From positions 88,196 to 152,195 of the forward strand of contig JBJHCZ010000004.1 of assembly GCA_050486285.1 (NCBI GenBank): DNA of 64,000 nucleotides, read 5' to 3'. Origin of the DNA: Chromatiales bacterium. Its GTDB lineage: Bacteria; Pseudomonadota; Gammaproteobacteria; SZUA-140. Below the pieces are notes generated by a model that was not told the DNA's origin, did no database searches, and was given only the letters and a program-made list of their open reading frames with translations. Made by a program: the position numbers and the translations under genes. Below are positions 1-64,000 of the stretch, piece by piece; positions within the stretch are counted from its first letter, which is position 1; every line of letters starts with the position of its first letter.

Positions 1-607
1 GCGCGAAGGCCTCGTGCTGGTCGTGGGTGACCATCAGCGTGGTGATTTCGCGCTTCTTGAGGATGCCGCGCACCTCGACGCCGAGACGCTCGCGCAGCTC
101 GACATCGAGGTTCGAGAACGGTTCGTCGAGCAGCAGCAGGTCGGGCTCGACCGCGAGCGCGCGCGCGAGCGCGACGCGCTGCTGCTGGCCGCCGGACAAC
201 TCATGCGGATAGCGCCCGCTAATCCCGGGCAGGCCGACCAGTTGCAGCATATCGTCGACGATCGCGCGTCGCCGTTCGCGAGCGGCCTTGCGCAGTCCGA
301 AGGCGACGTTGTCCTCGATGCAGAGGTGCGGGAACAGGGCATAGTCCTGGAACACCATGCCGACGTGACGCTTGTCCGGCGGGACCATGTAGCCGGGCGA
401 CGAGACCGTCACGCCCTTGATCGAGATGCTGCCGCGGTACAGCGGCTCGAAGCCGGCGATCGCCCGCAGCACGGTGGTCTTGCCGCAGCCGCTCGGTCCG
501 AGCAGGCAGACGATCGCATGGGGTTCGATGCGCGCGGTCAGCCCGCGCACGACCGCATGCCCCTGGTGGCGGCATTCGATCTCGTCGATGTCGAGCAGCG
601 CCGTCAT
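1..607 (-). CDS. ABC transporter ATP-binding protein, N-terminal ~200 aa (importer-type, PotA/FbpC/CysA-like); 3-prime part lies outside window
   Basis: Reverse-strand translation from ATG at 605-607 gives MTALLDIDE...[11 protein letters not shown] (Walker A)...[15 protein letters not shown] (signature)...LLLDEP (Walker B). Runs off window edge so it is absent from the ORF track. Confidence 0.8.
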   Translation of the reverse strand, partial: MTALLDIDEIECRHQGHAVVRGLTARIEPHAIVCLLGPSGCGKTTVLRAIAGFEPLYRGSISIKGVTVSSPGYMVPPDKRHVGMVFQDYALFPHLCIEDNVAFGLRKAARERRRAIVDDMLQLVGLPGISGRYPHELSGGQQQRVALARALAVEPDLLLLDEPFSNLDVELRERLGVEVRGILKKREITTLMVTHDQHEAFA

Positions 608-638
608 CGGGGCCCGGCATGCCGTCCGTGGCGCCCGC

Positions 639-1565
639 TCATCCCGCCCGCGGCGGCGCGGCGCCGAGCAGGAATTCGAGCAGCGCCTTCTGCGCATGCA
701 GGCGGTTGCCGGCCTCCTGCCAGACCACGCTGTGAGGGCCGTCGATGACCTCGGCGCTGACCTCCTCGCCGCGATGGGCCGGCAGGCAGTGCATGAACAG
801 CGCATCCGGTTTCGCCCGCGCTATCACCGCGGCGTTGACCTGGTAGTCGCGAAAGATACGGTTGCGCGCCTCGGATTCGGTCTCCTGGCCCATGCTGGCC
901 CAGACATCGGTGACGACGAGGTCGGCGCCGTCCGCGGCGGCCAGCGGGCCGTCGACGAGCGTGACCCGCTCCGCGAAGGCCGGCTCGAGCGCCAGCTCGG
1001 GGCGATAGCCTTCGGGCGCGGCGATGCGCAGGTCGAAGCCGTAGCGGTGCGCGGCGTGGATATAGGAATTGCACATGTTGTTGCCGTCGCCGATCCACGC
1101 GACGGTCCTGCCGGCGATATCGCCGCGCTGCTCGAACCAGGTCTGCATGTCGGCGAGTAGCTGGCAGGGGTGGTGGGTGTCTGACAGGCCGTTGATGACC
1201 GGCACCTCGGAGCATGCCGAGAAGCGTTCCTGCGACTCGTGCGTGTAGGTGCGCATCATGACGACGTCGACCATGCGCGAGACCGCGCGCGCGGTGTCCT
1301 CGATCGGTTCGCCGCGGCCGAGCTGGGTGTCGCGCGGCGACAGGAAGATCGCGCCGCCGCCGAACTGGATCATCGCGCTCTCGAACGAGACGCGGGTGCG
1401 CGTCGAGGACTTCTCGAACACCATGCCGAGCACGCGGTTCTTCAGCGGCTCGTGGATCTCGCCGCGCGCGCGCATTGCCTTGAGCTCGATCGCGCGCAGG
1501 GTCAGGTCGAGCAACTCCTGAGACGACAGGTCGAGCAGCGTCAGGAAATGCCGCGGCGCCGTCAT
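639..1565 (-). CDS. argF: ornithine carbamoyltransferase
   Basis: 308 aa; STRTR carbamoyl-phosphate motif, [10 protein letters not shown] motif, full-length similarity to OTCases. Confidence 0.93.
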
Positions 1566-1566
1566 G

Positions 1567-2733
<1,167 letters not shown>

Positions 2734-2797
2734 GGGCGTAGCGCAGGCGTCAAACCGCCGATTATACCCGGGAATCGCGCGGATTTCGAAAGGGGCG

Positions 2798-4015
2798 TCA
2801 GGACAGCAGCCGGAGGATCTCGCCGATCTGGTCGTTCGCCTGATCGAGGACCTTCAGGCTGGCCTGCGGTGTCAGGACATCGGACGAGAACTTGCGGCAG
2901 GCCGGAATCTCGTCGATCGGCGGATGGCGCGCCGCCTTGCCGGCCTTCATCAGGCTGTGCAGCTGCGCGATGATGACGAGGTCGCAATAGCTCAGCTCGT
3001 TGCCTGAGTCGTGACGCCAGTCGCGGGCATGGATCGCGGCCTCGACGATCGCCTCGCTGAATTTCCAGTGGCGCAGCACCATGCCGCCGACCTCGCCGCG
3101 CAGCGCGAGGACCAGGGCGCCGAGCGCCTTGTCGTCGGCGACCAGACCGGGATGTCTGTGGACATGCGACAGCAGGGAGACGACGCCGATGTCGTGGACG
3201 AGCCCGGCGAGCAGGGCCTGTTCGGGTTCGAGGCGGCCGTCGAGTTGCGCGAGCATCATGCTGATCGCGCCGATCTCGGTGCTGTGGCGCCAGGTCTGTT
3301 GCATGCGCTTCTTCAGCGCCGGATCCTTGAGGCTGAACAGCTCGCGCAGCGCGAAGCTGGTGACGAGCTGCCGGGTGGTATTGAGGCCGAGCCGCACGAT
3401 CGCGGCCTGGCAGGTCTCGATCGGATCGCGGCCGTGATAGAAGGCGCTGTTCGCCGCCTTGATCAGCTTTGCGGTGATGACCGGATCGGCGCTGACGATC
3501 TTCGCGATCTGGCCGACGCTCGCCGATTCTCCCTCCAGCGCCTTGCGGATGCGCAGCGCGACTTCGGGCAGGCTGGGCAGGCTGAAGCGGTTATGGCGAA
3601 GATCCTCGCGAATCTCGCGAATGACCGGATGGACGTCGTCGTCGTTGCCGGGGTCGGCGGGGCTGAATTGCAGGGCGCCGATCAGTCCGGGATCGACGCG
3701 CAGCATGGTGCAGGGATCGAGCGCGATCGCGCCGTGCGCGCAGGGTTGTTCGGGATTGAGCGCCTCGCGCGCCCGCTCGTCGCCGCCTTCGACGACGCGG
3801 CGGGTGCCGTCGGCCGCCTCGAGTTCGGCGACCCCGCGCAGCAGGAACAGCCAGCCCCCGACGGAGTCGCCGGCCGTGAAGATGCGCTCGCCCTCGGCCG
3901 CGGCCAGGGTCTCGACGCGGCTCGCGAGCAGGATCAGCTGGCCTTCGTCAAGCGATTCGAACGGTGCGAATCCGCGCAGCTCCGCCGGTTCCGGCGTGAC
4001 GCTCAGCGTTTCCAC
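2798..4015 (-). CDS. signal-transduction protein with N-terminal cyclic-nucleotide-binding (CAP effector) domain and C-terminal HDOD domain
   Basis: 405 aa; cNMP-binding-like segment (ILLASRVETL...GDSVGGWLFLLRG), HDOD-like segment (LPSLPEVALRIRKAL...IAKIVSADPVITAKLIKAANSAFY...LVHDIGVV). Confidence 0.65.
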   Translation of the reverse strand: METLSVTPEPAELRGFAPFESLDEGQLILLASRVETLAAAEGERIFTAGDSVGGWLFLLRGVAELEAADGTRRVVEGGDERAREALNPEQPCAHGAIALDPCTMLRVDPGLIGALQFSPADPGNDDDVHPVIREIREDLRHNRFSLPSLPEVALRIRKALEGESASVGQIAKIVSADPVITAKLIKAANSAFYHGRDPIETCQAAIVRLGLNTTRQLVTSFALRELFSLKDPALKKRMQQTWRHSTEIGAISMMLAQLDGRLEPEQALLAGLVHDIGVVSLLSHVHRHPGLVADDKALGALVLALRGEVGGMVLRHWKFSEAIVEAAIHARDWRHDSGNELSYCDLVIIAQLHSLMKAGKAARHPPIDEIPACRKFSSDVLTPQASLKVLDQANDQIGEILRLLS

Positions 4016-4048
4016 GATATCCGGATCCGGCGGGTCTTGCCGTCGAGC

Positions 4049-4627
4049 TCAGCCGAGATTCTTCGCGACGAAGTCCCAGTTGACGAGTTCCCAGAAGTGC
4101 TCGACGTACTTCGGCCGCGCGTTGCGGTAATCGATGTAGTAGGCGTGCTCCCAGACGTCGCAAGTCAGGAGAGCAGTCTGGCCCGAGGTCATCGGCGTAC
4201 CTGCGTTGGAGGTGCTGACGATGTCGAGCGAGCCGTCGGACTTCTTCACCAGCCACGCCCAGCCGGAGCCGAAGGTGGTGATTGCGGTCTGGCTGAACTT
4301 GCCCTTGAAGTCCTCGAACGAGCCGAAGGCCTTGTCGATCGACGCGCCAAGCTTGCCGCCCGGGGCGCCGCCGCCGTTCGGACTCAGGCTGTTCCAGTAG
4401 AACGTATGATTCCAGACCTGGGCCGCGTTGTTGAACAGGCCGCCCGACGATTTTTTGATGATATCCTCGAGCGACAGGCCCTCGAATTCAGTGCCCTTGA
4501 TCAGGTTGTTGAGGTTCGTGACATAGGTCTGGTGGTGCTTGCCGTAGTGATATTCGAGGGTCTCCTCGGAAATATGCGGGGCGAGCGCGGACATTGCATA
4601 GGGCAGTTCGGGAAGCTTGTGTGCCAT
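4049..4627 (-). CDS. sodB: Fe-type superoxide dismutase
   Basis: Internal ATG ([32 protein letters not shown]...) of ORF 4049..4684; near-colinear with E. coli SodB including [15 protein letters not shown] and C-terminal FVAKNL. Confidence 0.9.
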
Positions 4628-4710
4628 GACGGACTCCTTGGGATGAATGAGACAGATTCTAAAGCAGCCATGGCCGGGGTTCAAGGAAACGCGCCTGGCC
4701 CGCGCGACGG

Positions 4711-6246
4711 ATGAACGCGATTGAGCTCAACATCTTCGCCGGCCGCATAGGCGCCATCTGCGACGAGATGGGCGCGGTGCTGCGCCGCGTCGCGCTGTCG
4801 CCGAACATCAAGGACCGGCTCGATTTCTCCTGCGCGGTGTTCGACGCGGCCGGCGAGCTGTGCGCGCAGGCCGCGCATATCCCGGTGCATCTCGGCAGCA
4901 TGGCCTACGCGATGCGCGCGATCGTCGATCGCGAACAGTGGTCGCCCGGCGACATGCTGATCGTCAATGATCCCTATCTCGGCGGCACGCACCTGCCCGA
5001 TGTCACGGTCGTCGCGCCGGTCTTCGCGGGCGATACCCTGATCGGTTTCGTCGCGAATCGTGCCCACCATGCCGACATCGGCGCGCAGACGCCGGGGTCG
5101 ATGCCGGTGTCGCGGACGCTGGCGGAGGAGGGCCTCGTGATCCCGCCGACCTTCATCATGCGTCGCGGCGTCGTCGATGAGGCCGTGCTGGCGGGGATCG
5201 CGCGGGCGACGCGCTGCCCGTGGCAATGCCGCGGCGATTTCGCGGCGCAACTGAGCGCGAATCGCCGGGGCGTCGAGCGGCTTGAAGGGCTCGTTCGCGC
5301 AGTCGGCATCGACGGCTGGCGCGAGGGCGTGCGGCGACTGAACGACTATGCGGAGCGGCTCGCGCGCGGCGCGCTGTTGGAGATCCCGGACGGCGTGTGG
5401 CGTTATCGCGAGGTCATGGATGACGACGGCGCCGGCGCCGTCGACATTCCCGTCGAGGTCACGGTCGAGGTCGATGGCGCCGACATCCATGTCGATTTCA
5501 CCGGCACCGCCGCGCAGGTCGCCGGCAATATCAACTGCCCGCTGTCGGTCACGGCGGCGGCGGTGTTCTACGCGTTTCGCTGCCTGATGCCGCCGGAGAC
5601 GCCGGCCTGCGCCGGGGCGCTGCGTCCGCTCGAACTCGCGGCGCCCGAGGGTTGTCTGCTGAACGCGCGGCGCCCGGCGGCGGTCGCGGCCGGCAACGTC
5701 GAGACCGGCACGCGCGTCGTCGATGTGATCTTCGGCGCGCTGGCGCCGGCGCTGCCTGATCGCATCCCGGCCGCGAGTCACGGCAGCATGAACAACGTCG
5801 CGCTCGGCGGGCGCGGCGCCGGCGCGGCTTGGGACTACTACGAGACCCTGGGTGGCGGCATGGGCGCGGGGGCATCGGGTGGAGGGCTCGATGCGGTGCA
5901 GACGCATATGACGAACACGCTGAACACGCCGATCGAGAGCGTCGAGCTGCATTATCCGCTGCGCATCCGGCGCTACGCGATCCGTCGCGGTTCTGGCGGC
6001 GCCGGGCGCCGACGCGGCGGCGACGGGCTGGTGCGCGAGTACGAATTCCTCGCGCCGGCGACGGTGACGCTGATCACCGAACGCCGGCGCCATGTCCCCT
6101 GGGGGCTCGCGGGCGGTGGGCCCGGGCGCGCCGGCGAGAACCGTCATAACGATCGCGTGCTGCCGCCGAAATGCAGCTTCGACGTCGCCGCCCTCGACCG
6201 GGTCACGGTCGAGACCCCGGGCGGCGGCGGGTGGGGCGAGGTATGA
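4711..6246 (+). CDS. hydantoinase B / oxoprolinase family protein (HyuB-type)
   Basis: 511 aa; HyuB hallmark segments ([21 protein letters not shown], gly-rich C-terminus); no adjacent HyuA-type partner. Confidence 0.8.
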
Positions 6247-6376
6247 TATTTGAAATCAATGTCTTATCAATACCTGATTGAATTAGTAGGGTATAAACGA
6301 TATCATGCGGGCATGTTCAGGGCCTGATGCCGCGCAGACAGGCCCGCCCACCGTTCAAGCAGAGAGGCCAAGCAGC

Positions 6377-6706
6377 ATGGATGTCATGGAACGTATCAGG
6401 CAGCAGGTCGAGGGCCACCCGATCGTGCTGTACATGAAGGGGACCCCCGAGATGCCGCAGTGCGGTTTCTCGAGCTACACCTCGCAGGCCCTGCGCGCCT
6501 GCAACGCGCAGTTTCACCACGTGAATGTCCTCGAGGATCCCGAGATCCGCCAGAATCTGCCGCGTTACGCGAACTGGCCGACCTTCCCGCAGCTCTACAT
6601 CAACGGCGAACTGGTCGGCGGCTGCGACATCGTGCTCGAACTCTACCAGAGCGGCGAGTTGCAGAAGCTCGTCAACACCGCCCGCGCCAATTCGGGGTCA
6701 GAGTAG
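6377..6706 (+). CDS. grxD: Grx4-family monothiol glutaredoxin
   Basis: Internal start MDVMERIRQQ; CGFS active site, PIVLYMKG, WPTFPQLYINGELVGGCDIV; colinear with E. coli GrxD. Confidence 0.9.
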   Translation: MDVMERIRQQVEGHPIVLYMKGTPEMPQCGFSSYTSQALRACNAQFHHVNVLEDPEIRQNLPRYANWPTFPQLYINGELVGGCDIVLELYQSGELQKLVNTARANSGSE

Positions 6707-6726
6707 ACTGCGTCTACTCTGACCCC
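6694..6726. terminator. perfect 15-bp stem / 3-nt loop hairpin spanning the convergent stop codons of grxD and rnt (putative bidirectional terminator)
   Basis: GGGGTCAGAGTAGAC-TGC-GTCTACTCTGACCCC read directly; no strong U-tract on either side. Confidence 0.45.
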
Positions 6727-7340
6727 GTTAGAATTCCCCAGCGGTTCACGATCGCGCAGAACAGTTCCGCGGTCTGCTCGGCGTCGTAGACCGCCGAGTG
6801 CGCCTCGCGCGCATCCCATCCCAGCCCCGCCGCCTGCAGCGCGCGCGCGAGCACGGTCTGGCCATAGGCGACGCCGGCCAGCGTCGCGGTGTCGAAGGTG
6901 CTGAATGGATGAAACGGATTGCGCTTGATCCTTGCGCGTTCCGCCGCCGCGTTGATGAAATTGAGGTCGAGGATCGGGTTGTGGCCGACGAGGATCGCGC
7001 GCGTGCAGCCCGTCTCGCGGATCGCGCGCCGGATTGCGCCGAAGATTTCATCGAGGGCCTTGCGCTCGTCGACCGCGCCGCGAAAAGGATGCCAGGGATC
7101 CTCGATGCCGTTGAAGGCCAGCGCCTTCGGATCCAGATTCGCGCCGTCGAACGGCAGCACATGATGCGCGATCGTCTCGAGGCGGCGCAGCTGGCGGTCT
7201 TCGTCGAAACCGACCAGTACCGCCGCGACCTCGAGCAGCGCATCGGTGCGGTGATCGAAGCCGCCGGTCTCGACATCGACGACGACGGGGAGGAAGCCGC
7301 GGAAACGCGCGGCCATTGCCGGGGATTGTACGGTGGTCAT
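6714..7340 (-). CDS. rnt: ribonuclease T
   Basis: 208 aa; DVETGGF (DEDD exonuclease motif I), colinear with E. coli RNase T (RFRGF, NPFHPF, HSALYD). Confidence 0.9.
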
Positions 7341-7341
7341 G

Positions 7342-8880
<1,539 letters not shown>

Positions 8881-9131
8881 GGATTTATCTTATATCACGG
8901 GTTTTATTTATATAAAACAGATAACTGTTAAATATAACGTGTTGAGCGAGCCCTCCCGGGTCGACGACATGCTGATAATATCAACAAAAACATATAGATA
9001 AAAAAATAAATGGAGTTGGCATGATTCGTGGAATAGACCAGTTGCATCATGTCGGCGCGTACAGGGAGTTTCGCCAGGGACGGCGTGCCGGCATGGGCAA
9101 CAGGCACAGGGTGACACAGGAATCCGCAGAC
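8881..9131. promoter_or_regulatory. AT-rich divergent intergenic/leader region between the sigma-54 activator and the DUF2292-porin-sulfate transporter cluster (candidate promoter region; a weak TGGCAT-N5-GTGG sigma-54-like element around 9018-9035)
   Basis: Markedly AT-rich relative to surroundings (ttatttatataaaacagataactgttaaatataacg...); -24/-12 match is poor. Confidence 0.3.
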
Positions 9132-9335
9132 ATGGAATCGAAGCATCTGGACAAGCCGATAGACGACGCCGAAGAGGCGATCGTCTATCTGCGCGAGGCA
9201 CTCAGGACGATCCGCTTCGGATCGGTGGAATTCATCATCCACGAGGGCCGTGTGCTGCAGGTCGACCGCAAGGAGAAGCTGCGTGTCGATCCGCTTGCGG
9301 CCGTCAACCGCAGCAGGCAGCGCCCGGACGAATAA
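9132..9335 (+). CDS. DUF2292 (YezD-like) small protein
   Basis: Internal ATG preceded by AGGAA; ...ALRTIRFGSVEFIIHEGRVLQVDRKEKLRV... matches the DUF2292 core as I recall it; this family is commonly annotated beside sulfate ABC transporters. Confidence 0.55.
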   Translation: MESKHLDKPIDDAEEAIVYLREALRTIRFGSVEFIIHEGRVLQVDRKEKLRVDPLAAVNRSRQRPDE

Positions 9336-9455
9336 TCACTTCCTTTGTACCGACCGGACGACCGGAGGTTCCGTTTGATCCATCACATATCAGCACAGGG
9401 CGATCTGACCGGACCACCGGAAGGTGTTCGTGTTTGCACAATAGGAGCAGGAACA

Positions 9456-10502
9456 ATGAATTTCGGTAACCGTAAACTGTCGCTGGCCGTCGGCATCGCC
9501 GCCGGCGTGCTTGCGTGGAATGGCTTCCCGGGAGTCGCGGTCGCGGACGGACCGACGCTGTACGGGCAGGTACATCTGTCGCTCGATCTTCTCGATAACG
9601 GCGACGACAGCGCGCTGAACCTGTCGAGCAACCGCAGCCGTCTCGGCGTCAAGGGCGATTTCAACATCCAGGAAGGCCTCAAGGGCATCTGGCAGATCGA
9701 ATCGGAACTGCGCGCCGACAACGCCAATGCCGGCACGCTGGCCTCGCGCAATACCTTCATCGGCCTGCAGGGCGGGTTCGGCACCGTGCGCGCGGGGCGT
9801 TTCGATACCCCGGTCAAGCTGATCGGCCGCCAGGTCGAGTTGTTCGCGAACCAGGTCGGTGACCTGCGCAACCTGGCGCGTGCCCAGTCCTTCCCGAACC
9901 GCTTCGACGAGCGCCCGCATAACAGCGTCGGCTGGGATTCGAAGCGGTACTCCGGCATCCAGGGGAGCATCCAGTACTCGACCAATACCGGAGATGGCGC
10001 GACCGCCAACAATGACGATGACACCGTCAGCCTCGCCGTGAACTATGCAGAAGGCCCGCTCTATGTCGGTTTGGGTTTCGAGCAGAATGGCAACACCACT
10101 GCGGGCCAGGACGATCCGTCGGCGCTGCGGCTGGGCGCCTACTACGATCTCGGCAACTGGCGTGTCACCGCGTTCTGGCAGTCGATCTCCGGCGCGGCGT
10201 CCTCTAATGACGAGGATGTCTATGGCGTCGGCGCGCGCTACCGTCACGAGGCGTGGACTTACAAGGCCCAGGTCTACCAGTTGAGCGCGGACGCGAACGA
10301 TGCCGACGCGACGCTGATCGCGGTCGGCGCCGAGTACGCATGGGCAAAACCGCTCACGGTCTATCTCGATTATGCGCTCGCGGACAACGACGCGGCTCGC
10401 GGCATCACCCCGTATCGCGAGGGACGCGGCGACAACCTCGCGATCGCCGCGAACGGCGAGAAGGCCAGCGCCGTTTCACTCGGCGCGATTTATCGATTCT
10501 GA
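9456..10502 (+). CDS. outer-membrane porin (Gram-negative general porin family)
   Basis: Internal ATG with GGAG RBS; signal peptide MNFGNRKLSLAVGIAAGVLA..., alternating beta-strand pattern, C-terminal ...SLGAIYRF with terminal Phe. Confidence 0.75.
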   Translation: MNFGNRKLSLAVGIAAGVLAWNGFPGVAVADGPTLYGQVHLSLDLLDNGDDSALNLSSNRSRLGVKGDFNIQEGLKGIWQIESELRADNANAGTLASRNTFIGLQGGFGTVRAGRFDTPVKLIGRQVELFANQVGDLRNLARAQSFPNRFDERPHNSVGWDSKRYSGIQGSIQYSTNTGDGATANNDDDTVSLAVNYAEGPLYVGLGFEQNGNTTAGQDDPSALRLGAYYDLGNWRVTAFWQSISGAASSNDEDVYGVGARYRHEAWTYKAQVYQLSADANDADATLIAVGAEYAWAKPLTVYLDYALADNDAARGITPYREGRGDNLAIAANGEKASAVSLGAIYRF

Positions 10503-10527
10503 AACATTCATCAGGGAGCAATTAACC

Positions 10528-11610
10528 ATGAAGACGATCTTTTCACTGGTGGCGGTGATCGCGTTGACGCTCGGCATCGCCGCCGGCGTCCATGCCGGCG
10601 GCGCAGCGCGGAGCGTGGAACTGCTGAACGTGTCCTATGATCCCACCCGCGAGTTGTACCGTGAATTCAACGAGGCATTCGCGAGGCATTGGCAGGAGAA
10701 GACCGGTCAGCGCGTGACCGTCCGCCAGTCACACGGCGGTTCCGGCAGCCAGGCGCGCGCCGTCATCGACGGCCTCGACGCCGATGTCGTCACGCTGGCG
10801 TTGGCGGCGGATATCGATGCCATCGCCGAGCGGTCGGGACGCGTGCCGGCGGACTGGCAGGGGCAACTGCCGAACAACAACGCGCCGTACCAGTCGACGC
10901 TGGCGTTCCTGGTGCGCAAGGGCAACCCGAAGAACATCCGCACCTGGTCCGACCTCGCGCGCGACGGCGTCGAGGTGATCACCCCGAACCCGAAGACCTC
11001 CGGCGTGGCGCGCTGGAACTATCTCGCCATGTGGGGCTACGCGCTGCGCGAAGCGTTGGGAGAGGACTACATCCAGAAGCTCGGCGATCCGGCGCAGGCC
11101 GACGCCGTTGCCCGCGCGCAGCAGCAGGCGGAGGCCTTCGTCGGTCGCATCTACCGGAACGTCCCGGTGCTCGACCAGGGCGCGCGCGGATCGACCAATA
11201 CCTTCATTCAGCGCCGCATCGGCGACGTCCTGATCAACTGGGAGAACGAGATCCTGCTGGGCGCACGCGAGATCGACGAGGCCGGGCTGGAGCTGGTGGT
11301 GCCGCCGGTGTCGATCCTGGCCGAGCCGGTCGTCGCCGTGGTCGAGCAGAACGCCCGTCGCAAGGGTAACCTCGAGGTCGCGCGGGCGTACCTCGAGTAC
11401 CTGTACTCGGACATCGGCCAGGACATTGCCGGCAAGAACTACTACCGGCCGGCCAATCCGGAGGTCCTTGCCAGGTATGCCCACCAGTTCCCGGCCATTG
11501 AACTGTTCACCATCAACCAGGTCTTCGGCGGCTGGCCCGCGGCCAACCGCGCCCACTTCGACGACGGCGCCAGCTTCGATCGCATCTACGCACCGGGCGG
11601 GCGGCGCTGA
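10528..11610 (+). CDS. sbp: sulfate/thiosulfate ABC transporter periplasmic binding protein
   Basis: Signal peptide MKTIFSLVAVIALTLGIAAGVHA; colinear with Sbp/CysP (VRQSHGGSGSQARAVIDGLDADVVTLAL, GNPKNIRTWSDL, NVPVLDQGARGST). Confidence 0.9.
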   Translation: MKTIFSLVAVIALTLGIAAGVHAGGAARSVELLNVSYDPTRELYREFNEAFARHWQEKTGQRVTVRQSHGGSGSQARAVIDGLDADVVTLALAADIDAIAERSGRVPADWQGQLPNNNAPYQSTLAFLVRKGNPKNIRTWSDLARDGVEVITPNPKTSGVARWNYLAMWGYALREALGEDYIQKLGDPAQADAVARAQQQAEAFVGRIYRNVPVLDQGARGSTNTFIQRRIGDVLINWENEILLGAREIDEAGLELVVPPVSILAEPVVAVVEQNARRKGNLEVARAYLEYLYSDIGQDIAGKNYYRPANPEVLARYAHQFPAIELFTINQVFGGWPAANRAHFDDGASFDRIYAPGGRR

Positions 11611-11616
11611 ACCGTC

Positions 11617-12480
11617 ATGGCGACCCTCGTACTGAAGGCTTCCCATCTGCCGCTGGTGGCCCGACGTTCGGTCATCCCCGGCTTCGGGTTGACGATGGGC
11701 TTCACCGTCGCCTACCTCGGCGTGCTGGTGTTGCTTCCATTCGCGGCGCTGGCGTTCAAGGCCGCAGAGCTGAGCCTCGCCGAGTTCTGGGCGATCGCCA
11801 CCACGCCGCGGGCAGTGGCGAGCTACCAGCTGTCGTTCATGGCATCGGCCATCGCCGCCGGACTCAACATGGTCTTCGGGCTGCTCACGGCGTGGGTGCT
11901 GGTACGGTACGAGTTCCCGGGCAAGCGGTTGATCGACGCGCTGGTGGACCTGCCCTTCGCGCTGCCCACCGCGGTGGCGGGCATCGCGTTGACCGGGATC
12001 TACGCGACCACCGGCTGGGTCGGCCAGTACTTCGAGCCGTTCGGCATCCGCATCGCCTATAGCCAGATCGGCATCGTGGTGGCGCTGACCTTCATCGGCC
12101 TGCCTTTCGTGGTGCGCTCGGTGCAGCCGGTCCTCGCCGACCTCGAGCCGGAGGTGGAGGAGGCGGCGGCGACGCTCGGCGCCGGCCGGTTGAGGACCTT
12201 CACGCGCGTGGTGCTGCCCGCCGTGCTGCCCGCGCTGTTGTCCGGCGTGGCCCTGGCCTTTGCGCGCGCGGTGGGCGAGTTCGGGTCGATCATCTTCATC
12301 GCCGGCAACATCCCCTTCCAGACCGAGATCACGCCGCTGCTGATCTTCATCCAGCTCGAGCAGTACAACTTCGCGGCGGCGGCGGTCCTGGGTAGCGTCA
12401 TGCTGTTGTTCGCCTTCGTCATGCTGCTGGTCATCAACGGCCTGCAGCTGTGGGCGAGTTCGCGCGGAGGGCGGCACTGA
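11617..12480 (+). CDS. cysT: sulfate ABC transporter permease
   Basis: 287 aa; CysT/CysU-like MetI-family permease (EAAATLGAG loop motif). Confidence 0.88.
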   Translation: MATLVLKASHLPLVARRSVIPGFGLTMGFTVAYLGVLVLLPFAALAFKAAELSLAEFWAIATTPRAVASYQLSFMASAIAAGLNMVFGLLTAWVLVRYEFPGKRLIDALVDLPFALPTAVAGIALTGIYATTGWVGQYFEPFGIRIAYSQIGIVVALTFIGLPFVVRSVQPVLADLEPEVEEAAATLGAGRLRTFTRVVLPAVLPALLSGVALAFARAVGEFGSIIFIAGNIPFQTEITPLLIFIQLEQYNFAAAAVLGSVMLLFAFVMLLVINGLQLWASSRGGRH

Positions 12481-13363
12481 TGAGCGGTCTGCAGAATCGG
12501 CGGGTGGCGCTCCGCGATCCGGCCTGGATGCGCTTCACCGCCATCGGGGTGATGCTGACCTTCATCGGCCTCATGCTGGTATTGCCGTTGACCGCCGTGT
12601 TCTACGAGGCCTTCCGCCAGGGTCTGGCCGTGTACTGGGCCTCGATCACCGAGCCGGATGCGCTGTCGGCGATTCGCCTGACACTGCTGGTGGTTGCCTT
12701 CGCGGTCCCCGCGAACATCGTTTTCGGGCTCGCTGCGGCCTGGGCCATCACCAAGTTCCAGTTTCGCGGCAAGCAGGTGCTGATCTCGCTGATCGACATG
12801 CCCTTTGCGGTCTCCCCGGTCGTCGCCGGGCTGATCTACGTATTGCTGTGGGGCAGCGGCGGCTGGTTCGGTCCGTGGCTGACCGAGCATGACCTGCGGG
12901 TGATCTATGCAGTGCCGGGCATCATCCTGGTAGTGACCTTCGGGACCTTCCCGTTTGTCGCCCGCGAGCTGATTCCGCACATGCAGGCGCTGGGCAACGA
13001 CCACGAGGAGGCGGCGCTGACGCTGGGCGCCAGCGGCCTGCAGACCTTCTTCCGCGTGACCTTGCCGGCAGTGAAATGGTCACTGTTGTACGGCGTGATC
13101 CTGTGCAACGCGCGCGCAATGGGGGAGTTCGGCGCGGTGGCGGTGGTATCGGGCCGCATCCGCGGCGAGACCAACACCATGCCGCTGCACATCGAGGTGC
13201 TCTACAACGAGTATCAGCTCGGCGCCGCCTTTGCGGTCGCCTCGCTGCTCGCCGGGCTGGCGCTGGTGACACTGGTGGTCAAGAGTGTCGTCGAATGGCG
13301 GTCCGAACGTGATCTCAAACGCGCCGCGCAAAGCGGCGCCCGGCAGAGTCAGGAGAGTTTGTC

Positions 13364-13367
<4 letters not shown>
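12480..13367 (+). CDS. cysW: sulfate ABC transporter permease
   Basis: Start overlaps cysT stop (TGATG); CysW-like ([21 protein letters not shown]). Confidence 0.88.
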
Positions 13368-14491
<1,124 letters not shown>

Positions 14492-14506
14492 GGGGAGGTT
14501 GTTGTA

Positions 14507-15853
14507 TTGAATACGTCTGGCCCGCGGACCATCGGCCTCGGCGAGGCCTTCAGCGTCTGGCTGCGCATCGGCCTGCTGAGCTTCGGCGGTCCCGCCGGCC
14601 AGATCGCGCTGATGCAACGGATACTGATCGACGAGAAGCGCTGGCTCAGCGAGCGCCGTTTCCTGCATGCGCTGAACTACTGCATGCTGCTGCCCGGCCC
14701 GGAGGCGATCCAGCTCGCGATCTACATCGGCTGGATGATGCATCGCACGATCGGCGGGTTGATGGCGGGCCTGCTGTTCCTGCTGCCGGGCGTCGTCGCG
14801 CTGATGATCCTGAGCCTGGTCTATGCGCTGGCCGGCGACGTGCCGCTGGTCGAGGCGCTGTTCTTCGGCATCAAGGCGGCGGTGCTCGCGATCGTGATCG
14901 CGGCCGTGATCAAGGTCGCGCGAAAGGCGCTCGGTACACCGGTGCGTTACGGCATCGCCGCCGCGGCCTTTGTCGCGCTGTTTGCATTCGGCGTGCCGTT
15001 TCCGCTGGTGGTGTTGACGGCGGCCGTGGTCGGCTTTCTGGGCGGCTGGCAGCAGTGGCGCGGCTTTGAGCCGCCGAGTCACGGCAAGGCCGGGGACCAC
15101 ATCGACGAATCACACCTCGACACTGCTGCGCCCGGGCGGTGGTATCCGCTGCGCGTGCTCGCGGTCTGGCTGCCGCTGTGGATCCTGCCGACCGCGCTGT
15201 CCGCGTGGGCGCTCGGCCTGCACCATGTGTTCACGCAGACCGGCCTGTTCTTCAGCAAGCTTGCGCTGGTGACCTTCGGCGGGGCGTACGCGGTGTTGAG
15301 CTACATGGCGCAGCAGGCGGTCGAGCATCATGGCTGGGTCAGCGCCGGCGAGATGATGGACGGTCTCGGCCTCGCCGAGACGACGCCGGGGCCGCTGATC
15401 ATGGTCGTGCAGTTCGTCGGCTTCCTCGCCGGCTTTCGCGAGGGCGGCTTCGACCCGATCCTCGGCGCGGTGCTCTGCGGACTGCTCGCGACCTGGGCGA
15501 CCTTCGTGCCGAGCTTCCTGTTCATCTTCCTCGGCGCGCCGTATGTCGAGCAACTGCGCGGCCGACCCGCGCTCGGTGGCGCGCTCTCGGCGATCACCGC
15601 GGCGGTCGTCGGCGTGATCCTGAACCTTGCGCTGTGGTTCGGCATGCACGTCGTGTTCACCGAGGTCGGGAAGGTCGAGGCCGGCATCATCGATACGACG
15701 CTGCCGTCATTCGCGAGTATCGATGTGCTCGCGCTTGCGCTGGTGCTGTTCGCGCTGGTCTGCCAGTTCCTGCTCAGGCTCGGGCTGCTGGCGACACTGG
15801 GGCTGTGCGCGCTGGCCGGGGTGGGGCTGTGGGGGATCGGGCTGATTGCCTGA
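14507..15853 (+). CDS. chrA: chromate efflux transporter (CHR family, fused two-domain form)
   Basis: 448 aa; two homologous CHR halves (LSFGGPAGQIALM... and ...LVTFGGAYAVLSYM...), ~12 TM. Confidence 0.85.
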   Translation: MNTSGPRTIGLGEAFSVWLRIGLLSFGGPAGQIALMQRILIDEKRWLSERRFLHALNYCMLLPGPEAIQLAIYIGWMMHRTIGGLMAGLLFLLPGVVALMILSLVYALAGDVPLVEALFFGIKAAVLAIVIAAVIKVARKALGTPVRYGIAAAAFVALFAFGVPFPLVVLTAAVVGFLGGWQQWRGFEPPSHGKAGDHIDESHLDTAAPGRWYPLRVLAVWLPLWILPTALSAWALGLHHVFTQTGLFFSKLALVTFGGAYAVLSYMAQQAVEHHGWVSAGEMMDGLGLAETTPGPLIMVVQFVGFLAGFREGGFDPILGAVLCGLLATWATFVPSFLFIFLGAPYVEQLRGRPALGGALSAITAAVVGVILNLALWFGMHVVFTEVGKVEAGIIDTTLPSFASIDVLALALVLFALVCQFLLRLGLLATLGLCALAGVGLWGIGLIA

Positions 15854-16177
15854 AGATCAAGGAGGAATTCCGCGAACCCTTTCCATTGCCCGAAAGCCGA
15901 ACGCCGCCGACCGGCGAGCAAGCCGTCCTGCTCCACTGACGCCCTGAACCCACAGATTGGCTGACGATGCTGCGACCGGTAACGTGGCAGGGTTCCGTTC
16001 GGCAGCGCGGTCAGGCGGGGTGGTATTTCAGGAAGAAGTGGCTCGAGTCTGGGGTGCCGGGAGCGGAATTCAGGGCGGATTCCACGGCATCGAGTGGTTA
16101 CCGTGCCCACCGTGCCAGGCATCGGCGGTGAAGGACCGCTGGATGTGGTCAAGATGGGTGTTTATTCTTCCTTATAC
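15849..16177 (+). mobile_element. IS91-family element 3-prime end fragment (last ~10 codons of transposase-like ORF plus ~230 bp end region terminating in oriIS-like GGGTGTTTATTCTTCCTTATAC); direct repeat of 25036-25441
   Basis: ~80-90% identical by eye to 25150-25438, same orientation; C-terminal peptide ...LKIKEEFREPFPLPESRTPPTGEQAVLLH resembles the IS91/ISCR transposase C-terminus; terminal TTTATTCTTCCTTATAC resembles the IS91/ISCR oriIS end as I remember it. Confidence 0.6.
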
Positions 16178-16693
16178 TCCGAGTACCGCCTTCGGCCGCG
16201 GCAGCGTTGCGCCGAGCGCGGCCCAGGCACGGGTCCAGTCGTTGTCCTCAAGCGCGTTCATCGGATTGCCGTGACCGAGGAATAGCGCCGGCATGCCCAT
16301 CGTCACGACAATGCGGGCGCTCCTGCCGGACAGCAGCTTTTTGTCCATCATCCCGGGACCGGATTTCGCTAATGCGAATCCCGGCCGCATCGTCTGCTCG
16401 AGGAAACCCTTGAGCAGGGCGGGCATCGAGCCCAGCCACAGCGGATAGAGGATCACCAGGTGGTCAGCCCACGCGATGACCTGCTGGGCATCCCTGATTC
16501 CCGGCGGCGGGTTGCCATCAGACCAGTCATCCTGGGTGCGCAGCAGCGGGAATTCGAGCCTGGCGACGTCGATGATCCGGCATTCATGACCGCCCTGCGC
16601 AGCGCCCTCCCGGTAGGCCACCGCAAGCGCATGCCCGAAGCGATTGCCTTGCGGATCAGGATGACCCTGAATAACCGCTATGCGTTTGCCCAT
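16172..16693 (-). CDS. flavodoxin-like NAD(P)H-dependent oxidoreductase (NAD(P)H dehydrogenase (quinone) / YwrO-MdaB-KefF-like)
   Basis: 173 aa; MGKRIAVIQGHPD..., ...ADHLVILYPLWLGSMPALLKGFLEQ... typical of Flavodoxin_2 family; stop codon lies inside the IS91-like terminal sequence. Confidence 0.7.
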   Translation of the reverse strand: MGKRIAVIQGHPDPQGNRFGHALAVAYREGAAQGGHECRIIDVARLEFPLLRTQDDWSDGNPPPGIRDAQQVIAWADHLVILYPLWLGSMPALLKGFLEQTMRPGFALAKSGPGMMDKKLLSGRSARIVVTMGMPALFLGHGNPMNALEDNDWTRAWAALGATLPRPKAVLGV

Positions 16694-16725
16694 GGCGATC
16701 GTTCCCTGACATGAACACCGTTGAC

Positions 16726-18711
16726 TTACTCATTGAGACGGTAGGAGCTGTGCTCGTAGCTGTACGGCCCGAATAGCGCGTGAGCAAGGGCGGTGTCAAT
16801 TAGTGTGTTGTCCGGATGCGCAACTTCACTGTATGTCCCGTTACTGTATTTGTAATGATGCGGTGGCAGATCCTTCTGGAGGATGACAACGTCTTCACCG
16901 GACATATAAGCCTGCACGTTATTGTACTGCATGATCGCGCGGCCGTCTGATCTACTCCAGTCGTTCATTGTCAGGTCATGACCGATCATTGGATGCTCCG
17001 ATTTGATTCCCATGATCGACAACAGGGTCGGCAGCATATCAATTTGACTGGCGATGTTGCCATAGACGCGTGGACTGATACCGGCGCCGAGTATCAGACC
17101 CGGGATGCGAAAATGCTCGATCGGTACGTTACTGGATCCGTAGACACGGTCATTATGGTCTGCGATCACCAGAAAAATGGTGTTTTCGTAGTATGAAGAG
17201 TTCTTCGCCTTGTCAAAGAATCCCCCCAATGCGTGGTCCGCGTATTTGACCGCGTTATTGACAGTCTGCCTGTCAGCATCGAACAATTCTATTCTGTTAT
17301 CGGGATAGTCATAAGGTGAATGATTGGATGTCGAAAAGGCCAGGGTGAATGACGGCTGGCCATCGTCTTTCGATAAAACTTCATGCAACTTGTTGAACAG
17401 ATCCTCATCAGAAACACCCCAGGATCCCATATGGACGGGGTTGTCAAAATCGTTCTGATCAATGATTTCATCAAATCCGTTACCGACAAAAAACCGTCTC
17501 ATGTTGTCAAAATGACTTTCCCCGCCATACAGAAACCGGCTTTTATACCCTTCATTTTTCAGCAGCCGGGCCACCGTATAAAAACCACGTTGTGATTTTG
17601 GCAGCTTGACGACGCTGATGCTGGCGGTAGGTGGAAACCCGGTAATCACCGCCTCGATACCGCGCACCGAGCGTGTTCCGGTGGCATACAGGTTTTCAAA
17701 CCAGATCCCCTCATTGGCAAGCGCATCCAGTCTGGGTGTCAGGGGCAGGCCTCCCAGCCGGCCAACACGCTCAGCGCCAAGGCTTTCCTCGAGAATGATC
17801 ACCAGGTTGGGTTTACGCACACGGGAAACCGTTGGCAGTTGCGTGTGCAGCGTTGGAATATCGCCGGGCAAGAATGCGCCGGCTGGTATGTTCATGTGAT
17901 TCCTGACGGTCTCCAGCATGACATCATCGGCCATAAAGCCATAGCGAAACCCGCCATGTTTCTCTTCCTTGGTCTCGTAAATGGCGTACAACAGGGAGTA
18001 GGTGGAATTCAATGCGAGATCATTGACCATGAGGTCAGAGGTGATCGCCGCCTTACTGGGATTGGCAGGTCGATGATCGAGGGTTGATCTGGCAGCGGCA
18101 AACAACAGGACAATGACCAGGGGGGTCGCCAGCAGCGCCTGCCACCAGGTGTATCGCGCGCTGGCACTTGCAACCCTGGCCATGGCCATCCAGAAAAATA
18201 TCACGATGGCAGGCAGGACAATTACTGCCAGCAGGAGTTCAAATCTGTATGCGCCCCACAGTGTCGCGCCCACTTCCAGCGGATATTTCAGGTACTCGAC
18301 AAACAGGATGTTGGGCCTTGCATCGTATTGATGGATAAAGCTCGGAGTAGCCAGCTCCATGAAGACCATGAAACCGAAGCAGGCTACCAGCACCATCCGC
18401 AGGGCACGTTGCCAAAGTCGATGAGTCATGCGATGTAACGACATGAGTGGCGTCAGCATGGCGGGTAATATCAGGAGCTGGCCGATGAGGATCAGATCGA
18501 AGCGCAGGCCGGTCAGCAAGATCCGGGCAAGCGCTTCGGTATTCAGTACCCGGTCGAGTTGCCATAGCACCAGGCCAAGCCTCGATAAAGTCAGTAATGC
18601 CAGCGTCGCCAGAATAAATACAACGAACGGTACCATGGGGCCGGCAAGGGCGCGCAGCATGGTCCCGTTCTTTTCAGGGAAATATTTCGGTGTTTCTGTT
18701 ATCGCGTGCAT
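16726..18711 (-). CDS. LTA-synthase/phosphoglycerol-transferase family protein (N-terminal multi-TM domain plus extracytoplasmic sulfatase-fold domain; OpgB/MdoB- or LtaS-like)
   Basis: 661 aa; ~5 N-terminal TM helices then sulfatase-like domain; lower-GC codon usage than flanks. Confidence 0.75.
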   Translation of the reverse strand: MHAITETPKYFPEKNGTMLRALAGPMVPFVVFILATLALLTLSRLGLVLWQLDRVLNTEALARILLTGLRFDLILIGQLLILPAMLTPLMSLHRMTHRLWQRALRMVLVACFGFMVFMELATPSFIHQYDARPNILFVEYLKYPLEVGATLWGAYRFELLLAVIVLPAIVIFFWMAMARVASASARYTWWQALLATPLVIVLLFAAARSTLDHRPANPSKAAITSDLMVNDLALNSTYSLLYAIYETKEEKHGGFRYGFMADDVMLETVRNHMNIPAGAFLPGDIPTLHTQLPTVSRVRKPNLVIILEESLGAERVGRLGGLPLTPRLDALANEGIWFENLYATGTRSVRGIEAVITGFPPTASISVVKLPKSQRGFYTVARLLKNEGYKSRFLYGGESHFDNMRRFFVGNGFDEIIDQNDFDNPVHMGSWGVSDEDLFNKLHEVLSKDDGQPSFTLAFSTSNHSPYDYPDNRIELFDADRQTVNNAVKYADHALGGFFDKAKNSSYYENTIFLVIADHNDRVYGSSNVPIEHFRIPGLILGAGISPRVYGNIASQIDMLPTLLSIMGIKSEHPMIGHDLTMNDWSRSDGRAIMQYNNVQAYMSGEDVVILQKDLPPHHYKYSNGTYSEVAHPDNTLIDTALAHALFGPYSYEHSSYRLNE

Positions 18712-18721
18712 GTGAATCTGC

Positions 18722-19084
18722 CTACTTGAAAATGATTATTGCCCATATGACAACGACGTTTATCAGGCTGATAAAGACCGCTGCGGATCCCATATCCTTT
18801 GCGCGACCTGACAGCTCATGATGTTCAGGTCCGATCCGATCCACGATGGCTTCAACGGCCGAGTTCATCAGTTCAGTAATGATTACCAGCACCAGTGATG
18901 CGATAAGGATTGCGCGTTCAACATTGGTATCTCCCAGCCAGAGTGCAGCAGGCACCAACAGCAGGGCCAGCACCGCCTCCTGACGGAAAGCCGCCTCATT
19001 CCTGTAAGCAGAAGTCAAACCTTTCAGGGAATAACCCGCTGCGCTGATGATGCGTTTGTATCCTGTTTCCCCTTGCCTGGACAT
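18722..19084 (-). CDS. dgkA: diacylglycerol kinase
   Basis: Internal start MSRQGETGYKRIISAAGYSLKGL...; 120 aa; classic DgkA 3-TM pattern (NEAAFRQE, IITELMNSAVE). Confidence 0.85.
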   Translation of the reverse strand: MSRQGETGYKRIISAAGYSLKGLTSAYRNEAAFRQEAVLALLLVPAALWLGDTNVERAILIASLVLVIITELMNSAVEAIVDRIGPEHHELSGRAKDMGSAAVFISLINVVVIWAIIIFK

Positions 19085-19312
19085 GGCCGATGAAGGCGGC
19101 TCCTGACTGATCGATGAATAACGTGGGCGCATTCTATACAAGCGTAAAGTATGCATAGAAGACAGTTGACAGCGGAGTAAGTTCGTCAGTCATTGCACAC
19201 AGCGGAACTGAAGCCGGGACATCAGTAGCGGCGTGGCGCGTGAATACAGCCGGAATGACGCCGAACGGCCGACTCCCCCTGCTTATGTGACTGAAAAATA
19301 TGACGATGACGC

Positions 19313-19978
19313 TTATTTCTCCGGCAATGGAATCGACTCGGTCTCACTAGGCACCATCGCAAATCGCCCCGACTTCCAGTCAGTCTTCGCCTGCTCCAGG
19401 CGAACGCGCGAACTCGATACGAAGTTCCACCAGATATGGCGCGGGCCATCCATCGGTTCGCCGCCAAGCAGCATCAGGCGCGCCGCCCCGGCGGTCGCCG
19501 TCAGGCCTATCACCGCGCCGAGGCGGAACACGACGAGGCGGCCGGCCCCGAAACTGCTGCGTCCCGGCATCACATCGACGGTGCCGTCGAGTACGAACAT
19601 CGCCCGCTCCGCGTGTTCGACCGGCAACGACAGGCTCGCGCCCGCGGCGAGATCGACATCGGCATAAAACGTTTCCGAGATGGTCCCGACCGGCGAGACT
19701 GCGCCGGGCCGGATCGGCTGCACAAAGCCGAGGCTGTCGCGGTGCAGGATCTCTCCGGAGAATAGAGACGAGATAGAAGTTATCGAGCAGCCACTCTCCA
19801 GCGGGGTGATACGGTATAGTGCGGCGACAGCCGCTGTCCGGATTCTGCCGGTTTCGATCAGAACCGCTTCGTTATCTGTGAGCCGTCCCAGCAGGAGCCC
19901 GGGATACTTGCCTGTAGTGATGCGATGAGCCGTCGCGAGTCGAGCGCCGTGTTGCTTCATCTGCTCGGTGCCGAACAA
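19313..19978 (-). CDS. pirin-like cupin protein (possibly N-terminally short/atypical)
   Basis: C-terminal ...HIWWNFVSSSRVRLEQAKTDWKSGRF... matches the bacterial pirin C-terminal motif as I recall it; canonical N-terminal HPHRG metal motif not seen. Confidence 0.5.
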   Translation of the reverse strand: MFGTEQMKQHGARLATAHRITTGKYPGLLLGRLTDNEAVLIETGRIRTAAVAALYRITPLESGCSITSISSLFSGEILHRDSLGFVQPIRPGAVSPVGTISETFYADVDLAAGASLSLPVEHAERAMFVLDGTVDVMPGRSSFGAGRLVVFRLGAVIGLTATAGAARLMLLGGEPMDGPRHIWWNFVSSSRVRLEQAKTDWKSGRFAMVPSETESIPLPEK

Positions 19979-20197
19979 CTCGGTCCGCAGCGGCGACTCG
20001 CTGCCAAACGATTTATCTGTCAGGCCATTTCCGCCTCGATGTGGTGCAGCGGAAACCGCACCAGCAGCCCGTCCTCGCCATAGTTGACTGGCGCCAACAA
20101 GGCTTCGTGACAGAAAGGTGGATAATTAGTCCTGTGCTGAATGCACCCGGGGTGACGCCCATGCAAGCGACTGCCTGTAGTCGCGCATATCCCGGTA

Positions 20198-20356
20198 TCA
20201 AATCCTTCCCATGATAAGAAGGACAAGTAGCACGATCAAAATGACACCGACAATTCCGCTCGGCGCATAGCCCCAATTGTTGCTGTGATTCCAGACGGGA
20301 ATAACGCCCAGAAGAAGCAGAACCAGGACAATCAACAGGATTGTCGAAAGCGACAT
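20198..20356 (-). CDS. DUF3309 small membrane protein
   Basis: 52 aa: MSLSTILLIVLVLLLLGVIPVWNHSNNWGYAPSGIVGVILIVLLVLLIMGRI (two TM, WGY motif). Confidence 0.6.
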   Translation of the reverse strand: MSLSTILLIVLVLLLLGVIPVWNHSNNWGYAPSGIVGVILIVLLVLLIMGRI

Positions 20357-20479
20357 GACGGTATGCCCTCGAAGATAGAGAAGCTCCACAGTATCCGGTG
20401 TCGATTGCATGATCCGTGCGCTAGCGTACCGTCGGGGTAGCGTGATTCGGATAGTTTGTGACTTTATCGAGGGATCATC

Positions 20480-20704
20480 ATGGGCACATCTCGAATTGCA
20501 GCCGTTGTTCTGATACTGGTTGGCGTGCTCGCACTGGCGTATGGCGGATTCACCTACACCAGCGACACGCACGAGGCCAGGGTAGGATCGCTCAGCATGT
20601 CGGTCGATGAGCGGAAGCGCGTCAATATACCGGTATGGGCCGGCGCGGGCGCTGTCGTGGCCGGTGGCCTGCTGTTCCTGTTTTCCGGGCATCGTCGGCG
20701 ATAG
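20480..20704 (+). CDS. small two-TM membrane protein, unknown function
   Basis: 74 aa; hydrophobic N- and C-terminal segments flanking a polar loop. Confidence 0.35.
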   Translation: MGTSRIAAVVLILVGVLALAYGGFTYTSDTHEARVGSLSMSVDERKRVNIPVWAGAGAVVAGGLLFLFSGHRRR

Positions 20705-20787
20705 CGGCGAGTCAGTCCCGTGACAGCGAGCTGTGCCTGTCGCTGCTGTTTCCATTTTCACTAAACCTCAATAAATGGAGAAACGTT

Positions 20788-21189
20788 ATGCACGAATCAA
20801 CCAGAAGTCGTCTTGCGTGGCGCGTCTGTATGCCAGCAATCGCAACCTTGACCGTCATGCTGCTGAGTGCGTGCGGATCTGCACCCGTAGCGCCCACCGA
20901 ATCCCTCGCAGCTGCCCGTGACGCTATCGCCAACGCGGAACAGTCGGATGCGCGGCAGTTTTCCGGCGCCGAACTCGACGAAGCTCGCCATCAACTTGAA
21001 CAGGCGGAAGCAGCCGTCAGCGCCGAGAATATGATCGAAGCGGATCGACATGCCAAACAGTCACGTGTCGTCGCCGAACTTGCCTCGGAAAGGGCTGCTA
21101 CGGCCAAGGCTACTGAAATCAACCGGCAGATGGGCAGGGACGCCGAAGCCCTGAGAGAGGAAATGAAGCGTACAGGAGATCAGCAATGA
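20788..21189 (+). CDS. DUF4398-type lipoprotein
   Basis: GGAG RBS; lipobox LLSAC; alpha-helical acidic body (ESLAAARDAIANAEQSDARQFSGAELDEARHQLEQAEAA...) typical of DUF4398 proteins that precede OmpA-family genes. Confidence 0.6.
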   Translation: MHESTRSRLAWRVCMPAIATLTVMLLSACGSAPVAPTESLAAARDAIANAEQSDARQFSGAELDEARHQLEQAEAAVSAENMIEADRHAKQSRVVAELASERAATAKATEINRQMGRDAEALREEMKRTGDQQ

Positions 21190-22172
21190 ACCGGATAAAT
21201 TACACACAGACGCTGCGTGGCAGTGCTTTCACAGCAGTCATCATCGCTACTTTCACGCTTGGCGCATGCGCCAGTGCGCCGACCAGCCCCCAGGGTTCAG
21301 CAGAAGTCCGCAGCAAGTTGACTGCGTTGCAGAACGATCCTGAGCTGGCCCCGCGGGCAAGGGTACAAATCCGCGAGGCAGAGGCTGCGGTACGTGAGGC
21401 GGAAGAACCCATTTCAAGGAAAGTCGCAAAGAAAGACGAAGGCCTCGGCGAGCATCGCGTCTTCATGGCGGATCGCAGGGTGGAGATCGCGAGGGCCGTA
21501 GCCGTCAGACAGTTGGCCGAGGATCAGCGCAAGCGGCTCGGAGAAGAGCGTGATCAGGCGCGCCTGCAGGCGCGTACGATCGAAGCGGACAGGGCGCGCA
21601 GCGATGCCGAACGTGCGCGCGCAGAGACAGGGAGAGCGCAAAGTGAAGCAGAGGCAGCTCGCCTGGCAAGGGCGGAGTCCTCGGCTGAATCACAGCGAAT
21701 GGCGACGCAGGCCTCTGAAGAAGCCGCACGCCACGCAGCAGAATTACAGGGGCAGATCGATGCCTTGCAGGCAGAGGCGACCGACCGCGGTCTGGTAGTA
21801 ACGCTGGGAGACGTGTTGTTTGCCACCGGTAGCTCCGAGTTGCAACCAGGGCCCAACAGTAACCTGAACAAACTGGTGAGCTTTCTCAAGAAGTACCCCG
21901 ATCAACGTGTACTGATTGAAGGGCATACCGACAGCGTCGGTAGCGCCGATTTCAATATGGCACTGTCGCAGCGTCGCGCGGAGGCCGTCAGAAACTATCT
22001 GACACGAGAGGGTGTCGCATCGCAACGGCTGACCACCTCGGGGATGGGCATGGATCACCCGGTTGCAAGCAACGCCACGGCTACCGGCCGCTTGCAGAAC
22101 CGCCGTGTCGAGATCGTCATCGAGAGACCTCAGCTGAAGTCGCCTCAGGCGACCACTGGATTCCGTCAGTAG
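21186..22172 (+). CDS. OmpA-family lipoprotein with long coiled-coil region and C-terminal OmpA/peptidoglycan-binding domain
   Basis: 328 aa; lipobox LGAC; coiled-coil (QRKRLGEERDQARLQARTIEADRARSDAERARAE...); OmpA-C motifs (NSNLNKLVSFLKKYPDQRVLIEGHTDSVGS...NMALSQRRAEAV...RRVEIV); ATGA overlap with upstream gene. Confidence 0.8.
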   Translation: MNRINYTQTLRGSAFTAVIIATFTLGACASAPTSPQGSAEVRSKLTALQNDPELAPRARVQIREAEAAVREAEEPISRKVAKKDEGLGEHRVFMADRRVEIARAVAVRQLAEDQRKRLGEERDQARLQARTIEADRARSDAERARAETGRAQSEAEAARLARAESSAESQRMATQASEEAARHAAELQGQIDALQAEATDRGLVVTLGDVLFATGSSELQPGPNSNLNKLVSFLKKYPDQRVLIEGHTDSVGSADFNMALSQRRAEAVRNYLTREGVASQRLTTSGMGMDHPVASNATATGRLQNRRVEIVIERPQLKSPQATTGFRQ

Positions 22173-22347
22173 TTTCACGCTGATTGCGGAGGCGGCTGAG
22201 ACCGGGCAGTCGAATGGCGATGACAACGTGCTTGCATTATGAGATCTGACCGGAACACACGCAGAGGAAAAATCAGGGAATCATGAATAAGGCTACGTGC
22301 CTGTTATCTGTCTGTTCGATTATCTACCTCCATGGAGTGATACTTAC

Positions 22348-22941
22348 ATGAAAATATATCTGCCCGGAAATACCATGGTTGCCACGACTATTGTAGTCCT
22401 GCTCACGCTCGGTATTGCAGCCTGTGACAATTCCTCCGATGAAACCCGGTCAGAGTCACGCAGCGACAGCATGACTGCGGCTATCTCTGACGCAGCCATG
22501 ACCGCTCAGGTCAAGGCGAAACTGGCGACCGCAGGCGATTTGAAGAGTTCCGATATCAGCGTCTCAACGGCCAATGGCGTGGTTACGCTTGAAGGTACAG
22601 TGGCCAATGCAGACGCCAAAGCCCGTGCGGAGCAGGTGGCCAATTCTGTCGATGGTGTCAGGAGCATAAGGAATAACCTGCACGCCGGCTCAGGGGGCAT
22701 CAGCATGGCAGGCGCAGAGCGGGTCATGTCCGATAGCTGGATCACCACCAAGGTGAAATCCGAGTTGCTGGCCGATAGCCTGAGCAAGGGTTTCGAAGTC
22801 AATGTCGAAACCAGACAAGGCGTAGTAGCCCTGTCAGGTGAAATGAAGGATCAGGCAGCCGTCGATCATGTTACGGAGATTGCCGAGGGCGTAGAGGGCG
22901 TCAAGAATGTCGATACATCGGGATTGACAGTCAGCGACTGA
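22348..22941 (+). CDS. OsmY-like periplasmic lipoprotein with two BON domains
   Basis: Lipobox LGIAAC; two BON repeats (ISVSTANGVVTLEGTVANADAKARAEQVANSVDGVRSI / VNVETRQGVVALSGEMKDQAAVDHVTEIAEGVEGVKNV). Confidence 0.8.
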   Translation: MKIYLPGNTMVATTIVVLLTLGIAACDNSSDETRSESRSDSMTAAISDAAMTAQVKAKLATAGDLKSSDISVSTANGVVTLEGTVANADAKARAEQVANSVDGVRSIRNNLHAGSGGISMAGAERVMSDSWITTKVKSELLADSLSKGFEVNVETRQGVVALSGEMKDQAAVDHVTEIAEGVEGVKNVDTSGLTVSD

Positions 22942-23204
22942 AATCGTGCGCAGCAGTGGCAGTCGAGGTCTCTTTATGAGGCCCCGTTATTTTCTTCCCC
23001 TCATCGACGGATTAATGACAGTAACGCTGACATAGAAAAATTTAATGCAGCGGATTAAACGAGCAACCGAGCGCAACCTGAAGGATGCGGCTTCGTTCAT
23101 CAAGGAATGATCAAGGACAGGGTATGAGCTGTCGTGAATAAAATCTGGCGGCAGGGGGCAAAAACCCCTTGCCACACGCTTTATCAACTCTGATTGGAGG
23201 CATC

Positions 23205-23387
23205 ATGAATAATCAGAACCAGGTAAAGGGCCGTGCCCGCGCTGTAAAGGGCAAGGGCAAGGAAATCGCCGGCAAGCTGGTTGGTAACCGGCGTCTGGAA
23301 TTGAAAGGAAAATTGCAGAAAGCCGCCGGTAAAGCGCAAGCGGAAGCCGGTGATCTTCAGGAGGACATCGAGGAGAAGACAAGATGA
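23205..23387 (+). CDS. CsbD-family general stress protein
   Basis: GGAGG RBS; 60 aa MNNQNQVKGRARAVKGKGKEIAGKLVGNRRLELKGKLQKAAGKAQ... typical CsbD/YjbJ. Confidence 0.75.
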   Translation: MNNQNQVKGRARAVKGKGKEIAGKLVGNRRLELKGKLQKAAGKAQAEAGDLQEDIEEKTR

Positions 23388-23782
23388 ACTATGTATTGCC
23401 CGAAACCTCTGCACGCAGGTCATTGCACGAGATTATCCCCGGGCAGATCATGATGAGCATAGACGCCTTTATCGGAGACAACGTCTATAACCCCAAGGGC
23501 GAACGCCTGGGTAATATCCAGGACATCGTCCTCGACATTCAGAGCAACAAGCTGCGTTATGCCATTGTATCGTCGGGAGGCTTCCTCGGTATGGGCAGGC
23601 GGCTGCTGGCGGTGCCGTGGAATGCGCTGGATCTGGACCCGGACAACGGGAAAATTCTGCTCAATCTGGAGGCCACGCAGATCAGCAACGCACCCGGGTT
23701 TGACAGAAATCATTGGCCCAACATGAGCGACAGTGCCTGGGCAGCCAGTATCCATTCCTATTACGGGACCAGCCAGGATTGA
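23384..23782 (+). CDS. PRC-barrel domain protein
   Basis: ATGA overlap with csbD-like gene; VYNPKGERLGNIQDIVLDIQSNKLRYAIVSSGGFLGMGRRLLAVPWNAL matches PRC-barrel pattern. Confidence 0.7.
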   Translation: MNYVLPETSARRSLHEIIPGQIMMSIDAFIGDNVYNPKGERLGNIQDIVLDIQSNKLRYAIVSSGGFLGMGRRLLAVPWNALDLDPDNGKILLNLEATQISNAPGFDRNHWPNMSDSAWAASIHSYYGTSQD

Positions 23783-23852
23783 ACGGGCGTGGATGTATCC
23801 CACCCTGCCATGCGCACTCTATGGCGCAGTTTATCAAACAGGAGATCTACCA

Positions 23853-24194
23853 ATGAGTAAAGCAACAGATACCATTACGGGAAACTCGGGTCCGGGATCG
23901 CATGTTCTCGAGAAGGGCGTCGATCGCCTGGCGAAGGGCGCCCATAATCGAATTGATTCCGCATCCGATGCCGCGGGCCCGGCGATCGATCGCATGACCT
24001 CCCGCGCGCATAATGCAGTAAACAAGGCGGATGAAGTAGCGACGCAGGCGGCCGTGGCGATCGAAGCGTTTGGCGTCAAGACTGAAGAACTGGCCGCCAC
24101 CGGTGTGAATTATATGCGCAAGCATCCGCTGCTTTCACTGAGTCTGGCGGTCGCTGCCGGCTATGTACTGAGTCGTCTGCTGGCGTCCCGCTGA
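23853..24194 (+). CDS. DUF883 family membrane-anchored stress protein (ElaB/YqjD/YgaM-like)
   Basis: Internal start MSKATDTI with GGAG RBS; helical N-part, C-terminal anchor ...YMRKHPLLSLSLAVAAGYVLSRLLASR typical of YqjD/ElaB. Confidence 0.75.
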   Translation: MSKATDTITGNSGPGSHVLEKGVDRLAKGAHNRIDSASDAAGPAIDRMTSRAHNAVNKADEVATQAAVAIEAFGVKTEELAATGVNYMRKHPLLSLSLAVAAGYVLSRLLASR

Positions 24195-24208
24195 CAGACG
24201 CGCCGATT

Positions 24209-24649
24209 ATGATGATTCAGCGCGGCGACCCCGGGACAGGTTCCGGGGCAGAGGCCGGTGACGCGCCAGCGCCGCCAACAGGTCTGATCCGGGATGTGAT
24301 CGGCCTCGTGCATGAAATCAGGGAGCAGGCGCACGACCACCTGCAACTGGCGGTTCTTGAGACGCGGCTGTCGATCAACAGTCTGCTGGCCATGGCGATC
24401 ATTGCGATCGTCATTGCCATACTGCTGATCAGTGTATGGCTTGCGCTCGTGGGCGCTGCGGTCATGGCGCTGATCGCTGTCGGCCTCAGCCCTGCGGTCG
24501 CCCTGCTGGCGATGGGAGCCTGCAATCTCGCAGGCGCGTTACTGGGCTGGCTGCTGATACGGCGCCTGAGCAACTCGCTGGGTTGGCCTGCAACACTGCG
24601 TGCGCTCAGGTCGGAGTCGTCATCCAAAGGCGAGGGTCCATCGACATGA
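24209..24649 (+). CDS. YqjE-like (DUF1469, holin-superfamily-like) inner-membrane protein
   Basis: 146 aa with two central TM helices; position immediately after DUF883 gene mirrors E. coli yqjD-yqjE-yqjK. Confidence 0.55.
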   Translation: MMIQRGDPGTGSGAEAGDAPAPPTGLIRDVIGLVHEIREQAHDHLQLAVLETRLSINSLLAMAIIAIVIAILLISVWLALVGAAVMALIAVGLSPAVALLAMGACNLAGALLGWLLIRRLSNSLGWPATLRALRSESSSKGEGPST

Positions 24650-24996
24650 GCATTCCCCCGGATCCGGGAGGCCCGGGTAAGTCGGCCTCCCTCAGGAAGA
24701 GGATCGGTATCCTCGAAATCAGGATGAGTGAGCGTCGTCAGGGGATCGGCGACACCCTGTCCAGCATCAATGTGACGGTCCATACCCGAATGGTGTCGGT
24801 GGGCGCCCTGGTCGCCGCAGGCCTGTTTGGGGCCCTGCTCGAGAAACGCCACAGGATCAGGAACTGGTCCTTGCTGACGATGCTCAGTGCAGTCGATATC
24901 ACGATATGGAAGTTGTTCTCGCTGTACTCGAGCGCCGTGGCCTCTGCGCCCGATTATGGCGCCGGTAGTTACAACAAAACCGGTCCCGGAGCATGA
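24646..24996 (+). CDS. YqjK-like hypothetical protein
   Basis: Internal ATG overlapping yqjE-like stop (ATGA); ~116 aa with one TM; assignment by position only. Confidence 0.35.
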   Translation: MSIPPDPGGPGKSASLRKRIGILEIRMSERRQGIGDTLSSINVTVHTRMVSVGALVAAGLFGALLEKRHRIRNWSLLTMLSAVDITIWKLFSLYSSAVASAPDYGAGSYNKTGPGA

Positions 24997-25035
24997 CGCC
25001 CGGCAAGGCGTAGCGGCGATGGCCGCCATACACTA

Positions 25036-25441
25036 TTTTATATACTCTACTTTGCGGTGCCAGACTTGCCGGATCTGCGGCGGCACGATGAAAGTCATCG
25101 CCTGCATCGAAGACCCCGCAGTGATCCAGAAGATCCTCGATCACCTGAAGATCAAGGAGGAAACCCGCGATCCTTTTTCGTTTCCCGAAAGCCGGGAGCC
25201 GCTGGCCGGTGAGCAGGCCGTCCTGCTCGACTGACGCCCTGAACCCACAGATGGACTTACGATGCTACGACCGGAAACTTGGCAGGGTTCCGTTCGACAA
25301 TACGGTTAGACGGAGTTGTCTTTCAGGAAGAAGTGATTCAGGGCGGGCTCGACGGCATCGAATGGCCACCGTGCAATCCATTGGCTGTGAAAGACCGCTG
25401 GTCGCGGTCACAATGGGTGTTTATTCTTCTTATTACACTCG
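25036..25441 (+). mobile_element. IS91-family element 3-prime end fragment (C-terminal ~60 codons of transposase incl. CxxC...KILDHL motif, then ~200 bp end region terminating in oriIS-like GGGTGTTTATTCTTCTTATTACAC); direct repeat of 15849-16177
   Basis: Peptide ...LRCQTCRICGGTMKVIACIEDPAVIQKILDHLKIKEETRDPFSFPESREPLAGEQAVLLD resembles IS91/ISCR transposase C-termini; downstream DNA homologous to 15849-16177. Confidence 0.65.
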
Positions 25442-26467
25442 CCGCCACACAATGACCTCGCCGGCGCGCAGAGGGACCAGCACATCATCGCCGAGCGGGT
25501 ATTGCGGCGGGACCGTCCACGGCTCCCGATGCAGCGTGATGCGATCGGTATTGCGCGGCAGGCGATAGAAGTCGGCGCCGTGATGGCTGGCGAAGCCCTC
25601 GATCCGGTCGAGCGCGCCGGCTTGCTCGAAGGCCTCGGCATAAAGCTCGATCGCGGCATGCGCGCTGTAGATGCCGGCGCAGCCGCAGGCGGTCTCCTTG
25701 CGTCCGCGCGCGTGCGGCGCGCTGTCGGTGCCGAGGAAGAACTTCGGACTGCCACCGGTCGCGGCGCCAAGCAGCGCGGCGCGATCCTCTTCGCGCTTCA
25801 GCACCGGCAGACAATAATAGTGCGGGCGCACGCCGCCGGCGAGCAGCGCGTTGCGGTTGTAGAGCAGGTGATGCGCGGTGATCGTCGCGGCGACGGTCGC
25901 CGGCGCGGCGTGCACGAAGTCGACGGCGGCCCGCGTCGTGATGTGCTCGAAGACGATGCGCAGCCGCGGGAGGCGCCGAACCAGCGGTTCGAGGACCTCA
26001 TCGATGAAGCGCGCCTCGCGGTCGAAGATGTCGACATGCGCGGCGGTGACCTCGCCGTGAACCAGCAGCGGCAGGTCGACGACCTGCATCGCCTCGAGTA
26101 CCGGCATGACTTTTTCGATCGCGGTGACGCCGCTGTCGGAGTTCGTCGTTGCGCCGGCCGGATAGAGCTTCACCGCGGCGACACTGCCGTCGCCGGCCGC
26201 GCGGCGGATCTCGTCGGGCGCGGTGCGGTCGGTCAGGTACAGCGTCATCAGCGGTTCGAAGCGGACGCCCTCGGGGACATGGGCGAGGATGCGTTCACGA
26301 TAGGCCAGCGCCTGCGCGCAGGTCGTCACTGGCGGCGCCAGGTTCGGCATCACGATCGCGCGCGCGAAGCGCGCCGCGCAATGCGGGACCGTCGTCGCCA
26401 GCGCGGCGCCGTCGCGCAGGTGGATATGCCAGTCGTCAGGGCGGACGAGGGTCAGTGCGGTCTTCAT
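25433..26467 (-). CDS. pyrC: dihydroorotase (homodimeric class II type)
   Basis: Internal start [20 protein letters not shown]; colinear with E. coli PyrC ([20 protein letters not shown]); stop codon lies in the IS91-like end. Confidence 0.9.
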
Positions 26468-26500
26468 CGGATGGCCGGGCGGCGGCTCCCGCAACTGTGA

Positions 26501-27511
26501 TCAGCTGTCCGTCGGCAGTTCCGCCATCCGGCCCGTCATGCGGTCGATCGCCGCGACGCCGAACAGCCGGAAGCCGCGCAGCGCCTCGGGCGGGTGCCCG
26601 GCGACGCAGACGATCGGCTTGCCGTGGCAGTGTCCCATGATCAGCGGCCGGCCCGAGCGCATCGGCACGCCGTCGACGACCAGCTTGCCGCAGGCGCGCA
26701 GGAGATCGGAGATGAAGTCGCGGCCGCCGACCGCGGTGCCGCCGGAGATCACGATCATGTCGGAATGGCGCAGCGCCTCTTTCACCGAGGCGACGAAGCC
26801 GTCGAAGTCGTCCCTCATGATGCCGGCGATGCGCGGGATGCCGCCGGCCTGCTGTACCGCAGCGGCGAGCATCACCGAGTTGCTGTCGCGGATTGCGCCG
26901 GGCCTGAGCGTGCCGGTGTAGGGGATGACCTCGTCGCCGGAAGAATAGATCGTCACGATCGGCTGCGCCGACACGGTGACCTGGTTGACGCCGGTGCTCG
27001 CGATCGTGCCGATCTCGACCGGGCCGAGCAGGGTGCCGACCGGCACCGCGACCGCGTCCTGCATCAGGTCGCAGCCCTGTTCCTCGATGAAGAAACGCGG
27101 CGGAAACGGCCGGGTGATCGTGAAACCGCCGTCCTCGACCTTGGCCTCCCACTGGCGGACGACCGAGTAGGGTCCCTCGGGCACGAGGCTGCCGGTCGCG
27201 ACGGCGACGCCTTCGCCGCGGGCAAAGGCGGGGCAGGTCTCGTCGCCCGGCTTGACCCTGCCCTTGATCCGGAACGCGACCGGGTGGTCTTCAGAGGCGC
27301 TGCTGGTATCGTCGGTATGGACCAGGAAGCCCTCGACGATCGCGCGCGGGTACGGCGGCATGTCGGTCGGCGCGATGACGTCGGCGGCGAGCACCCGCCC
27401 GGCGGCCTGCTCCAGCGGACAGTTCTCGACTGCCAGCGAGCGCAGGGGAATCGCATCGACGAATTTCCGTTGTGCCTCGCTCAGTGGGGACGGCTCGCTC
27501 ATCGGGGACAC
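26501..27511 (-). CDS. MoeA-family molybdopterin-binding protein (MoeA_N + MoCF-biosynthesis domains; C-terminal MoeA domain apparently absent)
   Basis: 336 aa; MoCF domain (SGGTAVGGRDF...); canonical MDGYA motif replaced (RAIVEGFLV). Confidence 0.5.
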   Translation of the reverse strand: MSPMSEPSPLSEAQRKFVDAIPLRSLAVENCPLEQAAGRVLAADVIAPTDMPPYPRAIVEGFLVHTDDTSSASEDHPVAFRIKGRVKPGDETCPAFARGEGVAVATGSLVPEGPYSVVRQWEAKVEDGGFTITRPFPPRFFIEEQGCDLMQDAVAVPVGTLLGPVEIGTIASTGVNQVTVSAQPIVTIYSSGDEVIPYTGTLRPGAIRDSNSVMLAAAVQQAGGIPRIAGIMRDDFDGFVASVKEALRHSDMIVISGGTAVGGRDFISDLLRACGKLVVDGVPMRSGRPLIMGHCHGKPIVCVAGHPPEALRGFRLFGVAAIDRMTGRMAELPTDS

Positions 27512-27562
27512 CTCTCTCGGGTTCTTCGCAGCCTAACAGGATAACCGATTCACACCCGCGGG

Positions 27563-29047
27563 TCAGTCGAGCTTGCGCAGGATGTCCCGGTCGAGCAGCA
27601 GGTTCAGCGTGAAGCGCACGCCGGCGCCGGTGATGTCGGTCGGGACATGCGCCAGGCCGCCCTTGTGATTGCCCGACGACAGGTCGAGGTGCAGCCACGG
27701 TCGCCCGTCGACGAAGCGGTTCAGGAAGCGCGCCGCGAGAATATGGTCGGCAGGGCCTTCCAGCGTGCACTGCCTGACGTCGGCGACCTTGCTTTCGAGG
27801 TCCTGGTCGAAGTCGGCGTCGATCGGGAACGGCCACACGCGCTCGCCGCTGTCCCGCCCGGCCGCGATCACGTCGGGATGCAGCGCGGGACGGTTGGTGA
27901 AGGCGCCGCTGTAGCGCGTGCCGAGGGCATGGACGCAGCTGCCGGTCAGCGTCGCGTAGTCGATGATCAGCGCCGGCCTTTCGCGGCTTGCGAGCGCGAG
28001 CGTGTCGGCGAGTACCATGCGGCCCTCGGCATCGGTGTGCATGACCTCGATGGTCGTGCCGTTGCAGGCGGTGACGACGTCGTTCTGCTTGTAGGCGCGC
28101 GGCCCGATATGGTTCTGCGCCAGCGCCAGCCAGCAGTCGACCGCGAACGGGACCTTGAGCCGCGACAGCGCGAGCAGCGTGCCGAGCGCGACCGCGCTGC
28201 CTTCCATGTCCTCGTGCATGCCGTGCATGTGCTTCGCCGGCTTCAGATTGACGCCGCCGGTGTCGAAGCAGATGCCCTTGCCGACCAGCGCCAGGGGGTC
28301 AGACCCCGTTTTCGGCCGATACTGCAGATGCACGATCCCGGCATCATCCGTCGCGCTGCCCTGGGCCACCGCGAGGAAGGCCCCGGCGCCCTTGCGCCGG
28401 AGCGCGCGGCTGTCCAGAAAGCGCAGGCGCCAGCCCTCGCGGCGGGCGAGCGCGCCGATCCGTCGCCGGTACAGCGCCGGCGTCAGCGCATTCGGCGGCA
28501 GCATCGTCAGTTCGCGGGCGAGGTTGTTGCCTTCGGCCTCGGCGCGGACGCGCGCAAGGTCGAGGCGCTGTCCACCGCCGAACAGACGCAGCCGCCTGAG
28601 CGCCGTTGGCGGTGTCTTCTTGCTCCTGAAGTCGGGCATCGTGGCCGCGCCGGCCAGCGTCGCCGCGGCGACGGCCTCGAGGATCCGCGCGCAGGCCGAG
28701 GCCGGGAAGCCCGGCGCGATGACCGTGATCTCGCGCGCGCGGTGCGCGAGATGGGTCGAGACATGACGGCGCGCCAGCTCGAGCAGCCTGTAGGTGTCGA
28801 TGCCCGCGTCCGCGGTCGTCAGGCTGACGCGGGTGCCGGCCGGGTTCGGCAGGTCGGTGACCAGCGGCGCCGTCGCCAGTCCCGCGCTGCCGGCGCGCTC
28901 GACGCGCCGGCGCAGGACCTCGCCGCCGGGGAGTCGCCCGAGGCCCCGTTCGAGGCCGTCCGCCGGCAGAAAAACAATCAGGTTTTCAGTTTGTTCGAGG
29001 GTGCCCCGCGGCGCCGGCCCGGACCCGTGCTCTATGCGTATGACCAT
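27563..29047 (-). CDS. leucyl aminopeptidase family protein (peptidase M17)
   Basis: 494 aa; M17 catalytic signature HTDAEGRMVLADTL, GKGICFDTGG. Confidence 0.85.
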   Translation of the reverse strand: MVIRIEHGSGPAPRGTLEQTENLIVFLPADGLERGLGRLPGGEVLRRRVERAGSAGLATAPLVTDLPNPAGTRVSLTTADAGIDTYRLLELARRHVSTHLAHRAREITVIAPGFPASACARILEAVAAATLAGAATMPDFRSKKTPPTALRRLRLFGGGQRLDLARVRAEAEGNNLARELTMLPPNALTPALYRRRIGALARREGWRLRFLDSRALRRKGAGAFLAVAQGSATDDAGIVHLQYRPKTGSDPLALVGKGICFDTGGVNLKPAKHMHGMHEDMEGSAVALGTLLALSRLKVPFAVDCWLALAQNHIGPRAYKQNDVVTACNGTTIEVMHTDAEGRMVLADTLALASRERPALIIDYATLTGSCVHALGTRYSGAFTNRPALHPDVIAAGRDSGERVWPFPIDADFDQDLESKVADVRQCTLEGPADHILAARFLNRFVDGRPWLHLDLSSGNHKGGLAHVPTDITGAGVRFTLNLLLDRDILRKLD

Positions 29048-29222
29048 GTAATTCCGTCACTTTTCATGGGCCTGTTATTGACCTCATCGGGGAAAAACCG
29101 GATGATACTCCGTTGCTGTGCGTCTATCGACCGGCCCGGCTCTGGAAGCAGGGAAACGCAGAACAATATCAATGAAAACAGGCAAGTTGACAAATATGAC
29201 TCAGAGTAGGGACGGCTAGCCC

Positions 29223-30275
29223 ATGAATGTCACCGCAGGTTATCTCAAGAAGGGGGCGCGCCAGACCGAGACGCGCCCGCTCAGCGTCGCCGACAAGAAG
29301 CGCCTGCTGCACGAGATGCTGTACGCGCGGCGCTTCGAGGAGCGCTGCTACGAGGCCTACGTGGAGCGCAAGATCGGCGGCTTCCTGCACCTGTACTCCG
29401 GCCAGGAGGCCTGCGTGCACGGGGTCATGGAGGCGGCCCGCCCGGGCCACGACTACGTCATTACCGGTTACCGCGACCACATCCACGCGATCAAGTGCGG
29501 CGCCGACCCGAAGCGGGTCATGGCCGAGCTGTACGGCAAGGAGACCGGCAGCAGCCGCGGCCGCGGCGGCTCGATGCATGTCTTCGATGTCGAGGCGCGC
29601 TTCATGGGCGGTTACGCGCTGGTCGGCGGCCCGTTCCCGCTCGCCGCCGGGATCGCCAAGGGCATCAAGATGAAGGGCGGCGACGAGATCTCGATCTGCT
29701 TCCTCGGCGATGCCGCCAACAACCAGGGTACCTTCCACGAGACGCTGAACATGGCGCGCATATGGCAGCTGCCGGTGCTGTTCGTCTGCGAGAACAACCT
29801 CTACGGCATCGGCACCCGCATCGACCGCTCGACCGCGGTGATGGACCAGTACAAGCGCGCCGCCGCCCATGACATCCCGGCGGTGCAGACCGACGGCCAG
29901 GACGTCGAGGCCGTCTACGAGGCCGCGGTCACCGCGGTCAACCATGTACGCTCGGGTGAAGGCCCGTATTTCCTCGAACTGATGACCTATCGCTATCGCG
30001 GCCACTCGATGTCCGACTCGAACGCCTACCGCAAGAAGGACGAAGAGAAGAAGTGGCTCAAGCGCGACCCGATTCACCTTCTGCGCAATCGCCTGATCGA
30101 TGACAACGAGCTGACGCTGGACCACTTCAAGGCGATGGACCGCGAGATCATCGACCGGATCGAGAACGAGGTGATCCGTTTCGCCGAGGAGTCGCCGGAA
30201 CCGTCGCCGGATGAGGTGGAGAAATACGTGCTCGCGGACAACGATCCGTGGGTCAACGGCGGAGGAAAGCGCTGA
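29223..30275 (+). CDS. pdhA: 2-oxoacid (pyruvate/acetoin-type) dehydrogenase E1 component alpha subunit, TPP-dependent
   Basis: 350 aa; heterotetrameric E1-alpha hallmarks (GFLHLYSGQEA, TPP-binding GDAANNQGTFHETLNMA, YRYRGHSMSD). Confidence 0.88.
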   Translation: MNVTAGYLKKGARQTETRPLSVADKKRLLHEMLYARRFEERCYEAYVERKIGGFLHLYSGQEACVHGVMEAARPGHDYVITGYRDHIHAIKCGADPKRVMAELYGKETGSSRGRGGSMHVFDVEARFMGGYALVGGPFPLAAGIAKGIKMKGGDEISICFLGDAANNQGTFHETLNMARIWQLPVLFVCENNLYGIGTRIDRSTAVMDQYKRAAAHDIPAVQTDGQDVEAVYEAAVTAVNHVRSGEGPYFLELMTYRYRGHSMSDSNAYRKKDEEKKWLKRDPIHLLRNRLIDDNELTLDHFKAMDREIIDRIENEVIRFAEESPEPSPDEVEKYVLADNDPWVNGGGKR

Positions 30276-31267
30276 TGGCCGAGATGATGTACTGGGAGGC
30301 GATCCGCCGCGCCCATGACGAGGAGATGGCCCACGACCCGCTGGTCATCGCGATGGGCGAGGACATCGGCGTCGCCGGCGGTACCTACAAGGCGACCCAG
30401 GGGCTGTATGAAAAGTACGGCCCGGAGCGCATCATCGACACCCCGATTTCCGAGAACAGCTATACCGGGCTTGGCATTGGCGCGTCCTTCGTCGGCGTGC
30501 GTCCGATCATCGAGATCATGTCGGTCAACTTCGCGTGGCTGGCGATGGACCAGATCGTCAACACCGCGGCCAAGGTGCGCTACATGTCCGGCGGCCAGCT
30601 CACCGCGCCGGTCGTGATCCGCTCGCCGGGCGGCACCGCGCACCAGCTCGGCGCGCAGCATTCGGCGCGCATGGAGAAGGTGTTCATGGGCATTGCCGGC
30701 CTGCGCGTGGTGACGCCGTCGACGCCGAAACAGGCCTACGGGCTGCTGAAGTCGGCGGTGCGCTGCGACGACCCGGTGTTCATCAACGAGCACGAGCTGA
30801 TGTACAACATGCGCGGCGAGGTCCCCGACGAGGAGTTCTTCCACCCGCTCGAGGGTTCCGAGGTCGTGCGCGAGGGCCGCGACGTGACGCTGTTCGGCTA
30901 CAACATCTCAGTGCACTGGTGCCTGCAGGCGGCAGAGACGCTGTCGAAGCAATACGGCATCGAGGCCGAGGTCGTGGATCTCTATGCGCTGTCGCCGCTC
31001 GACCGCGAGGGCATCGCGCGCTCGATCGCGAAGACCCATCGCGCGGTCGTCGTCGAGGAGGCCGAGGCCCCGGTCGGCGTCGGTTCCGAGATCATGGCGG
31101 TCATCAACGAGACCTGCTTCTTCGACCTCGACGCGCCGCCGCTGCGGGTATCGGCGCTGAACGTGCCGATCCCGTACAGCCGTCCGCTCGAAAAGGCGGT
31201 GATCCCGAACGCGAAGAAGGTCGTCGAGCAGACGATGACGCTGTTCCAGACCCGACGCGCGAGCTGA
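30275..31267 (+). CDS. pdhB: 2-oxoacid dehydrogenase E1 component beta subunit
   Basis: Start MAEMMYWEA overlaps pdhA stop (TGATG); transketolase-like pyrimidine-binding and C-terminal domains. Confidence 0.88.
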   Translation: MAEMMYWEAIRRAHDEEMAHDPLVIAMGEDIGVAGGTYKATQGLYEKYGPERIIDTPISENSYTGLGIGASFVGVRPIIEIMSVNFAWLAMDQIVNTAAKVRYMSGGQLTAPVVIRSPGGTAHQLGAQHSARMEKVFMGIAGLRVVTPSTPKQAYGLLKSAVRCDDPVFINEHELMYNMRGEVPDEEFFHPLEGSEVVREGRDVTLFGYNISVHWCLQAAETLSKQYGIEAEVVDLYALSPLDREGIARSIAKTHRAVVVEEAEAPVGVGSEIMAVINETCFFDLDAPPLRVSALNVPIPYSRPLEKAVIPNAKKVVEQTMTLFQTRRAS

Positions 31268-31373
31268 GGCCTGCGTGACAAGGGGTCAGGACGCCCGCGG
31301 AGGTCGACGGGCGCCCTGGCCCCTTGAAGCTTGAAGATCCATAAAATTCGCTGTCCGCAATCCAGGGAAGAGC

Positions 31374-34300
31374 ATGTCCGATACCTACCAGATAAAAATG
31401 CCCCAGCTCTCCGACACGATGACCGAGGGTGTCGTCGTCAGTTGGGAGAAGAACGTTGGTGACAAGGTCGAGCGCGGCGATATCGTCGCGACGGTCGAGA
31501 CCGACAAGGCGATCATGGACGTCGAGGTGTTCCGCGAGGGCTTCCTGTCCGGTCCGCTGGCGGCGGTCGGTGATACGGTCGCGGTCGGCGAGCCGATCGC
31601 GCAGCTGGTATCGAGCAAGGAGGCGGTCGGCAAGGGTGACGGCGGCAAGCCGAAGCAGGACAAATCGGCAAAGCAGGACAAGCCCGCGGCCCCGAAGGCG
31701 GAAGCGAAGGGCGGCGGTGACAAGGCCCCCGGGAAGTCGGCGCCAGTCGCGGAATCGGCAGGCGGCGGCAGTGCCCCCGCCGGCGCGATCTACACGATCG
31801 CGATGCCGCAGCTCTCCGACACGATGACCGAGGGTGTCGTCGTGAGCTGGGAAAAGCAGCCTGGCGACAAGATCGAGCGCGGCGACATCGTCGCGACGGT
31901 CGAGACCGACAAGGCGATCATGGACGTCGAGGTGTTCCGCGAAGGCTTCCTGTCGGGGCCGATCGCCGCGGTCGACAGCGTCGTCCCGGTCGGTGGCGAG
32001 ATGGCCTTCCTGGTCGCGAAGAAGGAAGAGGTCATCCGCGAGGGCACGCTCGGGCGCCAGTCCATAGCGCAGCAGCGGGATCATGATCACGATGAAGCCC
32101 CGGCGCGCGACACGGCCGCCGGCCGCGAAACACCCGCCGCGCCACGCGGCGCGGGCGATCATGACGCCGCGCCCGCGGATCGTCCGGCCGGCAAGGCCGT
32201 AACCCCGTATGCGCGCAAGCTCGCCGGCCGGCTCGGCGTCGATCTCGCGCAGGTCAGGGGCACCGGCCCTGCCGGCGAGGTCACCGCCGTCGATGTCGAA
32301 CGCGCCGGCGTCCGGCCCGCGGCGCATGCGGGCGCGGCGCCGGTCCACCCGGGCGCGGCCGCGCTCTTGTCCTCGCTGTCGGTCGACGTCCCCGGCGACG
32401 GCCGCAAGATGACCTCGCTCGAGCGCGCGGTCAGCCACAACATGATGCGTGCGCAGTCGATGCCGACCTTCCGCGTCACCGTCCATGCGCGTCCCGAGGC
32501 GCTCGCGCGCGCGGCGAAGAAGAACGGCATCTCGCTGACCGTCGCGATCGCGAAGGCCTGCGCGCTGGCGATGAAGGAACAGCCACGCATGAACTGGGCC
32601 TACCAGCCCGAGGACAAACTGATCGAGCGCGACCACGTCGACATCGGCATGGCGGTCACCGCCGAAGACGGCGGCCTCGTCGTGCCGGTGCTGCGCGGTT
32701 GCGAGTCGCGTTCGCTCGGGGAGCTGAACGACGACTGGAAGGACCTCGTCGAACGCGCCCGCAAACGCCGCCTCAAGCCCGACGAATACGCGAACCCGAC
32801 CTTCATGGTGTCGAACATGGGCATGCTCGGCGTCAGCCTGTTCGATGCGATCCCGACGCCCGGCATGGCGGCGATCCTCGCGATCGCGACCGCCGGCGAG
32901 CAGGGCATGCCGCTGATGATCACCGCCGACCACCGCGTCGTCTACGGCGCCCATGTCGCGAAATATCTCGGCGCGCTGAAGCAACTGATCGAGCAGCCGG
33001 AGTCGTGGATCAGCACCGGTCCTTTGATCCCGGAAGGCAACTGGGACTATGACGTCGCCGTCATCGGCGGCGGTCCCGGCGGCGAGGACTGCGCGCGCGA
33101 CCTCGCCGGTCACGGCTACAAGGTCGTCATGATCAACGACGCGCCGCTGCCCGGCGGCGAATGCCTGTGGCGCGGCTGCATCCCGTCCAAGGCCTGGCGC
33201 GCCGCGGCCGACCGCATCCGCGATCGCGCCGACGATGAGCATCTCGGTATCGAGGGCACGACCGCCGCGAAACTGAACTGGAAGAAGCTCGAGCAGACGC
33301 GTCGCGGCGTGCTCGAGACCCGCGGCGAGATGGCCGAGAAGACCGACAAGGGCGTGAAGATCACGCTGAAGCAGGGTTATGCCTCGTTCACCGGCGCGCA
33401 TGAACTGTTCGTCGATACCTCCGGCAACAGCAAGGAACGTCACCGGCGCGTCGCGCCCGGCGACGGCTCGAAGGGCGAGAAGCTGAGCTTTGGCTGCGCG
33501 GTCATCGCGACCGGCGCGCCGCCGTTCGTGCCGCCGATCCCCGGCGCGCGCGAAGGCCTCGCGGCCGGCGGCGTGCTGACTTCCGATACGGTGTGGGAGC
33601 TGAAGGACCGACCGAAGAAGCTGCTGGTCGTCGGCGGCGGCGCGATCGGTCTCGAGATGGCGCAGATCTTCCAGGACTTCGGCACCGAGGTCACGCTGCT
33701 CGAGGCCCAGGACCGCATCCTCGCCGAGGTCGAGGCCGAGGTCGCGAAGCAGTTGAGCGAAATCCTCAACGATGAGCCGCGCCTGAAGGTGCTGACCTCG
33801 GTCAAGGTCGACGAGATCAAGGGCAAGCCCGGCGCGATGAAGCTGTCCTATACCGATGCCGACGGCAAGAAGCACAACGCGAGCGCGGACTATGTGCTGA
33901 TGGCGACCGGCAAGCGCCCGCTGCTCGAGCCGCTGAAGCTCGACGCCGCCGGCGTCGCGACCGAGAAGGGCGTGGTCCGCGTCGACGCGAGCTGCCGGAC
34001 CTCGGTACCGCACATCTTCGCGGTCGGCGACGTCATCGGCGGGCTGATGCTCGCGCATACCGCCGGCCAGCAGGGCCGCGTCGCGGCGCAGACGATCGCC
34101 GGCGAGCGCGCCAGCTACGACCAGGCGAAGGACTGCGGCGTGATCTTCACGCGCCCGCAGGCCGCGTTCGTCGGCCTGTCGGCCGAGCAGGCAAAGGCGA
34201 AAGGGATCGACGCGGTCGAGGTCAAGGTGCCGATCAGCATCGATGCCAAGGCGATGATCAACCACGAGACCCACGGCCTGATCAAGATCGTCGCCGACAA

Positions 34301-34511
34301 GGCGTCGCGACGCATCGTCGGCGTGCACTTCCTCGCCGACCACGCCGACACGCTGATCGGCGAGGCGGTCATGATGGTCGCGGGCAAGCTGACGCTGGAC
34401 CAGGTCGCCGAGGCGATCCATCCGCATCCGACCCAGACCGAGCTGTTCGGCGACATGGCGCGCCGGCTGCTGTCGCGCCTGCGCCGCAGCGCGAAAAAGC
34501 CGGTGTCATAA
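31374..34511 (+). CDS. fused E2-E3 protein: two lipoyl domains + E3-binding domain + 2-oxoacid dehydrogenase acyltransferase catalytic domain + FAD/NAD dihydrolipoyl dehydrogenase-like flavoprotein
   Basis: Single 1045-aa ORF; two near-identical lipoyl domains (TVETDKAIMDVE x2), PSBD (TPYARKLAGRLGVDL), catalytic DHRVVYGAH, then GGGPGG FAD fold with redox disulfide GGECLWRGCIPSK and C-terminal HPHPTQTE. Confidence 0.8.
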   Translation: MSDTYQIKMPQLSDTMTEGVVVSWEKNVGDKVERGDIVATVETDKAIMDVEVFREGFLSGPLAAVGDTVAVGEPIAQLVSSKEAVGKGDGGKPKQDKSAKQDKPAAPKAEAKGGGDKAPGKSAPVAESAGGGSAPAGAIYTIAMPQLSDTMTEGVVVSWEKQPGDKIERGDIVATVETDKAIMDVEVFREGFLSGPIAAVDSVVPVGGEMAFLVAKKEEVIREGTLGRQSIAQQRDHDHDEAPARDTAAGRETPAAPRGAGDHDAAPADRPAGKAVTPYARKLAGRLGVDLAQVRGTGPAGEVTAVDVERAGVRPAAHAGAAPVHPGAAALLSSLSVDVPGDGRKMTSLERAVSHNMMRAQSMPTFRVTVHARPEALARAAKKNGISLTVAIAKACALAMKEQPRMNWAYQPEDKLIERDHVDIGMAVTAEDGGLVVPVLRGCESRSLGELNDDWKDLVERARKRRLKPDEYANPTFMVSNMGMLGVSLFDAIPTPGMAAILAIATAGEQGMPLMITADHRVVYGAHVAKYLGALKQLIEQPESWISTGPLIPEGNWDYDVAVIGGGPGGEDCARDLAGHGYKVVMINDAPLPGGECLWRGCIPSKAWRAAADRIRDRADDEHLGIEGTTAAKLNWKKLEQTRRGVLETRGEMAEKTDKGVKITLKQGYASFTGAHELFVDTSGNSKERHRRVAPGDGSKGEKLSFGCAVIATGAPPFVPPIPGAREGLAAGGVLTSDTVWELKDRPKKLLVVGGGAIGLEMAQIFQDFGTEVTLLEAQDRILAEVEAEVAKQLSEILNDEPRLKVLTSVKVDEIKGKPGAMKLSYTDADGKKHNASADYVLMATGKRPLLEPLKLDAAGVATEKGVVRVDASCRTSVPHIFAVGDVIGGLMLAHTAGQQGRVAAQTIAGERASYDQAKDCGVIFTRPQAAFVGLSAEQAKAKGIDAVEVKVPISIDAKAMINHETHGLIKIVADKASRRIVGVHFLADHADTLIGEAVMMVAGKLTLDQVAEAIHPHPTQTELFGDMARRLLSRLRRSAKKPVS

Positions 34512-34535
34512 GGCACTATCGGGAAAACATCATTC

Positions 34536-35765
34536 ATGTCTGACATCAGGAAAGTCGTCCTCGCCTATTCCGGCGGCCTCGATACCTCGGTGATCCTGCG
34601 CTGGTTGCAGGAGACCTACGGCTGCGAGGTCGTGACCTTCACCGCCGACATCGGCCAGGGCGAGGAGCTCGAGCCCGCGCGCCGCAAGGCCGAGGCGATG
34701 GGCGCGCGCGAGATCTTCATCGAGGACCTGCGCGAAGAGTTCGCGCGCGACTTCGTGTTCCCGATGTTTCGCGCCAATACGCTGTACGAGGGCGAATACC
34801 TGCTCGGCACCTCGATCGCGCGCCCGCTGATCGCGAAGCGCCTGGTCGAGATCGCCGAGGCCACCGGCGCCGATGCCGTTTCACACGGCGCGACCGGCAA
34901 GGGCAACGATCAGGTCCGCTTCGAGCTCGGCGCCTACGCGCTGAATCCGGAGATCCGCATCATCGCGCCGTGGCGCGAGTGGGACCTGCTGTCGCGCGAG
35001 AAGCTTTTGAACTGGGCCGAGAGTCGCGGCATCCCGGTCGAGGCCAAACGCAAGGGCGGTTCGCCGTACTCGATGGACGCAAACCTCTTGCACATCTCCT
35101 ATGAAGGCGGACCGCTCGAAGATCCGTGGGTCGAGCCCGAGGACACGATGTGGCGCTGGAGCGTCGCGCCGGAGCAGGCGCCGGACCGGCCGCAGTCACT
35201 CGAACTCGAGTTCGAGCGCGGTGACATCGTCGCGCTCGACGGCAAGCGCCAAAGCCCGGCGCAGATCATGGCGGAACTGAACCGCATCGCCGGCGCCCAC
35301 GGCGTCGGCCGCCTCGACCTGGTCGAGAACCGCTACGTCGGCATGAAATCGCGCGGCTGCTACGAGACGCCGGGCGGCACGGTGATGCTGAAGGCACACC
35401 GCGCGATCGAATCGATCACGCTCGACCGCGAGGTCGCGCACCTGAAGGACGATCTGATGCCGCGCTACGCGAGCCTGGTCTACAACGGTTACTGGTGGAG
35501 CCCGGAGCGGCGCATGCTGCAGCAGATGATCGACGCGTCGCAGGCCACCGTCAACGGCACGGTGCGCGTCAAGCTCTACAAGGGCAGCGTCTCGGTCACC
35601 GGTCGGCGCTCGCAACGCGACAGTCTGTTCGACGCCGATATCGCGACCTTCGAGGACGATGCCGGCAAATATAACCAGAAGGACGCGGAAGGCTTCATCA
35701 AGCTGAATGCGCTGCGCATGCGCATCGCCGCGCGGCTGAAGCGCAAGCCCGGAGGCAAGGGCTGA
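34536..35765 (+). CDS. argG: argininosuccinate synthase
   Basis: 409 aa; [10 protein letters not shown]-loop, full-length colinearity with ArgG. Confidence 0.95.
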
Positions 35766-36151
35766 TGCGCCTGCTGCACACGATGATCCGCGTCGGCGAC
35801 CTCGAGCGTTCGCTGAAATTCTATACCGGGGTGCTCGGCATGCGCCTGTTGCGCAAGCATGACTACCCGGACGGCCGCTTCACGCTGGCCTTCGTCGGCT
35901 ACGGGCCGGAGTCCGAGACCGCGGTCATCGAGCTGACCCACAACTGGGACACGACATCCTACGACCTCGGCAACGGCTTCGGCCATATCGCGCTCGAGGT
36001 CGACAATGCCGCCGCGGCCTGCGACGAGATCCGCGCCCGCGGCGGCAAGGTCGTGCGCGAGGCCGGGCCGATGAAGCACGGCACGACGGTCATCGCCTTC
36101 GTCGAGGATCCGGACGGCTACCGGATCGAGCTGATCCAGAAGAAGGCCTGA
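35765..36151 (+). CDS. gloA: lactoylglutathione lyase (glyoxalase I)
   Basis: 128 aa; [21 protein letters not shown]...GHIALEVDN...YRIELIQ; start overlaps argG stop. Confidence 0.9.
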
Positions 36152-36162
36152 GGGACGATCCC

Positions 36163-36573
36163 GTGGCGAGACTGCTTGTCATCCTCCTGACCCTGCCGCT
36201 CGCGCTCACGGCCTGCTCCGACTGGAGCGAATCGCTGAGTCAGGGCGCCGGCGACGGCGAATATACCGTGCGCCTGAAGACGACGCCGTGGCCGCCGCCG
36301 GTCGGCGACGCCGCTGTGGTCGCAGTGAGGATCAACGACAGCGCCAACCGCACCGTGCGCGCCTGTCACGTCAACTTCCGCCAGTTCATGCCCGAGCACG
36401 AGATGAGCAGCGACGATATCGTCGTGCTGATGGAGGAACTGCGCTCGGGTGTCTACACCGGCCGGAGCCCCGAGTATTCGATGGGGGGTGACTGGCGCAT
36501 TGAGGTGACCTTCGACTGCGGCACTGGTATCCACCTTGTAAACTTCGATCTGGCCCTTGCCTGGCCGGAGTAG
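36163..36573 (+). CDS. lipoprotein, possibly YtkA/FixH-like domain
   Basis: Lipobox LALTACSD; MPEHEMSS...GVYTG...MGGDWRIEVTF pattern reminiscent of YtkA-domain proteins. Confidence 0.4.
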   Translation: MARLLVILLTLPLALTACSDWSESLSQGAGDGEYTVRLKTTPWPPPVGDAAVVAVRINDSANRTVRACHVNFRQFMPEHEMSSDDIVVLMEELRSGVYTGRSPEYSMGGDWRIEVTFDCGTGIHLVNFDLALAWPE

Positions 36574-36861
36574 ATCTGACCCTTAAACATACAACGGAGT
36601 ATTTTCTGAGTTTCCGTAGCTCATTTGAATACAATAATTCGATTTCAAAATCGGGATATTCCCGAGGCGAATCTGCGCGTGGCGATATCACCGTTGTTCT
36701 GGAAAAATGTTACTTATCCGGAGCGTGGTAAAGTGGGCGTGGTGCAGGAGGTTTTCAATGCCCTCGGGCAGTCCATTGTCGTGATCACCGTTCCGCTATC
36801 CGCCATCGCGCCATTGAGCGCGGACCAGATTCCCGCTGATCAGGAATATCAGTGAACCTGT

Positions 36862-37308
36862 TTATGATAAAACCATCACCTCAGTTTCAGTGATTCGCCT
36901 CATGCGGGCATCGTTGCCGATGAATCCGGAGGCGCCGGCATGGATGGCCGTAGCCAGCACGATCGCGTCCGGTGTCCTTATCCGGTATTTCGCCCGCAGG
37001 CGCGCGCCGAGATCGGCGATTTCGATCGACAGGTCCGTCCACGTCAGATTTGGATAGGTAGTCAACAAGGCATAGAACTGGTTAACCCTGCTGTCATCGT
37101 CGTTGCGATAGGGTTGCACCAGCACTTCAAGAAGAGAGAGCGTGGAGCAGATGCCGATGTTATGTCCCGCCTCGATGGCCGCGAAGATCTTCTGCGCCGG
37201 ACGTCGATATTCCGGATGGCCTTCTATCTGGTAGATCAGGATATTGGAGTCGATGCCGATCCGGTGATTTCGCTTGAGGAATCCGTCCAGGGCCTTCCGG
37301 CTCACCAC
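36862..37308 (-). CDS. vapC: PIN-domain toxin (VapC-like)
   Basis: 148 aa; IGIDSNILIY (conserved Asp), ...TPDAIVLATAI...; overlaps upstream antitoxin gene. Confidence 0.75.
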   Translation of the reverse strand: MVSRKALDGFLKRNHRIGIDSNILIYQIEGHPEYRRPAQKIFAAIEAGHNIGICSTLSLLEVLVQPYRNDDDSRVNQFYALLTTYPNLTWTDLSIEIADLGARLRAKYRIRTPDAIVLATAIHAGASGFIGNDARMRRITETEVMVLS

Positions 37309-37520
37309 GAACGGCGTTCCTCGTCGATGTGCTTGCCGCTGTATACGCCCTTGCCTTTGCCCGCGAGTGCCTTTTCATAGTTTTTCGGTTTCGGCATCAG
37401 CAGGGTGACGCCGCCCTTGACGACCACCAGAAGCTCGTCGCCGCCCTTGACGTTCATGGCCTCCCGCGCCTCCCTGGGCAGGACGATCTGGTTTTTGGAG
37501 GATAATTTGAGGCTGGTCAT
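37302..37520 (-). CDS. vapB: AbrB/MazE/SpoVT-family antitoxin (VapB-like)
   Basis: Internal start MTSLKLSSKNQIVLPREAREAMNVKGGDELLVVVKGG...; swapped-hairpin antitoxin fold pattern. Confidence 0.7.
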   Translation of the reverse strand: MTSLKLSSKNQIVLPREAREAMNVKGGDELLVVVKGGVTLLMPKPKNYEKALAGKGKGVYSGKHIDEERRSW

Positions 37521-37542
37521 GATGATTCTCCCGGCTGTCAGG

Positions 37543-37571
37543 TGCTTTACTATATATAAAAAAGTAAAGCA
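37543..37571. promoter_or_regulatory. palindrome TGCTTTACT-(AT-rich 11 nt)-AGTAAAGCA immediately upstream of vapB (candidate autoregulatory operator / promoter)
   Basis: Perfect 9-bp inverted repeat around TATATATAAAA read directly. Confidence 0.4.
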
Positions 37572-37659
37572 GCTCAAGTGCCGGGCAGCCAATTACCGGC
37601 ACGGAATCACGCCGGTATGGCATTGGAAGTTTGTCTGAAGTGAGGCGCGGACCTGGAAG

Positions 37660-38727
37660 TTACAGCAACCCCAGCGGATCCCCCGGATCGATGCCGTCCT
37701 TGAACGGCAGTTTGCGGTCGTGATGGGTGATCTGGTAGACCTTGCCGACCCAGTTGTTGATGACCGCCTCGGCGGTGTCGTGCCAGGTGTTGTGCAGGCC
37801 GTCGCGGATCATATCCTCGGGCAGTTCCGGGACCGGGTTTCCGGTCTGCATCGCCGTGATGACCCTGTCCCTGTGTTCGTCGAGGATCGCGCGCGTCCTC
37901 AGCGTGAAGTAGTTTTCCGGAAACGGCGGATAGTCGGCGCGCCGGCCCTGCGCGTACAGCATCACTTCGCGCTTGTATTCCTTGAGCAGGCTGATCGTGT
38001 CGTATTCCGGGTGGCCCTGGAAGTACACGAAGCGGAAGCGATCCTCGCTGACCGCGAGGTGGACGCCTGACTCGCGGCTCTCGACCAGCACGTGCAGGCC
38101 GGCGGCCTCGAACTGGTCGCGGCCGATCTCGTTGAAGCGCGAGTGGGGGACGTCGAACAGCGTGTTGACGTCGTTGACCAGCGGGTGGCCGCGGTCGAGC
38201 ACGCGATGGCGGTAGACGCCCCAGCGCTTGGCCGGCAGTCGGCGGCGGCGCTGCCCGAAGCGGAACTGCAGCACTGCGTGGGTGGCGAGGCAGGAACACA
38301 GGATCGAGGTGACATTGTCCGCCGCCCAGTCAATGACCTCGATCAGCGGGTTCCAGAACGGCTCGGCGGCCAGATCCGGCTGCGTGACATTGGCGCCGGT
38401 GATGATCAGCGCGTCGAGGCCGTCGGCCTTGATCTGTTCGAAGCTCTCGTAATAAGCGCGCACATAATCGAGCGCCTGCTCGTTGCGATCCAGCGCGTCG
38501 AGCGTGAACGGGTGCATGTAGAACTGCGCGATCTGGTTGCTCTCGCCGATCAGGCGATAGAATTGCCGCTCGGTGGCCTGCAGCGCGGCGTCCGGCATCA
38601 TGTTCAGCAGGCCGATGTGCAGCTCGCGGATGTCCTGGCTGCCGGCCTCGCGCTCGGTCAGCACGGTCGCGCCTTCCTCCTTCAGTCGCTCGAAGGTCGG
38701 CAGTCCGGATTTCGAAACCAGCGGCAT
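37660..38727 (-). CDS. metA: homoserine O-acyltransferase (MetA family, succinyl/acetyl)
   Basis: 355 aa; colinear with E. coli MetA (IGLLNMMP..., ALIITGANV, HPEYD). Confidence 0.9.
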   Translation of the reverse strand: MPLVSKSGLPTFERLKEEGATVLTEREAGSQDIRELHIGLLNMMPDAALQATERQFYRLIGESNQIAQFYMHPFTLDALDRNEQALDYVRAYYESFEQIKADGLDALIITGANVTQPDLAAEPFWNPLIEVIDWAADNVTSILCSCLATHAVLQFRFGQRRRRLPAKRWGVYRHRVLDRGHPLVNDVNTLFDVPHSRFNEIGRDQFEAAGLHVLVESRESGVHLAVSEDRFRFVYFQGHPEYDTISLLKEYKREVMLYAQGRRADYPPFPENYFTLRTRAILDEHRDRVITAMQTGNPVPELPEDMIRDGLHNTWHDTAEAVINNWVGKVYQITHHDRKLPFKDGIDPGDPLGLL

Positions 38728-38744
38728 CGTCAGCTCCGGGTACG

Positions 38745-39590
38745 TCAGCCCTGGCGCGCGACCGCGCGCTCGACGATCTCGAGGAAGGTCTCCTCGTCGC
38801 GCACGCCGGCGAGTTCCTCGGTGGTGATCGTGTAGCCGTAGTCGCGCGCGATCTGTTCGTAGCGCGGGATGCGCGAGCGGAACAGTTTCGGGAAGATCCA
38901 GCGCACGAAATCGTCCGGATCGATCATCGCGACGTAGGGCAGTTCCTTCTCCTTCATGTAGGCCGCCAACTGCTCATCGAGGAAGGCCTCACGGTAATAC
39001 AGGGGCTTGGGGTCGCTGATCGCGCGCTCGATCAGCGCGCGTTCGTCGTCGGCGCTGGCCTTGATATACAGGATCAGTGTGTGGCGGCTCAGGATGTCGA
39101 TGACATCGGGGTCGTCGAGCTCGCAGATGCTGCCGCCGGCATCGTTGATGAAGTGCTGATAGCCGTAAATGAAGCGCGCCTTGTGGATGAAGTCGGGCAC
39201 GTCCTTCATCGCGGCGATCTCGCCGAGCCGGTGCAGTTCCTGGCGGCGCTTGAATTCCTTGAGCGGCAGGCCGCCGCGCTGCGGGTCGCCGAGCTTGCCG
39301 AGAAAGCTCGATACCGGCTGCAGGTTGTAGACGGTGATGTTGTTGTTGATGTAGATTGAGTCCGAACGCAGCAGCTCGCGCAGGAACGGTACCTGCATCG
39401 CCTGCTGCTTTATGTTGTCGAGGATCGGTTCGTCGAGATACCGGGTGCCGATGCGGTAGTCCCCGGAGAAATGGAACCAGTCGTCCTGCATCAGCAGATC
39501 GGACAGATGGGTCTTGCCCACGCCGGACATGCCGAGCAGGGTGATGCACTTGTTTTTCCAGGCCCTGAATTCCTTGACGCCCAGTTTCAT
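38745..39590 (-). CDS. uncharacterised P-loop NTPase/kinase-like protein, operonic with metA
   Basis: 281 aa; Walker A GMSGVGKT near N-terminus; no recognisable named family from reading; 17-bp gap to metA. Confidence 0.55.
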   Translation of the reverse strand: MKLGVKEFRAWKNKCITLLGMSGVGKTHLSDLLMQDDWFHFSGDYRIGTRYLDEPILDNIKQQAMQVPFLRELLRSDSIYINNNITVYNLQPVSSFLGKLGDPQRGGLPLKEFKRRQELHRLGEIAAMKDVPDFIHKARFIYGYQHFINDAGGSICELDDPDVIDILSRHTLILYIKASADDERALIERAISDPKPLYYREAFLDEQLAAYMKEKELPYVAMIDPDDFVRWIFPKLFRSRIPRYEQIARDYGYTITTEELAGVRDEETFLEIVERAVARQG

Positions 39591-39658
39591 AGCCCTAATC
39601 CTGCAAGACGCGGAGTGACGATGGATGGATTGTAACTTATCTCCTGAAGAATTGTGCC

Positions 39659-40132
39659 ATGCGTGACTTCGTCCGCTTCACAAATATTTTCGGCAGCGCG
39701 GTCTATGGCGTGTTCTGCATCTGCCTGCTGTCGATCAGCATGGCGATGGTCGGCTACGCCCTGTGGGGCATCCTCGCCGCGGTGCTTGCCGGCGATGACG
39801 TCATCGAGAAGCTGCTCGAGGCGATCGGCCTCATCGTCATCTCGATCGCCGTGTTCGACGTGTCCAAATACCTGCTGGAAGAGGAGATCCTCCGCGGGCG
39901 CCGCCTGCGCACGATGCGCGATGTCCGCCAGACGCTGTCGAAATTCCTCGTCATCATCTCGATTGCGGTGACGCTCGAGGCGCTGGTCTTCGTGTTCGGC
40001 GCCGGCCGCAGGGACATGAGCATGCTGCTCTATCCGACCTTGCTGTTGTTCGCGGCGACGCTCCTGATCGTCGGGCTCGCGGTCTTCCAGCGGCTCAGCG
40101 TCGATACCGAAGCCAAAGAACGGGAGGAGTGA
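39659..40132 (+). CDS. hypothetical integral membrane protein (~4 TM)
   Basis: 157 aa hydrophobic ORF, coding-like; overlapping 39654..39971 ORF is low-complexity and rejected. Confidence 0.4.
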   Translation: MRDFVRFTNIFGSAVYGVFCICLLSISMAMVGYALWGILAAVLAGDDVIEKLLEAIGLIVISIAVFDVSKYLLEEEILRGRRLRTMRDVRQTLSKFLVIISIAVTLEALVFVFGAGRRDMSMLLYPTLLLFAATLLIVGLAVFQRLSVDTEAKEREE

Positions 40133-40605
40133 ACCGGCACATCAATACCGGCGCCAGCTTCGGCCTCACCTCCGGGGTCATCACCACGCTGGGCTTGATG
40201 GTCGGCCTGCATTCCGGCACCCAGTCGACGATGGTTGTCGTCGGCGGCATCGTCACGATCGCGATCGCCGATGCGATGTCCGACGCGCTCGGCATCCATA
40301 TCGCCGAGGAGTCGAAGGGCGAGCACACGCCGGCCGAGATCTGGCTGACGACGGTCGCGGCCTTCCTCGCGAAACTCCTGATGGCGCTGACCTTCCTGGT
40401 GCCGATCCTGCTGTTCGATCTCGGCACTGCGATCGTCGTCGGGGCAGTCTGGGGGCTGACGGTGATCGCCTGGCTCAGTTACCGCATGGCGCGCGCGCAG
40501 GGCGCCGCGCCGTGGAAGGTCATCGGCGAGCATGTCGGCATCACCGTGCTGGTGATCGTGCTGAGCCACCTGGTCGGGGTCGCGGTCGCCGGGTTCTTCG
40601 GCTGA
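40129..40605 (+). CDS. VIT1/CCC1-family membrane protein (membrane domain only)
   Basis: 158 aa; 5 TM with ...IADAMSDALGIHIAEES... typical of VIT family. Confidence 0.6.
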   Translation: MNRHINTGASFGLTSGVITTLGLMVGLHSGTQSTMVVVGGIVTIAIADAMSDALGIHIAEESKGEHTPAEIWLTTVAAFLAKLLMALTFLVPILLFDLGTAIVVGAVWGLTVIAWLSYRMARAQGAAPWKVIGEHVGITVLVIVLSHLVGVAVAGFFG

Positions 40606-40615
40606 CGATGCCGTT

Positions 40616-41041
40616 TCAGCCGCGCGCCAGGCGGCGCAGGCATTCGAGATAGGCCGCCTCGTCCGGTTCGACGCCGTCGCGCTGCGCGCGCCACAGTGCC
40701 TCGCCGAGGCAGTCGATCATCCGGTGTTCGGCCTCGTGGAGGTCGCCGAGGCGGGCGGCGATCGCCCGATGGAGCGCCGCGATGTCCGCGGGACGCCCCG
40801 CCGCGACCTGCTCGCGGATCGCGATGTGCATGCCCATGTGCAGAAACGGATTGGTCGCGCCGAGTTCGGGCGGGTATTCGCGCTCGAGCGCGTCTTCGGC
40901 CAGCAGCGCATGATATTCGGGGTGGTCGGCGATGATGTCGGCAACCAGCAGCTCGACCGGCTCGAGCGGCGTGCCGGCGAGTCGCTTCAGCCACGCGGCG
41001 CCGAAGAAGCGCCGCATCTGTTCCCGGTCCTGACCGAACAT
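40616..41041 (-). CDS. DUF1841 family protein
   Basis: Internal start MFGQDREQMRRFF...; start overlaps nth stop. Confidence 0.55.
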   Translation of the reverse strand: MFGQDREQMRRFFGAAWLKRLAGTPLEPVELLVADIIADHPEYHALLAEDALEREYPPELGATNPFLHMGMHIAIREQVAAGRPADIAALHRAIAARLGDLHEAEHRMIDCLGEALWRAQRDGVEPDEAAYLECLRRLARG

Positions 41042-41676
41042 CAGTCCTCCTTGTCGGGATATTCGCAGAGATCCTCGATCAGGCACGCGCCGCAGCGCGG
41101 CCTGCGCGCAATGCAGACATAGCGCCCGTGCAGGATCAGCCAGTGATGGGCATCGTGCAGGAACTCCTCCGGCACGACTTCGAGCAGGCGGCGCTCGACC
41201 TCGGCGACGTTTTTGCCGGGGGCGAGGCCGGTGCGGTTCGCGACGCGGAAGATGTGCGTATCGACCGCGATCGTCGGTTCGCCGAAGGCAGTGTTCAGGA
41301 TCACGTTCGCGGTCTTGCGGCCGACTCCCGGCAGCGCCTCGAGCGCGGCGCGGTCGCGCGGCACGCGGCCGCCATGCCGCTCGACGAGGAGGCGGCAGGT
41401 CTCGAGGATGTTGCGCGCCTTGGTATTGAACAGCCCGATCGTGCGGATATGTTCCTTGAGGCCGTCCTCGCCGAGCGCGAGCAGCTTCCGCGGGGTGTTG
41501 GCGACCTTGAACAGCCCGCGGGTCGCGAGGTTCACGCCCTTGTCGGTGGCCTGCGCCGACAGGATCACCGCGACCAGCAGCTCGAACGGTGTGCGGTACT
41601 TCAGCTCGGTAGTCGGTTTCGGGTTGGCCTTGCGCAGGCGGGTGAAGAGCTCGCGGCGTGTCTGTTCGTTCATCAT
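41041..41676 (-). CDS. nth: endonuclease III
   Basis: Colinear with E. coli Nth (LVAVILSAQATD, GVGRKTANV, HhH-GPD, C-terminal 4Fe-4S CIARRPRCGACLIEDLC). Confidence 0.9.
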   Translation of the reverse strand: MMNEQTRRELFTRLRKANPKPTTELKYRTPFELLVAVILSAQATDKGVNLATRGLFKVANTPRKLLALGEDGLKEHIRTIGLFNTKARNILETCRLLVERHGGRVPRDRAALEALPGVGRKTANVILNTAFGEPTIAVDTHIFRVANRTGLAPGKNVAEVERRLLEVVPEEFLHDAHHWLILHGRYVCIARRPRCGACLIEDLCEYPDKED

Positions 41677-41707
41677 GGGGTCGGGGGCTCTGACCCCGAA
41701 CTCCGGG

Positions 41708-42397
41708 CTAGGCGGCGCTGGCGGCGGGCTCGACTGCGGCAATGCGCTCGGCACGGGCCTTGCGGCGGCCGTCGATGACGTTTTTCAGCGCGATCAGCAG
41801 GCCGAGGCCGATGAACGCGCCCGGCGGCAGGATCGCGAGCAGGAAGCCGCGGTATTCGGGGATGAGCGTGATGACGAAGTCGCGCGCGCCCTCGCCGAAC
41901 ATCAGGTGCGCGTTCGAGAACAGCGTGCCGGCGCCGAGGGCCTCGCGCATGGCGCCGAGCGTGATCAGGACCAGCGCGAAGCCGAGCCCCATCATGAAGC
42001 CGTCGAGCAGCGACGGGCCGACCGCGTTCTTGGACGCGAAGGACTCGGCGCGGGCGATGATCGCGCAGTTGGTGACGATCAGCGGGATGAAGATGCCGAG
42101 CACGCGGAACAGTTCGTGGAAATACGCATTCATCGCCAGCTCGATCGCAGTGACGATCGAGGCGATGACGAGCACGAAGACCGGGATGCGGATCTCGGGG
42201 CGCAGGTGGTTGCGGATCATCGAGATGATGCCGTTCGACAGGATCAGCGTCAGCATCGTCGCCAGGCCGAGGCCGAGGCCGTTGACGACCGAGTTGGTCA
42301 CGGCGAGCAGCGGGCACAGCCCGAGGATCTGGACGAGGGCGGGATTGTTGGTCCACAGCCCGTCGCGGGTGATGGTCGCGTAGCTACTCTGTGCCAT
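41708..42397 (-). CDS. rnfE: Rnf electron transport complex subunit E
   Basis: 229 aa; RnfE/RsxE family. Confidence 0.88.
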
Positions 42398-43043
42398 TGG
42401 CTGCCTCTTCGGCCGGTTCGCCGTCCTGCTCGCCGAACAGTTCGTTCCTGTGAGCGTCGTAGTATTTTAAGGTGGAATGGACCGCCCTGACCACTGCGCG
42501 CGGCGTGATGGTCGCGCCGGTGAACTGGTCGAAGATGCCGCCGTCCTTCTCGACGCTCCACCCGAGTTCGCCGGGGTCGTCCAGCGAGTGGCCGTCGAAC
42601 CCCTTGATCCAGTCCGACTTTTCGATTTCGATCGCATCGCCGAGTCCGGGGGTCTCGCGATGGCCGACGACGCGTACGCCGAGTATGCGGCCATCGCCGT
42701 GATCGATCGCGACCAGCAGGCGGATCTCGCCGCTGTAGCCGTCGGGGGCGACGGTCGTGAAGATCGCCGCGACCGGCCTGCCTTCCTTGCGCGCCCGGTA
42801 CACCGTTATCGGCTTCTTGCTGCCGAGCAGCTTGCGGGATTCAGCCTGGACCGTGTCGTGTTCGATATCGTTGTCGTAACTGCCGCGCGGCACGACCTCA
42901 TTGAGGCTGCGCAGCAGGTACTCGCGTTCGTTATGCGCGATGCGCTCCCGGGTATTGTCCTCGGTCAGCGCCACGATCGTGGTGCCGACGACGGCGAAGA
43001 CGCCGAGCAGCAGGGCCGTGACCGTCATGTGGCGGACGAGCAT
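42384..43043 (-). CDS. rnfG: Rnf complex subunit G (FMN-binding)
   Basis: 219 aa; N-terminal TM, FMN-binding domain (TGATIT). Confidence 0.85.
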
Positions 43044-43046
43044 GAC

Positions 43047-44123
43047 TCAGTCCTTGCCGTGCCCGAACACCCGGGGCTTGAAGTAGTTGTCGATCAGCGG
43101 CACCGTCATGTTCATCAGCAACACCGCGAACGCGACGCTGTCTGGATAGCCGCCCCAGGCGCGAATCACATAGATCAGGATACCGATGCCGCAGCCGTAG
43201 ATGAGCCGGCCCTTGCTGCTGGTCGCGGCGCTGACCGGGTCGGTGGCGATGAAGAAGGCGCACAATATCGTCGCGCCGCTGAACACGTGGACCAGCGGCG
43301 AGGCGTAATGATCCGGATCGATCAGGAAGAACAGCAGGGAGATCGCGGTCAGCGATCCGATCACCGCGACCGGGATATGCCAGGTGATGATCTTGCGAAA
43401 CATCATCCACAGCCCGCCGACGAGGAAGCCGGCGGCGATCCACTCCCAGCCCTTGCCGCCGATCGCGCCGAAGATCGGGGTGACGCCGAGGATGCGGCTG
43501 GTCTCTTCGTCGAGGCCGAACTGCTGGAGGATCTCGGGGACAGTACTGCCGAGTCCGAGATGGGTGCGCAGCGTGTCGAGTGGCGTGGCTTCGGTCAGGG
43601 CGTCGATCGTGACGCCGTCCGGCAGGCGCCCGCCGAAGATCAGTGCGACGTACTCGAGGAAACTCAGTGAATACTCGCTGACCGTGACGACCGGCACCCA
43701 GGCGGTCATCTCGCGCGGAAACGAGATCAGCAGCATCACATAACCGACCATCGCCGGGTTGAACGGGTTGTAGCCGAGTCCGCCGTAGAGATGCTTGGCG
43801 ACGACGATCGCGAATACGACGCCGATGACGACGATCCACCACGGCGCGGTCGGCGGGATCGCCAGCGCGAGCAGCACCGCAGTGACCAGCGCGCTGCCGT
43901 CGGTCAGGAACTGCATGACCGGCTGGCGCCTGAGTTTCAGCATGAGGGCTTCGGCGCCGAGCGCAGCGCAGATCGCGATCAGGATCGTGATGACGATGCC
44001 CCAGCCGAAAAACCAGACATAGGCGGCGATGCCCGGGATCAGCGCGAGCAGTACCTGCACCATCAGTGATGTGACGCTGACGGGGGCCCTGACATGCGGT
44101 GATGTCGCTGTGCGAAGCGGCAT
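43047..44123 (-). CDS. rnfD: Rnf complex subunit D
   Basis: 358 aa polytopic membrane protein, RnfD/NqrB family. Confidence 0.88.
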   Translation of the reverse strand: MPLRTATSPHVRAPVSVTSLMVQVLLALIPGIAAYVWFFGWGIVITILIAICAALGAEALMLKLRRQPVMQFLTDGSALVTAVLLALAIPPTAPWWIVVIGVVFAIVVAKHLYGGLGYNPFNPAMVGYVMLLISFPREMTAWVPVVTVSEYSLSFLEYVALIFGGRLPDGVTIDALTEATPLDTLRTHLGLGSTVPEILQQFGLDEETSRILGVTPIFGAIGGKGWEWIAAGFLVGGLWMMFRKIITWHIPVAVIGSLTAISLLFFLIDPDHYASPLVHVFSGATILCAFFIATDPVSAATSSKGRLIYGCGIGILIYVIRAWGGYPDSVAFAVLLMNMTVPLIDNYFKPRVFGHGKD

Positions 44124-44180
44124 GATGTGTCGTTATGGGGTGCTTGTACGGTTTCGGAAGCGCGTCATGACGGCTGCTGG

Positions 44181-45824
44181 TTATTCCCTGTCCGACTCCG
44201 GTGGCTTCCTGCCGTCACTGCCGCCCGCCGCGGGCGGCGGCGCTTTCGCGTCGTCGTTCCCGGCAGCGGACCGGCCGGCCTGCTGCATCGCCGCCTCCCT
44301 GCGCGCTTCGGCCTGCTGCATCGCAGACTTCATCTGTTCCTCGCCGCGCTGGCGGGCGGCGGCCACGGTATCGAGCGCGGACTTCTTCTGCTGGCGCTTC
44401 GCCTCGCGCTCCTGCTTTTCCCGCTCGATGCGCTGCTGGCGCGCCTCGAAACGCTGGCGCGCGATATCGGATTTCTCCCGCTCCCGTTCCTGCGTCCAGA
44501 TGTCGCCCTTCGCGTAGCGGAAATACTGTACCAGAGGAATGTTGCTCGGGCATACATACGAGCAGCAGCCGCATTCGATGCAGTCGAACAGGTTGTACTC
44601 CTGGACCTTGTCGAGATCCTTGTGCTTCGAGTACCAGTACAGCTGCTGGGGCAGCAGGTTGATCGGGCAGACGTCGGCGCAGGCGCCGCAGCGGATGCAG
44701 GGCATCGCCGGTCTGGCCGGGGCGATCTCTTCGGGCGCGGCAGCCAGTACGCAATTCGTCGTCTTGATGACCGGCAGGCCGAGGTCATGCAGCGCGAAGC
44801 CCATCATCGGGCCGCCCATGATCAGGCGCTCTATGCGTGCGGCGTCGCCGCCGCACTGTTCGATCAGGTCGCGCATCGGCGTGCCGAGCAGGGTGTCGAG
44901 GTTGCGGCCCTCGCCGACCGCGCTGCCGGTCACGGTGACGATGCGCGAGATCAGCGGCTCGCCGTGACGGATCGCGCGCCACACCGCGGCAGCGGTGCCG
45001 ACGTTGACGTTGACGACGCCGATGTTGATGCACAGGCCGTTGGCCGGTACTTCCTTGCCGGTCAGCACGCGCACGAGTTGCTTCTCGCTGCCCTGCGGAT
45101 ACAGCGTCGGCACCGGCACGACCTCGACGCCGTCCTGCCCCGCGATCGCGGCGCGCATTGCGTCGATTGCCTCGGGCTTGTTGTCCTCGATCGCGATCAG
45201 GCAGCGCCCGGCCTGCAACGCATGGCGGACGATCTCGAGGCCGCCGACGATCTCTGCCGCCCGCTCGCGCATCAGCACGTCGTCGCAGGTGATATACGGT
45301 TCGCACTCGACGCCGTTCAGGATCAGGATCTCGACCGACTTGCGCTGGCCGGGATTGAGCTTGATGTAGGAGGGGAAGCCGGCGCCGCCGAGACCGACGA
45401 TGCCGGCCTCGCGGATCAGGTTGCGCAGCGCGCTGGGTTCGAGCGAGCGATAGTCGTCGATGCCTTCATGCGGCTTCCACTCGTCAAGGCCATCCGGTTC
45501 GATGACGATGCACGGCGCCTTCAGGCCCGACGGATGGGGGATCGCATGCTCGCCGATATCGACGACCGTGCCCGAGGTCGGCGCATGGACCGGCGCGCTG
45601 ACGAAACCGGTCGCGCGCGCGATCATCTCGCCCTTCAGCACGCGGGCACCCGGAGCGACCAGGGCCTCCGCCGGCTGTCCGATGTGCTGGTGCAGCGGCA
45701 GGATCAGGCGGCGCGGGATACGCGCGGGCGCGATCGGTGACTGGTTCGATTCAGTCTTGTGCTGGGTCGGATGCACGCCGCCGCGGAATCGCCACAGGCG
45801 GCGGGGCCCCGGGGCTGCCGTCAT
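44181..45824 (-). CDS. rnfC: Rnf complex subunit C (NADH-binding, 2x[4Fe-4S]) with long charged C-terminal tail
   Basis: Start [11 protein letters not shown]... chosen inside longer ORF (ATGA overlap with rnfB); two ferredoxin motifs ([24 protein letters not shown]). Confidence 0.85.
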
Positions 45825-46402
45825 GAGTTGCCTCCGGCCGACTTGCGTTCCGCCGGGAGGTCTGCGGGTCGTGCCTCGGGGTAGGGCCATTTCCAGGTCA
45901 GGATGTCCTGGCGCAGCGGCACCATGTCGATGCAGTCGACCGGGCAGGGCGGCACGCACAGGTCGCAGCCGGTGCATTCCTTCGCGATGACGGTATGCAT
46001 CTGTTTCGGCGCGCCGACGATCGCATCGACCGGGCAGGCCTGGATGCACAGCGTGCAGCCGATGCAGCGCGCCTCGTCGATGACGGCGACGGTCTTCGGC
46101 TTGATCGCGCCGTTGTCGGGATTCAGCGGCTTCGGATCGCGGTCGAGCAGATCGGCGAGCGCATGGATCGTCGCCTCGCCGCCGGGCGGGCACTGGTTGA
46201 TGTCGGCCTCGCCCTTGGCGATCGCGGTGGCATAGGGCCGGCAGCCGGGATAGCCGCATTGCCCGCACTGGGTCTGCGGCAGCAGGCCGTCGATCTGGTC
46301 GACCAGCGGATCGCCCTCGACCTTGAAGCGGATCGCCGCATAGCCGAGCGTCAACCCGAACACGACCGCCATGACACTGAGCGCAATGATCGCGGCCAGC
46401 AT
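45821..46402 (-). CDS. rnfB: Rnf complex subunit B (ferredoxin-like)
   Basis: 193 aa; CGQCGYPGC and two 4Fe-4S motifs. Confidence 0.9.
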
Positions 46403-46403
46403 G

Positions 46404-46985
46404 TCAGAGCCTCACCAGCCCGGAGAAACCCATGAACGCCAGCGACATCAGGCCGGCGGTCACCAGCGCGATCGCCGGGCCGCGGAACGCGACCGGGACG
46501 TCGGCGACCGCGATGCGCTCGCGCATCGCCGCGAACAGGATCAGCACCATCGAGAAACCGACCGCGGCGCCGAAACCGAACAGCGCCGACTCGATGAAGC
46601 CGGAGTCCTGCTGGACGTTCAGCAGCGCGACGCCGAGCACCGCGCAATTGGTCGTGATCAGCGGCAGGAAGATGCCGAGCACCTGGTACAGCAGCGGACT
46701 GGTCTTGTGGATCACCATTTCGGTGAACTGCACGACCGCGGCGATGACGAGGATAAACGTGATCGTACGCAGGTACTCGAGGCCGAGCGGCGCGAGCAGA
46801 TAGGTATTCGCCAGATAGCTGCAGATCGACGACAGCGTCAGCACGAAGGTCGTCGCCAGCGCCATGCCGGTCGCGGTCTCGAGCTTGCGCGATACGCCCA
46901 TGAACGGGCACAGCCCGAGGAACTTGGTCAGGACGAAGTTGTTGACCAGTACCGTGCTGACAAGAATGAGAAGATATTCAGTCAT
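46404..46985 (-). CDS. rnfA: Rnf complex subunit A
   Basis: 193 aa; RnfA/NqrE family. Confidence 0.9.
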
Positions 46986-46999
46986 TTGACTCGATCATA

Positions 47000-49093
47000 T
47001 CACTTGACCCGCATGCCGGGCCGCGCCCCGTCCTCCGGTCCGATCAGCCAGATCTCGTCGCCACCGGGGCCGGCGGCCAGCACCATGCCCTCGGACACGC
47101 CGAAGCGCATCTTGCGCGGCGCCAGGTTCGCGACGACGACGACCTGGCGGCCGACCAGCGCCGGCGCGGCATAGCGGCCGCGGATGCCGGCGAACACCCG
47201 GCGGCTCTCGCCGTTGCCGATATCCAGGGTCAGTGCCAGCAGTTTGTCGGCGCCCTCGACGTCGCTGGCCTCGACGATGCGGGCGATGCGCAGGTCGATC
47301 TTCGCGAAATCTTCGATGGAGATCTCCCCGGATTTGCCGGGGTTATCGGCGGACCGCGGCGTCTCCTTGCGCGCGGTCCCTGCGGGCGTGGTGGTGGCAG
47401 CGGGCGCGGGCTGCGCCTGGTTCTCCCCGATCAGGGCCTCGATCTGGCGCGGTTCGATCCGCGTCGCGAGGTGTCTGTAGGGTTTGATCGGCCGTCCGAG
47501 CATGAGTTCAGCATGGCAGTCCCAGCGCGGCGCCGGGGTGTCGAGGAAGGCCTCGACCTCGGCGGCGAGCGCCGGCAGTACCGGCTTCAGGTACAGCGCC
47601 AGCAGGCGGAACGCGTTCAGAGCGGTCGTACAGACCTGCTGCACGCGGGCACGCTCGCCGGCAACATCGGACTTGATGCGGCGCCAGGGCTGTTGCTCAT
47701 TGATCCAGGCGTTGGCGGCATCGGCGAGGTCCATGATCTGGCGCACGGCCTCGCTGTAACGGCGCTCGTCCCAGGCGCGGGCGACCGGGTCGGCGGCCCG
47801 TTGCAGTTGCGCGAGCAGGGCGCGGTCGCCGGCGTCGATGTCGTCGGCGAGGCGGCCGTCGAAATGGCTGTGAATGAACCCGGCGCAGCGGCTCGCGATG
47901 TTGACGAACTTGCCGACGAGGTCGCTGTTGATGCGCGCGCTGAAATCGTCGAGGTTCAGGTCGAGGTCCTCGATGCGGTCGTTCAGCTTCGCGGCGAAGT
48001 AATAGCGCAGATATTCCGGATTCAGGTGGTTCAGGAACGAGCGCGCGGTGATGAAGGTGCCGCGCGACTTCGACATCTTCTGGCCGTTGACGGTCAGGAA
48101 GCCGTGCACGAAGATCCGGTCCGGCGTACGGTAGCCGGCGTGGTGCAGCATCGCCGGCCAGAACAGCGCATGGAAATAGAGGATGTCCTTGCCGATGAAG
48201 TGACACAACCGGGTGTTGCTGTCCGGCCGCCACCAGTCGTCGAAATCGAGGCCGCGCAGCTCGCACAGCCGCAGGAAACTCGCCATGTAGCCGATCGGCG
48301 CGTCGAGCCAGACATAGAGGTACTTGCCGGGCGCGTCCGGGATCTCGAAGCCGAAATAGGGCGCGTCGCGCGAGATGTCCCAGTCCCGCAGACCGGCCTC
48401 GAACCACTCCGCGAGCTTGTGGCGGGTCTCCGCCTGCAGCGGCGACTCACCGTCGCCGCCGGCGCGGCCGGCGCGCAGCCAGCCCTCGAGGAACTCGCGG
48501 CACTCGCCGAGGCGGAAGAAATGGTGCTCCGACTGCCTTCGGACCGGCGTTGCGCCGGAGATCGCCGATACCGGATCGATCAGATCGGTCGGTGCGTAGG
48601 TCGCGCCGCACTGCTCGCAGGCATCGCCGTACTGGTCGGCCGCGCCGCAGCGCGGGCAGGTCCCCTTGATATAGCGATCGGGCAGGAACATCTCGCGGAC
48701 CGGGTCGTAGAGCTGTTCGATGGACCGCACCTCGATCAGGCCGCGCTCGCGCAGGCGGCGGTAGATCCCCTGCGCGAGGACGCGGTTCTCCTCCGAATTG
48801 GTCGAGTGATAGTGGTCGAAGGCCACATGAAATGCAGTGAAATCCTCGAGATGCTCGCGCTGCATGCGCTCGATCAGGGCCTCCGGCGTGATGCCTTCCT
48901 GTTCGGCGCGCAGCATTACCGGCGTACCGTGGGTATCATCGGCGCAGACATAGAGGCACTGGTGGCCGCGGAGCTTCTGGAAACGCACCCAGATGTCGGT
49001 CTGGATGTACTCGACCAGGTGGCCGATGTGGATCGATCCGTTCGCGTAGGGCAGGGCGCTGGTGACCAGTATTCTTCCAGGTTTTTCGGACAT
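47000..49093 (-). CDS. metG: methionine--tRNA ligase
   Basis: 697 aa; HIGH (HIGH-L) and KMSKS motifs, zinc knuckle, C-terminal tRNA-binding (EMAP/Trbp111-like) domain. Confidence 0.95.
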
Positions 49094-49227
49094 CTCGCTC
49101 GGCCGGGAAAAGGGGGCGGATAAAATGCGTTATTATAACTTGATCCGGCGCCACTTGGTGTAGAATCTGCGGTCTTCGGGCCAGCCCGCATACGGGAACT
49201 GACCCCTGACGGTCAAGGAGTGCAAGC

Positions 49228-50319
49228 ATGGCAGAGACCTCGCGACTGCAGGTCGAAATGGCGATCAAGGGGTACGTCGACCCCTATCTGGGCAAGGATC
49301 TCGTGTCCGCGTCGGCGGTGCGGGACATCGTCGTCGACGGCCGCCGCGCGCGCGTGCGTATCGCGCTCGGCTTCCCGGCGCGCGGCTATCACGACGCGCT
49401 GCGCGCGGCGCTGCGCGCGCGCATCGAAGCCATCGACGGCATCGACGGCGCCGACATCGAGATCGACAGCAGCGTGATCACCCACGCAGTGCAGAAGGGC
49501 GTCAAGCCGATCCCGAACATTCGCAACATCATCGCCGTCGCCTCCGGCAAGGGCGGCGTCGGCAAGTCCACGACGGCGGTCAACCTCGCGCTCGCGCTCG
49601 CCGCCGAAGGCGCAACCGCCGGCATCCTCGACGCCGACATCTACGGCCCCAGCCAGCCGCGCATGCTCGGCTCGAAAGAGCGCCCGAAATCGATCGACGG
49701 CCGCTCGATGGAGCCGGTCATCGCCCACGGCATCCAGTCGATGTCGATCGGCTACCTCGTCGACGAGGAATCGCCGATGATCTGGCGCGGCCCGATGGTG
49801 ACCCAGGCCCTCGAACAACTACTGCGCGAGACCCGCTGGCAGCCGATGGACTACCTCGTCATCGACCTGCCCCCCGGCACCGGCGACATCCAGCTCACAC
49901 TGTCGCAGAAGATCCCGGTCAGCGGCGCCGTCATCGTCACAACCCCGCAGGACATCGCGCTGCTCGACGCGCGCAAGGCGCTGAAGATGTTCGAGCGCGT
50001 CGACGTCACCGTGCTCGGCATCATCGAGAACATGAGCATCCACGTCTGCAGCCAGTGCGGCCACCAGGAACCGATCTTCGGCGAGGGCGGCGGCCGCGCG
50101 ATGGCCGACCAGTATCACGTCGATCTGCTCGGCCAGTTGCCGCTCGACCGCCGCATCCGCGAAGAGGCCGACGGCGGCAACCCGAGCGTCGTCACCGACC
50201 CCGACAACGCGATCGCGCAGGCCTACCGCGAGATCGCCCGCAAGGTCGCCGCGAAGCTGTCGCTGCAGGCCAAGGACTACAGCGCCAAGATCCCGAACAT
50301 CGTGATCGAGCAGACCTGA
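49228..50319 (+). CDS. apbC: iron-sulfur cluster carrier ATPase (Mrp/ApbC/NBP35 family)
   Basis: 363 aa; N-terminal DUF59-like domain, Walker A SGKGGVGKST, CSQCGH motif; divergent from metG as in enterics. Confidence 0.9.
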   Translation: MAETSRLQVEMAIKGYVDPYLGKDLVSASAVRDIVVDGRRARVRIALGFPARGYHDALRAALRARIEAIDGIDGADIEIDSSVITHAVQKGVKPIPNIRNIIAVASGKGGVGKSTTAVNLALALAAEGATAGILDADIYGPSQPRMLGSKERPKSIDGRSMEPVIAHGIQSMSIGYLVDEESPMIWRGPMVTQALEQLLRETRWQPMDYLVIDLPPGTGDIQLTLSQKIPVSGAVIVTTPQDIALLDARKALKMFERVDVTVLGIIENMSIHVCSQCGHQEPIFGEGGGRAMADQYHVDLLGQLPLDRRIREEADGGNPSVVTDPDNAIAQAYREIARKVAAKLSLQAKDYSAKIPNIVIEQT

Positions 50320-50342
50320 GAGTCGAGCGACTGCCGAGGCGA

Positions 50343-50456
50343 GTGTCCGGGCGGGGGTTGCCTGTGACAGGACCCTCGGCCGCAGGGATGCGGCCGTGGA
50401 GCCTACAGGGACGTATTCACGGCGTGTCCTGTCACAGGCAACCCCCGCCCGGACAC
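50343..50456. repeat. long perfect inverted repeat: 31-bp stems (50343-50373 / 50426-50456) around a 52-nt spacer containing a smaller hairpin, between apbC and dcd
   Basis: GTGTCCGGGCGGGGGTTGCCTGTGACAGGAC ... GTCCTGTCACAGGCAACCCCCGCCCGGACAC read directly. Confidence 0.75.
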
Positions 50457-50491
50457 GGATTCAGAACCACAATACAGGATAACGAATGACC

Positions 50492-51058
50492 ATGAGCATC
50501 AAGTCAGACCGCTGGATCCGCGAGATGGCCGAGAAGCACGGCATGATCGAGCCGTTCGAGCCGCGCCAGGTCAGGGAGAACAAGGGCGGCAGCGTGATCT
50601 CCTACGGCACCTCGAGCTACGGCTACGACATCCGCTGCGCCGACGACTTCAAGATCTTCACCAACATCAACTCCGCGGTCGTCGACCCCAAGAACTTCGA
50701 CTCCAACAGCTTCGTCGACATCCGCTCCGACGTCTGCATCATCCCGCCGAACTCCTTCGCCCTCGCGCGCACCGTCGAATACTTCCGCATCCCGCGCAGC
50801 GTCCTCACCATCTGCCTCGGCAAGAGCACCTACGCGCGCTGCGGCATCATCGTCAACGTCACCCCGCTCGAACCCGAATGGGAAGGCCACGTCACCCTCG
50901 AGTTCTCGAACACCACGCCGCTGCCGGCCAAGATCTACGCCAACGAAGGCGTCGCCCAGGTCCTGTTCTTCGAATCGGATGAAGTCTGCGAGACCTCGTA
51001 CGCGGACCGCGCCGGCAAGTACCAGGGCCAGCGCGGCGTCACCCTGCCCAAGGCCTGA
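50492..51058 (+). CDS. dcd: dCTP deaminase
   Basis: Start [22 protein letters not shown]...; near-colinear with the Pseudomonas-type Dcd as I recall it. Confidence 0.9.
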
Positions 51059-51210
51059 CGTCGTTAGCAGGCAGTTGAAAGCGCCCGGCGGGTTTTCTCC
51101 GCGAATGGCTCGCCTCGCTGCCGCTGCGCGGCACCCTTCGGGCTCCGGCGAGGCTGCGCTTGACTTCGCTGCGTAAACCCGCCGGGCGCTTTCAACTGCC
51201 TGCTAACGAC
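51059..51210. repeat. long perfect inverted repeat: 35-bp stems (51060-51094 / 51176-51210) around an 81-nt spacer with internal secondary hairpins, between convergent dcd and DUF3108 gene (overlaps DUF3108 stop)
   Basis: GTCGTTAGCAGGCAGTTGAAAGCGCCCGGCGGGTT ... AACCCGCCGGGCGCTTTCAACTGCCTGCTAACGAC read directly. Confidence 0.75.
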
Positions 51211-51973
51211 CGCGCTCGATCGCCGATACCGTCACCGCGACCATGCGCCGATCGCGATGCTGTTCCAGCCGCACCGGCAGATAGCCGAGGTCGATCGCGC
51301 ACCAGATCACCGTGCGGCGATCACCATGCATGCGCTCGAGCTTGATCGTCTTCAGCCGGCCGACCGGCGTACGCAGTTCCTCGCGACCGACGACCTCGTA
51401 GCGGTATATCTTGAGTTCGCCGCCGTCGGCGACGTGGTACTCGCGACCGATCCCGCCGTCCTGCATGTCCAGCATCATCGTGTACTGGTAGAGCAGCTTG
51501 TCCTGGGCGTCGTCCGGAATCTTCATCTGCCACGGATCGTTGTTCACGGTATTCGTCACCGAACCCCGGTCCCAGTCGAAATCGAGCACGACGTGACGCT
51601 CATCCTTGCGTCCGGTATGGTGATACTCGTACTTCAGCGGGCGCGGACGCTCCGCCACATATTCCCAGATGCTGCGCTCGACGATGTGGTCGCGCAGCAC
51701 CGTTGACAGGAAGCCGGCGGGCTTCGAGACCGATTCGAGGACCCAGGTGCCGTTGGCGCCGCGGCGCAGGCTGCGCTCCATGCGCGCGAGCAGCATCGAG
51801 TTGTGCCTGACCTCGTAACGGACCGTGAAGGGTTCGAGCGGCGCGGCCGCCTCGACCGCGGGCGGCCAGGCCGGGAGCAACGCGAGCGTCACGGCGACCG
51901 CCGCCGCGCGCAGCAGGACGCCGCCGGCGTGGTCAGCCCGGGCTGGCGTCGTCATGGCCGGCCTGCGGTTCAC
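51203..51973 (-). CDS. DUF3108 domain protein (secreted)
   Basis: 256 aa with signal peptide; this family commonly sits upstream of purN in gammaproteobacteria. Confidence 0.55.
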   Translation of the reverse strand: MNRRPAMTTPARADHAGGVLLRAAAVAVTLALLPAWPPAVEAAAPLEPFTVRYEVRHNSMLLARMERSLRRGANGTWVLESVSKPAGFLSTVLRDHIVERSIWEYVAERPRPLKYEYHHTGRKDERHVVLDFDWDRGSVTNTVNNDPWQMKIPDDAQDKLLYQYTMMLDMQDGGIGREYHVADGGELKIYRYEVVGREELRTPVGRLKTIKLERMHGDRRTVIWCAIDLGYLPVRLEQHRDRRMVAVTVSAIERGR

Positions 51974-52652
51974 CGGTGTCGTTGACCTCGTCGAAATCGA
52001 GCGGCGCCGCCAGCGGGCGGCCGTCGAACAGGATGCGGCCGTTCCGCAGTCGCAGCCGGCCCTCGGCGAACCAGCGGATCGCGAGCGGGTACATCCGGTG
52101 TTCGAGCGCGAGCACCCGGGCCGCGAGCGCGGCCGGATCGTCGCCGCGTCGCACCGGCACCCGCCCCCGGATGACCACGGGACCGCCGTCGAGCTCGTCG
52201 GTGACGAAGTGCACGCTGGCGCCGTGCTCGGCGGCGCCGGCCTCCAGCGCGCGCCGATGGGTATTCAGGCCCGGAAAGGCCGGCAGCAGGGACGGATGGA
52301 TATTGAGCAGCCGACCGTCGAATGCGCTGACGAAATCCGGCGCGAGGATGCGCATATAGCCGGCCAGCACGACGAGGTCAGGCGCCAGCCCGACGACGCG
52401 ATTCAGCAATGCGCGATCGAAATCCGCGCGCCCGCTGCACGCAGCCGGATCGACGACGACCGCGGCAATGCCGGCCCGGGCGGCACGGTCGAGCGCCTGC
52501 GCCTGCGGCCGGTCGCTGACCACCGCGCGGATCGTCGCGGGGATCCCGCCGCGCGTCGCGGCATCGATGATCGCCTGGAGATTGCTGCCGCGGCCCGAGG
52601 CCAGCACGACCAGCGCCGGCGGCGCCCGCCGCGTTTCAGGTGATGACGACAC
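51933..52652 (-). CDS. purN: phosphoribosylglycinamide formyltransferase
   Basis: Colinear with E. coli PurN ([39 protein letters not shown]); start (GTG at 52650-52652) uncertain, the longer 317-aa ORF is read-through. Confidence 0.85.
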
Positions 52653-53688
52653 GTGGCGCGTTCGGCTGGCGCGACGCGAGATGGCCGATCCGCCAGGCGG
52701 TTTCACCGTTGCCGGCGAGCTGCGCGAGCGCCTTGTCGACATCGCCGGCGGGCACCGCGATGACCATGCCGATGCCGCAGTTGAACGTCCGCGCCATCTC
52801 GTCCGCGGCCACGTTGCCCTGCCGCTGCAGCCAGTCGAAGATCGCCGGGCGCGTCCAGCTCGCGCCGTCGATGACCGCCTGGACATCGTCCGGGATCACG
52901 CGGGGGATATTCTCGGTGAGTCCGCCACCCGTGATATGGGCGATCGAACGGACATCGACCGCCTCGATCAGCGCCAGTACGCTCTTCACATAGATGCGGG
53001 TCGGCGCCAGCAGTGCCTCGCCGAGCGTACCGTCGCCGAACGGCGCCGACAGGTCGGCCTTGCGGGTCTCGATGATCTTGCGGATCAGCGAATAGCCGTT
53101 CGAGTGCGGACCGCTCGACGCCAGCCCGATCAGCGCATCGCCGGCCTGCGCACGCGTGCCGTCGATGATCGCGCTCTTCTCGACGACGCCGACGCAGAAG
53201 CCGGCGAGATCATAGTCGCCGTCGCCGTACATGCCCGGCATCTCGGCGGTCTCGCCGCCGATCAGCGCCGCGCCGGCCTGCTCGCAGCCGGCGCCGATGC
53301 CGCGGATCACGTCGGCGGCGACATCGACGTCGAGCCGGCCGGTCGCATAGTAATCGAGAAAGAACAGCGGCTCCGCGCCCTGGACCACGAGGTCGTTGAC
53401 GCACATCGCGACCAGATCGATGCCGACCGTGTCGTGCCGCCCCAGCGTGATTGCGAGGCGCAGCTTGGTGCCGACGCCGTCGGTGCCCGACACCAGCACC
53501 GGTTCACGATAACGATCGAGCGGCAGCTCGAACAGGGCGCCGAAACCGCCGAGCCCGGCCATGACGCCGGGCCGCGCCGTGCGCTTCGCGACCGGCTTGA
53601 TGCGCTCGACGAGGCGCGCGCCGGCATCGATGTCGACGCCGGCATCGCGATAACTGAGTGATGCGGTAGGGGTGTCGTCCTGGCTCAC
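52636..53688 (-). CDS. purM: phosphoribosylformylglycinamidine cyclo-ligase (AIR synthetase)
   Basis: GTG start [23 protein letters not shown]...; 350 aa colinear with PurM. Confidence 0.9.
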
Positions 53689-53848
53689 GGGAGTGCGTTC
53701 TTGTTGCGTGATTCGGGGTGTCCGCGAGCCGCAATTGTAACCCATATCCCGGTGGCAGGGACACCGTGGAACGCCTCCTTGAGCAGCGGCGTGTAGTCCG
53801 GATGGTGGCCATGCGGTATCATGCAGCGTTTGCGCCGGTGGATGCAGA

Positions 53849-54970
53849 ATGATGCGTGTGAAGTCGCCAGCAGGCAGGGGAAGCGGATGGATCGCGCGCG
53901 GCCTGATCGTCGCGCTCGCGCTGTTCGGCTGCGCCCTGGTTGCGCAGGCCGATGAACTGTATGAATCCCAGGTCCCGGTGAGCGGCCAGCAGGACCGGGA
54001 ACGCACCCGCGCGCTGCGCGCCGCCTTCGAACAGGTCCTGCTCAAGGTCACCGGCCGGCGCGACAGCGCCCAGGCGCCGGCGATCGAGGCCGCGTTGCGC
54101 CAGCCGATGCGCTATGTCCAGCAGTTCCTTTACCTCCCGCTGCCCGACGACAAGACCGGCGAGCGCATGCGCGCGGACGGCCATCGCGAACTGCTGCGCG
54201 TTCGCTTCGACGTCAATGCCGTCAATCAACTGCTGCGCGAAGCCGGCCTGGCGCAATGGGGGCGCACGCGCCCGGTCACGCTGATGTGGCTCGCGGTCGA
54301 GGATCGCGGCGAGCGCTGGCTGCTCGGCGGCGATGCCCGCACCGACATGCGCGCGGCCGCGGAACGCGAGGCGCGCGCGCGCGGCATCCCGGTGTTGCTG
54401 CCGCTGATGGACCTCGAGGACCGCAGGGAACTGCATTTCACCGATGTCTGGGGCAACTTCCAGGATTCGCTGTTGCGCGCCTCGGAACGCTACCAGCCGG
54501 GCGCGGTGCTGGCTGGACGGCTGCTGCACGGAGCCGGCGGCGGCTGGAGCGCGCGCTGGTCGTTATATCATGACGGCAATGCCGATCACTGGTCGGCCGC
54601 TGCGGAGGACTGGGAAGGATTGCTCGCCGCCGGTATCAACGGCGCCGCAGACCTGCTCGCCGCCCGGCATGCGCGCATCATCAGCGCCGACGGCCGCCAG
54701 TCCATCGACCTCGTCGTCACCGATGTCCGCGGCATCGACGGATATGAGCGCGCGATGAAATATCTCGCCGGCCTCGATCCGGTCGAGCGCATCCAGGTGG
54801 TCGGCCTCGAGGCCGACCAGGTGCGCTTTCGGCTCGCCCTGAGCGGCGATCGCGAAACGCTCGTACGCCTGATCGGCTTCGGTTCCGCGCTGGTGCCGCA
54901 GCCGCCCGGACCGGGGCGGTCGCCGGACGGCGGCGGCAGCCAGGAGCTCAGCTATCGACTGCTGCCGTGA
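53849..54970 (+). CDS. DUF2066 domain protein (secreted)
   Basis: 373 aa with signal peptide; conserved position between purM and pgsA-like/AI-2E/hda cluster. Confidence 0.55.
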
Positions 54971-55527
54971 CCCGCGCCGATATCCCCAACCTCATCAGCA
55001 TGGCGCGCGTCTTCCTGGTCCTGCCGACCGTGATGGCGCTGATGAACGAGCAGTTCCTGCTTGCGCTGCTGCTATACACGATCGCCGGCATCTCCGACGG
55101 ACTCGACGGCTATATCGCGAAGCGTTACCGGTGGACCAGCCGCCTCGGTTCGATACTCGACCCGCTGGCCGACAAGCTGCTGCTGGTCGGGACCTATGTC
55201 GCGCTGGCCTGGCTGGAGCTGATCCCCGTCTGGCTGACCGTCGCGGTGGTCGCCCGCGACCTGCTGATCCTCGCCGGCGCCGGGCTCTATCACCTGCTGA
55301 TCGGCAAGTACGAAATGGAGCCGACCCTGATCAGCAAGCTCAACACCGTCGCGCAGATCTCGCTCGGCCTGCTGACGGTGTTCTCCGCCGGCGTCATCGC
55401 CGTGCCGGAGGCCTTGCTGGACTGGCTGGTGCTGTTCGTGTTCGGCACCACGGTATTGAGCGGCTTCGACTACCTGTGGATCTGGAGCCGGCGCGCCTGG
55501 CGCGCCCGTTCGGAGAAGGCTTCATGA
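54967..55527 (+). CDS. CDP-alcohol phosphatidyltransferase family protein (PgsA-like)
   Basis: 186 aa; D-G-x2-A-R-x8-G-x3-D-x3-D motif (SDGLDGYIAKRYRWTSRLGSILDPLAD). Confidence 0.7.
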   Translation: MTRADIPNLISMARVFLVLPTVMALMNEQFLLALLLYTIAGISDGLDGYIAKRYRWTSRLGSILDPLADKLLLVGTYVALAWLELIPVWLTVAVVARDLLILAGAGLYHLLIGKYEMEPTLISKLNTVAQISLGLLTVFSAGVIAVPEALLDWLVLFVFGTTVLSGFDYLWIWSRRAWRARSEKAS

Positions 55528-55537
55528 GCATGCGCGC

Positions 55538-56617
55538 ATGAGCGGTACGCGGGGATGGTGGTGGTTGGCGATCGGCCTGGTTGCCGCGGCGCTGGTCTGG
55601 CTGCTGGCGCCGATCCTGACTCCGTTCGTCGCCGCCGCGCTGCTCGCCTATCTCGGCAACCCGCTGGTCGAGCGACTGGCGGCCTGGCGGCTGCCGCGCA
55701 CGCTTGCGGTCGTCATCGTGTTCAGCGCGATGTTCCTGCTGCTCGCGCTGGTGCCGGTGATCGCCTTTCCGCTGCTCGAACGCCAGGTCTCCGTGCTGGT
55801 GGCGCGCTGGCCCGAGTTCATTGACTGGCTGCAGCAGGCAGTAATCCCGTGGGTACACGCTCGACTCGGCCTGGAGGCGGGGACGCTCGACCTCGAAATC
55901 GTACGCCGGGCGCTGATCGATCACTGGCAGCAGGCCGGCGGGATCGCCGCCGGTCTGCTGTCGTCGATGACGCGTTCCTGGTTTGCGCTGCTCGGGTGGC
56001 TGTTCAATCTCGTGCTGATCCCGGTCGTGACCTTCTACCTGCTGCGCGACTGGCCGCGCCTGCTCGAGCGCGTCACGGCCCTGCTGCCGCGCCGGATCGA
56101 GACGGATGCGGTGCGGCTCGCGCGCGAATGCGACGGCGTACTCGCGACCTTCCTGCGTGGACAGCTGCTGGTCATGCTCGCGCTCGGCGTCATCTATTCG
56201 ATCGGCCTGTGGATCGCCGGCCTCGATCTCGCGCTGCTGATCGGCATGATTGCCGGACTGGTCAGCTTCGTACCCTATCTCGGCCTGATCGTCGGCCTCG
56301 CGATCGGCGCGATCGCGGCGCTGATGCAGTTCGGCGAACCGACGGCGTTGCTCGCGGTCGCCGCGGTCTTCGCGGTCGGCCAGCTGCTCGAGACCCTGGT
56401 GCTGACGCCGCTGCTGGTCGGCGACCGCGTCGGCCTGCATCCGGTCGCGGTGATCTTCGCGGTGCTCGCCGGCGGTCAGTTGTTCGGCGCGATCGGCGTG
56501 CTGCTCGCGCTGCCGGTCGCGGCGGTGCTGGTCGTGCTGCTGCGCGAACTGCATCGGCGCTATGTCGGCAGCGAACTCTACGATGACGCCCCGCCGCCCG
56601 GCGGCGGCACCGGCTGA
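55538..56617 (+). CDS. AI-2E family transporter (PerM/YhhT-like)
   Basis: 359 aa; 8 TM pattern typical of AI-2E/UPF0118. Confidence 0.8.
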   Translation: MSGTRGWWWLAIGLVAAALVWLLAPILTPFVAAALLAYLGNPLVERLAAWRLPRTLAVVIVFSAMFLLLALVPVIAFPLLERQVSVLVARWPEFIDWLQQAVIPWVHARLGLEAGTLDLEIVRRALIDHWQQAGGIAAGLLSSMTRSWFALLGWLFNLVLIPVVTFYLLRDWPRLLERVTALLPRRIETDAVRLARECDGVLATFLRGQLLVMLALGVIYSIGLWIAGLDLALLIGMIAGLVSFVPYLGLIVGLAIGAIAALMQFGEPTALLAVAAVFAVGQLLETLVLTPLLVGDRVGLHPVAVIFAVLAGGQLFGAIGVLLALPVAAVLVVLLRELHRRYVGSELYDDAPPPGGGTG

Positions 56618-56625
56618 GTCGCCGC

Positions 56626-57321
56626 ATGAGCCTCCAGTTGCCGCTCGGTATCGGGCTGCGCCCCGGCGCAACCTTCGACGGCTATGTCGCCGGCCCGAAC
56701 GCCGAGGCCGTCGCCAGCCTGCGCGCGCATGAGCGCGACGCGCGCAGCGTCTATCTGTGGGGCGGCCGCGGGACCGGCAAGTCCCACCTGTTGCAGGCGG
56801 CCTGTCATGAGGTCTCGTCGCGCGGCGATTCGGCGGTCTACCTGCCGCTGGCGCAGGCCGCCGACTTCACGCCGGAGATCCTCGAGGGCCTCGACGCGCT
56901 GGCGCTGATCTGCATCGATGACATCCATGCGATCGCCGGCGCGACCGAGTGGGAGCGGGGCCTGTTCCATCTGTACAACCGCGCACGTGAGCGCGGGCAT
57001 GCGCTGGCGATCGCCGGCGACCGCGCGCCGCGCGCCCTCGGCCTCGGGCTGCCGGATCTGGCGACGCGACTCGGTTGGGACCTGGTATTCCAGTTGCGCC
57101 CGCTGGACGACGCGGCGCTCGGCGAGGCCCTGCGCCTGCGCGCCGCGGCCCTCGGCCTGGAGCTCCCGGAAGAGGTCGCCGGCTGGCTGCTGCGTCGCTG
57201 CGAGCGCGATGCACCGGCCTTGTTTGCGCTGCTCGAACGGCTCGATCGCGCGTCGCTGTCGGCGCAGCGGCGGTTGACGATCCCGTTCGTCAGGGAACTT
57301 GTCGGAACGCCGGATGCCTGA
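56626..57321 (+). CDS. hda: DnaA regulatory inactivator Hda (DnaA-homologous AAA+ protein)
   Basis: 231 aa; Walker A GGRGTGKSHLLQA, DnaA domain III-like. Confidence 0.85.
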   Translation: MSLQLPLGIGLRPGATFDGYVAGPNAEAVASLRAHERDARSVYLWGGRGTGKSHLLQAACHEVSSRGDSAVYLPLAQAADFTPEILEGLDALALICIDDIHAIAGATEWERGLFHLYNRARERGHALAIAGDRAPRALGLGLPDLATRLGWDLVFQLRPLDDAALGEALRLRAAALGLELPEEVAGWLLRRCERDAPALFALLERLDRASLSAQRRLTIPFVRELVGTPDA

Positions 57322-57339
57322 ACGACAGGGGCCGTTCAG
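57318..57339. terminator. 7-bp stem / 8-nt loop hairpin overlapping convergent hda and tesA stop codons (putative bidirectional terminator)
   Basis: CTGAACG-acaggggc-CGTTCAG read directly. Confidence 0.4.
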
Positions 57340-57941
57340 CGCAGCATCGGTTCCAGCGCCGGCCACACATTGTCGAGGATCAGCGCCTGCGCCTCGGCAT
57401 TCGGGTGGAGGCGGTCATCGAGAAAGTGCGAGTTGTCGTGGTCGAGGCCATCCAGCAGGAACGGCACGAGCGCCGTGTCGTGCGTCTCGGCGAGTGCCGC
57501 GAAGATTCGCGCGAAGCCGCGCGTATAGACGGGTCCGTAGTTCGGCGGCAGCTGCATGCCGGCGATCAGGACGGCGGCGTTGCGCGCCTGGATGCGGGTG
57601 ACGATCGCGGCGAGATTGCGTTCGATGGCAGTGAGCGGGAGTCCGCGCAGGCCGTCGTTGGCGCCGAGTTCGACGATGACGATCGCGGGGCGGTGACGCT
57701 CGAGCGCGGCATCGATGCGGGACAGGCCGCCACTGGTGGTTTCGCCGCTGACGCTGAGGTTGACGACGCGATGCGGAAAGCCGTCGCGATCGAGGCGTCG
57801 CTGCATCAGTTGCACCCAGCTTTCGTTTTGATCGATGCCGTAGGCGGCGCTTAAACTGTCGCCGAGCACCATGATCACCGGCGCGGCGAAGGCCGCGCCC
57901 GGGGTCGCCAGACAGAGTATCAGCAGGAGTCTTTTCAGCAT
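57336..57941 (-). CDS. tesA: SGNH/GDSL arylesterase - acyl-CoA thioesterase I
   Basis: Start [19 protein letters not shown] (signal peptide) inside longer ORF; GDSLS catalytic block, colinear with TesA. Confidence 0.85.
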   Translation of the reverse strand: MLKRLLLILCLATPGAAFAAPVIMVLGDSLSAAYGIDQNESWVQLMQRRLDRDGFPHRVVNLSVSGETTSGGLSRIDAALERHRPAIVIVELGANDGLRGLPLTAIERNLAAIVTRIQARNAAVLIAGMQLPPNYGPVYTRGFARIFAALAETHDTALVPFLLDGLDHDNSHFLDDRLHPNAEAQALILDNVWPALEPMLR

Positions 57942-58629
57942 GTCCAATCCGGTCAACCGGCCCGTCATCGAGGTGGAAAGTCTGTGCAAGCACGTCAGGA
58001 GTCCCGAAGGCCGGCTCGATCTCCTGCGCGACATAGAGTTTAACATCCTCGCGGGGGAGGCCGTCGCGATCCTCGGCGCCTCGGGCTCGGGCAAGACCAC
58101 GCTGCTCGGCCTGCTCGCCGGGCTCGACACGCCGAGTTCGGGCCGCGTGAGGCTGGACGGCGTCGATATCTTCGCGCTCGACGAGGACGGCCGCGCCGAC
58201 CTGCGCCGCGACATGATCGGCTTCGTGTTCCAGTCGTTCCAGCTGCTGCCGAACCTGACCGCGATCGAGAATGTCATGCTGCCGCTCGAGCTGACCGGCC
58301 GGCGCGATGCCCGCGCGGCCGCCGATGAAGTACTCGGGCGGGTCGGCCTCGACCATCGTCTGCATCATTATCCCCGTCACCTGTCGGGCGGCGAGCAGCA
58401 GCGCGTCGCGATCGCGCGCGCCTTCGTGACCGGGCCGCGCCTGCTGTTCGCCGACGAGCCGACCGGCAATCTCGACCAGGCGACCGGCGAGCGCATCATC
58501 GAACTGCTGTTTGCGATGAATCACGAGCATGCAACGACGCTGATCATGGTGACCCATGACGAATCGGTTGCGCGCCGCTGCTCGCGGCGGCTGACGATCG
58601 AGGCCGGGCGGCTGGGCGGGATTGCCTGA
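57940..58629 (+). CDS. ybbA: ABC transporter ATP-binding protein (YbbA/LolD-like)
   Basis: Internal start [15 protein letters not shown]...; Walker [24 protein letters not shown]; divergent from tesA as in E. coli. Confidence 0.85.
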
Positions 58630-61118
58630 TGGCCGTGGCGCTGTCGCTGCGCATGCTGGCGCGCGACTGGCGCGCCGGCGAGCTGCGGGTACTCGCGGTC
58701 GCGCTGGTGGTGGCGGTCGCTGCCGCGACCTCGGTCGCGTTCTTCACCGACCGTATCCGCATCGCGCTGGAGCGCCAGGCCATCGAACTGCTTGGCGCCG
58801 ATGTCGTCATCACCAGCGATCGCCGGCTCAGCGCGACGGTCGAGGGTGTAGTCACCGGTGATTTGCAGCGTGCGCGGACAGTCGAGTTTCCGAGCATGGC
58901 GGTGTCGGCGGCCGAAAGCAGCCTGGTCGCGATCAAGGCGGTCAGCGATGGCTATCCGCTGCGCGGAACACTGCGTATCAGTCTTGAGCCGTTCGCCCCC
59001 GATGGGGTCGCCGACGGCGTGCCGGCGCCCGGCGAGGTCTGGATAGAATCTCGTCTGCTCGGCCTGCTCGGCGTCGCGATCGGCGACGATCTTCAACTCG
59101 GCGAGGCGCGTTTGCGGGTCGGCGCGATCCTGACCGGCGAGCCGGTGACCGATGGCGGCCTGCTGTTCAGCATCGCGCCGCGGGTGATGATGAACATCGC
59201 CGATCTCGACGCCACCGGGCTGATCCAGCCGGCGAGCCGGGTGCGCTATCGCTGGCTGTTCGCCGGCGAGCCGGCCGCGATCGACCGCTTTCGCGCGGCG
59301 GCGGCCGCGAATCTCGCCGAGGGCGAGCGCATCGCCGATCTCGAGGACGCGCAGCCGCAGGTGCGCGAGGCGCTGGCGAGGGCGCGCAGTTTTCTCGGCC
59401 TCGCCGCGCTGGTCAGCGTCCTGCTCGCCGGCGTCGCGGTCGCGATGTCGACGCGGCGGTTCATCGCGCGTCATCTCGACGGCTGCGCCGTGATGCGTTG
59501 CCTCGGCGCGCGCCAGTCGCGCATCCTCGGCCTCTATGCGCTGCAATTGTTGTGGCTGGGACTGATCGCCGCGGCTGCCGGTTGCGCGCTCGGCTGGGTC
59601 GCCCAGTTCGGCATCGAACGCCTGCTCGGCGAGCTGGTGCAGATGTCGCTGCCGCCGCCGTCGATGCGTCCGCTGGTGCTCGGCCTCGCGACCGCGCTGG
59701 TGACGCTGCTCGGCTTCGCGCTGCCGCCGCTGCTGCACCTGCGCAATGTGCCTGCGATGCGGGTCATGCGTCGCGAGCTCGGTGCGATGTCCGGCGCCGG
59801 CGTGCTCGTCTACGCCTGCGGCGCCGCGGCGATGACCCTGCTGATCCTTTGGCACAGCGGGGATCCGCGGCTGGCGCTGTCGATCATGGTCGGCACGCTG
59901 GCCTCGCTCGGCGCCTTCGCGCTGGCGACTGCGGGACTGATCCTGCTGTTGCGGCGCCTGCGGCCGGCGCTCGGCGCGCGCTGGCGCTTCGGCGTGCTGA
60001 GCCTGACCCGGCGTCCGGGCACTGCGACGATCCAGGTCATGGCCTTCGGCCTCGGCATCACCGTACTGCTGCTCCTGCTGGTCGTGCGCAATGACATGCT
60101 CGCGGCCTGGGAGAGCAGCCTGCCGCCGGACGCGCCGAACCGCTTCCTGATCAATATCCAGCCGGACCAGGTCGATGCGCTCGAGGACTTCTTCGCAGCG
60201 CGCGACGGTCGCGTGCCCGCGGTCTATCCGATGGTGCGCGGACGCCTGGTCGGCAAGGAAGGGCTACGCATCGCGCCCGAGGACTATGACGACGACCGCG
60301 CGCAGCGCCTGGTCCGGCGCGAGTTCAACCTGTCGTGGGCCGAACGGATGCAGGAGGACAACCGCATCGTCGCCGGCGAGTGGTGGACGCCGGATCAGTA
60401 TGGCGAAGCCGTCGTCTCGGTCGAGAGCGGGCTTGCCGAGACGCTCGGCATCCGTCTCGGCGACCGCCTGGTCTTCGACATCGGCGGCAGCGAGGTCGCG
60501 GTCGAGGTGACCAGCCTGCGCGACGTCGAATGGGACAGTTTTCGCGCCAACTTCTTCGTGCTCGCGCCCCCCGGCGTGTTCGACGTCCATCCGGCCCAGT
60601 ACATCAGCAGCCTGTATGTACCGCCGGGGCAGCATGAGATCCTGAACGAACTGGTCAGGGCCTTTCCGAACGTCACCGTCATCGACATCGCGGCGATCAT
60701 GGCGCAGGTGCGACTGATCATGGAGCGGGTCGCGACCGCGGTCGAATATGTCTTCCTGTTCACGCTGCTGTCGGGCCTGCTGGTGATGTACGCGGCGATC
60801 CATGCGACGCTGGACGAGCGCATCCGCGAGACGGTATTGCTGCGCACGCTCGGCGCGGCGCGGGCGCAACTGATGCGCGGCCTGGTCGCCGAGTTCGCGA
60901 CCCTCGGCCTGCTCGCCGGCCTGGTCGCCGCGGCGACCGCGAGCGTACTCGGCTGGTGGCTGTCGACGCGCATCTTCCAGCTCGACTACGTCATGAATCC
61001 TGCCCTGTGGCTGGTCGGTATCGTGGTCGGGGCGGTGGGGGTCGGCGCCGCCGGCGTGCTCGGCACGCGATTCATCCTGCGCACGCCGCCGATCACGGCC
61101 CTGCGCGAAGCGCTGTAG
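58629..61118 (+). CDS. ybbP: ABC transporter permease with two FtsX-like domains (YbbP-like)
   Basis: 829 aa; duplicated FtsX permease modules; ATG overlaps ybbA stop. Confidence 0.85.
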   Translation: MAVALSLRMLARDWRAGELRVLAVALVVAVAAATSVAFFTDRIRIALERQAIELLGADVVITSDRRLSATVEGVVTGDLQRARTVEFPSMAVSAAESSLVAIKAVSDGYPLRGTLRISLEPFAPDGVADGVPAPGEVWIESRLLGLLGVAIGDDLQLGEARLRVGAILTGEPVTDGGLLFSIAPRVMMNIADLDATGLIQPASRVRYRWLFAGEPAAIDRFRAAAAANLAEGERIADLEDAQPQVREALARARSFLGLAALVSVLLAGVAVAMSTRRFIARHLDGCAVMRCLGARQSRILGLYALQLLWLGLIAAAAGCALGWVAQFGIERLLGELVQMSLPPPSMRPLVLGLATALVTLLGFALPPLLHLRNVPAMRVMRRELGAMSGAGVLVYACGAAAMTLLILWHSGDPRLALSIMVGTLASLGAFALATAGLILLLRRLRPALGARWRFGVLSLTRRPGTATIQVMAFGLGITVLLLLLVVRNDMLAAWESSLPPDAPNRFLINIQPDQVDALEDFFAARDGRVPAVYPMVRGRLVGKEGLRIAPEDYDDDRAQRLVRREFNLSWAERMQEDNRIVAGEWWTPDQYGEAVVSVESGLAETLGIRLGDRLVFDIGGSEVAVEVTSLRDVEWDSFRANFFVLAPPGVFDVHPAQYISSLYVPPGQHEILNELVRAFPNVTVIDIAAIMAQVRLIMERVATAVEYVFLFTLLSGLLVMYAAIHATLDERIRETVLLRTLGAARAQLMRGLVAEFATLGLLAGLVAAATASVLGWWLSTRIFQLDYVMNPALWLVGIVVGAVGVGAAGVLGTRFILRTPPITALREAL

Positions 61119-61168
61119 GCGGCGTTTTCCGCTGGATGATGCGCTCGCGCTGGATTACACTAACCGGC

Positions 61169-61879
61169 ATGCGCGATCACCTTCGCCTTCGTTTCCTGGT
61201 GTGCCTGCTTGTCGCGCTGGCGCTGCTGACGGCGGCATCGGCGACGACGGCCCGCGACTGGGCCGACAAGCCCTGGCTGACAAAGGCGCAACCGCTGCCG
61301 GGCGAGGGCCGCACGATCAGCCTTTCCACCGCGTACGGCACCCGTTTCACCGCCTATCTCAACGGTCCCGAGGACGCCGCCGCCGGGGTCCTGCTGATCC
61401 ATGATCGCTGGGGCATCAACCGTCACGTCACTGCCTGGGCCGATCGCCTCGCCGCCGAGGGCTACCGGGTGCTCGCGGTCGACCTCTACGACGGCCGCGA
61501 GGTGCAGCGCGAGGGCATGGGCGACTTCGTCTGGCGTCAGATCGACCCGGTCTGGATCGAGGCGAACCTCGACGCAGCGGTCCGTTTTTTCGGCGGGCAG
61601 CGGCTGGCGGTGTCGGCCTGGGGCAAGGGCATCGAGGCCGCGGTCGAGCTGGTGCAGCGCCGCGGTAATGACATCGATGCGCTGGCCCTCTATCCCGATC
61701 CGTCGATGCAGGCCTATGTCGACGGTCTGCCGTGGCTGCCGGCCGCGGTGTTCCGGCACCCGGTACCGCGCAGTCCGGTGCACCTGAGGGGCGACCGCGC
61801 CACCGCGGGCGTCGCCGACGAGGCCATCGGCGCGACCCTCGCCTTCCTGTCCGGCCGCCAGGGCGCCACGCGCCGCTGA
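61169..61879 (+). CDS. dienelactone hydrolase family protein (secreted alpha/beta hydrolase)
   Basis: Start MRDHLRL... with signal peptide; DLH-like (VLLIHDRWGIN...YRVLAVDLY). Confidence 0.65.
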   Translation: MRDHLRLRFLVCLLVALALLTAASATTARDWADKPWLTKAQPLPGEGRTISLSTAYGTRFTAYLNGPEDAAAGVLLIHDRWGINRHVTAWADRLAAEGYRVLAVDLYDGREVQREGMGDFVWRQIDPVWIEANLDAAVRFFGGQRLAVSAWGKGIEAAVELVQRRGNDIDALALYPDPSMQAYVDGLPWLPAAVFRHPVPRSPVHLRGDRATAGVADEAIGATLAFLSGRQGATRR

Positions 61880-62079
61880 GGTTCCTTGCCTGTCCCTCGT
61901 TGACTGCGGCGTCTTGTTCATACAGCCGCGGGCATCGCCTTCGGACCAGAATTCCCACAGCTTTCAGTCGCTTCCCCTATCTTTCGAGACCCGAAATAAT
62001 TACAATGTCCGTTTCCTTCGAATTCGGGTGACTGTTCGCGCGGCGGGCAGGGCATCCTGCTGAACAGGGGTCATCGGGC

Positions 62080-63774
<1,695 letters not shown>

Positions 63775-63776
63775 CC

Positions 63777-64000
63777 ATGCGACATATCATCTCGATATTG
63801 ATGGAAAACGAGGCCGGGGCGCTGTCGCGCGTCGCCGGGCTGTTCTCGGCGCGCGGCTACAACATCGAGTCGCTGACCGTCGCGCCGACCGAGGATCCGA
63901 CGATCTCGCGCATGACGCTGGTGACGCGGGGCTCGGAGGAGATCATCGAGCAGATCACCAAGCAGCTGAACAAGCTGATCGACGTGATCAAACTGCTCGA
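63777..64000 (+). CDS. ilvH: acetolactate synthase small (regulatory) subunit, N-terminal ACT domain; truncated by window end
   Basis: [50 protein letters not shown]... classic IlvH N-terminus. Confidence 0.85.

Follow-up and report, generated by a model that had tools for sequence, protein, structure and literature searches.

The inverted-repeat element E1, located between apbC and dcd in an uncultured Chromatiales lineage, belongs to a widespread family of dispersed hairpins whose conservation pattern is inverted and whose core has two CsrA-like loops. Small dispersed palindromes are common in bacteria; they normally conserve the ends recognized by a transposase and are lineage-specific, whereas in the E1 family the ends are free to vary and the center is conserved across orders. 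Our tentative reading, drawn from sequence comparison, is that E1 may be a dispersed, non-autonomous hairpin that carries a dual module for binding CsrA/Rsm, placed in the probable apbC-dcd transcript upstream of dcd. All positions given here refer to the window, i.e., the whole 64,000-nucleotide stretch of DNA that was analyzed.

An inverted-repeat search of the window confirmed the 31-bp perfect repeat that a preceding sequence-only reading had described between these two genes: the arms (50343-50373 and 50426-50456) are 31 nt each, 100% complementary, and have 52 nt between them. The smaller hairpin noted within this spacer, GGCCGCAGGGATGCGGCC, is likewise present, at 50378-50395. RNA folding, which had been proposed as a check, gives -104.2 kcal/mol for the 171-nt E1 region, versus -63.2 ± 4.3 kcal/mol for dinucleotide shuffles (z = -9.5). 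E1 and a second repeat, E2, are the sole long, closely spaced inverted repeats in the 64-kb window, and the E1 arm sequence, which contains an internal palindrome (CCTGTGACAGG), has no further match there at up to 3 mismatches (0 expected by chance). The features of the locus are given below, where P1 is the long stem, P2 and P3 are the two inner helices, and gene identities derive from Pfam tables of orthologous loci together with the NCBI name of one homologue.

49228..50319, + strand: apbC, iron-sulfur cluster carrier of the Mrp/ApbC family, 363 aa; homologues are named ApbC by NCBI, and the protein is 100% identical to P0001
50338..50342, + strand: GGCGA block directly 5' of P1, conserved in 4/4 orthologues; locus-specific and outside the family consensus, as the flanks of other copies differ
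50343..50456, + strand: E1, the whole unit of P1 stem and 52-nt core; the + strand bears the GGA motifs and has the same sense as apbC and dcd
50343..50373, + strand: P1 5' arm, 31 nt; its sequence is free to vary while pairing holds
50374..50399, + strand: P2, CsrA-like site 1, a hairpin of 10 bp that spans core positions 1-26 and contains a conserved U3.Y24 mismatch
50384-50389, + strand: P2 hexaloop AGGGAU (GGA at 50386-50388), closed by C-G
50401..50423, + strand: P3, CsrA-like site 2, with pairs G28-C50, C29-G49, and N30:N48, enclosing a small hairpin and the unpaired UUCAC
50404-50415, + strand: small hairpin UAC-AGGGAC-GUA in P3 (GGA at 50409-50411), kept by RNAalifold
50416-50420, + strand: unpaired UUCAC inside P3
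50426..50456, + strand: P1 3' arm, 31 nt; shows complementarity and covariation
50457..50470, + strand: GGATTCAGAACCAC block directly 3' of P1, conserved in 4/4 orthologues
50474..50480, + strand: ACAGGAU, which contains GGA and resembles a Shine-Dalgarno sequence, before the dcd start
50492..51058, + strand: dcd, dCTP deaminase (PF22769, DCD; 188 aa in relatives)
51060..51210, no strand assigned: E2, a separate palindromic insertion with 46-nt arms (51060-51105 and 51165-51210, 93% complementary) and a 59-nt spacer

The dcd gene probably starts at 50492 (MSIKSD...), with an in-frame ATG also at 50486, such that the 3' end of E1 lies 30-36 nt ahead of the start. No terminator-like site occurs in 50200-51300, and neither a promoter-like nor a terminator-like site was found in the apbC-dcd gap; because no such site separates the two genes, E1 probably sits, in the GGA-sense orientation, inside an apbC-dcd co-transcript.

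The sequence-only reading also described a second element of like architecture and different sequence beyond dcd. This element, E2, is a real inverted repeat (fold z = -10.3), and its spacer also folds as a small three-way junction, without GGA loops; as to kinship, it is a separate insertion outside the E1 family. We considered E2 as a diverged family member and rejected this, given that the covariance model of the family (R1, below) does not detect it. By the same model E1 scores 102.5 bits and is the only true family member in the window. Furthermore, E2 is missing from two of the relatives introduced below (L002 and L003), where the gap between dcd and the following DUF3108 gene measures 15-21 nt, and the stop codon of the DUF3108 gene falls in the right arm of E2. 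E2 is an unrelated, lineage-specific insertion.

Three relatives (L001, L002, and L003, with ApbC proteins 95%, 93%, and 92% identical) share E1 at the same apbC-dcd site. Their 52-nt spacer is almost invariant and their arms differ at 1-5 of 31 positions; these arm changes, transversions included, are mirrored on the opposite arm (e.g., GGCGGGGGTTGCC/GGCAACCCCCGCC in the window corresponds to GGCAGAAGATGCC/GGCATCTTCTGCC in L003), with one exception, a single G.A in L001. Pairwise divergence within E1 is 0.04-0.10 in the core and 0.03-0.16 in the arms, compared with 0.15-0.31 at the fourfold-degenerate sites of apbC and 0.30-0.45 at those of dcd; the core evolves three to four times slower than fourfold sites. 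The remaining apbC-dcd spacer is unalignable among orthologues, save for GGCGA 5' and GGAT(T)CAGAACCAC 3' of the stem. In relatives with ApbC proteins 78% identical, E1 is absent and the apbC-dcd gap is just 27-32 nt. Because E1 is conserved in L001-L003, missing at 78% ApbC identity, and slow to diverge, we conclude that it entered this site in the ancestor of a narrow clade of Chromatiales and has since been kept under purifying selection. A metagenome scan for more E1 orthologues returned six chance matches and nothing else, and exact look-ups of the Dcd and ApbC proteins of the window gave no match.

The core of E1 also occurs without its arms. A blastn comparison of the loci located a second copy in L002 (14448-14567, in the purM/DUF2066 spacer), where the E1 core is flanked by unrelated 34-nt arms, again with exactly 52 nt between them, and carries a compensatory swap from G-C to C-G in the inner hairpin. 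Neither L003 nor the window carries an element at the corresponding site, and this one comparison is compatible with duplication of a TA. We scanned one genome per species with the core pattern GCAGGGATGC-N10-20-ACAGGGAYGTAT, and at least 119 stretches matched. Nearly all of the matches listed share the ∼52-nt core, with a near-perfect stem (about 20-50 bp, median 29) closing it. All named hosts among them belong to the Gammaproteobacteria, including Legionellales, Methylococcales, Lysobacterales, Chromatiaceae, Ectothiorhodospiraceae, Thiotrichales, Sedimenticola, many Pseudomonadales sensu lato, Aeromonadaceae, and Pantoea; cultured carriers include Marinobacter, Halopseudomonas pelagia, Pantoea leporis, and Methylocucumis oryzae. 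This class is also the one in which the Csr/Rsm system is best known.

We built covariance model R1 from 49 copies of different genomes, and with it about 25 more copies came to light in the loci; some of these form tandem arrays (L038) or head-to-head pairs (Pantoea). The family thus comprises well over 100 copies in many Gammaproteobacteria. The sequence-only reading would have been refuted by a unique element with no structure conserved in relatives and no other copies, which is clearly not the case. Searches of IMG/VR viral contigs, E. coli genomes, and plasmids gave no match to the family. Several copies per genome occur in Methylocucumis oryzae, Ca. Thiosymbion, L038, and L093. The core is ∼90% conserved across orders of Gammaproteobacteria, whereas the arms are unrelated between genomes. 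The sequence-only reading had singled out the long stem as the notable part of E1; the stem is real, and the conserved, informative part is the 52-nt spacer. Among copies of one genome the arms are alike (Ca. Thiosymbion, Methylocucumis oryzae) and always adjoin a core. As arm sequences occur only beside a core and are common to the copies of one genome, the unit repeated within a genome is arms plus core. For the same reasons, and given that the empty L003 and window sites hold no arm sequence, we rejected models in which the core is a small mobile unit entering pre-existing palindromes, or in which the arms are made from target DNA.

The family is apparently undescribed. A literature search, incomplete in coverage and leaving an earlier description possible, found neither the core sequence nor a link between CsrA and dispersed repeats. 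The Rfam scan suggested for E1 returned only similarity of a generic long-hairpin kind (miRNA precursors and Ysr224), all of it far below threshold, and a known RNA family was rejected, there being no match at the gathering threshold.

The proposed structure is a three-way junction comprised of P1, P2 (core positions 1-26), an unpaired A27 (an A in 85 of 86 copies), P3 (positions 28-30 with 48-50), and the unpaired G51-U52; across the family, P3 encloses UAC-AGGGAY-GUA and an unpaired UUYAC. On the alignment, 95.7% of cells are paired in this structure versus 64.3% in shuffles (96.9% within P2), and the covariation score is 0.77, where shuffles score 0.16 and slid controls about 0.1. Pairs that change on both sides number 16 of 16 in the inner part of P1 and 7 of 10 in P2. 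RNAalifold independently returns P1, P2, and the UAC/GUA hairpin, and does not return the 3-bp P3. Covariation supports the three-way junction; for P3 it is confined to the variation at N30:N48 (C:G 54, G:C 6, U:A 6, and G.A 20). The suggestion of a structured nucleic acid is upheld in a broad sense, given the compensatory arm changes in relatives.

The mismatches that remain are distributed unequally between the strands. We tallied every non-Watson-Crick cell by register, taking each combination of arm lineage, position, and type a single time (37 lineages); the GGA strand then shows G.U 51 times versus A.C 12 times (p = 7e-7), and purine.purine 62 times versus pyrimidine.pyrimidine 21 times (p = 8e-6); recurrent tandem G.A pairs in P2 form part of these counts. 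Were the constraint that of a symmetric duplex or cruciform, the opposing mismatch types would be equally frequent, so the GGA-bearing strand is the strand selected to fold. An MFE-based count of G:T had shown no difference between the strands, and G.U is rare overall, both of which had suggested a symmetric DNA palindrome; the register-based tally overturned it. The strong asymmetry also contradicts the proposal of a symmetric protein-binding cruciform. G.T and G.A are the most tolerated mismatches in single-stranded DNA as well, and hence the strand signal is no proof of RNA.

These data bear on the simplest account of the elements, in which each is a generic stable palindrome (a bidirectional terminator, a 3'-end mRNA stabilizer, or an RNase III or gyrase/cruciform site) and the likeness of the cores reflects recent common descent. 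The stem is indeed very stable, the elements are intergenic and occur between convergent gene pairs as well, and Correia and ERIC repeats are precedents for palindromes that modulate mRNA via RNase III or RNase E. However, recent descent cannot explain a core kept across orders while the arms turned over fully, nor does a generic palindrome fit the slow divergence of the core in orthologues, and the strand asymmetry excludes a symmetric duplex or cruciform as the sole constraint. Additionally, no U-tract follows P1 either across the family or at E1, on which ground an intrinsic terminator was rejected. We regard the generic palindrome as highly improbable.

The sequence of the core suggests a more specific reading, in which its two small hairpins, resembling what the literature describes as the optimal CsrA/Rsm ligand, would be binding sites for CsrA, a global RNA-binding regulator. 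The SELEX consensus for CsrA is RUACARGGAUGU, with ACA and GGA invariant, and most SELEX ligands place GGA in a six-nucleotide loop on a short stem in which AC and GU are paired; RsmE recognizes an ANGGAN hexaloop. Both small hairpins of the E1 family show A-N-GGA-N hexaloops closed by C-G (AGGGAU and AGGGAY). Core positions 30-41 read N-U-A-C-A-G-G-G-A-Y-G-U and agree with the SELEX consensus at 10 of 12 positions in the window and at 12 of 12 in L001 and L003, while site 1 reads GCA where the consensus has ACA. The centers of the two GGA motifs are 23 nt apart, a spacing that is fixed in nearly all copies and falls inside the 10-63 nt over which one CsrA dimer bridges two sites. Among copies found by the model, independently of the search pattern, the loops are exclusively AGGGA, AUGGA, ACGGA, or AAGGA. 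In enlarged variants, P2 has gained extra GGA hairpins: of four GGA sites in L063, three fall in predicted loops, while the addition in L073 is GGUAC-AGGGAU-GUACC. A third enlarged variant, L071, has an antisense-type AUCCCU hairpin added instead. Enrichment of GGA in the flanks of the elements is weak, too weak to use as evidence for CsrA.

The orientation of the elements was compared with that of their surroundings. Where the flanking genes run in tandem, copies whose GGA strand runs with its neighbors and copies in which it runs against them stand at 17:16 by crude gene calls and 16:11 after GC3 filtering, i.e., without preference. Relative to local GC skew the counts are 36:40, and this crude test gave no sign of a replication-coupled orientation bias. 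Neither promoters nor U-tracts are enriched across the family over a mirror-image control, and no promoter or terminator belonging to the elements themselves was found. The mismatch asymmetry persists in copies opposed to their neighbors (G.U 23 versus A.C 5) as in those co-oriented with them (15 versus 1), and selection via read-through host transcripts is thus unsupported. Because there is no orientation preference and the asymmetry is kept in opposed copies, the constraint belongs to the element itself and not to the host transcript, which leaves an independently made RNA or a strand-specific single-stranded DNA intermediate.

As for mobility, target-site duplications had been named as something to check; flanking direct repeats in 59 elements are no commoner than in a shuffled-flank control. 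No recurrent transposase lies within 2.5 kb of about 120 copies, and the bracketed genes are housekeeping genes. The cysS-folD spacer holds an element in two genomes (CysS 66% identical) in opposite orientations and with unrelated arms, which reflects either recurrent insertion or inversion of the core within its own pair of arms. The missing duplications would fit single-strand transposition of the HUH type. This raises the explanation that the core is a single-stranded-DNA recognition module for a strand-specific enzyme encoded elsewhere (of the HUH/Y1, RAYT, or IS200/IS605 type): the stem and two sub-hairpins would fold on one DNA strand in transposition, and the likeness to CsrA sites would be coincidental.

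This explanation would account for the lack of both target-site duplication and adjoining transposase, as expected for trans-mobilized peel-and-paste elements, and for the selection of one strand's fold whatever the orientation of neighboring genes, to which the elements are randomly oriented. The elements are, like REPINs, extragenic, about 100 bp long, persistent at orthologous sites, and confined to Gammaproteobacteria. Elements of the IS200/IS605 type carry left-end and right-end hairpins, which the two similar same-strand hairpins of the core may recall by analogy. However, REPs differ by species, co-evolve with their RAYT, and have a variable spacer, whereas here the center is conserved and the arms are free; the GTAG-like motif on the minus strand is really GTAN, N being the covarying paired base; and the lack of GC-skew bias, crudely tested as it is, is unlike IS200/IS605 elements, which target the lagging strand. 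Single-strand recognition also does not predict that loops should be exclusively A-N-GGA, or that enlarged variants should gain GGA hairpins. We consider it unlikely.

Several observations count against the CsrA reading as well. UUYAC, A27, G51-U52, and U3.Y24 are conserved yet unexplained by CsrA; the elements show no orientation preference and no promoter of their own; L071 carries an antisense-type hairpin; and homology to CsrB, RsmY, or RsmZ is lacking, with no hit at E <= 10 for E1 and none at the gathering score for 12 loci. CsrA itself was not seen in the roughly 1 Mb of sequence covered, a negative that carries no weight either way. The core could instead be a structured non-coding or cis-acting RNA whose three-way junction binds a partner other than CsrA (a protein, a ligand, or an RNA via the GGGA loops). 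Strong covariation and strand-specific mismatch tolerance are in keeping with such an RNA, the tandem G.A pairs that recur in P2 are typical of folded RNA, and the strict conservation of the unpaired A27, UUYAC, and G51, and of U3.Y24, would find a place in it. Against it stand the same lack of an Rfam match, an orientation preference, a promoter, or a terminator, and we know of no candidate partner. It is also less economical, since the rule known for CsrA/RsmE is exactly the one these loops follow, A-N-GGA-N with a C-G closing pair. A partner other than CsrA therefore strikes us as quite improbable.

Under the CsrA reading, the GGA strand would be made as RNA, and the long stem would hold the junction out as an autonomous domain, on which one CsrA/RsmA dimer may bind the two GGA loops. 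The element could then act as a portable CsrA tether or sponge. In the leader of glgC, a hairpin of high affinity tethers CsrA, which bridges to the ribosome-binding site. The arrangement of E1 and dcd would resemble this leader by analogy: the GGA-sense element is followed by the conserved CACGGAU(U)CAGAACCAC and then by the GGA-containing Shine-Dalgarno region before dcd. The GGATTCAGAACCAC block together with the last bases of P1 reads CACGGAU, and thus presents a third, single-stranded A-N-GGA at the E1 locus. In the region equivalent to the dcd Shine-Dalgarno sequence, a GGA is present in L001 and L003 and missing in L002. Translation of dcd, or the stability of its mRNA, might therefore be under CsrA control of the glgC type, with the hairpin bridging to the ribosome-binding site; the 31-bp duplex of E1 may also be an RNase III site or a feature that blocks exonucleases.

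The wider form of this proposal, that pan-gammaproteobacterial mobile hairpins spread a ready-made, high-affinity dual CsrA-binding module as a transposable tether or sponge, we think somewhat unlikely. If it were true, any transcript hosting an element could be brought under Csr/Rsm control, the copies would collectively buffer free CsrA, and the long perfect stem would double as the mobility structure and the scaffold that presents the module. If CsrA does bind, the family would be the first mobile carrier of binding sites for the Csr system and would offer a way to rewire a global post-transcriptional regulon rapidly. Lineages such as Chromatiales, Methylococcales, and Thiotrichales, in which no Csr sRNAs are known to us, would also gain candidate CsrA antagonists from it. 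If the core is instead a single-strand DNA site, the family would represent a new class of trans-mobilized element with unusually deep conservation.

The E1 family shares features with several known systems. The description of E1 as REP/MITE-like, offered by the sequence-only reading, holds in that E1 is a repeated palindromic element; it does not extend to the target-site duplication of MITEs or to the arms and spacer of REPINs. Like MITEs, the elements have terminal inverted repeats (20-50 bp), occur in several copies per genome, and are polymorphic in presence between relatives (E1 and the second copy of L002); unlike typical terminal inverted repeats, their arms are not conserved between genomes, and no target-site duplication rises above chance. 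Like REPINs and REP-BIMEs, they are extragenic palindromes of about 100 bp that form long hairpins, are multi-copy, non-autonomous, and without target-site duplications, and persist at orthologous sites, mainly in Gammaproteobacteria. REPINs consist of two conserved inverted REP sequences around a highly variable spacer and are mobilized by RAYT, whereas the E1 family keeps its spacer across orders and has arms that bear no relation from one genome to another. No RAYT was seen, though beside most copies none would be expected. Each REP has its own short palindrome (about 14 bp), while the arms of the second L002 copy, L076, and most other copies have no internal palindrome, and the GTAG-type tetranucleotide is not invariant, as its N complements position 30, which is C, G, or U. 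We accordingly rejected a REP with a GTAG head on the minus strand (...CUGUAGGC plus hairpin), since the fourth base covaries and the conservation pattern is reversed with respect to REPINs.

Integron attC sites are imperfect palindromes of about 60-140 nt that act as a strand-specific folded single strand, the long ones with a branched tip. They conserve boxes at the hairpin base and vary at the tip, which is the reverse of the conservation in the E1 family, and neither an integrase nor a cassette array is present here. The Caulobacter CIR is an intergenic repeat conserved between species, with a GANTC methylase site in the terminal loop of its predicted fold, and the E1 family similarly exposes a short recognition motif in a loop. 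The CIR differs in being alphaproteobacterial, in presenting a DNA motif, and in having two arms and a linker, where the E1 family has a three-way junction on a long perfect stem.

The regulatory RNAs CsrB, CsrC, and RsmX/Y/Z resemble the core at the level of the putative sites, which share C-G-closed A-N-GGA-N hexaloops, the SELEX match at site 2, and spacing suited to one dimer; the enlarged variants with 3-4 GGA hairpins and the gammaproteobacterial distribution also recall these sponges. The E1 family differs from them in lacking family homology, in having mostly two sites embedded in a long stem, and in being multi-copy, in both orientations, and without a detected promoter or terminator of its own. 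Finally, the Correia elements (CREE/NEMIS) of Neisseria are comprised of an inverted repeat around a core with an IHF site, and they affect the expression of adjacent genes; RNase III binds or cleaves the hairpin in their transcripts. They have conserved terminal repeats of 24-26 bp, duplicate TA, and are restricted to Neisseria, whereas in the E1 family the arms are variable, there is no duplication signal, and the core resembles the site of an RNA-binding rather than a DNA-bending protein. In enclosing a conserved core with a host-protein site, in this instance a predicted one, within an inverted repeat, the Correia elements are the closest functional analogue of the E1 family.

Within the E1 family, the dispersed hairpin repeats of Gammaproteobacteria that have a variable long stem (P1) around a conserved core of about 52 nt, several unrelated lineages have tandem G.A/A.G mismatches at one and the same location in P2 (the 10-bp hairpin of the core), namely core positions 5-7 and 20-22 (e.g., CGGAGGC...GCCGACG and GTGAGGC...GCCGAAC). 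This recurrence suggests a sheared-GA motif that is tolerated or functional. The core is further elaborated in four enlarged variants, in which 50-100 nt stand in place of the P2 loop:

L063 3182-3317, with additional GGA-loop hairpins
L073 7024-7149, with additional GGA-loop hairpins
L093 3952-4130, with several GGA motifs gained
L071 1447-1582, with a gained hairpin that is inverted, P2-like and has an AUCCCU loop

On the left flank of P1, an A lies directly 5' of the stem in roughly half the copies, and the first stem base is usually G. A run of at least four A occurs 5' of P1 in 10 of 79 copies, and the equivalent T run 3' of P1 in one of the 79; viewed on the minus strand, such an A run would resemble a hairpin followed by a U-tract.

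Three copies are notable for their sites:

L002 14448-14567, a second copy in this relative, in the purM/DUF2066 divergent spacer, with 34-nt arms
L076 5635-5746, in the cysS-folD spacer
L082 about 4920-5040, in the cysS-folD spacer

The first lies 3.3 kb from the orthologue of E1 (the inverted repeat between apbC and dcd) and has arms unrelated to those of E1; its insertion site is unoccupied in the relative L003 and in the window (53700-53800). Its junctions (aggcaTA before and TAggccg after the copy) are compatible with a TA duplication, despite which there is no target-site duplication signal across the E1 family as a whole. The two cysS-folD copies have opposite orientations and unrelated arms, and the CysS proteins of the two genomes share only 66% identity. 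A copy also adjoins cysS or folD at three further loci (L028, L030, and L106). Either insertions recur at this spacer, or the copy is ancient and its core is able to flip between its own inverted arms.

Two other kinds of palindrome were found in the window and its relatives:

window 51060-51210, E2, on the other side of dcd from E1, with 46-nt arms (93% complementary) and a 59-nt spacer
window 6693-6727, a perfect 16-bp hairpin, CGGGGTCAGAGTAGAC-GC-GTCTACTCTGACCCCG
L003 2291-2377, a palindrome with 36-nt arms

The fold of the E2 spacer is likewise a small three-way junction, in which one hairpin has a C(UUCG)G loop and there are no GGA loops. E2 is not picked up by the E1 family model, is missing in L002 and L003, and gave no match in a plasmid search. 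The DUF3108 gene takes its stop codon and roughly its final two codons from the right arm of E2, and the length of its protein is unaltered. The remaining two palindromes share GGGGTCAGAGT on both arms, a motif absent from all other loci retrieved for comparison, and may be members of a third family of small palindromic repeats in the clade.

At the start of dcd, two in-frame ATGs lie six bases apart (window 50486-50494). The spacing from a Shine-Dalgarno-like AGGA (50476-50479) is better for the first than for the second, and the dcd of relatives begins at the second (MSIKSD...).

E1-family copies also occur in pairs and in arrays:

L018 4034-4276, head-to-head pair, Pantoea
L045 2512-2753, head-to-head pair, Pantoea
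L038 158-388 and 4732-5127, arrays with two and three members in tandem

Two Pantoea species carry the head-to-head pairs at one common locus, with about 75 nt between copies and about 90 nt to a tRNA gene; at L046, a pair of GGA hairpins without the stem precedes a tRNA gene by 30 nt. In the tandem arrays, the members are about 150 nt apart and keep a single orientation throughout, an arrangement reminiscent of BIME clusters.

Follow-up and report, generated by a model that had tools for sequence, protein, structure and literature searches.

A long perfect hairpin between convergent dcd and DUF3108 genes of a Chromatiales bacterium, possibly grown in place by template switching, beside a member of a dispersed hairpin family

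Why should the gap between two convergent genes be taken up entirely by a palindrome? In the 64,000-nucleotide stretch of a Chromatiales bacterium that we analysed (hereafter, the window), dcd, which encodes a dCTP deaminase of 188 aa (50492-51058, + strand, with an alternative ATG at 50486), converges on a gene of the DUF3108 family (51203-51973, - strand), and the whole gap between their stop codons is filled by an inverted repeat with a total span of 151 bases (51060-51210), which we call hairpin B. Hairpin A (50343-50456, + strand) lies on the other side of dcd, downstream of apbC/mrp, a gene for a NUBPL-type P-loop NTPase (49228-50319, + strand), and A and B are the sole long hairpins in the window. 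The first-pass annotation of this DNA had described dcd as bracketed by two giant hairpins, which is indeed the arrangement (A has perfect arms of 31 nt), and had proposed three roles for B: a bidirectional terminator or transcript-stabilising structure, a mobile miniature element, or a recombination site. The surrounding gene order is metG (-), apbC (+), dcd (+), DUF3108 (-), purN (-), purM (-), and it is kept in all relatives recovered via the DUF3108 protein. No mobile-element genes were seen near B, the neighbours being conserved housekeeping genes. Exact-protein look-ups of the window's Dcd found neither the 190 aa nor the 188 aa version on record.

The arms of B, as located by a repeat finder, occupy 51060-51094 and 51176-51210 and are complementary at all 35 positions, just as the 35-bp perfect inverted repeat had been described. 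The arm was also said to follow the dcd stop (TGA, 51056-51058) by 1 nt, and it does, with the small correction that the coordinate given for that start, 51059, is the single base between stop and arm, the arm proper running from 51060. The inverted repeat reaches inward to 46 nt at 93% (51060-51105 with 51165-51210) through imperfect inner extensions at 51095-51105 and 51165-51175, in which 8 of 11 positions pair. The DUF3108 gene has its final two codons and its stop within the right arm (51203-51210; the stop reads CTA on the + strand at 51203-51205), which bears out the claimed overlap with the stop of the convergent gene, and the first 8 nt of the left arm, GTCGTTAG, are an inverted copy of that gene end. 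The 59-nt tip (51106-51164) forms a three-way junction in predicted RNA folds of both strands: a helix of GCCTCGC (51112-51118) with GCGAGGC (51148-51154) surrounds two small hairpins, GCCGC-TGC-GCGGC at 51120-51132 and CCC-TTC-GGG at 51134-51142. The spacer is thus self-complementary, as had been noticed, through this pairing and not through the pairing of CGCCTCG with CGAGGCG that had been put forward. The predicted folding energy of B is -114.5 kcal/mol (z -10.3) for + strand RNA and -115.3 kcal/mol (z -9.1) for - strand RNA.

This palindrome is far beyond chance: even at a tolerance of 3 mismatches, the 35-mer of the arm has only these two sites in the window (0 of 100 shuffles). Nor is B an assembly artefact, since a Logan contig from the same strain (L001) independently runs into its right arm, where it ends, and the arm recurs in diverged form in another metagenome-assembled genome (MAG; L002). 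We found no second copy in the window. A degenerate arm pattern, run against one genome per species for 185,579 species (the GTDB species representatives, the L002 MAG among them), returned only the orthologous L002 arm and chance matches in coding DNA. A stricter arm pattern had no match in the JGI metagenomes, the arm pattern together with two 20-mers from the tip had none in IMG/VR, and BLASTN of the whole of B had none among plasmids and phages; nothing similar to B occurs in 839 kb of fetched loci, its six-frame peptides match none of 5.8 billion predicted proteins, and it corresponds to no Rfam family. The two largest of these scans queried the arm sequence, and a family with a constant core and a locus-specific stem, like that of A, would escape them. 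Two kinds of weak similarity were rejected along the way: Rfam matches of both A and B to plant and animal miRNA precursors, which are generic long-hairpin matches far below gathering scores, and a BLAST similarity of the tip to a metagenome locus (L037), which lies inside a coding region where there is no hairpin. On present evidence, B appears to be single-copy.

The first-pass annotation had asked whether dcd is flanked by such hairpins everywhere; it is not. B is absent from four relatives with identical synteny, where the distance between the dcd and DUF3108 stop codons is 21 nt (L003), 47 nt (L006), 15 nt (L007) and 9 nt (L010). In a 90% relative (L140; protein P0002), the sequence past the DUF3108 stop is unrelated to B over the 12 nt that remain before the contig ends. 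The B arm is present, with 5 substitutions in 44 nt, in the L002 MAG (GCA_964384095.1, raw reads SRP193661, named 'uncultured Chromatiales bacterium'), whose contig ends at the boundary between arm and tip, so that the comparison covers one arm only. A Dcd homologue search for the dcd side of that lineage did not find it in the collections, the best match (P0109) being a chimeric contig with a duplicated dcd. Because B is found in the window and in L002 and is missing elsewhere, it arose before these two lineages split, and it appears to be confined to one lineage. Absence from close relatives of identical synteny, together with a lack of other copies, had been named in advance as the outcome that would point to random palindrome formation. 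That outcome is largely what we observe, but B goes back beyond one speciation and its arms have stayed perfect, which does not fit a one-off accident. Separately, the spacers of L003 (6709-6729) and L006 (2358-2404) have about 18 nt in common (GGGGGCAGACTCTCCCGGAG and GGGGGGCAGATCCCGGG) in opposite orientations, an inversion at the very junction that B occupies.

A clue to the origin of the arms comes from their outer ends. At its outer end the right arm has 8 nt, (G)GT CGT TAG, that encode Gly-Arg-stop, and the L140 gene ends GGC CGC TAG, with the same residues (the C-terminus ...ERGR* is common to both proteins). Since these 8 nt are ancestral gene sequence, their mirror in the left arm, beside dcd, must have been copied from the gene end; the evidence for copying covers these outer 8 nt of the arm only. 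We estimate that an incoming element would recreate Gly-Arg-stop by chance about once in a thousand.

A further clue is how the arms have changed. Between the window and L002, 5 of 44 arm positions differ (positions 5, 11, 19, 26 and 29), or 11.4%, compared with 12.6% at the 4-fold degenerate sites of the DUF3108 gene, and this match to the neutral rate argues that the arm sequence is without detectable constraint. Under independent drift, the 35-bp stem in the window should by now contain about 4.4 mismatches; it contains none (Poisson probability about 0.01, with equal rates assumed and a single L002 arm to compare). We infer from this difference that the two arms evolve together.

Template switching is known to give rise to inverted repeats and to homogenise, repair, expand and invert them (PMC8794818, PMC8604942, PMC13100816). 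We tentatively prefer, while stopping short of calling it probable, the reading that B grew and is maintained in place by this process and that it serves as a 3'-end barrier for the transcripts of both neighbouring genes. B would then be a palindrome that arose where it now stands and not a copy of a dispersed element; template switching during replication, in which a strand copies the opposite arm of the hairpin, would keep its arms identical, and the same process would have extended the arms outward into the final 8 nt of the DUF3108 gene. B is similar to described quasipalindromes and template-switch repeats (Ripley model; Monttinen & Loytynoja 2022, PMC8794818; PMC8604942; PMC13100816) in that its arms are perfect reverse complements, one of them corresponds to local sequence that was there before (the gene end), the two appear to evolve together, and relatives show a spacer inversion at the same junction. 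It differs in the length of its stem, 35-46 bp where the described stems are mostly short, and in its structured 59-nt tip, which the mechanism alone does not explain. The tip, 59-81 nt depending on whether the inner extensions are counted, must have had a source beyond template switching alone, and was presumably either inserted or built stepwise.

Much the same molecular history could have left a structure with no function at all. B would in that case be a neutral by-product, produced and kept perfect purely by template switching during replication or by the correction of mismatches inside the hairpin, with no selected effect on expression. Because relatives do without B, having only tiny spacers in its place, and because the B arm drifts at the neutral rate, a neutral palindrome is a serious rival; moreover, homogenisation of arms by template switching requires no selection (PMC8794818, PMC8604942). 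We nonetheless regard a wholly neutral B as doubtful, since a hairpin of -115 kcal/mol that begins 1 nt past one stop codon and contains the other would be part of both mRNAs and is unlikely to be without effect, and since B has persisted through at least one speciation.

Several classes of bacterial repeat, namely REP/BIME, REPIN, ERIC/IRU and Correia (NEMIS) elements and MITEs, have known effects on mRNA stability, termination and processing. B could be a low-copy insertion of this miniature foldback or MITE-like kind, its arms being terminal inverted repeats and its outer 8 nt the sole local modification. The resemblance is real: B is a palindrome in a transcribed gap at gene 3' ends, its length of 151 bp with inverted ends of 35-46 bp (35 nt perfect, 46 nt at 93%, as expected of terminal inverted repeats) recalls the Correia, ERIC and MITE elements (100-170 bp), its presence is polymorphic within conserved synteny, the roughly 100-130 nt that it adds have no local source, and its neighbour A does belong to a dispersed family. 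Those repeats, however, are multi-copy, have a conserved sequence and usually carry a target-site duplication, whereas for B we detected no second copy in the window, the GTDB representatives, the JGI metagenomes, IMG/VR, plasmids or phages (mostly arm-based searches), and it has no target-site duplication, its flanks (...CCTGAC and CGCGCT...) sharing no direct repeat. A REP or REPIN unit would be 20-40 nt long, with many copies and inverted pairs; within the 64 kb, the B arm was found only in B, with 3 mismatches allowed. The inverted repeat also runs 8 nt into ancestral DUF3108 coding sequence, so that the B arm, in contrast to such elements, includes gene sequence. Contigs of two independent assemblies break inside B, as contigs do at repeats, but these breaks are also explained if an inverted repeat exceeds the assembler's k in length. 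We therefore consider an insertion unlikely for B, and the label of mobile miniature element, which the first-pass annotation had offered for it and which the lack of other copies, the lack of a target-site duplication and the ancestral gene sequence in the arm leave unsupported, describes A well.

Might B nonetheless be related to A, as a strongly diverged member of A's family, which is related to the Rfam family Ysr224 and carries twin GGA hairpins? The two are alike in architecture, each having a long stem and a three-way junction with two small hairpins; B occupies the same niche, abutting gene 3' ends, and a genuine member of the family lies one gene away. The tip of B is longer than the core of A, though, and its loops (+ strand, UGC and UUC; - strand, GCA and GAA) are not the A(N)GGA of the family; there is no similarity in core sequence; and the family core is under purifying selection, while the B arm drifts neutrally. 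When run with filters off, R1, our covariance model of the family, scores A at 97.5 bits and reports nothing at 51060-51210 at E<=10, so that dcd is flanked by two unrelated hairpins. Membership of B in the A family is close to refuted, and we hold it to be highly improbable. A different relationship, in which B is the first member seen of a second, A-like family with a conserved tip and a locus-specific stem kept paired by template switching, we judge to be distinctly unlikely, if less so. Were it true, dcd would be bracketed by two strand-specific structured RNA elements that recruit regulators and jointly set the fate of the dcd mRNA. Least probable of all the readings, to the point of being hardly credible, is that B is a recombinase site, whether an integron attC-like site, a dif-like site or an invertible segment. 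B does have a long inverted repeat, and inverted arms could in principle invert the tip. attC sites have R''/R' core sites of the form RYYYAAC ... GTTRRRY, extrahelical bases, and an integrase or cassette array adjacent to them. The ends of B (GTCGTTAGCA... and ...TGCTAACGAC) lack attC core sites, its stem is perfect, with no extrahelical bases, and no integrase, transposase or cassette array lies nearby. The suggestion of a recombination site thus found no support, there being no attC or dif features, no recombinase, and a housekeeping synteny that is conserved.

What, then, might B do to the transcripts that run into it? Since dcd and the DUF3108 gene are both transcribed into B, each mRNA would end in the same highly stable structure, predicted to be a 46-bp stem bearing a three-way junction. 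As a 3'-end barrier, such a structure may set where both messages end, may protect those 3' ends and may limit convergent read-through into the opposite gene. Of the three roles proposed in the first-pass annotation, a bidirectional terminating or transcript-stabilising effect is the most plausible, and a barrier of this kind is what we would predict from the position and fold of B. Like a bidirectional intrinsic terminator, B is GC-rich, lies exactly between convergent stop codons and folds equally on both strands. Its stem is, however, 3-5 times longer than that of an intrinsic terminator (35-46 bp compared with about 5-15 bp), its loop is 59-81 nt long where 3-8 nt would be usual, and it has no A-run or T-run. 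Indeed, no T-run or A-run flanks B on either side (past the stem the + strand reads CGCGCTCGAT and the - strand GTCAGGCCTT), and a scan for consensus terminators across 49000-52500 found none. Judged by its sequence, B would not be a canonical intrinsic terminator. Canonical terminators consisting of a hairpin and a T-run are not enriched in the window, where 18 were found between positions 1 and 60000 and about 29 were expected from shuffles, so the missing T-run at B says little about termination here. The shortfall suggests that the organism leans little on canonical intrinsic terminators. Close relatives manage with 9-47 nt at this junction, which argues that a large structure is not required there and that B could be neutral.

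Cleavage of the stem by RNase III is a plausible modifier of any barrier effect. The 35 bp of perfect duplex, present on both strands, exceed the roughly 22 bp of uninterrupted duplex that RNase III needs, and would make B an ideal substrate. RNase III hairpins in 3' regions are familiar from lambda sib/int retroregulation and from the T7 early sites. B shares with these a stretch of more than 22 bp of unbroken duplex within a 3' untranslated region; the known sites differ in that they are usually shorter and have internal loops. Proximity to the stop codon may matter too: in 2015, Liang, Rudd and Deutscher reportedly found that termination is slowed by REP elements that lie no more than 15 nt from a stop codon.

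Hairpin A, on the other side of dcd, has a different evolutionary signature. Its arms (50343-50373 and 50426-50456) enclose a 52-nt core (50374-50425), it begins 24 nt past the apbC stop and ends 35 nt before the dcd start, and its predicted fold has an energy of -99.5 kcal/mol (z -11.5). A is conserved at the same spot in L003, L006 and L007 and is absent from L010. The A arms differ from those in the window at 2 positions in L007 and at 5 in L003, and every one of these differences is compensated on the opposite arm, two transversion pairs being among the compensations. The core has changed little, with 3-5 differences between the window and L007 or L003, compared with about 30% at 4-fold sites (p = 3e-5 and 3e-4).

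Copies with the same core are widespread. A 22-nt pattern from the A core matched at least 120 metagenome loci (L017-L137) and 1 IMG/VR locus, and, among the matches listed, nearly all have the same core within a long, near-perfect stem that differs from locus to locus. The stems have a median length of 27 bp, and 32 of 95 complete elements are without a mismatch (again among the matches listed); they carry a weak G-rich consensus only. R1, whose 52-nt core is laid out as P2, GAGCS, P3, UUCACNGCGU, finds 141-145 members in about 0.7 Mb of the loci listed, often several per contig. Across 142 distinct sequences from the matches listed, covariation is strong in all five helices: 91.9% of cells pair, compared with 61% in shuffles, and the covariation score is 0.71, compared with 0.16 in shuffles and no more than 0.10 once the pairing partners are slid. 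Of the stem positions that depart from Watson-Crick pairing, 64 are of the G:T type and 7 of the A:C type, an asymmetry which argues that the strand with the GGA loops is selected to fold. By crude gene calls, and whichever way they are oriented, members adjoin the 3' ends of genes about twice as frequently as the 5' ends. We did not find the family in E. coli genomes or plasmids.

Copies also come and go. L007, a 72% relative, has a second member between its DUF2066 and purM genes (2094-2173), which is lacking in the window (around 53745-54050) and in L003, L002, L005 and L010, indicating that members of the family are gained or lost over short evolutionary times. The L007 copy gave rise to the idea that stems are built from flanking sequence, which we rejected because outer arms, when tested systematically, proved no more similar to the flanks than expected. 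Some members are clustered: four stand about 180 nt apart in a tandem array in L103 (4719-5335), and closely spaced inverted pairs with similar stems occur in L032 (6069-6519) and L021 (2222-2488).

The conserved loops of the family point to a possible regulator. Among the matches listed, an A(N)GGA loop is present in P2 in 129 of 142 members and in P3 in all 142, and the second small hairpin, UACAGGGAUGU, matches the CsrA SELEX consensus RUACARGGAUGU (PMC4347634). CsrA/Rsm is hence a candidate regulator acting on A through its twin A(N)GGA hairpins. No csrA gene was found in the window or in the fetched loci, stretches that are too short for this to be informative. We also note that the leader between A and dcd (50457-50494) has a further A(N)GGA at the ribosome-binding site (ACAGGAUAACGAAUG), where the relatives read CAGGGAC. 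Taken with the twin GGA hairpins of A, this GGA of the dcd leader resembles what might be expected of a CsrA-repressed leader.

One member had been catalogued before, in another guise. A copy in Yersinia (L138, 315-432), located downstream of glyS within the host DNA that closes a Mu-like phage record (MT591577), is Rfam RF02770, Ysr224 (127.8 bits), annotated on the strand opposite the GGA loops. On the Ysr224 model, A in the window scores 27 bits and B has no match, and 20 further loci of the family are all below any Rfam threshold for Ysr224. Rfam thus covers the family only via a narrow Yersinia model, on the opposite strand. According to a review, Ysr224 is among the twenty most abundant 'sRNA' matches across bacterial genomes (PMC9029176), an abundance that fits a dispersed repeat family better than a single sRNA gene. 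Our literature search for the A core sequence, or for a CsrA-linked MITE, found nothing relevant.

Other hairpins came to light in passing. A small perfect hairpin in the window (6695-6725; GGGTCAGAGTAGAC, 3 nt, GTCTACTCTGACCC) surfaced as a stem-only match to R1. A different long-hairpin repeat, with REP-like arms (TTGTAGGAGCGGGC...GCCCGCGAAAGG) and a loop of 84-89 nt, recurs in several metagenome contigs (L022, 4679-4822; L072, 10874-11017; L129, 1930-2082). Long intergenic hairpins of various unrelated kinds are common in these genomes, at about 1 per 80 kb outside the A family.

B fits a model in which long stems originate and are maintained by template switching, and would be a natural example of a process already described: a perfect long hairpin whose sequence drifts neutrally and which has grown into a coding end. 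It is also a convenient test case for the effect that a perfect stem of 35 bp, abutting two stop codons, may have on 3'-end formation and mRNA decay. The more notable result of this analysis is A, which belongs to a family that is very widespread, multi-copy, strongly covarying and poorly catalogued, and that carries loops of the CsrA type.
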